A stretch of 64,000 nt of DNA from Eledone cirrhosa. Lineage: Eukaryota. The stretch is from contig OZ024741.1 in NCBI GenBank assembly GCA_964016885.1, positions 41,106,001-41,170,000 on the forward strand, written 5' to 3'. How positions within the stretch are numbered: the stretch's first letter is position 1; each line of letters begins with the position of its first letter. Shown here piece after piece: positions 1 to 64,000 of the stretch. The notes under the pieces were generated by a model. It did no database searches. It saw nothing but the letters and a program-made list of their open reading frames with translations, and had not been told where the DNA came from. Made by a program: the position numbers and the translations under genes.

Positions 1-1462
1 CTTTGTCCATCTTAGAAGAGTCATGTGTCATCCTTCATCACCCTATTTACTCATTGGTTTCAGTGATAAATCTTCATACAGCACAAATCACTAAATAGTT
101 TATAAAAAGTAAATGGACCTGTTGGTTTCAACAGTTGGTGTTCCAGTTGTTTCATCAATGGAATGGCCTCCTGCTTGTGAATTTAATATACAAGTGATTG
201 AGCATTCCACAAACAGTTGAACCCATAATGTAATTCTCACAGAGCTCCAGAAATTGTCCACATAGCCTTGAGGATGCATAGAATCCAGTTAAAGAACAAC
301 TGCTCCATATTAATAAAACTATACATTGTACACCTAGCTATATAGTACACCTGGTTTCACATATTTTTAAGCTAATAAACAGCAAATATTGTCTCATACT
401 ATACATTATGCAGTTCACATTAAGGTAAATAGATAGATAGGTATGGAAGTGGTTAGATAAATGTGAAAGAAGAAAATATGGCAATACTTGAAACAGAAAT
501 AGTCAGTTAAATAGCTTTCTATCTACATAGATACATTTGGGACTTACACTACCATCCTCACCATCACAACCCTTTAGCATTGAAACTGGCCAGAATTCTA
601 TCACCTCTTTCTGTTCAAACCGGCTTTAACTGGCCACTCATACTGATGTTAAGGTATTGTTCTCAAAATAAATAAAATAAAAATCTCATGATTCAATATT
701 ATGTGAGATAATTATGTGAAGTAAAGTCTTTAGTGTGAAAATATAATAGTAAATATAGAATTATGTAAATAGTAAAAGGTTATAGGGAACAATGTGTATA
801 TATACTTGGATACATACTACATGCATGTGGGTGAGAGAGAGAGAGATGCTGAGGGATGGAAAGAGTGGGATATATATATATATATAAATATCATTCTTTT
901 CCATTTATATATATATACAGAGAGAGAGAGATACTGAGGGATGGAAAGAGTGGGAGAGATTGAGAAGGATACAAAGAGCGAGAGAGAGAACTAATAGTTT
1001 CTTTTCAGAAACAATTGCACTTTCAGGCCTTTTTTTTTCATTATATCCATGACTTAAACTGGAGAGTTCTGTTTAAAGTACACACATCACAACAACAACA
1101 ACAATAATAATAAAGACAGTGAATGATATATGACATGATTCAAATATCAAAGGTTACTACTGGCAATGTTGGATTTTATTTCAACAGGTTGGAGTCAGTT
1201 TCTTTATATCTAAGACATAGATTCTTTCTCCTTCAGTAGAAACTGTTGAAATAAAATTTTGGCATCGTGAAAAGTGAAAAAAAAAAAAAAAAAAAAGAAT
1301 TTGAAAAAATTCTTGTTCTTACAGATTTCTTTGGTTAAGAAAAGAAAAGTGAAGAAAAAATATAAAAAAAATCATATTTAGTTAGTCATGCAGAATTTCC
1401 ACTTGATTAAAAACAAATTATATCATCACCATCATCATAATGAATTTGTAACTATAGTTGTA

Positions 1463-2090
1463 ATTTCTACTGTATGCTCAACACCAGCACTTTTTGGAGG
1501 GGAGGGAAAGTCGATTAAATTAACCTCAGTGCATTACAGGTACTTTATTTTATCGACCCTGTTAGGATGAAAAGCAAATTACTACCTCGGCGAGATTTGA
1601 ACTCAGAATCTAAAGGGACATAACTATGTCACAAATCCTGATGTCCGACACTCTACCAATACTGCCAATACCCTATCTATAGTAATAAGATTCTTTTCTA
1701 ACAGAAGTGAAAGGCCAGAAATTTGAGAACAAGAAGTAATGAAAAGAGATTGACACCAGTATTTGACTGGTACTATATTTTATTGAAACTAGAAGGGTGA
1801 AAAGCTAAGCTGACCTCAGCATGATTTGAACTCAGAATATAAAGAACCTGAAAAAATACCTCAAAGGATTTTCTTTGAGTTTTTGACAATTCTGCCAATT
1901 CACATGATCATAATAAAATGAAATTTCTAATATAAGTACAAAGCCAGAAATTTTTTGTTGTGTAGGAGAGAAATGGAAGGAGCTTAATTGATGAAATTGA
2001 CTCCCACAACTTGACAGGTACATTATTTTATTTATCTTTAGAATGATGAAAAGAATACTTCACCTCAACAGGATTTGAACTCAGAATTCT
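1463..2090 (-). mobile_element. Three tandem SINE copies (minus)
   Basis: Repeated GGTACTTTATTTTATCGACC...GATGAAAAGC...ATTTGAACTCAGAAT. Confidence 0.75.
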
Positions 2091-2480
2091 CATAAGCTCT
2101 GCCCATGACTTTCTTGCTCTACCTCGACTGCAGCTTCCTTCCACTGGCATTTCCTGGCACTTCTTCACCCAATGATCATTTTCCATGCACATCACATGTC
2201 CATATGAATGCAGTCTTCTCTCATGCATACCACCTTGGATTTCTCTTAAATCCAGCTTCTTCTTCAACTCGTCCAAGCTCTGCCTTTCTCTCACATTTCC
2301 ATTGCACATCTAATGGAGCATGGTAGCTTCTTTTCTCTACATGTCCTCTGCAGTCACTGCACATATTTCATTACCATGCAGCATCATACTTCACACACAG
2401 GCATAATACAGTCGTCTTTTTGTAATTAAGGTGAAACCTTTTGTGGTCGACAGTGGAAATAGGTCTCCAAACCTTTTAGA
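2090..2480 (-). mobile_element. Degenerate RTE C-terminal fragment
   Basis: ORF 2028-2309 (MCNGNVRERQSLDELKKKLDLR...RRLHSYGHVM...GRARKSW) is homologous to the RTE C-terminus. Confidence 0.8.
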
Positions 2481-4091
2481 GGCTATATATGTATATATAT
2501 ATGGATCATCAGGTTTTGTAATTATTGTCTGAAACTATCAAACTCAGATTTCAAAATGCCATGTCAACTTTGTCTATATTTTAATTAAAATTTAAAAATT
2601 AAAATGTGATAATCATAGATCCCTCTTCCTATCCACAGTTTTCACCCATTCCACAAGAGCTACATAGATAAATGAAAAAAAATATACAAAGAAAGGAGAC
2701 GATTTTCAGATTGGAATCGAATGAAAGAAAGAATGTTTCCATTGGTCTTTCTATTGCTGATACTATCTGCTGATCACCACTCCTGGCAGGAACCGAGGTT
2801 TGAACTCAGAATGCACTGAACCAGAGCAGATACTGCAAGGCATCTTGTATGACCCCTTAATAATTCTTTCACCTATTGGATTTATTTTGTTTAGAGATCT
2901 TTAAAAAAATGAAAGGTAACATTGACTTCAGCAGGATTTGAACTCAGAGTGCAGGAAGCTGGAATGAATACTAAAGCATTTCATCCAATACTCAAACAAC
3001 TTAGCTAATTTGCCAATAAATAAATAGATAAATAAATAAATAAATAGACCTTTTGCTTAGCCTGTTCTAAGGTCAGAGAACCTGGGAATTGGTATGAAAA
3101 GATTGTCATGATCGATCAAATGTGTTAACATCATTTACACCTACCCTAACATAGTTACAATTAGAGCCATTGGCAATTTGCCATGCTGCTAGCAATCATT
3201 CCTTGTTCAACTAGTTTCCTGAACATATCCTACAGCGACATCGGTGTTGTATTGAACAAGAGGACCATGAGTTTTATTTACAATGGTTGGGCCAGTAATA
3301 TAACAGCGTCTTGACAGAAGGGACATGGGTTCAATTCCATTCTCCTAAGTTGTGTCATTCTTTGGGCAAGGAAAATGAGTTTTCCTTGCACTGGTTGGGT
3401 CAGTAATGTAACAACTTCTCAACATAAGGAACATAGGTTCAATTCTTTTGTTTTTGTGTCCACAGTATTGTGGTGAAAGAACTATTGGGACCACTGTGAC
3501 TATTCTCTTTTTGGCAGCTGCCTAAAGCTGAGAAAGCGAGAGGGAGAGGGGAGAGAGAAGAGTCATATAACCTTCAACAGAGGCCCATTTCAGTTACTGT
3601 CAGCTGAGACTGGAATCAAATCACTACTTCACTCTATTTTCAAAAGACCATTAGATTAGATAATGCTATGACCAATATTGAAATAATCTTTCTTTAAACT
3701 GTTTCACTTTACTTTCAAAGAAACAGAGGTTAGTGACACATCCAATGTTTGAAATACATATTAATCTTTCTTATATAATGTCACAGTGAATCAGGGAAAT
3801 AATAATATATCTAGTATCAAGTTAGTCTAAGTTATATAATGTCATATTGAGCCAGTGTAATAATGATATCTAGTATCAAGTAAGAATCACTGAGGGATTA
3901 TCAAATAGAACAGTAACTATGTAAAATAAAAACTGATAAATATATATGAGATAACTAGCTTTGGTAACGAGTTCTCTCTATTAGTGCCAACATGCTAAAC
4001 TTTGATTCATTTCCTTTGTCAAATAGAACAGACAACAATTTTCACAGTAATATCATTGACCGATTGAACAAAAAAAAAGATCAATATATTT

Positions 4092-4462
4092 CATGTGGTG
4101 GTGGTAGTGGTCGTGGTGGTGGTGTTGATGATAGTGGTGGTGATGATCATGATGGCAATGATATCGGTAGTGATAATAAGGGTTTTGGTATCGATGATGA
4201 TGATGATAATGATGATGATAATGATGGTGGTGGTGGCGGTGGTGATAGTGATGGTGATGGTAGTGGTGATGGTGGTGATAGTGATGATCATGACGATGAT
4301 AATGATATTGGTGCTGCTGTTGTTGATGATGATGATGATGACAGAAGTAATGGTTAATGGTTTTCTGTAACCATTCCCAGGCCGAGTAATAAAGACTAAC
4401 TACTGTTGTGTTATGTTCACTGTTAAATAAAAACTTCAGCTATATGGGAGTGTGTGTATGTA

Positions 4463-4511
<49 letters not shown>

Positions 4512-4616
4512 ATATATATATCTACATATACAGTATATATGTATATATCTATCATATCTGTATATATACATGTATGTATATATATATATATACACATATG
4601 TATACATACATGTATG

Positions 4617-4659
<43 letters not shown>

Positions 4660-4720
4660 CCCTCCCAAAGTATAACAATATATATATATACTTAAACATC
4701 TATATACATACATATATGTA
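4092..4720. repeat. (GGT/GAT)n followed by (TA/TG)n microsatellites
   Basis: Direct reading. Confidence 0.95.
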
Positions 4721-5633
4721 TACAAAAAGAAATGTCATGGTGGTGGTTGTAGTAGTATTAGTAGAAATAGCAGTAATAGTAGTAGCAGCAGTAATAGTAG
4801 ACTTTTTGTGTAAACAACATATTATTTGTTAGCATCAGAATGTAAGTTAGTGATAGCAACAATAAAAATAACCATCTTGATCTTGCTAGTTCACCTCAGG
4901 CCAAAGATACAGTGTTTTTTAAGGCTATACATTGTTTATTGTGGTGCACCAGTTGAAGAATATCTTGGATTAACTAGAATAAATATACTGTTGATGTCTG
5001 GAATCAAGATTATAAGTTAAACAGACTCTAAATGAAGTGTTGTTTCTATCTCCAGATAAGAAGAATGATGTTGATCATGAAGTATATGAGTTAAGATCTG
5101 ATATTGTTATTGTTCAGAAAGTGAAAACACCATGCTGGGTAAGGGATGTTCCATTACTAGGGGCTACATGCTGGGTAAGGGATGTACCATTAATAGGGGG
5201 TAACAGAGTATATAGTAATGTAAAGGAAATGATTGAGCTGTACCAAAACCTAAAGGGAGAGCTCTACTAATTGCAGGGCATGAAGAAAGGATTGAAGTCA
5301 AAGTAGCAGAGGGTGCCTTGCACAGAGTAATTAAAATAAGAATATGGATTGTTAGATTTAAAATTAAGATCTGTAAAGAACTTCTTCAAACAATGGTACA
5401 ATAAGATCCTGAGAAAGTTTGTAGGCACAGAAAGCTGAGAAAATGTAGGCGCAGAAAAATAATCTCAGAGATCTTTAACCATCTGTTATGACCTGGTCTT
5501 TCAGATTAATAGATGGCATACGACCATACTGTTGAAATATAATAATAATGGTTTCTTATATAAGCACAAGGCCAGCAATTTTGGGGGAGGGGAAAGTCTA
5601 TTAAATCGACCCCATAAGGATGAAAGGCAAAGC

Positions 5634-5880
5634 TTTGCCAATAAAATCTATCCAGAGTTTCTTTCCTGAGACATTCTAAACTCTTGACCATAGTATCTGA
5701 GCTGTGATCTCTCAATTCGGAGAAGTAGCAGCTCTACCTGGAGTGACTCTCTGATCTCCGAGTTACGTACTGTATCAAGTAATGTTACTCCTAAGTTACA
5801 AAATGGGAGGTCTATGGTGTTAAGCTGGAATCTGACTTCAAATCAGCAAATAGATTGTTCTGGCAGACCATCTGCCGACT
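5634..5880. mobile_element. Two Rex3-like RTE fragments in opposite orientation
   Basis: 5634-5790 matches 35055-35210 (minus). About 5810-5880 reads KLESDFKSANRLFWQTICRL on plus. Confidence 0.6.
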
Positions 5881-5904
5881 TCACAATCTCTGCTGACCAA
5901 ATTA

Positions 5905-6130
5905 TTGCTTGGAAAGAAGTGGAAAAATTGTCAAAATTTAAGGATTTTGAAATATGCAAGATGTGGGGCTAGATATGGGGTATGAAAATAAAGTGTCAGT
6001 AACAATCAGAGGACTAGGTATGATGAAAAACACAGAAGCCATACCAGGGTTCACAACATTACACACTAGCCAGAAAATAACTCTACTAGAAATAGCCTAC
6101 ATCCTGTGCAAGACATTATCAATTCAACAG
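5905..6130 (+). mobile_element. R4/Dong-like LINE C-terminal (restriction-like endonuclease) remnant
   Basis: Broken frames read KEVEKLSKFKDFEI...IPG...QKITLLEIAYILCKTLSI, resembling R4-clade C-termini. Confidence 0.6.
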
Positions 6131-7225
6131 TACAGCACAAATAGAACAATTTTTACACACAACACATCAAATACAATAAACAATTGATAAAATAAAACAT
6201 CACAACTCATGTAAAATATACTCTTCAAGATAAATACCCAATATAATAACACAACTCACATTACACACACCATACACAACACTAGAAACACTAAAATAAG
6301 ATAAGAAACTACAAGTAAAACCAATGTAGCACACTAACATGAGGTGTCTATACTTCCAGAACGCCCCTCAAAATAAGAACACAATGCGGCACATGCCTCA
6401 CGAACAAGGAGGTGCATCAGGTGATGCAGTAGAAACTTGAATGAAATGATGAGAAAAGGTCAAGGATTATCAAGGATTTAACCATCTTTACATAGAATTA
6501 TTAAATTAGATATTTTTTACTATAAACATCATCACTTTAGATGGATATTATGCTAGTGTGTATGTGTGTGCATGTCTGTGAGCACACATATGCATGCAGT
6601 AAGCTTCCACACACAAAATTTTATTCACAAGTCATTGGTCAAGCTGAGGTTATATTAGAAGTCACACATGGTGGGTCCGAACCCAAAACCATGTGATTGC
6701 AAAGTATAAACCTTAACTCTACAGCTATGCTTAAACCCTAGAATCTCATAAAGCTTTCCAGTTTATACACAAGGTCAATTATTTAAAAGGGAAAGGCATA
6801 TTATATAGTGCATTGTACTATTCATATTAGTTGAGAGGAGCTGGATTTGATCTGATGAGCTCTAAGTCAGTAAAAAGTATCTATTGAAGACTCAAGTACC
6901 ATTGTGACTTTCAATATCAATAAAAACATGTTCTGGTCAAGTGAATACAGGTTTTGGATAGGAAGATTTTATCAGTTTCAGCTTAGCTTATTAATTTTAA
7001 CCCTTTTGACATTTATTCCAAACAGCAAACCTTACTGATCCTACCATTTTTACCATTCTTTATAGTTGATTGGAAGCAAATGCAAAGTTTCAAAGAATCA
7101 GCTCTTATCACCAACAGCTTGGCCCACTAAGCAGCTATAGAACTGACCTGGAATCAGTATTAAAAAAAAAAGAAGTATATATCTAAACTGCTACTACTTT
7201 CCTTCTTTTCATTTTCACATATATA

Positions 7226-7348
<123 letters not shown>

Positions 7349-7414
7349 ATATATATATATATGTGTGTGTATGTGTGCGTGTGTATGTATGCATATAAAT
7401 TTGTATGTGTGTGT

Positions 7415-7454
<40 letters not shown>

Positions 7455-8049
7455 TTATACACACATACATATAATATTTCTTTTTCTCCTTTTTCTGCTG
7501 GTAATGTTATTTTGTATCTTTGATGTTGGCAGGTCTTCTTTCATAGTAGATATCCCCTAGTCTTGTGAAACTTTACATTAACACAAAGAAGATACAAAAG
7601 AAACAACAGCGATTAACAATACAGTTTTCAGTGAGCAACTTTCTGTGACCAGAACAAAGCCGCTATAAGATAAAGAACTAAGTGGCCATAAAAATGGTTT
7701 TTGGCCAGAGCTGCAAAGCTGTTAAGCATCAGTTTAAGAAGGCAGATATTTTTGAAAATAGAGAAACATGTTTAGTTGGTCCTAAAAGAAATGAGATTGG
7801 CTTGCCTCAGTCACTGCTCAGTCTGGTGTGGATAATGTGACAACAACACTGAGAGATAGTAAACAGTATAGTATAATATCAGGAAGAAAGAATATCCAGA
7901 GAATTTGACTAAATACCAGAGTCAGTGTCAGTCTAAAAAAAGCGATATGAAGAATTTTCTTCCTTCTACACTTTATCTCATAATAATAATACATTTGGTT
8001 TTCTCCTTCATGCTATATATATGATTAGAAGGTCAAAGGAAAAAAAAAT

Positions 8050-8340
8050 TGTAGGTCAGGTTTTATGGGCAAAGTCAAACAGCGGGAGTCCCAGAAGCAG
8101 ACCATAAACAAGACAGTTGGATAACATCCAGAACTTGGCTTGCTCTCGGGTAGGGATCCAGCCAGATCATTTGGAGATGTTGCTTCTAATAGGACCCTGT
8201 GTAAAGTGTGTTTGAGAGTTCTGCCCCCATGAGTCTCCCATGAAAGAAGAAGAAGAAGAAGAAGAAGAAGAAGAAGAAGAAGAAGAAGAAGAAGAAGAAG
8301 AAGAAGAAGAAGAAGAAGAAGAAGAAGAAGAAGAAATAGA
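8050..8340 (+). mobile_element. Rex3/Expander-like RTE extreme 3' end with expanded (GAA)n tail
   Basis: Similar to the reverse complement of 34930-35070 and followed by a long (GAA)n. Confidence 0.55.
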
Positions 8341-8945
8341 AGAAGAAAAAGAAAAAAAGAAGAAATAGAAGAAAAAGAAAAAGAAGAAAAAGAAGAAAAA
8401 GGAGCAGATGAAAAAGAAGATAAAAGAAGAAAAAGATGATAGAAGAAAAAGAATAAGAATAAGGAGAAGAAGAAGAAGAAGAAAAAGAAGAAGAAGAAGT
8501 GATTACCCAATTGGTAAGCCATGCAGCCTCCATCACAGATATCATACTCCACATAGAGTCATTATTAAGGTAATACTTTATAGCCGGATGATCTTTCTAT
8601 CACCAACCCTTATAGTTACCTCTTTCAACATACAGGGACATGGTGTACCTTTTCTAAACTATATATACACAGTCATATATATATAACAACTATATGTATA
8701 TATAGTGGTAAGAGACTCTCAGGAGAGCTGGACAGCAGAAGGTATTCAGAGAAGAAACCCCATCTCAAATGAGTATTTCAACACTTAACTTCTTCACTCA
8801 TATATATATATATATATATACATTCATGTATACATTGCTATTTCAGAGCACCAATCCTAATACCTAATTTCTGGTGGACCGGCAATCGCTCTGTATAATC
8901 AGCTCCTGATTGTTACTGGAATTTATAAGAATCCAGCTTCTATCA

Positions 8946-9036
8946 TTTTCGGCAAAGGTAGGGGAGTACATGGCTCTGATGAACGCCAACCAGCGGGAAA
9001 CAGACTGTCAGCTTCTCTCCCTTCTTTCGCCGAAAA
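8946..9036 (+). ncRNA. Type I hammerhead ribozyme fold
   Basis: GGCT-CTGATGA-a(CGC caacca GCG)g-GAAA-CAGACTG-TC-AGCT. Stem I extends via TTTTCGGC/GCCGAAAA. Predicted cleavage is after GUC at 9009. Confidence 0.8.
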
Positions 9037-9227
9037 GAAGTGACATAGTCACTACTCTAATACTGATAGCATATGGTCTTTTAAATGTTTTTAAACATTA
9101 AACATACGGTATATTGCCAAATACACTATACATACATTTATATATATATAGTAGAATAATCGAGAATCGGAAAAACAGCTCGCGAATCAACGATAAACAA
9201 TATCCGATATGTGTGGCAGAGGGCTCA

Positions 9228-11828
9228 GACCCCACAGCCAGAAATAAATTTCAAAGCATATTACTTGATGCTTTCGACAGTAAGGAAGAGCATCTAGAAT
9301 CGGACAATATAGAGGGACAGTGGGAATTTCTGAAAGCAAACCTGCTGTTGGCGACAGACGAAGTCTGTGGCTGGAGCAGGCCTGTAGGCAGGAGGAGAGT
9401 AACATGGTGGTGGAACAGTAGGGTGGAGGGGTCAATTAAGGCCAAAAAGCAGGCTTGGAAAGTATGGCGGGATGGGGGGAGTAGAGTGGACTATCAAGTG
9501 GCCAGGAGGGAAGCTAGGAGAGAAGTGTACTTAGCAAGAAGGGAAGCTGAGGAAAGAAAGTTCAAGCATGTTCTACAACGCGATGACCAAAAACGTGAGG
9601 TGTTCAGGATTGCTAGGCAATGCGTCAAGGAAAACCGTGATATTGTCGGGGAGAAGTGTGTACTTAACGATGATGGCATACTTGCCATCACCGACACTGA
9701 TAAGAAGGTAGCTTGGAAGTGTCACTATGAAAGGCTACTAAATGAGGAGAATAAATGGGAGAAAGACAGTCTCCCCCATATCGACCCAATAGAGGGACCA
9801 GCAGTGTTAGTCGAGGGGAGTATAATAAGTAAGGCAATCAAGGATATGAAGACGGGTAAGGCGGCTGGGCCTTCGGAAATAGTTGCTGAGATGCTGAAGG
9901 CATCTGGCACGGTGGGACACACCATGGTCACCCGCATAGTTAACCAAGTCGTACAGAATGGGGTTGTTCCGAAGGACTGGCATAGCAGCATCATCGTTAA
10001 CTGTTATAAGGGTAAAGGAGCCGCCCTAGATAGGAGTAACTATAGAGGCATTAAATTAATCGACCAGGTCATGAAGGTCACGGAAAAAGTAATAGCGCAA
10101 CTAATCAGAGAGAGAATTGACCTAGATGAAATGCAGTTCGGGTTTGTGTCAGGCAAAAGCACCACAGACGCTCTTTTCATAGTACGACAACTACAGGAGA
10201 AGTACCTAGCTAAAGGTAAACCCCTCTACTTAGCTTTTGTCGACCTGGAGAAAGCCTTCGACAGAGTCCCCCGCTCCATTATCTGGTGGGCTCTTAGAAA
10301 ACTAGGCGTTGACGAATGGCTTGTGAGGGCTATACAAGCCATGTATAAAGAAACAGTCAGCAAGGTTAGAATTAACAACGAATATAGTGAAGAGTTTAGC
10401 GTAAAAGTTGGCGTCCACAGGGCTCTGTTCCCAGCCCCCTACTATTTATTATTGCTCTTCAGGCTATAACAGAGGAGTTCAAGACAGGCTGCCCATGGGA
10501 ACTCCTATACGCAGACGACCTGACACTCATAGCGGAATCAATGGCCGAGCTAGAGAAGAAATTCCAAACATGGAAGCACGGCCTAGAGTCAAAAGGACTT
10601 AAAATTAACCTGGCTAAGACCAAAGTTCTAGTTTGTAGGAAAGAAAACAAGGCGGCGGTCCCTTCTGGGAAATGGTCGTGCTCGGTGTGTAGGAAAGGCG
10701 TAGGTAGAAACTCCATTTTATGTCCTAAATGCAAAGTATGGGTGCATAAAAGATGTAGTGGGATCACAGGTAAGCTAACTAAGAACATAGATTTTACATG
10801 TGGCCGGTGTTCTGGTGCAATAACTAGCAGCAAGTGCCCACAAAATACTAGTTCTTTCAATTGCGCAGAGGGTTCTATAGAAATAGTGGACAGCTTCCGT
10901 TACCTGGGCGATAAAATCAGCAGTGGGGGAGGGTGCTCTGAAAGTACTGTAGCTAGAGTCAGAACTGGTTGGAAAAAGTTCAGAGAGCTTATACCACTAT
11001 TAGCTGCTAAAGGGTTCTCCCTAAAAATGAAAGGCAGGTTGTACGATGCCTGCATACGAACAGCAATGTTGCATGGTAGTGAGACCTGGGCATTGTGTGC
11101 AGAGGATATACGCAGACTAGAGAGGAACGAAGCTTGCATGCTCCGCTGGATGTGTAACAGTAATATACGTGAACGGCAAAGCATAAACGAACTAAGGAAA
11201 AAATTAGAGATAAGAGGGATCAGATGTTGTTTACTCGAGAGAAGGCTGCGTTGGTATGGACACGTGATGCGCATGAAAGTCGATAGCTGTATAACAAAGT
11301 GCAGGGCAATAAAGATAGACGGTAGCCACGGAATAGGCAGACCTAGAAAAACCTGGGATGAGCTGATAAACTCCGACCTCACACACTTACACCTCTCCAA
11401 GACAATGTCACTGGACCGAGACCTTTGGCGGTACTCAGTAACAGAGAAGACCCGCCTTGCCAGTAGGCATCTCTAACAAAATACACCCCGTCCCGCCACC
11501 ACCCCCACCCCATCCACACCACCCCGTTCTATGTAAAGTTATGTTGGTGCCGCGCCATCCAGGCCGAAACAAATGAGATCGTGTAGGTGTCACGACAAAA
11601 AAACACACAGTCCACGCTGTAATGTGGCCGTGTAGGCAACACCGTAAAAACCTCCCAGACCCACACTGTAAATGTGGTTGGTGTTAGGAAGGGCATCCAA
11701 CTGTAGAAAACCTGCCAGACAGTCCTATGCGAGCAAGACAATCACTCTTGCCTCAAGTGGGACTACCCCCGTCCAAACCCATGCAAGCATGGAACACGGA
11801 CGTTAAACGTTGATGATGATGATGATGA
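9228..11828 (+). mobile_element. 5'-truncated RTE LINE of the same family as 55763-59658, with one frameshift near 10418
   Basis: Near-identical to the long copy from GACCCCACAGCCAGAAAT onward. RT is split over ORFs 9114-10469 and 10541-11476. (GAT)n tail present. Confidence 0.93.
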
Positions 11829-12981
11829 GTCTGTGTTTACTTTTTCTTTATGTCCTGAAAGCTAGAAATCTAAAAAAAAAACAAGATAGATAAAAGAAGC
11901 ATAAAACTTAAAAAAGAAAGTACTGAAGGAAGTGGAGAAAGTGGCATGAATCAATGGCTGCATGGACTATAACAAACACAACCTCCACTAATACATATAT
12001 GGATAAAGATCAACTGTAACCAAATTATCAGGTGACAAAGGCACCGGATAAATCCTTTCAAATTGTGCCCTAGCATGGATGCAGCCTAATGACTGATACC
12101 GCTAATCGAAGAAATGAATGAAAAAATTGTAGAAATGGCCTGTTGAAATATTTTATGAAGGATTCTCACATGAAATACTTGATATTAATGTAGCGCTTTG
12201 TAGCTGTACCCATTTATAAAGAAGAACTAAACAACAATATATTTGACACTCCTTAAGCAATGTTTATCCAGTCATTTAATGTTTAGCCCTATTGACATGA
12301 AAACTGTCAACCAACAACCAATATAACACATCTAAATAACCCATTTCCATAAATAAATTAAACTGATACATATCTAGTAATAAATTGTAAACACAGACTT
12401 GCTGATACAATTAGTTCTCACCCCTTTACTTGCAATTACATTCAATCTTCATATACAAGGGTTTGTGCGTATGTGTGCCTATGTGTATGTGTTTGTGTTT
12501 GTGTACATGTGGAATTATAGAAAACACCAAACAAAAAATGTCTTTTCACTTTATTGAGAAGCCTCTATCTGCAGTTACATAAATGCTAGAGAGCATTAAT
12601 AGATATTATTGCTAGAAATACTGAAAAAAAATCAAGTCTAAAAAAAAGTAAGTTCTCTCTGTGCTACACCCATGGCAGTAATAATACCCAGTATCAGAGG
12701 CAACAGCAATAAATAAGAAGAGGCTTAGTAACAGCTCTAACAAAGAGCCACACTCACAGATGTATGTGTGTGAATCTGTGTGAGTGTGTGTGTGTGTATG
12801 TATTTGTGTATGTGTAGATATATATAATAAAAAGTTACAGTATCGTATATGAGGATAGAAAGAAGAGGTATGTAAATATATATATATATAGTAATAATAA
12901 TAAATTTGAAGACTAAAATCCAAAGAGGGCTCGATAAGGATAAATATATGTCAGATATATAAGAACCGTAGAGCAAATATA

Positions 12982-13067
12982 AATAGGAGAAAGTACGACC
13001 CCGACGGCAGAGCTCAAAACGTCGAAACGTCTTGAACTCTGCCATCGAGGTCGTACTTTCTCCTATT
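12982..13067. repeat. 41-bp-arm hairpin with CGAA loop inside a (TA)n-flanked module (12891-13143)
   Basis: AATAGGAGAAAGTACGACC...ACGT CGAA ACGT...GGTCGTACTTTCTCCTATT, 4 mismatches. Confidence 0.9.
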
Positions 13068-13494
13068 ACCCACTCTACTACCCTAAGTATTGAGTACTCT
13101 GGTGCGTTATGGTCCATCTGGTTCCTTACCACAACTCCTTCGTTATATATATAAATATATACATGTACATATACATATATATGCATATATATGTGTACAT
13201 ATATACATACACATATACATATATATGCATATATATGTGTACATATATACATACACATATACATCCATAGATAGTGTACTAACATTGAACCAAATAAGAA
13301 ATAAAACAATACTTTACAGGTGTGAGCCACAGCATCACCACTGGGTGAGGAGATAGAGAGTGAAACTAATAGAAACAACAGCAATTATAATAGTTTCTAA
13401 TTTCAGCACACGAAAGAGAGAATTCAGTTATATAGACTCCAGTACATGACTGGTACTTTATGCTATCAACGCAGGAAAGATGAAAAGCAAAAGT

Positions 13495-13835
13495 GAGGAT
13501 ACCTCCACGTGTCACTCATGGAGAAAGCCCATAAAAAGCCACGTTAACCTTGATCACTAGGGCAAGTGCCCTCTCTCAGATGTTCTCCTCTAATATACAG
13601 GTTCATACTCAGATCAAGCCCATTCACTCGGACTATGCTTGCCTCTCTCATCCACCTTTCAACAAATTGGTAGGAAAGGCAGCATTTCCCTCTCCATCCT
13701 GATTTTTCTCTTCAATTAGGGCTTTGCCAAAGAGAAAAGTGCTTGTCTTCAAACCTTTCAGTCGTGTCTACCACATGACCTCTTTTACCATGGCCACCAG
13801 GCAGATAAAAATTGCCCGTCTTTCCCCTCTAAAGG
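13495..13835 (-). mobile_element. Tx1/L1-like LINE 3' remnant, lying between SINE pieces
   Basis: The minus strand reads ...LKRKIRMEREML... in broken frames. Family assignment is from remembered similarity only. Confidence 0.4.
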
Positions 13836-14024
13836 TAGATGGTGGAGTGATCTGCACAATGGACTCAGTTGATAATCAGACCCCAGTGCATTACTAGTGC
13901 TTTATTTCATTGACCCTGTAAGGATGAAAGGCAAAGCTAACCTCAGAAGAATTTGAACTCAGAATATAAAAGGACCTAACCCTATGCCTCAAAGCATGAT
14001 GTTCAACATTCTATTGATGATGCC

Positions 14025-14060
<36 letters not shown>

Positions 14061-16129
14061 AAAACAAGAATGACATAAAAAGGTCATATGTAATATTAAA
14101 TATTTTTTACATTTGTTTCAGCATGCTGGCATAAATTAAATTGTTTTACACTGATTGTTGCAAGAATTGTGTATGGTAAGTGTTTTGATTTTACAGTTGA
14201 ATGCTTTGCCAAAATGGCATCTAATCAAGTGTGATGTAAAAGTGATGTTACCTATTTTCCAGTTGGGTTGGCCTAGGCAAGAGCAAAATTAGTAAGATAC
14301 CAGACCAAGCTACAAACACACAGACACACATGGACAGAATGGACCTCTGTCGATTTTGATAATGAATATGCCTTCTCTATTCTGCCCGCCTGGGCCATGG
14401 GGCAGCCAGCATGTGGGCCCTCATAATAGTGAGAGATGGGGAGAACGGGAAAGACAGAAACCGTGAAAGTTGGAGTTTGGTTCTTTTGTGTTTGGACCTG
14501 GTGTATATGCATATGTTTTACAGCCTCTCTCTTCACACACACACAACTACATCATATGTGTTGATACACATCTTTAGTATAAATATATATGCAGTTTAAT
14601 TGTATGCCAGTTGTTGAGCATTCTACAGTCACAGATATCTTTAACCAGAAACCAACTTGGTCTTAAAATCAGTCAGGGTATCTGTTTCCAGTCAGGTTGG
14701 CTTATTGATCATTAATATGTTATTAGTAAGCAAGGTATAAAGTATATTAAAGGGACAGTTTGTATTTCTGAATGTACATAAATATTGTCAGAATCATCAT
14801 CCTCATCATAATCATCATCAGCACTTTTACATCCGTTTTTCCACACTTGCATGGGTTGGACAGTCTAAGGAATTTAAAATTAACAAATATATTTATTACA
14901 TGCTAGAGTTATCTGCCCTTGGTCCCAGCTGACAAGATATTATCTGAGAAAATAAAGAAAGGCTAAGGTTCAATCCATTTTCATTTTAATCTTTGTGCAG
15001 CAGTCATGACTCTTTTTGTAGCAGTCATGACTCTTTTTGTGACAGTTTCTCAGCATTTTTTTAAAACCCAGCTTAGAAACTTGAGCATCTTTTATGTTAT
15101 AAGTTCAAAGTGCATTGAGATAAATATTACTCACAATTTTCTCGTTTTGATTAAATACCAGTCAAGTACTGATTAAATACCAGTTAAGTACCAGTCTAGT
15201 ACTGAGACTTCCTTCTATATTTGTAGCCTTGTGCCTATGTAGAAATTTATAAACTAACTAGACATTACCCAAATATCCATATCAGGGGCAAAGGGACCGT
15301 GCATGCAATGCATGCAGTGCATGCGTTATAGAATCTTGAGTTGATCAATTGCGTCGATTGAAGCAAGCAGAATTTTGACTGCTTACTAATTCGTAGACAC
15401 ATAAAAAGATAACACACACACACACAAACACACAAACACACGACAGCTTTGGGGTAAGCAGAATTTTGACTGCTTACTAAATCGTAGACACATAAAAAGA
15501 TAACACACACACACTAGATAACACTACATGCGGCTTTGACCAGGAGGGTCATTTAGAGGGAATTGGGGAGGGGGGTAAGGCTGCACAGCCCTACTTTCCG
15601 CCATGGCGATTGGACTGCATGCCCTGCTTTCCAGGTTACCCTTCGCCACTGATCCATATAGCAAGTCCACTTTGCCCTTAACATAATTCTCAGCAAAATC
15701 AAGAGAAATACATCCTACACAAAGAAGAGTTCCGTGAGGTGGGGGAGGGTTGGCTGGCTGATGTAGCAGGTGTTGCTGGTTGTACCCCATGTCATTGTTT
15801 TCACCATCTTGTCTACAGAGTCTAGCTGAGATATACCACCTACCCAGGGTTGTAGAGCCTGCTCCACACTTTCCCTTCCTCTCTTTTTTTATTCCCAGGC
15901 TGAAACTGACGGAGGTCCACTTAATATAAAACATCTGAATAAGTTACAACACTAGGATATCCTTCTAAAGTGATGTTTAATAAATTTCTGTTTGAAACCA
16001 AATTAAATAGTGGCTATTTCTTTATCATAAGCTACTTTCTTCCAGACATTCTAGACATATTACAGCTGAGTAGACCTGATTTATCAGCTAACTTTCCAGA
16101 AAGCTATTTAACTTTCGTTTCACTTTCAT

Positions 16130-16710
<581 letters not shown>

Positions 16711-17811
16711 TAGTGATTCAGAAGCCAAGGTTTATCAGCCAGTAGCCTTTTTACAGATTGTAATTTTTGATGTCATAAACTCAACTAAGTGCACAACTAG
16801 CCACAAACAGAAGTTTATGAATACACATGCATGCACAAACACATACATACATTCACACTGCATACACTGGTTTCCTTCCAACCAATCATATTGCATCATT
16901 TGTATCTTTGACCAAGAAGTAATTGGTGAACAGAAAATATTGCATATATCATACTGGCAGACTAACAAGGAGTGGTGGTTGTATTAGTGGTAGTAGTAGT
17001 AGTGGTGAGTGGTGGTGGCTGAGAAGAAGAAAAAGAAGAAGAAGAAGAAGACAATGACAAGGAAGAAAGAAGAAGAAGCTGAAGTAGTAGAAGGTCTAGG
17101 AGATGAAATATATTCATACAGTCTATAAAATCCAAAAATGGTAAAATGGCAGCAGAGGAGGAACTTGTTCTTTTTAAAGGAAAGTGAAAAATGGGCAACA
17201 TGATGCAGCAGAAGGAAGTTCAATGGTAGTTAGTTTGGTATCCACCCTGGGGGGCTTATTTTCTTCTCACACACTACCATATAAACTTTTCAAATGAACA
17301 AACAAAAAATACTCAACAGACCAACAGTAAAAACAAATAACTCTTATGTATAAGCCAAGATTCCATTATTAATACTTTCCTTTTTATTCAACATTATAGA
17401 AATAATAGTAAAATAGCAAAACAGAAAAAGAATGAAATAAATTTGAATAATAAATCAATAATGGTAGAAGCATAGCCGTGTGGTTAAGGTGGTTGTTTTG
17501 TAACTATGAGTTCAGGGTTCAATCTCACTGCATGTGTTTTCTGCTATATGATATAGCTTCAGGTTTGGTAAATGGAAAACTGAAGAAGCTCATTGTATAT
17601 ATGTATGTCACTACATATATACACCACCATCATCATCATCATCGTCACCACCACCATCATCATCATCATTTTTACATTGGCTTTCAATGCTGGCATGGGT
17701 TGGATGGGACTATTTGAGGCAGTTTCTCACAGTTGGATGTCCTTTCTGACACCAACCCTTTTAGTTGCTTTTTACAACATTCAGGGATACAATATACTTA
17801 TTCTAAACTGG

Positions 17812-17844
<33 letters not shown>

Positions 17845-18041
17845 ATACCCAGAAAAACAGACATTTAATGATATCTATATACAAAAAGAAAAAATGGTAG
17901 ATGGAAACTGTAGAAGCCTATCATATTATATATATGTACACAAACACACACATATATATATATACACAGACACACACACACATATATATACACACAGACA
18001 CACATATATATACACACAGACACATATATATATACACACAG

Positions 18042-18082
<41 letters not shown>

Positions 18083-19199
18083 TATATATATGTATATATA
18101 CACACACACACATATATATCATCTTCATCACCGTTTAACATCCGTTTTCCATGCTAGCATGGGTTAGATGAGTTGTCCCATTATGAGACAAGCCAGTTCT
18201 GATGACCATGACTTGCTCATACAGGACTGGATGTCCTTCCTAACACCAACCATAACAATGATGATGATATATGTGTGTGTTATGAGACATCTCTCAATTT
18301 ACCTGTATACAGTTGAACATCTATGTTATGAGACATATCCATGTCTGTATTTGTACTTATGTCCCCTAAGTAGTTTGGCAAAATATGGCACGATAAAATA
18401 AGTACTAGACTTCAAAAACCTGAGCATTGGGGGCTGATATGATTGACTAAATCAAAGCATTATCACAGCATGGTCGCAATCTAATTACTAAAACAAATAA
18501 TAGAATAAAATACATTTTTAAAATCTTTACATTAAAATGAACAAAAAATATTATCAAAATAAATTAGTATAATTAAAAGAAAGGTACAAAAGAAAAAGAG
18601 AAAAAGAAAATATATTAAATGGAATTGTAAAATTTTCCATGACTGAGAGAACTGCAATAGCATTGAGATATTGTGATGTGGGTATTCAGTTGTGTATTTT
18701 GTTTTGTTTTTTCTACAGGTTTTTTCAATTAAATGGCAAGCAAGCCAGGTGATGGAAATGCTAATGAAAACAGCAACAACAACAACAGCAACAAAAAGGA
18801 AAACAAAAAACAAAACAAGAATACCAACAACAACAACAGCAATAAGAACAAGAACAACAGTAACAGCTACAACAAAACTATCGTAATAGAATATCAGTAG
18901 ACTATTATAAGTTAGTAAGATCAAACTTTAACTTTAAAAATAAAAAATAAATAAATAAGCACACAAATAAAAACAGAAGATAACACAAAATTCTCCCTAC
19001 AACAACAACAACAACAGCAACAAAAACAATAAAAACAACAATAACCACTACCGCAACAACAATAACAACAACACAAAAAGATCCACTTGTTAAGATGAGG
19101 AAAGTTCACTTAGTGTGTTACATTTACATACATACATATTCTAAATTCTAATTTAAATTTTGGTAATTTTAATGGAGGTAGGGTGTGTGTGTGAGAGGG

Positions 19200-19378
19200 G
19201 AGGAGAGAGAGAAGATATGATACTTTCATTTTGGGGGAGAGGGAGAGAGGGAGGTGGAGAGAGAGAAGATATGATACTTTCATTTCAGGGAAGGGGGAGA
19301 GAGGGTGGAGGGGAGAGAGAGAGAGAGGAGAAGGAAGATATGATACTTTCATTTCAGGGAAGGGGAGAGAGGGTGGAG

Positions 19379-19429
<51 letters not shown>

Positions 19430-19450
19430 AAGATATGATACTTTCATTTC
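19200..19450. repeat. Minisatellite, 4 x GAAGATATGATACTTTCATTT separated by GA-rich spacers
   Basis: The unit is visible near 19211, 19265, 19334 and 19429. Confidence 0.9.
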
Positions 19451-19519
19451 AATGAACAAATTACTAAGCTTTCTGTCACCAGAACAGTTAATGCAACTAA
19501 CACTGAAAGTAATTAAATC

Positions 19520-19930
19520 ATCATTATCATAGTCGTTAGAACATCATTATCATTGTCACCTTATCATCATTATCATCAGTCGTTACATCATCATCATCAT
19601 CATCATTGTCAACATCATCACTGTCAACATCATCATCATCACATCACCTTTGTCAACATCATCACATCAACATCATTATCATCATCATCATCATCATTGT
19701 CAAGATCACATCATTGTCACCATCATCACAATTACAACCATTATCACAACCTTGTCACCACTGTCATCATCATCACATTCTCACCATCACTACCACCACC
19801 ACCAACACCACTATCACCCCCCCCCCTAACACAACCCCCCCCCCCCCCACTACCACCACCACCATCACCACCACAATCACCACTACCACCACCATCATCA
19901 CCACAATCACCATCAATAACACCAACCAAT
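19520..19930. repeat. (CAT/CAC)n low-complexity tract
   Basis: Direct reading. Confidence 0.92.
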
Positions 19931-20199
19931 GTTATGAAGTGCATCTAGTTAGGTTTCAAGCACATCGTGACATTTGAATAGTCACAAGCTCTTATTTACC
20001 CATTATTTATTCATATAAGAGTTAGAGTTATCATTTTACATCCATTTGTCCTGCATGTGTAAGACGAATGAAGCCTGGAGCTTTTCCCTAGTTTCATGAG
20101 GCCTTAACCTTTTTCATACCAAACGACCTGAAACTGCCACTGGTCTAATGATACAAAACTGTTTATTACAAAGTACTTATATTTATGTAAAAAAAAATC

Positions 20200-20465
20200 T
20201 TCCATCATCATCATCATTATCATCATCAACATTTAACATCCATTTTCCATGCTAGCATGGGTTAGACGAGCTGTCCAGTTGTGAGACAAGTCAGGTTGGA
20301 TGACTGTGTTTTCCTCGCTCAACTAATTTTGGTTTGGTTTCTACAACTGGATGCCCTTCCTAATGCGAACCACATTTACAATGAAACTAGGTGTTTTTTA
20401 TCGTGACACCTACATAACCACTCTTCAGTGTGAACTGGGCACTTTTTGTCGTGACACCTATATGA
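20200..20465 (-). mobile_element. RTE-derived 3' tail (representative; similar tails near 14800, 17630, 18117, 26585, 36950, 41500-41835, 45380, 48190, 54700)
   Basis: (CAT)n followed by TTTAACATCCATTTTCCATGCTAGCATGGGTTAGACG...GGATGCCCTTCCTAA, matching the reverse-complemented RTE 3' end. Confidence 0.75.
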
Positions 20466-21303
20466 TGTTAGAATCTTAAGTTATTTTCCAAATACAAGCT
20501 TAACACTTTTGATACGAAATCAACTAAAATCACCCCTGTTTCTATGATACAAAACTGTTTATTATTTCCAACATAACTTTATGTATAAACATTTGTTAAG
20601 TTATGTTCCAAGTACCAACATGATAACAAGAAAGTTATATTACAAAATTTCTCAAAATTTGTTATCAAAATTCATTTGACAAATATAGGCACTTTCATTA
20701 GAGATAGTGTAACAACAGAATACATGGCAGTCAACCTAGACAAGATGTCTGTCACAGGGTTGCTGTTGGACCTGTTTTTCTGAGTAGACTGGAGCAATGG
20801 GAGATGAAGTGCCTTGCTTGGTGTGATGCCACTCTGTAGAATGCTCAGTCACTTACATGTTAATTTCATGAGCAGGCCAATCCATTGTTGAAAAACTGGA
20901 GCACTTTTCATCAAAACCAATGGAGGTTCATTCAGGTTCATATTCGATACCAGTTTGTCAATAAATATTGCAGTGAAATATGATAAAGGATATTTCAAAG
21001 GTGTACTTATTTTCTCACAAGATATGGGATACCTCTAGCTCATTAACTTTCTATTCTATGAGTAGTCCTAATGTCTGATTACAGCAAGCTTCACAGCTGG
21101 ACAATTATGAGTATTATCCCACTCTGGAGAAGGTCTCTTAAGTAAAGCAGTAGATAAACACAACAAATGTTTTAAACTGTTTTAAAAGAAAACTAATTTG
21201 AATCCATGTTCATATTAAATTTAAACAATTCATCATAATTTTATGTAAGAAATTTTTGTTAAATTCCTGCTTGGTATTTCTCATAAAAAAGCCAGATATA
21301 TAA

Positions 21304-21510
21304 TGGTTTCTACTTTAGGCACAAGGCCAGCAATTTGAAGGGGAAGGGAAAGTCGATTAAATCGACCCAGTGCATGACTGGTACTTTATTTTATCGACCT
21401 CATAAGGATGAAAAGCAAAGCTAACCTCGGCGGAATTTGAACACAGAATGTAAAGGGCCGTAACTCAATGCCTCAAAGCAGAGTGTCCAATGCTTTACCA
21501 ATTCTACCAA
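21304..21510 (-). mobile_element. SINE copy (others at about 26383-26570, 27390-27575, 30408-30625, 13870-14030, 52130-52258)
   Basis: Full-length match to the reverse complement of the 32435-32640 unit. Confidence 0.8.
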
Positions 21511-21765
21511 TAGTAAAATCCCATTAATTTCTTTATTATTTTTCAAATTAATAGAAAATCAGAGGCATTGTAATTTATCAGAAATATGTTAAAGAAAGGA
21601 TCAAGACCATTTTCCCCAGCTAAAGTAGGGGTTATACTTGTGGGTGTCATGACAAACTTCATCATATTCACCATGTTTTATAGCCAGAAGAAGCTCTTTC
21701 TGGTAATAACCCTGTTGGTTGCCTGATATACACAGTGTAAGGGAAGAAAACAATCTCTGGCAAAT

Positions 21766-22084
21766 ATTTGAGGACAGACTGAAAAGTCCATAAGCAGACC
21801 AAGATACTCTCATGAAATGACCAAATGAGGTTTCTTTTTCAACATAGTCCCTGGAAAGAAACAGCGTTCTTATTAATAAGAAGAGTTGAAATTAATGCAT
21901 GCAAGATTTCAAAGCTGACCAAGATACTCTAATGAAATAACCAAATGAGGTTTATTTTTCAACATAGTCCCTGGAATGAAACACTGCTGTTATTGATAAG
22001 AAGAGTTGAAACGGTTGCATGCAAGATTTCACAGCAATAGCATCACCCCTTCATAGCCTATGAACTTTTCAGCTGACCCGCATA
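21766..22084. mobile_element. Same mariner-type MITE in opposite orientation, with an internal 120-bp tandem duplication
   Basis: GACCAAGATACTCT...GCAAGATTTCA starts at 21797 and 21917. TIR GAACTTTTCAGCTGACCC. Confidence 0.72.
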
Positions 22085-22489
22085 TGTGGCGCTAGTTTAT
22101 CAGGTGAAAGAAAAAGAAGAAAATGCAAATAAAATACTTGGTTGATGAATGATCATTAATAGCTTATTTATGTTACAGTACTGTCGTGTGAGTGAAACTG
22201 GGTAGGCAGTGACTGGGAAGAAGCCCAACTGATGAATTTAACATGCAATTCAAAATGCCTGCTTTATCAGACACAGTATTATGCAGATTCAGCTTGAGAA
22301 TTAAGTTAGGCTGCAGGAATATCAGAACCATGGAGAGTGGTATAATGGTATGAAAATGAAGGGATACAGTTGATATATAACTTCATATATATAGTCCTAC
22401 ATACCTGCATGCAATATATACATATACACAAATGGACAAAAACACATCTGTATAAATGTATACATACATACATACATGTATGCATACAA

Positions 22490-22536
<47 letters not shown>

Positions 22537-22946
22537 AACATACATGTAAGCATACAAATACACATATATATATACAAACATACATGGATAAACATACACA
22601 CATGCATGAGTATGCACATGTATTAATGCACACATGCATAAGCATGTGTGTGTATGTAGGTAATGCAGCCGTACACATATACATACATATGAACACATGC
22701 ATATACACATACATGTGCATACATGCACACAAATATACATATCTAAATACATACAAGAGCACTCTTACATATACACATTCTCACACATACATATCTGCAT
22801 ACAGACACATACATATATACATACAGACACATATATATATATACAAACAACCACATAGATATATATATACATACAACCACATACATATCTACATACAGAC
22901 ACATATATATATATATACATACAACCACATACATATATACATACAG

Positions 22947-23026
<80 letters not shown>

Positions 23027-24642
23027 CCACATACATATATATACATACAGACACATACATATATACATACAGACACATACATATATATACATACAGACAC
23101 ATACATATATACATACAGACACATACATATATACATACAGCCACAAACATATATATATACATACAAACACATACATATATATATATACAGCCATATACAT
23201 ACAGACACATACATATCTACATACAGCCACATACATATATACATACAGCCACATACATATATACATACAGCCACATACATACATATATACATACAGACAC
23301 ATACATATATACATACAGCCACATACATATATACATACAGACACATACATATATACATACAGCCACATACATATATACATACAGACACATACATATATAC
23401 ATACAGCCACATACATATATATATACATACAGACACATACATATATATACAGCCATATACATATATACATACAGACACATACATATATACATACAGCCAC
23501 ATACATATATACATACAGACACATACATACAGCCACATACATATATACAGCCATATACATATATACATACAGACACATACATATACAGATACAGACATAC
23601 ATATATACATACAGCCACATACATATATACATACAGACACATTATATACATACAGACACATACATATCTACATACAGCCACATACATATATACATACAGA
23701 CACATACATATATACATACAGCCACATACATATATATATACATACAGACACATACATATATATATACAGCCATATACATATATACATACAGACACATACA
23801 TATATACATACAGCCACATACATATCTATACATACAGCCACATACATATCTATACATACAGCCACATACATATATATATACAGCCACATACATATATACA
23901 TACAACCACATACATATATACATACAGACACATACATATCTACATACAGCCACATACATATATACATACCGCCACATACATATATATATACAGCCACATA
24001 CATATAAACATACAACCACATACATATCTATAGATACAGACACATACATATATATATATATATACAGCCATATACATACAGATGCATACATATATACATA
24101 CAGGCACATACAAATCTACATACATACACATACATATATACATACAGCCACATACATATATACACACAGCCACATACATATCTATACATACAGACACATA
24201 CATATATACATATACAACCATATACATATATACATACAGACACATACATATATACATACAGCCACATACATATCTATACATACAGACACATACATATATA
24301 TATATATACAACCATATACATATATACATACAGACTCATACATATATACATACAGACACATACATATCTACATACAGACACATACATATCTACATACAGA
24401 CACATGCATATATACATACAGCCACATACATATATATACATACAGACACATACATATATATATATACAATCATATACATATATACATACAGACACATACA
24501 TATATACATACAGCCACATACATATATACATACAGCCACATACATATATATGTACAGCCATATACATATATACATACAGCCACACACATATATACATACA
24601 GCCACATACATATATATATACAGCCACATACATACAGACACA

Positions 24643-25458
24643 CAACCCTCCTCCTGCCTTGACCCTCTGACTACTACCTGTTGCGCGCACACCCCCACAT
24701 CTCCCCTCTTCCGACCAACCCAGCCACAGATTACACACATTGGACATCGCTCCCAAGAATCAACTACATCACAAGGAAATTACCCAGCATCCCACCACAT
24801 CCTCTACGGAACTACCTTAGGAACTTACCCACGGACATACACGCAAACAAATTTTTTTTCCCACACGCCACCTACATCCACAACACGTATAAACACCACA
24901 CACATGTGCGTACCACCACATATTTACACACTCAGCCTCCCGAATCCTCTCCCCCACCCCTCTGACCCCTCCCCATCCACACACGCACACACACACCGAC
25001 CTACACCCCACCCCACACACACCTTTTCTTGAACATGCAACCCCGTTCTTCCCCCAACTCTTACTTTCACATACACACACACACACGTACACCTACACAC
25101 ACACCACCTTCATCCCTCCCCGCTCGGACACCCCGCCTCCCTCTCTCCACTCCACCCGCCACCACCCCTACACGCCCCACACCCGTCCCCCACTTGTTTT
25201 ACTTCATGTTTATTTTTATTTTTATTATGCTTTTATATTTAATTTCATTTGTACCGTTTCCTCTCACCCCCTTTTTTCTATATGTCTCTCCACCACTCCC
25301 CTACACACCCTTGGAACTCTCTTCCCACACACTTTTCGCCTGAAGAAGGGCTTATGCCCGAAACGTCGTTCCCCACCACCACCCCACTCTCAAGAGCGTG
25401 AAACTAATAAACCTTTGTTCATACTGCCTCTCTGTTTTGTTCCCGTTAAATTTATCAC
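24643..25458 (+). mobile_element. C-rich retroelement 3' fragment ending in hammerhead motif, AATAAA and (TA)n; class unresolved
   Basis: Abrupt compositional change inside the minisatellite. Hammerhead motif at 25338-25369. Confidence 0.6.
25338..25369 (+). ncRNA. Minimal type I hammerhead motif
   Basis: CTGAAGA-a(GGGC ttat GCCC)-GAAA-CG-TC, with palindromic stem III ACGT and a very short stem I. AATAAA lies ~40 nt downstream. Confidence 0.68.
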
Positions 25459-28400
25459 TATATATATATATATATATACAGCCACATATATATCTACATA
25501 CAGACACATACATATCTACATACAGACACATACATATCTACATACAGACACATACATATCTACATACAGACACATACATATCTACATACAGCCACATACA
25601 TATCTACATACAGCCACATACATATCTACATACAGACACATACATATATACATACAGACACATGCATATATATATACATACAGACACATACATATATACA
25701 TACAGCCACATACATATATACAGCCACATACATATATACATACAGCCACATACATATATACATACAGCCACATACATATAAAGACATACATATATACATA
25801 CAGCCACATACATATATATACATACAACCACATACATATATACATACAGACACATACATATCTACATACAGACACATACATATATATACATATACACATA
25901 CAGACACATACAGCCACATAGAAACTTTATGGCAGCGATAGATGGAATGTGGTTCTTAAACAACACAACCTAAATCAGATTTAATTAATGTTATACATTA
26001 CAATTAACAGGTTTATATGTATAATTAATATAAAAATGCAACAACAAAATACAAAAGAAGACAAACAAAAAACCGATGGTGCGTAGAAAAAAGAATACTG
26101 TAATTATCAGGAGAGGGGACACACACAACATTTTCAGTACAGCTAATAAGATTGATTAAGATGTTATGTTAGCTGTTAGAATGAGTGAAAAGACATTTTA
26201 CTAAGTAGGCACTTCAAACGAAGAATAATTAGGAAAATGCTAATGAAATTTGGTTTCAATAGAAACGTCAGTGAGTTCTTAGAAAAAAATTTTTTTTTCT
26301 AAGCTTTTCAAGAATCCTGAAAAGTGAAAAACCAAAAAGTTTAAAAAAACATTGTGTTTTCTAAAATAAGATGAAAATAATTGTTTCTACTTTTAGAACA
26401 AGGCCAGCAATTACTCCAGTGTATTACTGGCGCTTTATTTTATTGACCCTGTAAGGATGAAAGGCTAAGTTAACCTTGGCGGGATTTGAACTCAGATCAT
26501 AAAGGACCGTAACTCTTTGCTGCAAAATATGGCATCCGACCCTCTACCAATACAGCCAATCCACTGCACTATGTAGGCGTATCTATCATCATCATCATTA
26601 TCATTGCAGATTAACGTCTATCTTCCACGCCAGCATGGGTTAGACGGGTTTGTCCCATTTACAGACAAGTTGGGTCGGGTGACCGTCTTGTTCATATAGG
26701 AGATTTTCTGGCTGGTTTTCAATGGCTGGATGCCCTTCCTAATGCCAACCATAAGATGAAAATAATATTACAGGCATGGCTGCAGGGTTAATAAGTTTGC
26801 TTAGCAACCACCGTGTGGTTTGGGGTTGTGTGATACCTTTAGTCAAGTGTTTTCTAATATAGCTTTGGGTTACCAAGCCATGTGAGTAAAATTTGGCAGA
26901 TGCAAACTGGTTCGAAGCCTGATATATAGATATATTTATGTGTATGTTCATGGCTTTCTTTACATTTACAGTTGGCTTGTGCCTTGTAACCTAGCAGTTT
27001 GATAGAAAGAAATTGATCAAATAAGTATTGGAGTAAATATAATTTACTAAAATCCATTCAAGATGGTCCCCACATGGCTACAGTTTAATGGCTGAAACCA
27101 GTGACAGAATAAAAATATGAAAATATGTTTTCTAAAATACAGTAATGAGTAGTGATTAATGTTGCAAGCCCTATGACAAGTTTTTTTCATTTTATTCTAT
27201 CTCCTGCATCCCCCTCACTAACCCACTGGCTTTCATTTTCTTCTCAGTCATGTCTTTCTTGGTCTTCTTCTTCCTCTACTTCCCTCTACATTTAGTTCCC
27301 TAATTCTATTCACCTAGTCACCTTCATCTTTTCTCTTCCCACCATCCTCTGCAATTCATTGTTTGTTTCCCACCTAAAAGAGTAAATAATTATTTCTACT
27401 TTTGGCACAAGGCCGACAATTATCCCAGTGCATTACTAGTACTTTATTTTATCGACCTCGTAAGGATGAAAGGCAAAGTTAACCTCGGCGGAATTTGAAC
27501 TCAGACCATAAAGGGCCGTAACTCTATGCATCAAAGCATGGCGTCCGACCCTCTACCGATACTGCCAATCCAATGTTCCCACTTAATGTATTGGGACTTT
27601 TTTTACAACTTAGTCAGATCTCAGGATGATGAACCTCATTAGCCCTTTAATATTTAAATCAGCCATATCCGGCCAGAATTCTCTCACTTCTTTCTGTTCA
27701 AACAGGCTGTAACTAGCTGATGTTAAGGTATTGTTCTGAAAATAAATAATATCAAAATCTCATAGATTATATATTATGTGAAATAATTATGTAAGATAAA
27801 GCCTTTACCCCAAAAATACAATAGTATATAGAGAGCAATGTAAATGCTGAAGGGTTAAGGAGATGACAAAGGATAGAGGGATGCTGTGATGGACAATAGT
27901 TGTTCAACCAATGCCAGAATGGAAAAATGGGATATGATGATGATGATGATGATGATGTTAATCTATTATGCTTACTTTTATATGTATTTCTCTCTACTGT
28001 TATGGGTTCGTTAAGTCTTCACACAAAACTCTTGTATCTATACAACTCTGTCTTGTCATTTCATTCTTATGAATGAATTTTTCCTTTCATTCTTTCAGGT
28101 TTGAGAAAATAAAGTATCAGTCTATGGCAGTGCATTATTGGAGTTGTTAAAGGATCAAATAAGATGCCTATTTGTATTCTGAGTTCAAATCCAACTGTAG
28201 ATAACTTGAAGTGGCAGATTTACTCTGTTGCCCTATTTAAATCCACCACTTGGTTCTTGGGTACCTTTAGAGGAGTCAGTTATGATGCAAGTATTCAGGC
28301 AAGGTCTATAGTCTTATGATACCTTTGTCACTCACACTGGTTTTATATAAAAGGTCGTAAAGCACTCTTCTCTCTTCCCTGACTAAATAGTAAAAAGATG

Positions 28401-31400
28401 TTTAGTTTAATAGCCTCGTTTACTCTTGTAAAATGTAATGTATAGAACTATACAAAATATTGTTTCAAATATTGCTTTTTATATAACATCTGTTTATCCA
28501 TGAATGCTTAACAACTGATAGAGTCATTGGGGCAATGACATTGCATATTTCATGTCTTGGGCATTTAACCCTTTAGCATTTACATTACTCGGTATTTACT
28601 ATTGTATTTTCACGGTAATTACTTCATCTCACATAATTATCCTCCATAATATTGAAGCTATCAGATTTTGATAGCATTTATTTTGAGAACAATACCAAAC
28701 AGTCGTTTTGAAGATAATTCTGGCTGGATACGGTCAGTTTAAATGTTAGAGGGTTAAGCCAGCTAAGAGAAAGTGAAAGTGAGAAAGTCATATATCAGAA
28801 GAATCAATGCTAGTACTGGACTGATACTTTATTTATCGACCTCAATAGGCAAAGCTGAGCTTGACAAGATTTGAAATGGGAGAGCGGAGTTAGAATGAAT
28901 ACAGCAAAGTATTCTATCCAACATTCAAACAATTCTTCCAACTCATTATCTTTTTATATAAAATTGTAGATGAAGACTGGATAATTTAGAATAAAATATA
29001 CAAATTTTACTTAATAATATATTTATCAATACTTTTGCTTCATTTCAAACACTAAATTAAAATTTCAATACAAGCCAAAGAAAAGATAAAATTTAGTGAT
29101 TTTTTTATATTATAAAAAGATAAGTTAAATTGTTCTTATTCACAAACTGTTTTCTATTAATTCTTTTGTTTTACATTGTTTCCTTTCAATATCGTTTAGA
29201 GATAATAATTCTATCTTTTAGACATAACAAATATACACTAATCTTTTAGAATTTTGTAGAATCAAATTAGGTTGGAACTATAAAATGTTAAATACAAACT
29301 ACACACTCCCAATCAATTCTCAATGTTGATTGAAATTTTGTTGTAGTTGGTACTTGAACATAAGCAGCTTATATATTTCATTGTTTAACCATTTCATTAT
29401 TATATTCCTAGTGAAAAACACTGCCTATGATTTTCAAACCATTTTGAAAAAAAAAATATGGAAGGATTTAGTAATATAACTATTTCATTAAATTGTTTGG
29501 AGTGTAGCTAAACAAGGGTCCTTACATAATTTATGGTAGAAGGTTTCTGGGTATATATAAACATTTAAAAATAAACAATTTTATATAAAATCAGGGGCAG
29601 TTCCAAGCAGTTTGCTTTTGAAGATCTAAACCAGTAAGCTTTGACCTTCCAGGAAGTCAATGGGTGTCTCTTGCTTGGATCTGAATGGCACATGCTGGGA
29701 CAGTCTGTCATCTCAATTGATGGGAAAAAATGAAAGACAGCTCAGCATGTGACAGTGAGGACCCTGACCAGACATTACTGCATGTTGTCCAGGATTGCTC
29801 CTACAGACGTTATCCGGGCGGATTTGAGGCAATCCATAATGCTGCAAAAGACACTTTGATCTGGCTCACCGATCTTGACCTGTCCCTCTAACTATTGTGC
29901 ATATATCATATGACAATAAGATTGAAGATGTTAGAAAGCAAGACTATAACAAAACTTGTGTTCAATTTCTGTTTTGATTCTGTGTATCAGTGTTCCCCAG
30001 TCTGGATTCTGTGTACTTTCTGTGTACTTTCATGAAATTTAATAATTTAAACTTTCTGACATAAAATTATCATAGAGGGCTTCTTTTGATGAATGTAAAT
30101 GTTTTGAAAGAAATAGTTTTCTATCCTAGAATAATGAGCAATTTCAGACAGTTTAGTATCAAAGGAGTTAATATATATTTAAAGATAATAATTTTATCTT
30201 TTAGAGTTAAAAAATATACACTAATCCTTTAGAATTTTATAGAATCAAATTAGGTCAGAACTAGAAAATTTTAAAATGAAACAACAAGCTCTTAATCAAA
30301 TCTAAGTCTTGAAGTTCACAGAATTTTTGTAGTAAGTGGTACTTGAAAGTAAATATATGAGAAAGTAAATTTTATATATTTCAATGTTTAAAAAACTGGG
30401 ACAATAATGGTTTCTGATTTAGACACAAGGCCAACAATTTGAGGGAGGTGAAAGTCGATTAAATGGACCTCAGTATATTACTGGTAATTTATTTTGTTGA
30501 CTCCGTAAGGATGAAAAGTAAAGCTAACTACAGCGAGATTTGAACTCAGAATGTAAAGGAATGTAACTATATGTTGCAAAGCATGTTGGTTCAACACTCT
30601 ACTCATACTGTCAATCTATTGCCCTGGGGCAATAGTAAAACTCGTACTTTCTTTTTATTCTCATATATGTAACATACATCCTGTGTATCAGTGCTCAGAG
30701 AAGCCCTAGGGTTCCATTTGATAAAGAGCCTATAAAATAGAATTTTATAAAAATTTATGGAATATTTCTTTTAATATTTAGATATTCTCTCTCAAAGAAT
30801 CAATGGAACTACCTGCTTTTGAAATTAACGTGTAAGTGACTGAAAATTCCACAAACATGTGTACCCTTGATATAAACCTCAGTGAGATCCAGCATGACAC
30901 AATGGGGAACAAAGCTGGCCCTTTGAATTATAGGCACTGACCATCTGACAGGCTTCCACAGAGTTTCCATCTACCCAATTTCCCTTATATGATCTGAGGC
31001 TATGGTAAATGACATTTGTTTAAGATAGCAGGCAGTGGGATTGAACTCGGGATATAATGATTTCATACTGAACTTGTAAACCATTCAACTATGCTGTGTC
31101 TGTTGTATATTCTCAGTTGATATAATTAGCCTAAAAGAAAAAAAATCCTCTTCTTTACTCTCTTCTCTGGTATAATGTCTAACTTCTCTGATATGTGCTT
31201 CCAGTGCTAGCAACAATGATGGAAACACATTTATCTCTAAGATTTCTAACAACTATAAATGTATTATCTAGTCATATGAAATAATAATTAACAGATAAAT
31301 ATACCTCTTGATTACAGGAATCCTTTATCTAAAATGCTTGGAGCCAGATGAATTTTGGCTTTCAGAATTAGTGACTATCTGTATATACTTTGGTACTCAT

Positions 31401-32199
31401 GTCTAAATGGGTTATTTATTTAAATTTCATATTACAGCTAATACATACTGTTAAGCCAGTTTTATATAAATTTGGTGCTCTTCCAGTTTCGCAGCTAATA
31501 TAACAGGTTTGCTTCATACCAAAACAAATCTGCTTATTTCACATTTGCCCCAGCTTGTCAACCATGTCAGCACTAGAAAAACCTGTGAATTTTAGAATTT
31601 GGAATAAACGATTCTTAATCTGTATAAAGTTTACTAGAAATAATTCCTTGTCTTATCATAACACCAAAAATATTTATGGTACTTCCAAAATATCAAGAAA
31701 ATTAGTAAAAAAAAAATGAAAAATAAGAAGAAAAAATAAAAGCAAGAGATATCAAGAATGGAAAATAGAAAGATTTTTCAAGAAATAAAATAAAGAATTA
31801 ACAGAATAAAATGCAAAGATTTTGATTTTGAAGATAAATAGGAAGAAAAGAAGAATTAATTTAGAGGTCAGAGAAGTTATAGAAGAAAAAAAAATATTTC
31901 AGAAGAAAAAAAAAGAAAAGGATTTGAAAGACAAACTATTTGGAAGATATAGAAAAAACAAAATATGAAATCCTGCTTAATGATATAGTTTGATATATAT
32001 GTGAAAGAGATATAGTAAGTATAATGTAACTTATTATATTTCAGACAAACAAAATCAACCATTTTTCATACTGAAAAATTTATAAATGACTAACTCTCAA
32101 TCTCTCAAACATTGAAATAAAAGAAATATTTCTCTTTTTATTTCACCTTTCTTTATCCCCACACATTTGCATGCATGCACACACACACACACAAATGAT

Positions 32200-32820
32200 T
32201 ATGTGCATTTGAATAAGTGAATAAATGGGCAGAACCATTATAACACCGAACAAACTGCCTTGCAGCATTTTCTCTAACTTATTACATTCTGAGTTCAAAT
32301 ATCTCTCGTTTTTCTGGGGTTGATAAAAGAATGCAACAGTCAATTACTGGGTTAATATAATCAACTGTTCCTCTAAATTGCTAGTCTTGTCCCTAATTCA
32401 GAAACTGTTATCATTATTATTTGTAGTAGTGGATTGGCAGTGTCGGTAGAGCGTCGGACGCCATCTTTTGTGGTATAAAGTTATGGCCCTTTACGTTCTA
32501 AGTTCAAATCCTGCTGAGGTTAGCTTTGCCTTTCGTCTCTGCAGAGTTGATAAAATAAAGTACCAGTTATGCACTGGAGTCGATTTAATTGACTTTCCCC
32601 TCCCCTAAAATTGCTGACTTTGTACCCAAACCAGAAACCATGGTAGTATCGGTAGAGGGTCAGACGCCATGCTTTCCAGCATAGTTATGTCCCTTTACGG
32701 TCTGAGTTCAAATCCCGTCGAGGTTAACTTTGCCTTTCATCCTTACCGGGTCGATAAAATAAAGTACCAGTAATGCACTGGGTAATTGCTGGCCTTGTGC
32801 CAAATGTAGAAACAATTATT
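32200..32820 (+). mobile_element. Three tandem copies of the tRNA-derived SINE
   Basis: Repeated A-box / GTTCAAAT B-box / GATAAAATAAAGTACCAG units starting near 32225, 32435 and 32641. Confidence 0.8.
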
Positions 32821-32827
32821 ATGATCA

Positions 32828-33085
32828 GTAGTAGTAGTAATAGTAGCAGCAACAGTAGTAGTAGTAGTACTAGCAGTAGCAGTAATAGTAGCAGCAACAG
32901 CAGTAGTAGTAGTAGTAGTAATAGCAGTAGTAGTAGTAATAGCAGTAGTAGTAATAGTAGCAGCAATAGCAGTTGTAGTAGCAACAGCAGTAGCAGTAAT
33001 AGTAGCACCAACAGCAGCAGCAGCAGTAGTAGTAGTAGCAGCAGCAGCAGCAGTAACAACAACAGTAGTAGTAGTAACAATAATA
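32828..33085. repeat. (AGT/AGC)n tract following a SINE tail
   Basis: Direct reading. It explains the poly-Ser/Leu/Thr ORFs. Confidence 0.92.
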
Positions 33086-33478
33086 TCTACAAGAACATTA
33101 CAGATCTTGAAGACAAACAACAAATCAATACTAATGGAAAAACAAGAATTAAACCAAAATATATTTACAATTACATCTTTTATTTCCAATAATTCTTATT
33201 TTCTTTCTTCATATCCCACTGTCTTTTATTTTCAAAAACTAAACCTCTGATTATTTCACCAATTCAACAACAACATAGCTTAAATCTTTCTTTAGTCTTA
33301 GCATTTTAGTATTATTTTTTTAATCTTAACTATAAGACAAATTTAAATTATAATGGACGAAAATTACTGCTTTATTATCTGAAATGATCAAAGCCAAACT
33401 TTTTCTCTCTTTTGTTAGTAATTCAATTTAGTCAGTCACACATATACACTCATAAATATTTACATGTGTATATGTGTG

Positions 33479-33685
33479 TACAAGGGTCGGATGAAAAGTT
33501 CAAGTTCGTAGGCTGACTATGAAGGAGTGATGCTAGAGCTGTGAAATTTTGCATGCATTAATTTCAACTCTTCTTCTTAATAACGGCATTGTTTCTTTTC
33601 AGGGACTACGTTGGAAAATAAACCTCATTTGGTCATTCCATGAGAGTATCTTGGTCAGTCTATGAATTTTTCAGTTGACCCTAAT
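33479..33685. mobile_element. Tc1/mariner-type MITE
   Basis: TA-CAAGGGTCGGATGAAAAGTTC...GAATTTTTCAGTTGACCC terminal inverted repeats. Confidence 0.7.
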
Positions 33686-33980
33686 ACATCATGTGTAGGT
33701 GGATGCCAGCAGTGGTTGCAGCTCTCTCAACTTTTCCCCCTCCAATCTTATTCTGGCTACTGCTTTCAAAGTACGCTCCTCCACTGCTAATTTAGTCACA
33801 AAGATAACAGAAACTAACAACTACTGCTATTGAGCCTTTAATGGATTGGAAATGGTTTATTTTATTGGTGCTCTTACAACTAACTATCCCTGTGTATGTT
33901 GAATGTATATGTGGATGTGTGTGTCAGCTTTTGTGTACTACACACACTCTCTCATACACATTTACCAATTCACCATTAAC

Positions 33981-34208
33981 TTAACCCTTTAGCATCTAAA
34001 CCAGCCATATCCGGCTAGAATTCTCTCACCTCTTTCTGTTCAAACCGGCCGTAACTGGCTACTCATATTAATGTTACGGTATTGTTCTCAAAATAAATAA
34101 TATCAACATCTCATTGATTCCATATTATGTGAGATATTATGTAATATAAAGTCTTTACTGTGAAAATACAATAGTATATATAGAGTAATGTAAATGCTAA
34201 AGGGTTAA
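33981..34208 (+). mobile_element. piggyBac-type MITE, family A (other copies about 568-790, 27638-27858, 28565-28757 minus, 41045-41280 partial)
   Basis: TTAA-CCCTTTAGCAT...ATGCTAAAGGG-TTAA termini and a conserved ~220-bp interior. Confidence 0.85.
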
Positions 34209-34439
34209 TGGCAAAATATGATAGTAATAAGGTTTAAGAAACTAAGAACAAACTCCACGACTAAAGTAGCTGCCAAAGCAAGTTTTTATTTTTGTCCATC
34301 CATATATAAATATGTATGAGAGGTTATCAGGAGGTCCCATATTTAAACTAACTGCATGATATCTTGGGCAAGTAACTATGTGAGGGTAACATTATGGAGA
34401 TGGAAGCTGTGTGCAACCCTATCAGATAGTTCATATCTG

Positions 34440-34679
34440 TTAACCTTTTAGCTATCCATCTGGCGAAATCCGACTCTGGTCCTATGAAATATAACGACCC
34501 ATTTTAAAGGTTTCCAATTTAGATTAAAATATTCCAGCATAATTTTAATCAAGAACCTTACATAAAGATCCTATATTAGTAATGAAATAATTAATAATTT
34601 TTCTAAATTCCTCACAAATCTTCATTAATTAATTAAAGTAGAGTGCATTTCATTAGAAATGTGGCTATGAAAGGGTTAA
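34440..34679 (+). mobile_element. piggyBac-type MITE, family B (related pieces near 20104, 20500, 29385, 40362, 45960, 52270, 54012)
   Basis: TTAACCTTTT...AAAGGGTTAA termini. Copies share an internal GGTTCTATGATACAAAACTG-like segment. Confidence 0.65.
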
Positions 34680-34889
34680 ATCAACTGTCCAGCCTTGTCA
34701 CACATGTTATGCTGAATCAGCTTATGAATTATGTTAAGGGTATGTGTCTGTGGAATACTCAACCACTTATATTATAGCACAAACTGGATTATATCTGTAA
34801 TTCAAAGGTCCAGCCTTGTCATGTATTATGTCATACTGATTTAGCCTAAAAAGTATGTCAATGATAGATAACCATAGAATACTCAACCT

Positions 34890-35480
34890 CTCCTTCTTCT
34901 TCTTCTTCTTCTTCTTCTTCTTCTTCACCCACTTATTTCTGATACTCAAATACTCCTTCCAGCAGGTCCTGTCAGAAGCAAGACCAACCAAGCTCATGGA
35001 TGTTATCTAACCATCTAGCTCAGAGTCAACTCCTGGGTCTTCTGCAAGTTAGTTTTGCCTATAAAATCTGTCCAGCATTTCTTTCCTAAAACATTCTAAC
35101 CCCATGCCCATATTATTGGAGCTGTGATCTGTCAATTCAGAGAAGTGCAGCTCTACCAGGAGTGACACTCTGATCTCCAAGCTATGCACTCTGTTGAGTA
35201 ACGTTACTCCAAAGAATCTTCAGAGAAACCCCATTTCGGCTGCTTGTATTCGTGATTATGTTCTTTTGGTCATTACCCAAGATTCATGACCATAGGTAAG
35301 GGTTGGCACAAATACAGTATTGAAGATAACGAGTTTGGCTTTTACACCTACCTCCCTTCAGACTACTGAATGTTGAAGTTGGCGCATCACTGCACCAGCT
35401 CCTGCAATTCTTGCACTTAATTCAGCCTCCTGCCTTCCATCTTTCATGAACATGACCTTGACATATTTGAATTTCTCTAC
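34890..35480 (-). mobile_element. Rex3/Expander-like RTE 3' fragment with (GAA)n tail
   Basis: The minus strand reads VFVPTLTYGHESWVMTKRT*SRIQAAEMGFL. A (CTT)n tract lies at 34893-34926. Confidence 0.75.
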
Positions 35481-37822
35481 CTGCTTATATTTTAATTCAC
35501 GATTTATATATTTAGTTGATCATTGAAATAGATGAAGGATCCATCCTATATATAAATATATACTAGCTATTTAATGGAGTAAAATCAGTTACTAATATAC
35601 CCCTTTCTTTCCACTATAATTCTGACCTTATGCCCATGTGATTAATCAATACTTTAACCCTGATCATTAATTGAACTCATAGTTACAATTCTATAAAAAG
35701 GATTATTACTGTGAAAGCAATGGCATCTGTCCACAATGCCTTTGTCTCTAAAGTCAAACTAGAGTGATTAATGTATTTATTTCCATTCTTAATAGAGTAA
35801 TTCTAGAATATTCAATAAACTATTTAAACATACAAGAAAGCTTAAAATAAATGAAGAAATAACACGTATTTGTTAAAATTTTGTCGATTTAGTTCTTTTT
35901 TGCTCAGTAGTATATTAAATCAATAAGACTGTACTATTTTTAACCGTAATCTTAAAATTAATCTCTACTTTAATGACATCAAGGAATTTTCAGTTTATTT
36001 ATTGCTGAATAATAAATTTGTGGAAACACAGTGCGTGAAGGAATTAATGATTTAGTTTAGGTTAAAAGAAAAAGGAAACAAATAAACAAACCAATCTCTT
36101 GATTGTCATGTTATCATCAAGAAACTATTTTACGAAATAATGAATGAGTTGTTGAGTATATTTTAGAGGTACTTCTTCCAAACTATCAATATCTAACATT
36201 CTTTGCTATTTATTACAGCTATCACTCACAATTGTGTACAAAATGTCAGCAGCACATCTGAGGAAGGAGCCCTACATGGTGGTGTGGCTGTACAGTGGGT
36301 GTCACTGGCCATTGTCTGTGGGAATGCTTCTGTGGTCTTGTCTATGGGGCGCAGCCCCTATACCACCATGCTCTAGGCCCAGAGCCTAATCATCCCCCTC
36401 TTACCTCTACCAATTCTTCTGTGACACTAAAGTTCTTGCCATTCCCTCCCCTTCCCGTTTTTTTCTTTCTTTTCCTCTCTTTTCTTTATATTTTCCTATT
36501 TTACTTTCCATTCTTCTCAATCTAAATTTTCTTTTTTTCCCTATTAAACTGTATTTACATAATATATTCCATGATAAATAATCCACAACTTTGCAGTATC
36601 TACCATATTTTTACTAAGGGGATTTAGGTGTCAATGTAGTCACACATAGGTACAGACACTCTCATCACCCTCCCTACCTTCATCTAATGGAACATTCAGA
36701 GTGTGACATCTGGAAAGAGAGAGGCCTGCTAATGTCTTTAGCACTCCTGAAAGGATAAAAGGCAAAGTGGACCTTGCCGAGATTTGAACTCACAACACAG
36801 AGAACTGGAACACATATCCAATGTCTTAACACATCTGCTGGTGGAGGGACAGACAGGCCAGTTGATATGGGTCTATGATACAGAGGTAGGGGCCTACTCA
36901 CCTCAAGTTCTAATTCTTTTATTCTGTTCTCTTACTAGTAAATATTGCCATCATCATTTAATGTCCACTTTCCTTGCTAGCATGGGTTGGATGGGTCTAC
37001 ATAGACAAAGTCAGTACTGAAGAAGAGCCATTGACGTCCCAGACAGGCCAAGATTGAATGAAATTACATGGACTGCCATTGTGAGTGAAATTGGGGAATG
37101 ATAATTGTTTGGAAGCCTACTGAATGGACTGAATCTGTAAATCAAAGGACCAGCCCTATCACACAACATGTCATGCCGAATCTCCCTGAGAATTATGCTA
37201 GAGACAAGGGATGACTGTTGATTACTCAGCTATTTGTACCTTAATTTCATGAGAAAACTGTTCTTTTGATCAAACAAATGGAACACACTATTTTCCAAAT
37301 CAATGGACGTCCATTCTATTTTAGTTGCTAACATAAGTGAAATGAGGCTTGTAGGTTAGTAGTTAGTGCAGATTGAAGCATTACTTTACATGACAGTCGA
37401 ACACACGGTTTTAGGTAGATTTACTAAGCTTGTGTGAATATAACAAAGAAATAAAAAGAAACCGTGTTGCTGTGGGCTTGGTGGTTGCAGTAGTCATAGT
37501 GGTAATGATGACAATGATGATGATGTATCGTGTAATGATGATGATGATGGATGATTTGAAGCTGATGATGACAATGATGATGTTGATTTGAGAATGAAAA
37601 TTCAATATAATGAAGCTTTTAGTTGTATTTTACCTTTCATTTTTTGCTTGTTATCTGATTTGATTTTCTTGTTGAAGGATTGCTATTTATGACTGTATGG
37701 TGTGTATGTGTGTGAGTATGTATAAATATATATATATATATACATACACCTATATATATATATACACATACACACACATATATATATATATATACAAGTG
37801 TCATAAGTATGGTATGAGTGTG

Positions 37823-37857
<35 letters not shown>

Positions 37858-38523
37858 GTTTAAACAACAAGATGAAAAAATAATAATGGAAAAGGAAAAA
37901 AATTGTAAATAAAATTAAATGATAGATTTTTAAGTTAGCATTAAGCTTAAGCATGAACATTGCTGTAATTTTTTTTTCTGCCATGTCTTATGCATGGAGA
38001 TTTTTCTACTTAGCCAAATTGCTTTGCCCAAAATGTTTTCTTGCTCATTACAATTAGTTCAGCAGTTTTAAATTCTTCTTATCGTCAGCAATCAGACCAA
38101 AACTGCTGGCACTTTTCATTCTTCTATTTTTACATCTTCAATATATTTTCTCACAATTCTTAATTTTATTTTCTTACTTAGACCAAGCAAAAAGAAGTAA
38201 AAATTTAAGATTTTTAACAAATGTTGAAATTAAATGAATGAATAAATATATAAATAAATAAGTAAAAGTAAAGTAAATGAATAAGGAAATTATTTTCTCA
38301 ATTTTGTTTGAAAATTGTATAAATTATATACTTTGTTGTTTTTTTCTTCAGTAAACTCTCTCTATATATATACATATATACTTATATATACATATATATC
38401 TACATATACACACATACACACATATATATATCTACATATATACACACACATATATATATATACATACATATATACATATATATCTACATATATACACACA
38501 CACATATATATCTACATATATAT

Positions 38524-38556
<33 letters not shown>

Positions 38557-40493
38557 CATATATATATAATAACATATACATACATATACATATATATATA
38601 TATATATTATTTATATTTCCTTCCACTAATCAGTAAATGCAATTCGATTTAATACATGATATAAAAACAATAATTTGTTCCGAAATTAAAATGTCTTGCA
38701 CAAAATGTCTTCTAAACAAGATGGTGGTTGTGGATGGTATGGGATGGAATGTAAAAGTATTAGAGATATATGTAAGTCTCTCTGCCATTAAAGTATTATT
38801 AACTTCAATCTAGTGCTGCTATAAGCTCTATTTCTGTTTAAAATCTCTCTCCCTCTCTTCCTCTCAATCTCTCTTTTTTTCTTTGCTTTTGTAGTTTTTG
38901 TTTGTTTTCTTTTGGACTTTTATTCTCTTTTAATTTGTAGAGTTTGTAATTCAATTTCCTTTACAAGATTTGATTACTTAAAACTAAAAGTAATTTTCTA
39001 TTTATATTGAGATGAGAGAGAGAGAATGAGATAGAAAGAGTTATTAGAGAGAGAGAGAGAAAGATAAAGAGAGGGAGAGAAAGAGAGATAGAGATAAAGA
39101 GAGAGAAAAAAGATAGATAGAGAGAGAGAGACAGTAAAAGATTTAGAGAAATTGGACCAAAATGGCAGACTAAATGAAAATTATCAGTGGCACATCAACA
39201 GAGAAATAATTTATGTAATACTGCTGCTGTAGCAAGAATGAAAACTTTCTTGTTATATACACAGTTATCTTTTTCATAATAGTATTTCAAGATACAGACA
39301 CAGGCTTGACTGTGTGTTTAAAGAGTTCACTTCACAACCATATCACTGAAATTTGATGTTGGATGGATGGAAGGATGGATATATGTATGTATATGGAACA
39401 TTAAGACATCTCTCTAGGAGAAGGTCATTCTGATATAAAACATGTGACTTTGTTTGCATTCAATGATGTAGACCTATTCTTCTTTTTCAGCAAATGCATT
39501 CAATATTCAAAGAGTGGTAATGGTCCAGTACAAAGCCTTTCCTCACTTAAAAAAGCTTCAAGCACAGGCATCGCTTGATATGTGACATTTTTTGTGATGC
39601 ATGGTATTGCTGGCCACAGGCAAGTCCCTAGCAGGACTAAAAAGCCATGTCCTTGATGTATCAAGCTATGTCATTATTTGAAATCGCGTTGCAGCCATCA
39701 TCATCATGTATGTATGTATGTATGAATGTGTGTGTGTGTGTATGTGTGTGTATGTGTGTATGTGTGTGCAAGCATGTCATTTCAGCATATACTCCTACCC
39801 TGCGTAGTAGCAAGGAATCAGTCATGTATATGTGTAAGTGTATATTTGTGTGCATGAGTCTGTGTTTGTTAATTTCCCAGAATTTAGCAGTTCAACAAAA
39901 AGTGATTGATAAACTAAGTACCAGACTTGAAAGAAAGAAAAAGTACTGAAGCTGATACTATCTACCGAATTCCAGCATGGCCAGAATCTACTGGCTGAAA
40001 AGAATAAAAGAATATTTGGAAAACAAAATTGTCAAGACCCTAATCCTTACATGATCATGTATGTCTTTTAGTATCACCTTTCCCTTCCATTCCATTAAGG
40101 GATAGACACAAGTGAGCTATCTGAATCCTTTCTTTCCCATCAAGGCTTTGAGGCCCTCAATAAATATTAGTTAATTACTAAAGTTTTTGTAACTAACTTT
40201 TGTTTTATTGTTTAGTCAACAGTGCTGATGAACCTTTTCAGGGCCTCTGAAACTTGAGAGAGGGAAGGAAAATGATGTCCTTGAACTGGAGATCTGGTTT
40301 GAATGCTTGCAACATAGTAAATTATGCTAAAGACATTCACGGGCCAGTTGGTGGTGTGTGTGAAACCACCTCTGGTTCTATGATACAAAACTGTTTGTTT
40401 TAAAGGATTTATATTTATCTAAAATCTCCCTTTCCATCATAATTTTATGGAGGAACATTTGTTAAGTTATGTTCCAAAAACCAATTTCATAAT

Positions 40494-40788
40494 AAATAAT
40501 GTACGAAGCCAAATTTTCAGCTCTTGAAGCGCTGATAATATATAAGTATAAAGAAAATGCTCAAGCACAGAAATGCTATAAAGATAGCTTACAAATTAGG
40601 GTGAACACCCTTAAAAGGCAGAAAAAGAAGTTGCTATCGGCCGCTAGAAGGAAATGAACCTTATATCTTCCAGATAGCAGACAATGGCAACATCTTTTTC
40701 CGTCTTTTAAGGGTCTTCACCCTATTTTATAAGCAATCTTTATAGGATTTCTGCACTTGAGCACTTTCTTTATACTTACATGTATAAC
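40494..40788. mobile_element. Foldback insertion with ~100-bp degenerate arms and a 10-bp target duplication
   Basis: Arms at about 40539-40637 and 40684-40785. ATTTCATAAT occurs at 40484-40493 and 40789-40798. Confidence 0.75.
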
Positions 40789-42599
40789 ATTTCATAATGT
40801 AAAAGTTGGTTATATGACTAAATTCTTCCAAATTCTTGATTAGTTTCAAAATTATTTGAAAGTCGAAGACAGTGTCTTCTTTCATCAGAAACATGATAAT
40901 AAGAATTAAAGTATTTGCAATTAGTCAAGGAATTTTCAAGTTAGGTGATAATATTGTATCCTAGGTATTAAACTTTACAATCTCTATATGTCATAATACT
41001 AGACAATATATCACATGATTCAAGATTACCTCATGATTCAAAATTACCCTACTTTAGCATTTAAACCAGCCATATCTGGCCAGAATCTCTCACCTCTTTC
41101 TGTTCAAACTGGTCATAACTGGCCAATCATACCAACGTTAAGGTATTTTTCTCAAAATAAATAATATCAAAATCTCATAGATTTGATATTATGTGAGATA
41201 ATTATGTGAGATAATTATGTGAGATAATTATGTGAGATAAAGCTTTTATCATGAAAACATAATAGTAAATATAGAATAATTGGAAGAGTTGTTAGAACAT
41301 CAAATTTAATGCTTTATGATGTTAGTTCTGGTTCTCTATGACTTGGAATGTATGAAGATCTGTTTTTCTGATCTGTCTAGCCTCAGATCATGACAACTAG
41401 TTCAACCGATGCTGGCAGGGAAAGAAGTAAAACTATGATGGTAGTAATAGTGATTGTATAATGTTAATAGTCATGTATGACAAAGCAAAGGTTAGATGAG
41501 AGAATAACTGGATATAAGAAGAATTAAATGTAGTGTGGAGGAAGGTGGATTGTACTGGTACTTACATATTACATAATACATATGGATGATTAGGTGTAGA
41601 AGTGCCAGGAGTTCTGGTGTAGAAGTGCCAGGAGTTCTAAGTGGAAGGAAAATGTGGTTGGTCAAGGTTGATCATGGAAAACTTGAGCAGAGATTGTGAA
41701 TGTTGATCTAAGGATGTTGAACCCACAAAGGTGATGTGAAAGAAGATATGACGGGGTAGGGAGAGCTGAAGAAGACCTATAAGTCATATACAACCGATGC
41801 TAGCATGGAAAGTTGGATACAAAAACGATGATGACAACAAACATTTATTAGTTTACAGTGTGGCATCATAGAGTTTGTCTTTCAGTCTGTTAACTATATA
41901 AATAATCATATTAACCCTCTCAGACCTAGTACCCTGTATCCACCTTTACCCTCCACCTATGCTTCTGAGCAAAAACAATAAATAGTTGCATATGCAGCTC
42001 AAGAGTAATGAATGCAAACTAACGGACATAATCAACACAAGGCACAATAAATGTGTCTACCTACCCTTCATCTAGATTTACATAATCTCCACCACCCTAT
42101 CAGTATCAGCAGTGTGAGGGCCACACCAAATTTGTTCAGCTGAATCGCTACTTTCCTCACCACTTTTACATGTTTTATTCACCAAATCACTCTCGTTGTC
42201 AGTGTAAGGGTAAATTATTCTAACTAGGGATTACAATCCCACCAATGGCCAGGTCTAATCATTCAACTATGGGACCACAATTGATTATTATAGCTGCAGT
42301 GTGTGTAGGAGGGCAGGAGCCTTGTGAAACCAAATATATATTTCATATTCAGCAATGGGTCCTTTTTAAGGCAATGTTTTACAGTCAGATGACATTTTAG
42401 TTGCTTCTAACGCACCTATTTTAAACTGGATACACAAGCAGAATAAATAAAGAATTTAAAACAGAAATCGCAATAAAATCTTTCCAAGAATCTTTTATAT
42501 AAGCACAATATTTTGACTACCAGTGGTAAAAATCATGTATTTTGCCAATATTGCAAAATATCTGACTATCCAATTAGACACGCTACTGAATTGTCCATG

Positions 42600-42890
42600 T
42601 CAATAAGATTTGCTTAAGTTGCTATCTCTATCTCTGCAAAATAACAATCATTCCAAGATTCTTGACTCTAGATCACTGTGAAATCCTTATTCATGCTTTG
42701 ATTACTTCCAAACTAGATATGTATAATTCTTTGTTGGTATCACTAGGTCAACCATCAATAAATAGTGTGTTGTATATTCAATATGTGCAGTTGCAGTCAG
42801 GAGCTTGGATAAGGGTTGCCATGCAAGACTTCACTGGTTTTGTATAGTATTGATTAGAATATCATTCAAAATTATATTAATAATATATAA
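42600..42890 (+). mobile_element. L2/CR1-group LINE fragment
   Basis: ICLSCYLYL...EILIHALITSKLDMYNSLL, matching the L2-type LIHALITSRLDYCNSLL motif. Confidence 0.7.
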
Positions 42891-43222
42891 ATATAAATGC
42901 AGGCTTAGATGTGTGCTTAAGGAGTTTACTTTGTAACCATGTGGTGTGGTTTGGAGTTTATTCCTTGTCAAGGGAATTTGGTAGAAGGAACCTGCAGAAG
43001 TCAGTCACACACACACATATCAGTCGATCGACAAGATCCCAGACCTCATTCGCTTAACAAGCGGGATCTACCAGTCGCAAATCCAGACAGATCAAGAAAT
43101 GTGGAATAAAGTGTGTTGCTCAAGGACATACAAATTGCCTGGTCTGGGAATCGAATTCACAACCTCACGATTGCAAATCCATTTCTCTAACCACGCAGCC
43201 ATCTTCACAATATACATATATT

Positions 43223-43344
43223 TAATATAGAAATGGCTTCTACAGGACTAGAACTATTTCATTTGAGAGAAATTATCAGGAAGCCGCCTGATGATTTCTC
43301 CCGAATGAAACAGTTCTAGTCCTGTAGAAGCCATTTCTATATTA
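43223..43344. repeat. ~120-bp palindrome (family shared with 55102-55220)
   Basis: TAATATAGAAATGGCTTCTACAGGACTAGAAC...GTTCTAGTCCTGTAGAAGCCATTTCTATATTA, with loop AAGCCG. Confidence 0.92.
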
Positions 43345-43694
43345 GATATTTAGTATTTAGACTCTGCTATGTATTGAGTACCTTACTGTGGCTACCCCTG
43401 ATTGAAACCGTCATAAACATATATATATATATATATAGTAATAATAATAAATGTGAAGACTAAAATCCAAAGAGGGTTTGATAAAGATAAATATAAGGGG
43501 GAAAGCAGCAATTCTTTGCTTAAACTTTAATCTGTTATTTTAATAAATATATATATATATGCAGAGGTTGTATTTAATTTGTTGGGATTCAACAAGCTTA
43601 AACATTTTTATAACTGATATAAAGCACTCAACAATTTAGTGGAGTAAATATTCAATATATTAATAAATGGAAACTATATTTATAAAACCATAAT

Positions 43695-43760
43695 TATTTT
43701 ATTATATATATTTCAAGGGCAACCAAAGCAAATTCGGGTGCGCTTTCATCAGATAAAATA
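43695..43760 (-). ncRNA. Type I hammerhead ribozyme fold (inverted partner of 44201-44266)
   Basis: Reverse complement is TATTTTAT-CTGATGA-AAGCGCACCC...TGGTTGCCCTT-GAAA-TATATA-TA-ATAAAATA. Confidence 0.78.
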
Positions 43761-43848
43761 CAAATTTGTTTTATAAAAAAATATTGACATACCCGCATAA
43801 AGACAACCTTAACGGTTGAGGTTCGCAGATAAAATACAAATTTGTTTT

Positions 43849-44110
43849 CATCATCATCATCATCGTTTAACGTCCATCTTCCATGCTTGCATGGGTTTGG
43901 ACGGGAATTTTCCCACTTGAGGCAAGATTGGTTGTCTTGTTCGTATAGGACTGTCTGGCGGGTTTTCTACGGCTGGATGCCCTTCCTAACACCAACCACG
44001 TTTACAGAGTGGACTGGGAGGTTTTTACCGTGTTACCTACACGGCCATATTACAGTGTGGACTGTGTGTTTTTTTGTCGTGACACCTACACGACCTCATT
44101 TGTTTTGGAA
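43849..44110 (-). mobile_element. RTE 3'UTR/tail fragment inserted at the centre of a hammerhead-bearing palindrome
   Basis: Reverse complement of the RTE 3'UTR, with a (CAT)n tail at about 43849-43864. Confidence 0.88.
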
Positions 44111-44200
44111 TGGATAAATAACGGTTGAGGTGCAGTGAACCTCAACCGTTAAGGTTGTCTTTATGCGGGTATGTCAATATTTATTTATAAAACAAATTTG

Positions 44201-44266
44201 TATTTTATCTGATGAAAGAGCACCAGAATTTGCCTTGGTTGCACTTGAAATATATATAATAAAATA
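44201..44266 (+). ncRNA. Type I hammerhead ribozyme fold
   Basis: TATTTTAT-CTGATGA-AAGAGCACCA...TGGTTGCACTT-GAAA-TATATA-TA-ATAAAATA. Perfect 8-bp stem I and palindromic (AT)4 stem III. Confidence 0.8.
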
Positions 44267-45180
44267 ATTATGGTTTTATAAATATAGTTTCCATTTATTA
44301 ATATATTGTATATATATATTTATATATATATAGCAAAATTGAATATAGGATATAGACATTTTGTTGCTTTCACTCTACTAATGTATTGAGTACCTTATTT
44401 ACTGTGGTTACCCCCGATATCACTCAAGATCTACATATATATATATGAGTGAATCTTTGACTGTGCATGTTTGTATGTATGTGTGTATGTATATATGTGT
44501 GGTTATGTGTGTGTTTGTGTGTGTATGCAAGCATGTATGTGTGCCCGTGAGTGAGTGGATGTGTGTGGATTTGTGCCTGTATTTATTTTCCATATCTTAG
44601 TCATTTGTCAAAGAAGTTTTCACAAAAATGAGTACCAGATTTAAAAAAAAAATATTGGGGTTGATATTATTTACATTTAAGATGGTGCTCCAACATGGCC
44701 ACATTCTAATAAGTGCAACCAATAAAAGAAAAGTAAATATAAATATCTTTACAGTAATGGATTATTTCCTATTTCTTGCCTACCTCAATTTAAGGAGTAA
44801 TATTATTTACATTAGAAGTAACATCATTTTCAAAACAACAGTAACAATAAATGAGATTTCTCCTCTCGTAGTCCAACCATAATAAATACCTTTCCTGCCT
44901 TTTGATTGATAGTTATTTAATCGATATATTTAAATGTCACACTAATTACCTGTCATTACCCATCATTCTATGATTCCTATACCTTTACATTCAGAATCAG
45001 TTGTACAAAGTAACAGTAAGTGTGAGTGTGTGTGTGTATATATATATATTTTGTTTCTGAATTTGTTTAGCAAGATTCTTTATCTGAAAACGTGTGTTGA
45101 AACCGATATTGTTATACTTTGGGAGGGTCATGTTGCCAATAAGAAACACACGCACCAGTTGCTTTCACTCCAATTTATAT

Positions 45181-45251
<71 letters not shown>

Positions 45252-45559
45252 CATATATATATACACATAAATATATATACACACATACATATATATACAT
45301 GCACATATAAATACACATATATATACACACACACATACATACCTAAATATATATATATATATGAGCAAGACAAGGTCACTGACCTGGTATTGCTTACAAA
45401 AGGATAACTCGTCCAACTTATGCCAGCGTGGAAAAATGGACATTAAATGATGATGATGATATATATATATATATATGTGTGTGTGTGCGTGTGTGTATGC
45501 AAGTGTGAGTTGAATGCTCAGCAGATCTGATGAGTTTTTCAACTGTTCAAACAATAGAA

Positions 45560-45790
45560 AAACCCGAAATTAACATGCAAATGGCTGAGAATACTACAAA
45601 CATATATACAGTAAATGTAATTCTCAAGAAATATTCAGTATGGTACACTGTGTGAGAAGGTACAAGTTATTTTTCCACCTGAGTTGATTGGTGCAACATG
45701 GAATAAAGTGCCTTGCTCAAGAATACAATGCACCAGCGATCTTGAGCTGAATGCCCAAGCCACTGAGCCATAGCTCTTCACTATGTAAGT
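45560..45790. mobile_element. Second SINE-like dispersed repeat (related pieces near 130-260, 20735-20930, 30800-30950, 34680-34860, 37130-37320, 48000-48180)
   Basis: Shared GAAATTAACRTGCAARTGGCTGAG...CACAAACA and AAAGTGYCTTGCTCAAG segments. Confidence 0.6.
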
Positions 45791-46554
45791 GGGTCTATAT
45801 AAGATGGTAGTGTTGCTAGAATATCAAATAATGGCTTTATTGTACATTTCATTTACCAGGCTTCTGAGCAGTTTCTGTCTACAAAATTTCATTCATATAT
45901 GTCCTAGATATTACACAATTGGATTAAATGAACCTGGAACTTTATTGTGAAGCAAACTTCTTAAGCCTTTGATAACTAACCCAGTCAAAACCAGCTCTGG
46001 TTCTATGAAATAAAACCACCCATTTTAAATTCCAGATGAACATGGCTTAATATTTAGCCTTAATAAAATTAATATATGTAGATATGCGCACACACCTCAC
46101 ACACAGATACACACAATGGGTTTGTCTGCAGTTTCTATCTACTAAGTACACTCACAAGACACATGCCCAAGACACCATTCAGTTGAGTCAAACTTGTAAC
46201 CTTATGGCTGTGAGGTGAACTATTTAGGCATTCATCTATGCTACATCTATTTATACAAAGGGACATAAACACAGGCATCTATACTGAGATCTAAGACTAC
46301 ATAAATATACAAATGGTTCCATTGTAGAAATGGGTAACACAACTGACTGTGCAGCAGTTTAAACCCAGACAATATCTTCTGGCTTGATCCATTTTTATAA
46401 CTCTTTGTTTGTCTGGTTTACTGAATACTTCAAATGAATTGATAGATCAATTATTGATTAGTTAATAAATTTTCTGATCAATAATGCACCAATGGAATGA
46501 TTAAAAGTTTGATATGTTCAGATGCCTTCTCCCACCCTTTCTCTCTTAACCTAG

Positions 46555-46600
<46 letters not shown>

Positions 46601-46617
46601 TATATATATATGTATAT

Positions 46618-46667
<50 letters not shown>

Positions 46668-46780
46668 GTTTATATATGTATATGTGGGATGTTGAAGAAT
46701 CTGAGATGAGCACTGAATACCGACAGAGTTTAAATACACACACACACTGATATATATATATATATATATAAATGTTTGCA

Positions 46781-46859
<79 letters not shown>

Positions 46860-47451
46860 ACACCCTTATGAAGGCATGCTGAACACAAGGTGAAGCCGCT
46901 TGGCGCCACAATCAGGATTTTACATATCTCTATATATGAATATATATATATATATTTATACAAATGCATACTCATATACACACACACATATATAATATAT
47001 ATATATGCGTGAGTGTGTGTGTGTGTGTGTACCTGAGCAAATAAACCTAAATATCAATGATATAGAAATGTCTTAAGTTGAATATTATATAGATTTCTAT
47101 GTGTATTTGTATTTATTCCTTCTATATTTTCTAACTGGGAATCAGTAATTTTCTTCATTTTCCAGAAATGGGTTTGTGATTTGCTTTGAAACAGAAGCCA
47201 GAGCTAATTAAGGAAAAATGTCATATAAAGGAAGATTGATGGAGGTTTAACTGATTATCTTCCCATTATAGCTTCTATTAGTTAATCATCTTCAAATTGT
47301 TAAAGATTATCAAGGCAGAAATCAATGTAACTTTATAACTTTATATCTTGATCACATAATCATAACTGTTATGCATGTATATTCATATAGGTGGGTATGT
47401 ATGTCTATGTACCTATCTATCTACATATATATATATGTTTTTATCTGTGTA

Positions 47452-47501
<50 letters not shown>

Positions 47502-48668
47502 GGGGAGAGTATATATATATATATATAGATATATACTTACGCATTATATATATATATATATATATATATACAGAGAGAGAGAGATGGAAGAATGGCTGCA
47601 TGGTTAAGGAGTTTGCTTCTAAATCTTGTAGTTTTAAGTTCAGTTCCACTGTGTAGGACCTGATAACTGTTATGCATTATGTTCATGTAGGTTTTTATAT
47701 ATGTATATATATGTAGAGAGGGAGAGAGAGCTGAAGGCATGGCTATAGGATTAAAGAGTAAGCTTTCAAACCAAACCATGTAGTTTCAGGTTCAGTCCCT
47801 CTGTGTAGGGCCTTGGATGCACCAATTCCTTGGGAGTGAAATTTGGTAGATTGTATTTTCAGAACTGTATGTGTGGCATTAGGGAGTTCACTTTACAACT
47901 GTGTGGTTTCAGTTTCAATCCTTAGGCAAGTATCTTCTATTATGACCTTGAATAAACTCATGTCTTTTGAATGAAATTGAGTAGACAAAGAGACAGTGTG
48001 TCCATTAGATGGTTTTTACATGCAATTGAAAGGTTCAGCCTTGTGACATATTGTGTCAGACTGACTCTGACTATGAATTAGGTTACACATGTTTATAGAA
48101 TACTCACCCACATTGATGTTAATTCACAAAATGTACATTCAGTTAATTGAACAACTGAATTCTCAGTGTTAAAACCAACAAAGAATCCATCATTATCATC
48201 ATCATCATCATCATCATTTTAATATCTGCTTTCCCTGCTAGCAAGGGTTGGATGGATCTACATAGATCAAGTCAGTACTGAAACAAGGTATCTGACCTCC
48301 CAGACAGGCTAGGAATCTTTTATCTCACTTATGCATGGTCTCATGTTCTACCAAGTACACAGAAGAGGTTGTCATGTCTTTGACACAACTGAAGGGTCCT
48401 CCTAACCCTTTGTTTGGCAGGCTTTCTATGGGTGGATGCCCTTCCTATCACCAACCACTAGGGGAGGCTGTCATTTTTTTTACATGACTGAAGTATCCTC
48501 CCAACCTTTTGGCAAGCACCACCCCCATATATATATAAATGTATAATCATCATCTTATTTATACACACACAACATACATATATATTTATATATCCAGGAG
48601 ATTCCAAACAGAATGGTTGCATTTTTGCAGTGTATGTCAATATTTATTTATAAAACTAACCTATATTA

Positions 48669-48734
48669 TATTTTATCTGATGAAAGCGCACCATAGTTTG
48701 CCTTGGTGGCCCTTGAAATATGTATAATGAAATA
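48669..48734 (+). ncRNA. Type I hammerhead fold, third copy of the 44201 family
   Basis: TATTTTAT-CTGATGA-AAGCGCACCA...TGGTGGCCCTT-GAAA-TATGTA-TA-ATGAAATA. Confidence 0.75.
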
Positions 48735-48788
48735 AATATGGTTTTATAAATATAGTTTCCATTTGTTAAACTTTAATCTGTTATTTTA

Positions 48789-48888
<100 letters not shown>

Positions 48889-48896
48889 TAAAATAA

Positions 48897-48970
48897 CAGA
48901 TTAAAGTTTAAGCAAAGAATCGCTGCTTTCACCCTTAACGGGATCTTCTGAAACTAACAAAGTCAATCTG
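48897..48970 (-). ncRNA. Type I hammerhead fold with variant core (CAGAAGA) at the 3' end of the GIY-YIG element
   Basis: Minus strand: CAGATTGA...AGTTT-CAGAAGA-t(CCC gttaa GGG)t-GAAA-GCA(gcgattctt)TGC-TT-AAACT-TTAATCTG. All three stems pair. Confidence 0.62.
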
Positions 48971-49044
48971 TAAACGCAGAAGTGGTTATTTCAAAAAACG
49001 TTGCAACCGGAGGAAGACAGGAAGACGATACTTTGGTTCGTGGA

Positions 49045-49305
49045 AATGTTCCCTGGCAAAGAACGGGAAAAAACGAAGATAATACGTCATTATTTGGAGC
49101 GGTGAAAAACAATTACACGCAAAGACAGAACCACGTTTATGGTATAAAAGAGGTCGTAGACTAACGTTCTCTTAGGTGGTTCATAGAGACGTTCTCTGGC
49201 AATGAACGAAAAAAACGAAGATAATACGTCATATGTCGAGCGTGGAGAACAATTGCACGCAAAGACAAAACCACGTAAATATAATAGCAGAAGTCGTAGA
49301 CTAAA
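49045..49305. repeat. Two ~143-bp diverged tandem units in the 3' region of the Penelope-like element
   Basis: AAAAAACGAAGATAATACGTCAT...CACGCAAAGACA...GTCGTAGACTAA occurs twice. Confidence 0.88.
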
Positions 49306-49894
49306 ATTCTAACTAGGAGACCGAATGAATCTCCGCTTCAGAGTTAAGAACAAAGTAAATAAATACAATACAGAAGTAATAGAAATTAAATAAATACATA
49401 CACGCATGCATATACGTATATACACAAGCATACGCGAAAACACTTACCATAGGTATACAAAACCACACACATATAAATATGTGTGTGTGTGTATGCGTGT
49501 ATACAAATAAATAAATAATTAAATAAACGTATATAAATAAATAAATATGTATATAACAAGTGCACACACATACCTACATGTAAATACACAAATATTCGGA
49601 GACGTAGGTCAACCAAAACATGAAGTACACATATACACACACCCTACATACGTACGAACCTGCATACTCACACAGACGCAAAACTCCCATATACACATAA
49701 CCAAACAATATGTACCAGAATATATTAAATTATACGCCATAACATATACAATCAAATATACGTACGAGAAGGTATACGTACCTTCACAAAACATACAGGT
49801 AATATATACCTACCTATGCAAATAAGTAATGGTATAAACAAAACATATACTTAGCTACCACATCAAGACGTAAAATATCCACGTATAGATCGTT

Positions 49895-50573
49895 CTATCT
49901 GTTAGGGTATAACGTGGGGCTGTAATACAGGAAAGTTTTGTGCAATTTATGTTTACAAGCCGAAATTGCCTCAGATTTTTTGTTTAAGATGTGGTCTGTG
50001 ACGTAGAGTATTTCCAGGGCCTCAGCGGTGCAGAGGTCACATGGTCTTTTATTTCTATTATACGATCTAGCCCTAGCTAGGATCTCCCAGTGTAACTTAT
50101 ATTGGGTGTGGTTGTCTTTTAGACTCCAGATATAAGCTGAAAGTGACGTCATATTCCTTCTTAGAGGGTAACGAAAAGAATGGGTATGCATGTAAAGACG
50201 CTGCTTGAATCTATTGGCAGTTAACCCTATGTAGGCCCTACGGGACATGGGTGTTTCAACCTTACATTTGTAGACAATGTTACTAGAGAGGCATTTCCCG
50301 GATAGGTGGCAATCAACCTGATTCTTACAATTACAGTTAGTTCTAACTACAGGGTTGCACGTGTTCCTACGGCTAGGTAGTTTAGCTAAATTTGAAGCTG
50401 TGATGTTATGTGCAAGGGTAGGAGTCGTAGAGTAAGAAATTTTAATAGTATTTCTATTAAAAATTTTACTATATTTATGTGTAGGGGGAAAATGCTTCGT
50501 AATAAGGGAAAGAAAGATCTTAGCTAATGGTGTGGCCACCTCCATATTATATGGTGGGTTATACCAACAAATG

Positions 50574-50575
<2 letters not shown>
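49895..50575 (-). CDS. Penelope-like linker + GIY-YIG endonuclease (N-truncated, no RT core in this copy)
   Basis: WYNPPY, IFNRNTIKISYS, CxCx5Cx5C (CNCKNQVDCHLSGKC), IVY...YIGLT...FKQR, CDLCTAE, LNKKSE...CKH. The frame is open to its stop. The annotated N-terminus (YIYIY) is just (TA)n. Confidence 0.85.
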
Positions 50576-50622
<47 letters not shown>

Positions 50623-51787
50623 ACATACACAATTGTGTGAATATATGAAAAAGAAGAAGTCTGAACAGACAGCTAAGAGGTAGATAGTTATAGATTGGTA
50701 GTAGAATATCTGCTCATAGATGGTATGTTATAAGGTGCATAGCAGCTTTAAGAAAATGGTTTAAATATAGCATTTTATGATAAAAACAGCAAAATTGAGT
50801 GAAGTTAAGCAGACTATTACAGATTCTGTCAAGTCAACAAAATTGGGTGTTAAACCAATGATTATGATAGATCAGTTGCTTGACAGATAATAAAGTCAGT
50901 TGGAAAGTTATAAGTTTGAATGTTTGAAATTAAGTCAAGAGACCCTGTTTTATTTTATATATACTGCTTCAATACCTATTTTGATAGTGAAGGTATATGA
51001 CTTCGTGGTTAGAGTGTTGGGCTTGCAATCATGAGGTTGTGAGTTTGTAGCTCCAGTCCACTCAGCTGTAGAAATGAGGTGCTACGTCACTAGTACCAAG
51101 CTGTATTGGTCATAGACTTTTCCTTGGACAGCATCGGTGGCATGGACATATCTTTGTGAAAGTTTAAACTAAATTATAACAAGGAGTTTATGTTTTATTG
51201 TGATGCAGTCATAGTACTATTTTATACTTTTTAAAAACATCTCGCTAAAGCAGTTTCATGTGGTACAGGATGTTAAGAGTTAATGGTCATGAAATAAAGA
51301 CATGCTTCAGTATTTGTCCAACCCATAAATCATAGATAAAGTGATGTAAAAGGATAAATCACACTTATAATTTATATTGCCAGCAATATGTATCTTTTGA
51401 CTACCACCTTGTGTGTCTGTAGCTAAGACAATTCTCCATGACCCAGTCAACCTGGCTTGGATTGCTGAATCAATACAATAAAGTACCAATCTTTGGCAGT
51501 AGCTTGGAGGAAATGTTGGAGTAATGGAGAAGATGCCTTGCTGTGGTATGTAATGACTCTTTATTCTCAGAGTTCATATTCTGCTGTGACTTACTTGGGT
51601 GATAAATTTAATCTGTTGTCCTTGGTAGTGGAAGGATTGAGAACCACCATATTGGATAGTAATATAGATTATATAAATGTGTAATATTAACCCTCTTGTT
51701 ACCATATCTATAAGGAAATACATTACTTGTGTGATTTAATCAATTTTGTAAATAATAAAAAATTTGGAGGATTTTTAATTATCAAAA

Positions 51788-52127
51788 TAATAATAAAAAT
51801 TATTGTGTACAGTGCTCAGGTGCACTACAACTCATCAAATGTGTATATCATGACTCATACACTGTTCACTATTGGCAGTATTGGTAGAGGGTCGGACACC
51901 ATGCTTTGCAGCATAGAGTTACGGTCCCTTACGGTCTGAATTAAAATCGCGCCGAGGTTAACTTTGTCATTCATCCTTACGGGGTCGATAAAATAAAGTA
52001 CCAGTAATGCATTGGGATAATTGCTGGTCATGTGCCAAAAGTAGAAACAATTATTCTATGTACTATACATTTACCTTTGGTGAGTTGTAGTGTACCTGAG
52101 CACTGTACATAATAATTTTCATTATTA
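51788..52127. repeat. 52-bp inverted repeats enclosing a SINE
   Basis: 51788-51839 (…GTACAGTGCTCAGGTGCACTACAACTCATCAAA) is the reverse complement of 52076-52127. Confidence 0.85.
51872..52050 (+). mobile_element. tRNA-derived SINE (most abundant family in the window)
   Basis: A-box-like TGGCAGTATTGG, a B-box region, core CATCCTTACGGGGTCGATAAAATAAAGTACCAG, and 3' end GTGCCAAAAGTAGAAAC. Confidence 0.8.
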
Positions 52128-52849
52128 TACGTCCCTTTATGGTCTGAGTTCAAATCCCGTCGAGGTTAACTTAGCCTTTCATCCTTACGGGGTCAATAAA
52201 ATAAAGTACCAGTAATTCACTGGATAATTGCTGGTTGTTGTGCCAAAAGTAGAAACAATTATTATTTAAAATAAACAGTATCGTAGAAGTGAGGGCAGTT
52301 TCTGATGGTTTGGTATAAACATTTTTAAGCTGTTGTTTGGAACGTAATTATCCAAACATAAAATTTCTAAAGATTTTAATATAAAATTATGATGCCAGGT
52401 TTTAATATAATTATGAACATTTTAAAATAGGCAGTTTTGTATTACATAACCAGGGGCAGTATTAAAAGGGTTAACTATACTAGAACATGTGTAATTACAG
52501 CAGATGTTATTACCAACCCCTCCTTTATCTACAGGTACTGATATATAAGTATTAATCATAAATTTCAAGAGAATATTGATGGATGTAAATAGATATATAC
52601 ACATGCACAAATGCATGTAAGTTAACAGACACATAGATGGATGGATGTAAATAGATACACACACATACATGTATGCACACACACATATATGGAGACAAGT
52701 AAGCATATATATTCATGCAAGAACACACACACACTGGTTTTAAATAATAATAATCTTCTAACTTATATCTGTCTATAAAACCTAGTTACAGAACTTTCCA
52801 GGCTATTTTAGATAAATTATCCAATTACTAGTCATTTTGGGAGTGAGGG

Positions 52850-53100
<251 letters not shown>

Positions 53101-53563
53101 ATGAGCAGTTAATAAGTAACTCAACTCAATCACGGTGTAGAAATGACCTTAAGGAGGTTTTATACAAGAGCTCATGTAATATGTGTGAAAGGAGGTTCAT
53201 AAATAGATTAGATGTATATAAAGGGTGGTCATTTTAGCATCACATTGCTAAATATAGGGAGATATAAAAATCTATCTAAAACTTTGCCAGTGTAGCTGTC
53301 AGAGGTCTTAAGATTAACATGGTAAATGAGAGATTCAATATTGACAAAATGTTACAAAAGTAGTCTCACTGTCCTCATATATAATTCCTGATTTCATCCA
53401 ACAGTGCTACTAAGTAAATAAGTACAATTTCAGTTCTTACAATTCCTGTCATTAGCAGCTGTGATATCAAGTGAATAGTATTGAATCTTTTGGTACCAAA
53501 CCACCTGAAACAGCCCTGAATTTATGATGCAAAACTGTTCATTTTAAAATGTTTATACTTATA

Positions 53564-53799
53564 TTAACTCTTTAGCATTTAAAGCGGCCATATTCGGCCA
53601 GAATTCCCTCCCCTCTTTCTGTTCAAACCGGCTGTAACTGGCCACTCATACTGACGTTAAGGTATTGTTCTTGAAATAAATAACATAAAAATCTTGTAGA
53701 TTCGATATTATGTGAGATAATTATGTAAGATAAAGCCTTTACCATGAAAATACGATAGAATATATAGAATATAGAATAATGTAAATGCTAAAGGGTTAA
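53564..53799 (+). mobile_element. piggyBac-type MITE family A nested at a TTAA in a family B MITE (about 53485-53960)
   Basis: TTAA-CTCTTTAGCATTTA...TAAATGCTAAAGGG-TTAA. Family B sequence resumes at ATCCTTCCATCATAATTTT. Confidence 0.82.
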
Positions 53800-55101
53800 A
53801 TCCTTCCATCATAATTTTATTTTATGTTATAAATATTAACTTATTAATGAAAACCCTAGTTATTTTATTAAATTCCTCCAAAAGTTTGGTTATTTTCAGA
53901 ATTAATTGGAACACAAAGGCAGTGTATTTCACTAGAAATATGGTAATGCAATGTTTAATGCTGAATAAAGTATATGTTAAGCTTCCCTCAAAGAAGTAGT
54001 GTTTCACTATATTAACCCTTTTAATACCAAACCACCCAACCCTGGCTTGGGTTTATGACACAAAACTGTTTGTTTTGAAGTATTTATATTTATCTCAAGA
54101 ACTTCCATCATAATTCTATGTAAGAACCTTTGGTAAGTTGTTTCAAACATGATCTTGATAATGAGAAAGGCAGTGTCTTGAGGTGTATGGCAATAAAAAG
54201 TAAGGCTTAATGCAGTTAAAGACCAGCAAGAAGAACATAATGCAGTCACAGTAGCAAGTGTTTTAAGGCCATTTTCCTCAGTCTTATGGGATGGGACCCA
54301 TGCTAAACTCCATACTTATCATGGTAACCTTTATGAGGTATGGTTTTATGACTGGATATGCTTCTAGCTGCCAGACCTAGTAGTTGTTTCTTTCTGAGTT
54401 GTAATTCATTTACGCTGTTCAACACTGACACAACAACAAGCATTTTAAGGCCATTTACCATACCAAAGTAGGAGTTAGCCTTGTAGATGGCTCCATGACA
54501 GGGTTTCATACACATCATAATGACCTTTTTGAGGCAATATTTTATAGCTGCATGCTCTTCTTGGCACCAACAATTTTAGTCAACTCATATATGCAGGGAT
54601 ATATTGTGCTAATTCTGAACTGGATACATGCATCAAGAATAAAATGCAGCCACAATAATATATAAAGCATACAGTCACACATATATATATACATATATAT
54701 ATCATTATCATCATCATCATCATTATCATTGTCATTTTAATATCCACTTTCCCTGCTAGAAAGGGTTGGACAGGTCTATATAGACCAAGTCAATACTGAA
54801 GCGGAGCCACTGATCTCCCAGGCAGGCCAGGAGCCTGTGTGCTCAGGTGAGGTTGTCATGGCCTTGACATATCTGAGGCTCCTCCCAAACCTTTGTTTTG
54901 GTAAGATTTCTATGGCTGGATACCCTTCCTATCACAAACACTAGGCAAGTTGTCATGTCAAGGGCATGACTGGTGGGTTCTCTCGACCATTTACACACAC
55001 ACACACACACGTACATATATATATATATATATATGGGCATCCTAGGTTCAAATGAGGCTAACCACAGTAAGTAAGGTATTCAATATATAGCAGAATATAC
55101 A

Positions 55102-55220
55102 TTTTTAATACAGAAATGGCTCCTACAGGACTAGAACTGTTTCATTTGAAGGAAATCATCACATGATTTCCTTTGAATGAAACAGTTCTAGTCCTGTAGA
55201 GGCCATTTCTATATTAAAAA
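55102..55220. repeat. ~120-bp palindrome (family shared with 43223-43344)
   Basis: Arms of ~58 bp around loop CAC at 55160-55162. Confidence 0.92.
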
Positions 55221-55225
55221 AAGAG

Positions 55226-55260
<35 letters not shown>

Positions 55261-55261
55261 G

Positions 55262-55350
<89 letters not shown>

Positions 55351-55422
55351 ACAAAAAGATGAAATCGAAAATGCAACTGGAGTCTTATTTTTTTTTTTTA
55401 AATATATATATTTATTTGGTTC

Positions 55423-55458
55423 CTTTACCGGTTTCGCAGTTCTTCTGCTTTTCAAAAG
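55423..55458 (-). ncRNA. Minimal hammerhead, U3/A8 variant (inverted partner)
   Basis: Exact reverse complement of 55530-55565. Confidence 0.72.
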
Positions 55459-55529
55459 TAGAGTTGAGATGGAGGGTCTGTGGTTTTTCTCACTGTGAGA
55501 AAAACCACAGACCCTCCATCTCAACTCTA

Positions 55530-55565
55530 CTTTTGAAAAGCAGAAGAACTGCGAAACCGGTAAAG
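55530..55565 (+). ncRNA. Minimal hammerhead, U3/A8 core variant
   Basis: CTT-TTGAAAA-(GCAG aagaa CTGC)-GAAA-CCGG-TA-AAG, with palindromic stem III ACCGGT. Confidence 0.72.
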
Positions 55566-55696
55566 GAACCAAATGAATAAATATATTTTTAAAAAAATAA
55601 GACTCCAGTTGCATTTTCGATATTTCATCTTTTTTCTTTATACTTTCACTCGTGTAGGACACCTCGGTTATTTTTCATTTTGTAAAAAAACCTCAC

Positions 55697-55743
<47 letters not shown>

Positions 55744-55762
55744 TATGTATATATATATATTT

Positions 55763-58700
55763 AAATCATTAGTTCATCCATTGGCCATTCTCTATCGTTT
55801 TTTCCCCGAATCCAATCTTTGTCTTTCTACTCGATACACTGTCGTATTTTCCAAAACAAATCTTGTATTTTTGTTTATGCTTGTTAAATTAAGCCCAAAA
55901 TACGGGGATCTTATTTATAACCTTACCTTCTCGCTAACTACCCACCATCCCTCCCTCCCGCCCCCACACACCACCATTATTACGTGGACCAATCATAAGT
56001 CAGAAGCCTATACTATCGCTTCCCTGGTTGCCTTTCGATATGATGGATGGACTACGGAATTCTGGAGAGTTGAAGAGAGAAAAATCTGGACGCTCAGCGA
56101 CAATGCCAAAGATAAAGACAAATTCACCTCGTGGACGAGAATGCAAGCACTCCTCCTCCTTGTTTCGGCCGCGGATGGTTAACATAACCCCACGCCCCAC
56201 CGTTCCCACCCTCCAAACGCAATCCAAAACTTCAGAGTTGGTACCATGAATGTAGGAACCTTAAAGGGTCGCTCTAACGAGGTTGTAGAAATGCTTGAAC
56301 GTAAGGAGGTCGATGTTTGTTGTATTCAAGAGACCAGGTGGAGGGGTGGGTCTGCTAGATTCATCGTGGGTAAAGAACGATGCTATAAGCTTCTCTGGGT
56401 GGGAAATGACAATGGGCTGGGTGGAGTAGGAATCATGGTAGCAGCAAAGTGGGCAGATAAGATAATAGACGTAAATAGAGTGAACGACAGAATAATTAAA
56501 GTAAGACTTGTCCTCAATAGAACTACGGTGACAGTAATATCTGCGTACGCACCCCAATCCGGACTGCCTGGCACTATAAAAGACAGATTCTATGAGACAC
56601 TGATGCTCACTACCTCCCAAATAACCGAAAGTGACTATATAATTATTGCAGGTAACCTAAATGGTCACGTTGGACCACATTGTGACGGCTATGACGGAAT
56701 CCATGGAGGCTATGGGTTCGGTACTAGAAATGAGGAAGGCTCCAGAATCCAGGAATTCTGTGAACCAAATAACCTAACTATCTGTAACACTAACTTCAAA
56801 AAATGAGACAATCACTTGATCACCTATAGATCGGGGGAACACACAAGCCAGGTAGATTATATCCTTACCAGAAGACGTGACAGAGTGTCTGTTGTAAACA
56901 CTAAATCCCTCCCCCATGAAGAATGCACCTCCCAACATAGACTCATAATTAGCGACCTCATAGTCAGGACGAGACGTACCAGACAGCAGAAGAGGACTAT
57001 CCTCAGGAGAAAAATATGGAAGCTAAACGACCCCACAGCCAGAAATAAATTTCAAAGCATATTACTTGATGCTTTCGACAGTAAGGAAGAGCAGTTAGAG
57101 TCGTACAATATAGAGGAACAGTGGGAATTCCTGAAAGCAAACCTGCTGACGGCGGCAGACGAAGTCTGTGGGTGGAGCAGGCCTGTAGGCAGGAGGAGAG
57201 TAACATGGTGGTGGAACAGTAAGGTGGAGGAATCAATTAAGGCCAAAAAGCAGGCTTGGAAAGTATGGCTGGATGAGGGAAGTAGAGAAGACTATCAAGT
57301 GGCCAGGAGGGAAGCTAGGAGACAAGTGTACTTCGCAAGAAGGGAAGCAGAGGAAAGAAAGTTCAAGCATGTTCTACAACGTGAGGACCAAAAACGTGAG
57401 GTGTTCAGGATTGCTAGGCAATGTGTCAAGGAAAACCGTGATATTGTCGGGGAGAAGTGTGTACTTAATGATGATGGCGTACTTGCCATCACTGACACTG
57501 ATAAGAGGGTAGCTTGGAAGTGTCACTACAAAAGGCTTCTAAATGAGGAGAATAAATGGGAGAAAGACAGTCTCCCCCACATTGACCCAATAGAGGGACC
57601 AGCAGTGTTAGTCGAAGGTAGTATAATAAGTAAGGCAATCAAAGATATGAAGACAGGTAAGGCGGCTGGGCCTTCGGAAATAGTTGCTGAGATGTTGAAA
57701 GCCTCTGGAACGGTGGGACACACCATGGTCACCCGGATAGTAAACCAAGTCATACAGAATGGGGTTGTTCTGAAGGACTGGCGTAGCAGCATCATCATTA
57801 ACTGTTACAAGCGTAAAGGAGATGCCCTAGATAAGAGTAACTATAGAGGCATTAAATTAATCGACCAGGTCATGAAGGTCACGGAAAAAGTAATAGCGCA
57901 ACTAATCAGAGAGAGAATTGATCTAGATGAAATGCAGTTCGGGTTTGTGTCAGGCAAAAGTACCACAGACGCTCTTTTCATTGTACGACAACTACAAGAG
58001 AAGTACCTAGCTAAAAGTAAACCCCTATACTTAGCTTTTGTTGACTTGGAGAAAGCCTTCGACAGAGTCCTCTGTTCCATTATCTGGTGGGCTCTTAGAA
58101 AACTAGGTGTTGACGAATGGCTTGTGAGAGCTATACAAGCCATGTATAAAGAAACAGTCAGCAAGGTTAGAATTAACAACGAATATAGTGAAGAGTTTAG
58201 CGTAAAAGTTGGTGTTCATCAGGGCTCTGTTCTTAGCCCCCTACTATTTATTATTGACCTTCAGGCTATAACAGTGGAGTTCAAGACCGGCTGCCCATGG
58301 GAACTCCTATACGCAGATGATCTAACGCTCATAGCTGAATCAATGGCCGAGCTAGAGAAGAAATTCCAAACATGGAAGCATGGCCTAGAATCAAAAGGCC
58401 TTAAAATTAACCTGGCTAAGACTAAAGTTCTAGTTTGTAGGAAAGAAAATAAGGCGCCGGTCCCTTCCGGGAAATGGCCATGCTCAGTGTGTAGGAAAGG
58501 CGTAGGTAGAAACTCCATTTTATGTCCCAAATGCAAAGTATGGGTGCATAAAAGATGTAGTGGGATCACAGGTAAGCTAACTAAGAACATAGATTTTACA
58601 TGTGTCCGGTGCTCTGGTGCAATAAGTAGCAGTAAGTGCACACAAAATACTAGCTCTTTCAATTGCGCAGAGGGTTCTATAGAAATAGTGGACAGCTTCC

Positions 58701-59658
58701 GTTACCTGGGTGACAAAATCAGCAGTGGGGGAGGGTGCTCTGAAAGTACAGTAGCTAGAGTCAGAACTGGATGGAAAAAGTTCAGAGAGCTTATACCACT
58801 ATTAGCCGCTAAAGGTTTCTCCCTAAAAATGAAAGGCAGGTTGTATGATGCCTGCTTACGAACAGCAATGTTGCATGGCAGTGAGACCTGGGCATTGTGT
58901 GCAGAGGATATACGCAGACTAGAGAGGAACGAAGCTTGCATGCTCCGCTGGATGTGTAATAGTAATATACGTGAACGGCAAAGCATAAACGAACTAAGGG
59001 AAAAATTAGAAATAAGAGGGATCAGATGTTGTTTACTCGAGAGAAGGCAAAGTTGGTATGGTCACGTGATGCGCAAGAAAGACGACAGCTGTATAAAAAA
59101 GTGCAGGGCAATAAAGATAGACGGTAGCCACGGAGTAGGCAGACCCAGAAAAACCTGGGACAACCTGATAAATTCCGACCTCACACCTCTTACACCTCTC
59201 CAAGACAATGTCACTGGACCGAGATCTTTGGCGGTACTAAGTAATAGAGAAGACCCGCCTTGCCTAAATACAAAGTAAACCTACTACAGTCAGTAGGCAT
59301 CTCTAACAAAATACGCTCCCCGTCACACCACCCCATCCACACCACCCCTTTCAATGTAAAGTTACGTTGGTGCCACAACATCCAGGCCGAAACAAATGAG
59401 ATCGTGTAGGTGTCACGACAAAAAAACACACAGTCCACGCTGTAATGTGGCCATGTAGGCAACACGGTAAAAACCTCCCAGTCCCACACTGTAAATGTGG
59501 TTGGTGTTAGGAAGGGCATCCAGCTGTAGAAAACCCGCCAGACAGTACTATGCGAGCAAGACAACCACTCTTGCCTCAAGTGGGAAAACTCCCGACCAAA
59601 CCCATGCAAGCGTGAAACATGGACGTTAAACGATGATGATGATGATGATGATGATGAT
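55763..59658 (+). mobile_element. Near full-length RTE-clade LINE (5'UTR, APE endonuclease, RT with internal PHD-type finger, 3'UTR, (GAT)n tail)
   Basis: APE motifs (RVGTMNVGTL, CCIQETRW, ISAYAPQ, SQVDYIL) and RT motifs (NYRGIKL, QFGF, AFVDLEKAFDRV, GVHQGSVLSPLLF, LLYADDL, FRYLG). Ends in GRPRKTW and a (GAT)n tail. The 5' boundary next to (TA)n is approximate. Confidence 0.93.
56231..59278 (+). pseudogene. RTE APE-RT ORF, disrupted by one in-frame TGA (56804-56806) and a late frameshift near 59185
   Basis: ORFs 56246-56806 and 56816-59278 are in the same frame (NFKK*DNHLITY). The C-terminus departs from the frame of the 10541-11476 copy after LINSDLT. Confidence 0.9.
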
Positions 59659-59858
59659 ATATATAATTGTTTATTATATATTCTCATATTATTTTTACCA
59701 TATCTCTCTTTATTTCCTTCAAAGATAAATTGCAAAGTCTACTTTAAATTATTTTCTAATAAGCTATATTTTCTACTTAGAAAATGATTATTCCAAGAAT
59801 ATGTGGCAAGGCACATCTATTTAGCAAAAGATAATAAATTAATATTATGTTTGTATAT

Positions 59859-60517
59859 ATATAGACGGTAGCCACGGAGTAGGCAGACCCAGAAAAACAT
59901 GGGACGAGCTGATAAATTCCGACCTCACACGCTTACACCTCTCCAAGACAATGTCACTGGACTGACACCTTTGGCGGTACTCAGTAATAGAGAAGACCCG
60001 CCTTACCTAAATACAAAGTAAAAACCTACTACAGTCAGTAGGCATCTCTATCAAAACACACCCCCGTCCCACCACCTCCACCCCATCCACACCGCCCCTT
60101 TCAATGTAAAGTTATGTTGGTCCCACAACATCCAAGCCGAAACAAATGAGATCGTGTAGGTGTCACGACAAAAAAACACACAGTCCACGCTGTAAATGTG
60201 GCCGTGTAGGCAACACGGTAAAAACCTCCCAGCCCCACACTGTAAATGTGGTTGGTGTTAGGAAGGGCATCCAGCTGTAGAAAACCCGCTAGACAGTCCA
60301 CGCTGTAATGTGGCCGTGTAGGCAACACGGTAAAAACCTCCCAGCCCCACACTGTAAATGTGGTTGGTGTTAGGAAGGGCATCCAACTGTAGAAAACCCG
60401 CCAGACAGTCCTATGCGAGCAAGACAACCACTCTTGCCTCAAGTGGGAAAACCCCCGTCCAAACCCATCCAAGCGTGGAACACGGACGCTAAACCTGATG
60501 ATGATGATGATGATGAT
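59859..60517 (+). mobile_element. RTE 3' fragment with an internal ~113-bp tandem duplication in the 3'UTR
   Basis: Matches 59117-59658. The unit beginning CAGTCCACGCTGTAA occurs at 60181 and 60294. (GAT)n tail present. Confidence 0.9.
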
Positions 60518-60526
60518 ATATACACA

Positions 60527-63155
60527 CACATATTAGTCAGATAGATTTTATCCTCATCAGAGGACGTGACAGATGGACGGTCGTAAACACAAAAGCCTTC
60601 CCTAGTGAGGAATGTACTCCCAACATAGCTTAGTTGTCAGCGACCTCACAGTCAGAACTAGACGAAACTGGAAACAGAGGCCAACCTGAAGAAGAAAGAT
60701 ATGGAAGCTGAAAGACCCCTCAACCAGTAACAGATTTAAAGATATTTTACTCAACGCCTACGACAGTAAAGAAGAACAGATAGAGACATTCAATGTAGAA
60801 GAGAACTGGGATTTCCTAAAAAATAACTTACTAGAGGTGACGGATGAGGTCTGTGGCTGGAATAAGACCACAAGCAGGAGGAGAGTGACTTGGTGGTGGA
60901 ACAATAAGGTAGATGAGGCAGTTAAGGCCAAGAGACAGGCATGGAAAGAATGGAAGAACGGGGGGAGCAGGGTACATTACATAGAGACCAAGAGGGAAGC
61001 TAGGTGACAAGTATACTTAGCTAGGAGGGAAGCAGAGGATAAAAAATTCAAGCATGTTTTGCAATGTGAGGACCAGAAACAGGTGTTCAAGATTGCGAGG
61101 CAGTGTGTCAGAGAGAATTGTGATGTCATTGGAGAGAAGTGTATCCGGAATGATAAAGGTGAGCTTGCCCTCACAAGTGCTGAGAAGAAAGATGCATGGA
61201 AGAGTCATTATGATAGATTACTAAATGAGGAGAATGCATGGGAAGAAGAGACCCTACCCCAAGTAGACCCTATAGAGGGGCCAGCAGTACAAGTCAGCAG
61301 CAGCGTAGTAAGTAAGGCAATCAAAGATATGAAGATGGGGAAGGCAACCGGTCCATCGGGTATAGCTGCCGAGATGCTGAAGGCATCTGGGTCTGTAGGT
61401 CACACTATAACCACACGTATTGTTAACCAAGTAATACTAGAAGGTGTCATACCAAAAGATTGGTGCAGTAGCATCATTGTCAACTGCTACAAAGGTAAAG
61501 GTGATGCACTAGATAAAGGAAACTATAGAGGTATAAAGCTGATGGACCAGGTCATGAAAGTAACAGAAAGAGTTAGAGCACAGTTGATTAGGGACCGGGT
61601 GAAACTAGACGAGATGCAATTTGGGTTTGTACCAGGAAGAGGCACCACTGATGCCCTCTTCCTTGTCAGGCAGTTACAGAAAAAGTACCTAGGTAAAAGT
61701 AAGCCACTCTACCTGGCATTTGTCGATCTTGAGAAAGCCTTTGACAGAGTTCCACGTGCTGTAATCTGGTGGGCTCTTAGAAAACTAGGAGTAGATGAAT
61801 GGCTTGTGAAAGTGGTACAAGCCATGTATAGAGGAGCAGTCAGCAAAGTTAGGATTAGCAATGAATATAGCGAGGAATTTAGCGTACAGGTTGGGGTCCA
61901 CCAGGGCTCTGTTCTTAGTTCCCTCCTGTTCATCATAGTCCTGCAGGCAATAACGGAGGAGTTTAAGACCGGATGCCCATGGGAACTCCTGTATGCTGAT
62001 GACCTCGCACTTATAGCTGAATCTATGGTAGAACTAGAGAAGAAATTCCAAACTTGGAAGCAGGGACTAGAAAGAAAGGGTCTCAAAGTCAACATGACAA
62101 AGACTAAGGTCCTTGTAAGTAGAAGAGAAAACAGAACCCAGATCTCCTCAGGGAAATGGCCTTGCTCAGTATGTAGGAAAGGTGTAGGTAGGAACTCCAT
62201 TTTCTGCCCCAAATGCAAACAATGGGTACACAAGTGATGTAGTGGGATCTCAGGAAGCTTAATTAAGAATGTAGGCTTCACATGCAGCAGCTGTGCTGGG
62301 ACAGCAAGCAGCAAACAGCCACAGGAAACAAGTAACACCAATCTCTGGGTGTGCTCTGTAGAAACAGTAGACAGCTTCTGCTACCTAGGTGACCGAATTA
62401 GCAGCGGAGGTGGGTGTTCAGAAAGTACAATAACTAGGGTAAGAACGGGATGGAAGAAGTTTAAGGAACTACTACCACTGCTAGCTGCAAAAGGCTTCTC
62501 CCTCAAAATGAAAGGCAGACTGTATGATGCGTGCATCCGAACAGCGATGTTGCATGGTAGTGAGACCTGGGCGCTGAAGGTGGAAGACTTACGTAGATTA
62601 GAGAGAAACGAAGCCTGCATGCTCCGATGGATGTGTAATAGTAATATACGCGAACGACAAAGCATAAATGAATTGAGAGAGAGACTGAGCATAAGAGGAA
62701 TCAAATGCTGTGTGCAGGAGAGGCGGTTGCGTTGGTATGGACATGTGATGTGTATGAAGGATGACAGCTGCATAAAAAGGTGCAGAGCACTAGAAGTCGA
62801 TGGAAACCGCGGAGTGGGGAGACCCAAGATGACCTGGGATGAGGTGATAAAAGCCGACCTTACACAATTACACCTCTCAAAGGCAATGACACACGACCGT
62901 GACCTCTGGCGTCACGCAGTAATACAGAGTACCCGACCTCCCATGGGTACAAGCTGAAGCATATAGACAATATGCCCCCACACTCCCCCACTGCAAGGTG
63001 GTCGTGGAGGTGCCACGGCAAAAAAGCACCCAGCCCACACTGTAAAGTGGACATGTAGGCGCCACGAAAAAGCACTCAACACTCACTGTAAATGAGGTTG
63101 GTGTTAGGAAGGGCATCCAGCTGTAGAAATCAAACCAAATCAGTTCCTGTATGAG
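60527..63155 (+). mobile_element. RTE LINE, sister subfamily, 5'-truncated and lacking its tail, with several stops/frameshifts
   Basis: SQIDFIL near 60535. RT ORFs 61059-62237 and 62349-62957 have the same motifs and the same Cys-rich insert. The 3'UTR is divergent but related (GGTGTTAGGAAGGGCATCCAGCTGTAGAAA). Confidence 0.9.
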
Positions 63156-64000
63156 CAAGGCATGGGTCCGAAAATCAGAGACAGAAAGGACGACTGAACA
63201 ACTAGCTGCTTTCACCTCGGTCAGTCGCTCTCAAGTGATGGAAACTCGGTCTACTAATGACCATCTGGTGAGGGGGCGAAGGCTTATAAGGTACTAGCAT
63301 CTCTCCGTCAGAGAATAAAAAAAGAAAGAAAGAAAGAAGAAAAGTCAGCATAAGGGTCACACTACAGTTATGCTAGAAGACGCTGCGAAAAATGTTATTC
63401 CAAAGAATCCATATTTTAACAAAGGCATATATATGGGTGTCTGTATGGTCTAACGTGTGAACAGAAAATTGGAAAGTTAACTTATGTTAAGAGTTATAGG
63501 ATGAAATTAAATTATTAGAAAATTAATAGAAAATTAAAGGTTTGTGTTGCTAGATTTATTTAATGAAATTACAGATAGTCTTATATGAAAAAGTTTAAGT
63601 GTATTATAGGGAATCTCGATAAGTTATCAAGGTGGGATATAGAGTAAAGATAAAAGCCTTCGATTGTAAATCCCAGCCAGCACCTAACCACGTGTCAGCC
63701 AGTTTCGAGTGGTATCGTCTAGCGAAATAAATGGAAATTAATTTTTCCGAGTACTCTAGGAACCTATCTGCGATAGGCTCCGGGTGTGCCAGCGGGACGT
63801 CAACAAGCTTCTACAGGTCATCGTCTATACCAAACGAATACTATTAATTCACACAGGAGGGGTTTATTTACGTGCCAGCACAGGGGGGCATGATACAGCT
63901 AACAGATATGCCTAAGCCTAGAGTTTATGGGATGAGTATAAGGTGGCGGTCAAAACAGGCAGTGCGGCGGGTCCCGGAGCAAATCGAGCCGCTCCGAGTA

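What the first reader, a model, noticed from the sequence alone, without database searches (positions are those of the whole stretch)
55344..55701. Young ~300-bp palindrome with twin U3-A8 variant hammerheads
Seen: 1-nt loop at 55494, with the inner arms perfectly complementary. Each arm has UUGAAAA-GCAG/CUGC-GAAA-CCGG-UA, where the C3-G8 pair is replaced by the compensatory U3-A8. The right arm continues ~60 bp further to (TA)n. Established: the 3-8 pair is Watson-Crick in the active hammerhead, and U3-A8 variants occur in PLE minimal hammerheads. Inference: transcription from either side gives essentially the same long dsRNA hairpin, which would sequester its own ribozyme and be a potential ADAR/Dicer substrate. 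It sits just upstream of the full-length RTE 5' end.
Basis: partly seen in the sequence, partly recalled or inferred. Interest (0 to 1): 0.72.

Follow-up and report, generated by a model that had tools for sequence, protein, structure and literature searches.

The report
Back-to-back Penelope retrotransposon stub
This mirror-image stretch is one of thousands of back-to-back stubs left by a Penelope-type jumping gene, likely made when both ends of a cut in a TA repeat each copied the front of the element's RNA; its hammerhead-like motif is the family's standard version and is predicted to be masked, so the site itself is ordinary.

Summary
The palindrome is real: arms 55345-55493 and 55495-55642, inner 80 bp perfect, a U3-A8 minimal hammerhead motif in each arm, and a 59-bp one-sided extension. 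It is not unique. It is the pseudo-LTR (5' leader) of a Neptune/Nematis-type Penelope-like retrotransposon (parent with RT and C-terminal GIY-YIG found at L033), inserted head-to-head into (TA)n with the known one-sided 'tail'. The short-arm end occurs 2,838 times exactly; 57 of 90 consecutive cases have a head-to-head partner. U3-A8 is family-wide (219 of 221 copies) and already described in Penelope elements. The neighbouring LINE is 5'-truncated and unlinked. Copy ends pile up about 30 nt below a TATA box, both outer ends sit on TATA overlaps, and in 9 of 47 pairs neither arm can be a copy of the other, which favours twin priming on sense, uncleaved RNA over fold-back. I found no footprint of ribozyme cleavage or A-to-I editing. 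A predicted intron spanning the ribozyme has one spliced-looking copy (weak). The scan has noted the same architecture and twin-priming reading before, for other families in this genome.

The parts
55345..55493 (-). Short (tail-less) arm: inverted copy of pseudo-LTR positions 1-148; outer end on a TATA overlap with (TA)n
   Evidence: same end at 2,838 exact sites
55494..55494 (.). 1-nt centre, at the family's 5'-end hot spot (inferred transcription start, positions -4 to +2)
55495..55701 (+). Long arm: pseudo-LTR positions 1-207, the 5' leader that precedes the ORF in the parent element
55643..55701 (+). 59-bp one-sided tail between the two inferred priming sites; ends on a TATA overlap with (TA)n
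   Evidence: (47 of 51 close partners end here)
55530..55565 (+). Minimal type I hammerhead motif, U3-A8 core at 55533-55539, stem II 55540-55552, palindromic helix III, predicted cut 55562|55563, 3-bp stem I
   Evidence: activity untested
55423..55458 (-). Mirror copy of the hammerhead motif in the short arm
55495..55657 (+). Predicted GT-AG intron (donor GTGAG, pyrimidine tract and TAG acceptor) that holds the hammerhead and the short-arm priming site
   Evidence: sequence; one exactly spliced-looking genomic arm, 1 of 5 comparable junctions: weak
55226..55347 (.). (TA)n target array, left flank
55703..55760 (.). (TA)n target array, right flank
55760..59278 (+).

Best explanation
The palindrome is a stub insertion of an abundant Penelope-like retrotransposon, two truncated copies of its 5' leader joined head to head inside a (TA)n array, likely made by twin priming. 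Shown: identity with the parent's leader, fixed outer ends on TATA overlaps, inner ends clustered 29-30 nt below a TATA box, variable centres. Inferred: the GIY-YIG endonuclease cuts both strands of (TA)n; each 3' end anneals to one of two TATA words in the sense RNA (positions about 146 and about 210) and primes its own cDNA; both cDNAs run to the RNA's capped start and are joined by end-joining, giving a palindrome with a one-sided tail. The template would be unspliced and not cleaved by the hammerhead. The twin ribozymes and their masking in a hairpin are by-products; the stub has no upstream promoter and is likely inert.
For: Parent: L033 has inverted arm + 3' UTR + this leader + ORF with RT, C-x4-C-x2-C linker and GIY-YIG; a second promoter copy lies 4.7 kb downstream on the same strand. 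Abundance: 2,838 exact short-arm junctions, control 0. Of the first 90 such sites, 57 have a head-to-head partner, 51 within 40 nt, and 47 of the 51 end at the tail end. 55 of 117 inner ends lying in -40..+120 fall in -5..+2 and only 2 in -40..-6 (p 9e-40 against uniform); TATAAAA starts at -33. In 9 of 47 pairs the tail-less arm reaches 8 or more nt further 5' than the tailed arm, so neither is a sub-copy of the other; in 15 the reverse holds. 2 of 19 informative pairs differ at a two-letter subfamily marker. L207 has an unspliced short arm and a long arm joined exactly at the predicted splice sites. No drop in ends at the ribozyme cut: of 100 listed junctions (136 in all) 32 end at 69-75, 32 at 62-68, 4 exactly at 69 (hand count). 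Literature: inverted truncated copy, tail and (TA)n bias are standard (PMC8557442, PMC3846280); a purified PLE protein cuts and extends both strands, starts at two sites that define the tail, and uses uncleaved RNA (PMC11167929).
Against: Asymmetric centres could come from later deletions at an unstable palindrome; marker discordance from gene conversion (both discordant short arms are chimeric for a second marker). Several pairs share rare variants in both arms (for example L111, L124, L184; L011), as fold-back or conversion would also give. Alignment ends at palindrome centres are uncertain by a few letters. The start site and the intron are inferred from DNA only; L207 is 1 of 5 leader-to-tail junctions and has a 1-letter overlap, so chance is not excluded. 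PMC11167929 reports priming at sites not homologous to the target, unlike the TATA overlaps here, and PMC3846280 reads head-to-head junctions as self-priming on an antisense template. The tail (59 bp) is longer than the 30-40 bp in print.
Confidence: 0.75

Rival explanations
1. Same element, but the second arm is a fold-back: one cDNA primed at the tail end runs to the RNA's 5' end, snaps back and copies itself, and the endonuclease resolves it short of the tail.
For: Most pairs agree in subfamily (17 of 19) and some share rare variants; centres with symmetric hairpin tips are common; 'tail' as a product of endonuclease resolution and self-priming are proposed in PMC8557442 and PMC3846280.
Against: 9 of 47 short arms reach further 5' than the tailed arm; short arms also occur alone and 9 of 15 such solo arms end at -4..0; 2 discordant pairs; L207.
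Confidence: 0.2
2. One reading: a functional hairpin RNA that sequesters its ribozyme and feeds ADAR or Dicer, tied to the adjacent RTE.
For: Predicted hairpin of -228 kcal/mol abolishes stem II; any read-through transcript would be long dsRNA.
Against: Thousands of equivalent stubs with variable centres; no promoter in the stub; A>G 7 of 4,367 A against T>C 22 of 3,956 T, at most 2 A>G in any of 147 arms; stem I is predicted not to form even in a single arm of this subfamily (0.00); 0 of 19 other LINE loci carry it.
Confidence: 0.04
3. Read fold-back or assembly artefact.
For: Perfect inner 80 bp with a 1-nt loop; no read or contig spans the locus.
Against: Arms differ at 7 places; ends match family boundaries; an opposite-strand joint of this family is seen in raw reads of three other runs (table 5; 2-3 start places each); exact centre and rare letters in contigs.
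Confidence: 0.01

Closest known systems
Insertion units of endonuclease-bearing Penelope-like elements (Craig et al. 2021, PMC8557442; Pen2a_Av, PMC3846280)
   Same: 5'-truncated copy with an adjacent inverted copy, one-sided tail, (TA)n bias, hammerhead in the pseudo-LTR, C-terminal GIY-YIG.
   Different: Here only the leader is copied (no ORF), the tail is 59 bp rather than 30-40 bp, and both ends show TATA overlap with the target.
Neptune / Nematis clades of PLEs
   Same: CX2-5CxxC linker before GIY-YIG, two cysteines inside GIY-YIG and two histidines, (TA)n targeting.
   Different: No tree was built, so Neptune against Nematis is not settled; family name not established.
U3-A8 minimal hammerheads of Schistosoma Cercyon PLEs (Cervera and de la Pena 2014, PMC4209133)
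   Same: U3-A8 core, G10.1-C11.1 pair, short palindromic helix III suited to dimers; that paper also notes motif pairs on opposite strands 100-700 bp apart.
   Different: Stem II is 4 bp, there is no extra base after A9, stem I is 3 bp here (4 bp in the youngest subfamily).
PAc Poseidon element of Anolis in vitro (Frangieh et al. 2024, PMC11167929)
   Same: Two internal RT start sites bracket the tail; both target strands are cut and extended; uncleaved RNA is the template.
   Different: PAc primes without homology to the target and its tail lies in the ORF; here both sites carry TATA and lie before the ORF.
Metazoan non-LTR retrozymes (bioRxiv 10.64898/2026.07.22.740005)
   Same: Non-coding, hammerhead-bearing derivative of a PLE pseudo-LTR.
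   Different: No tandem array of units; two arms only, in opposite orientation.

Membership tests
EN+ Penelope-like element | RT followed by C-terminal GIY-YIG endonuclease | tested here: met
   Parent L033: RVT_1 E 1.3e-6 and GIY-YIG E 2e-4, both just under Pfam's curated cut-offs; Atlas hits 0.97-0.98 with GIY-YIG; the ORF of this copy is split over three frames
EN+ Penelope-like element | Pseudo-LTR leader upstream of the ORF, partial tandem | tested here: met
   Leader contiguous with the ORF start in L033 and in most of 30 ORF-start loci; second promoter copy 4.7 kb downstream
EN+ Penelope-like element | Adjacent inverted 5'-truncated copy with one-sided tail | tested here: met
   57 of 90 loci with partner; 47 of 51 close partners carry the tail; tail 59 bp, longer than described
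EN+ Penelope-like element | Hammerhead motif in the pseudo-LTR | tested here: met
   Motif in both arms and in 20 of 30 ORF-start loci, the rest truncated or not matched
EN+ Penelope-like element | Retained spliceosomal intron | tested here: inconclusive
   GT-AG motifs; 1 exactly spliced-looking arm among 5 comparable junctions; second hit was a chance match
EN+ Penelope-like element | Target-site duplication | tested here: inconclusive
   Both flanks are (TA)n, so none can be read
Neptune/Nematis clades | CX2-5CxxC linker and CCHH motif | tested here: met
   Read by eye in the L033 translation against the definitions in PMC8557442
Neptune/Nematis clades | RT phylogeny | not tested
   No reference set was fetched
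Hydra clade | CxCX5C linker and no CCHH motif | tested here: not met
Type I minimal hammerhead | Core with Watson-Crick 3-8 pair, stem II closed by G10.1-C11.1, UH site, palindromic helix III | tested here: met
Type I minimal hammerhead | Stem I | tested here: inconclusive
   3 bp in this copy, predicted probability 0.00; 4 bp and 0.52-0.55 in the parent subfamily, which also forms the dimer duplex in cofolding
Type I minimal hammerhead | Covariation of positions 3 and 8 | tested here: inconclusive
   Two older-subfamily copies (L221, L223) read C3-G8 at the homologous place, found by a pattern that demands that core, so near chance; 0 hits with the present stem II
Type I minimal hammerhead | Self-cleavage | not testable with these tools
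   No cleavage footprint in copy ends
Non-LTR retrozyme | Tandem units each with a hammerhead | tested here: not met
   One unit per arm, opposite strands
MITE / fold-back DNA transposon | Fixed internal sequence between matched terminal inverted repeats | tested here: not met
   Centres vary from locus to locus, ends are asymmetric, parent encodes RT

The most novel reading that the evidence does not exclude
These stubs are a genomic record of the Penelope replication cycle: a capped sense RNA starting about 4 nt before an intron that contains the hammerhead is copied twice, once from each cut end of (TA)n. One priming site lies inside the intron, which would explain why these elements keep their intron, and the ribozyme would act on intron-containing RNA after or apart from copying. 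Stepwise gains of pairs in stems I and II from the oldest to the youngest subfamily would show selection on a U3-A8 ribozyme.
Probability: 0.35. Interest if true: 0.55.

Novelty: new member of a known kind. Interest (0 to 1): 0.28.

Why it matters
The locus itself is ordinary. The family is useful as a test bed: it is young (ORF starts 99% identical), has thousands of dated junctions, and speaks to an open point in print, namely whether Penelope elements copy an antisense RNA by self-priming or an unspliced sense RNA (PMC3846280, Discussion), and what their hammerheads and introns are for.

Tried and rejected
Arm-specific A/G difference at position 81 (seen, noted as a possible editing, poly(A)-signal or two-template mark): rejected as a sampling effect of the word-indexed search; A in 121 of 122 arms of the pattern-chosen sample and in nearly all reads. 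Ribozyme cut as a template end: an apparent cluster at 69-77 was not borne out. A-to-I footprint in copies: none. C3-G8 sister family with the same stem II: 0 matches; looser pattern 14 matches against 8 in the control. Second spliced copy: L209 is unrelated DNA. Link to the neighbouring LINE: none; its missing 5' part was not found elsewhere in the window. Rfam: miRNA-hairpin matches below gathering score only. Expression: no RNA holder listed; not evidence either way. Locus-level presence/absence could not be read because both flanks are repeats. Paper searches: 'hammerhead, C3U, G8A' found 0; 'hammerhead, U3-A8, C3-G8' found 2; 'Neptune, Penelope, octopus' listed 1; so I have no paper on the cleavage rate of U3-A8 cores and cannot say whether this family is in Repbase or Dfam, which were not searchable. 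Host-gene context of the window was not examined.

Full report
Observation. The arms are 55345-55493 and 55495-55642 around one base at 55494; the inner 80 bp are perfect, the outer part differs by 4 substitutions and 3 gaps, and the right arm continues 59 bp to (TA)n. A scan of the whole window on both strands for minimal hammerheads with a palindromic helix III gave 4 hits: the two U3-A8 motifs at 55533 (+) and 55455 (-) and two canonical ones at 44209 (+) and 43752 (-). Positions below count from 55495 = +1 (parent numbering differs by 1-2 near the ends).

Identity. The 207-bp right arm matches many places in the genome over its full length (40 of 217 candidates scored). Some copies continue upstream into a 3' UTR and the end of a GIY-YIG frame; L033 holds an inverted short arm, a truncated 3' UTR, the leader and then an ORF with RT, a C-x4-C-x2-C linker and GIY-YIG, split over three frames. 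This is an endonuclease-bearing Penelope-like element with the linker of the Neptune and Nematis clades (PMC8557442, passages read). The best 40 of 287 candidates for the ORF start are 99% identical, so the family was recently active.

The palindrome is the family's normal product. The junction of the short arm with (TA)n occurs 2,838 times exactly, control 0. I examined the first 90 of the 100 listed sites: 57 have a head-to-head partner in the stretch fetched, 51 within 40 nt, and 47 of those 51 end at the tail end; 14 short arms ran beyond the reference, so their partners may lie outside. Inverted truncated copy, one-sided tail and (TA)n bias are described in PMC8557442 and PMC3846280 (passages; Discussion). 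U3-A8 cores and motif pairs on opposite strands are described in PMC4209133 (parts 1-2 of 4 read).

Mechanism, shown parts. Both outer ends fall on TATA words of the element that overlap the target. Inner ends cluster: 55 of the 117 that lie in -40..+120 (147 ends in all) fall in -5..+2, only 2 in -40..-6, and a TATAAAA box starts at -33 in the parent. In 9 of 47 pairs the tail-less arm reaches at least 8 nt further 5' than the tailed arm, in 15 the reverse. 2 of 19 informative pairs differ at a two-letter subfamily marker, 17 agree. Mechanism, inferred parts: a sense RNA starts at about -4/-3; both cut ends of (TA)n prime a cDNA, one at each TATA word; both run to the RNA's 5' end and are joined. 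This fits the in vitro behaviour of PAc (both strands cut and extended, two start sites that define the tail, uncleaved RNA used; PMC11167929, parts 1-2 of 4 read), except that PAc primes without homology. Against it: later deletions and gene conversion could give the same asymmetries, some pairs share rare variants, and PMC3846280 prefers self-priming on antisense RNA. I wrote the two-template idea in my notes before looking up earlier scan notes, which give the same reading for other families; they are unchecked and not independent support.

Ribozyme. U3-A8 stands in 219 of 221 copies held, so it is the family's core and not a feature of this site. Two older copies read C3-G8 at the same place, near what chance allows. 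Three subfamilies differ in age (mean divergence 0.7% in 131 copies, 2.2% in 67, 7.6% in 3; the sample is skewed to the youngest by my searches); from oldest to youngest, stem II and then stem I gain pairs, a hint of selection resting on very few old copies. The window's copy is of the middle subfamily, whose stem I is predicted not to form; the whole hairpin removes stem II as well. Copy ends show no step at the cut site (hand count of 100 of 136 junctions), so the copied RNA was mostly uncleaved.

Intron. The leader begins with a donor-like GTGAG and has a pyrimidine tract and TAG at +161 (window 55495-55657), enclosing the hammerhead and the short-arm priming site. A search for the predicted spliced junction found one site, L207, a palindrome with an unspliced short arm and an exactly joined long arm. 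It is 1 of 5 leader-to-tail junctions within 28 nt, so this is weak. Penelope of Drosophila virilis has a spliced 5' intron near its start (PMC2377424, passages).

No A-to-G excess in 147 arms. The stub lacks the upstream promoter. The LINE next door is 5'-truncated by up to about 120 nt, has a stop between EN and RT, and none of 19 other copies has this element beside it. An artefact is unlikely, though no read spans the locus.

Verdict. A new member of a known kind: an ordinary stub of a Neptune/Nematis-type Penelope-like element. Interest 0.28, carried by the family-level evidence on template and priming, not by the site. The retrozyme preprint was read in part 1 of 5 only; no supplements were read, and those of PMC4209133 and PMC8557442 may list related motifs or families. 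The 'E2F-like' and 'branch/acceptor' labels are recalled, not from a call.

Noticed in passing
window 55016-55221: A second palindromic stub of another Penelope-type family, tail on the left, centre cut inside a canonical CUGAUGA core seen in other copies; the same family occurs at 43221-43344.
   Followed up: partly
window 43470-44310: A third inverted pair with canonical C3-G8 hammerheads at 44209 (+) and 43752 (-), its centre interrupted by what looks like a LINE 3'-end piece.
   Followed up: no
L033:5221-5620: The parent's 3' UTR carries a compact promoter-like set above the leader: TATAAAA -33, CCAAT -82, GCGCGAAA -111 (E2F-like, recalled), TCACGTGA -274; these words are kept in the oldest subfamily in part.
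   Followed up: partly
L207:1380-1690: Palindrome with an unspliced short arm and a long arm joined exactly at the predicted splice sites.
   Followed up: yes
L221:1470-1540, L223:1470-1540: Older-subfamily copies with a canonical C3-G8 core; copies of that subfamily read GCGAG at the predicted splice donor.
   Followed up: partly
window 56183-59278 and 9102-11476: LINE copies with a PHD finger directly after the RT; a 3' piece of the first is repeated at 59855-60000.
   Followed up: no
L004:161-565: A 405-bp, 98.8% perfect palindrome of yet another family next to a copy of this element.
   Followed up: no
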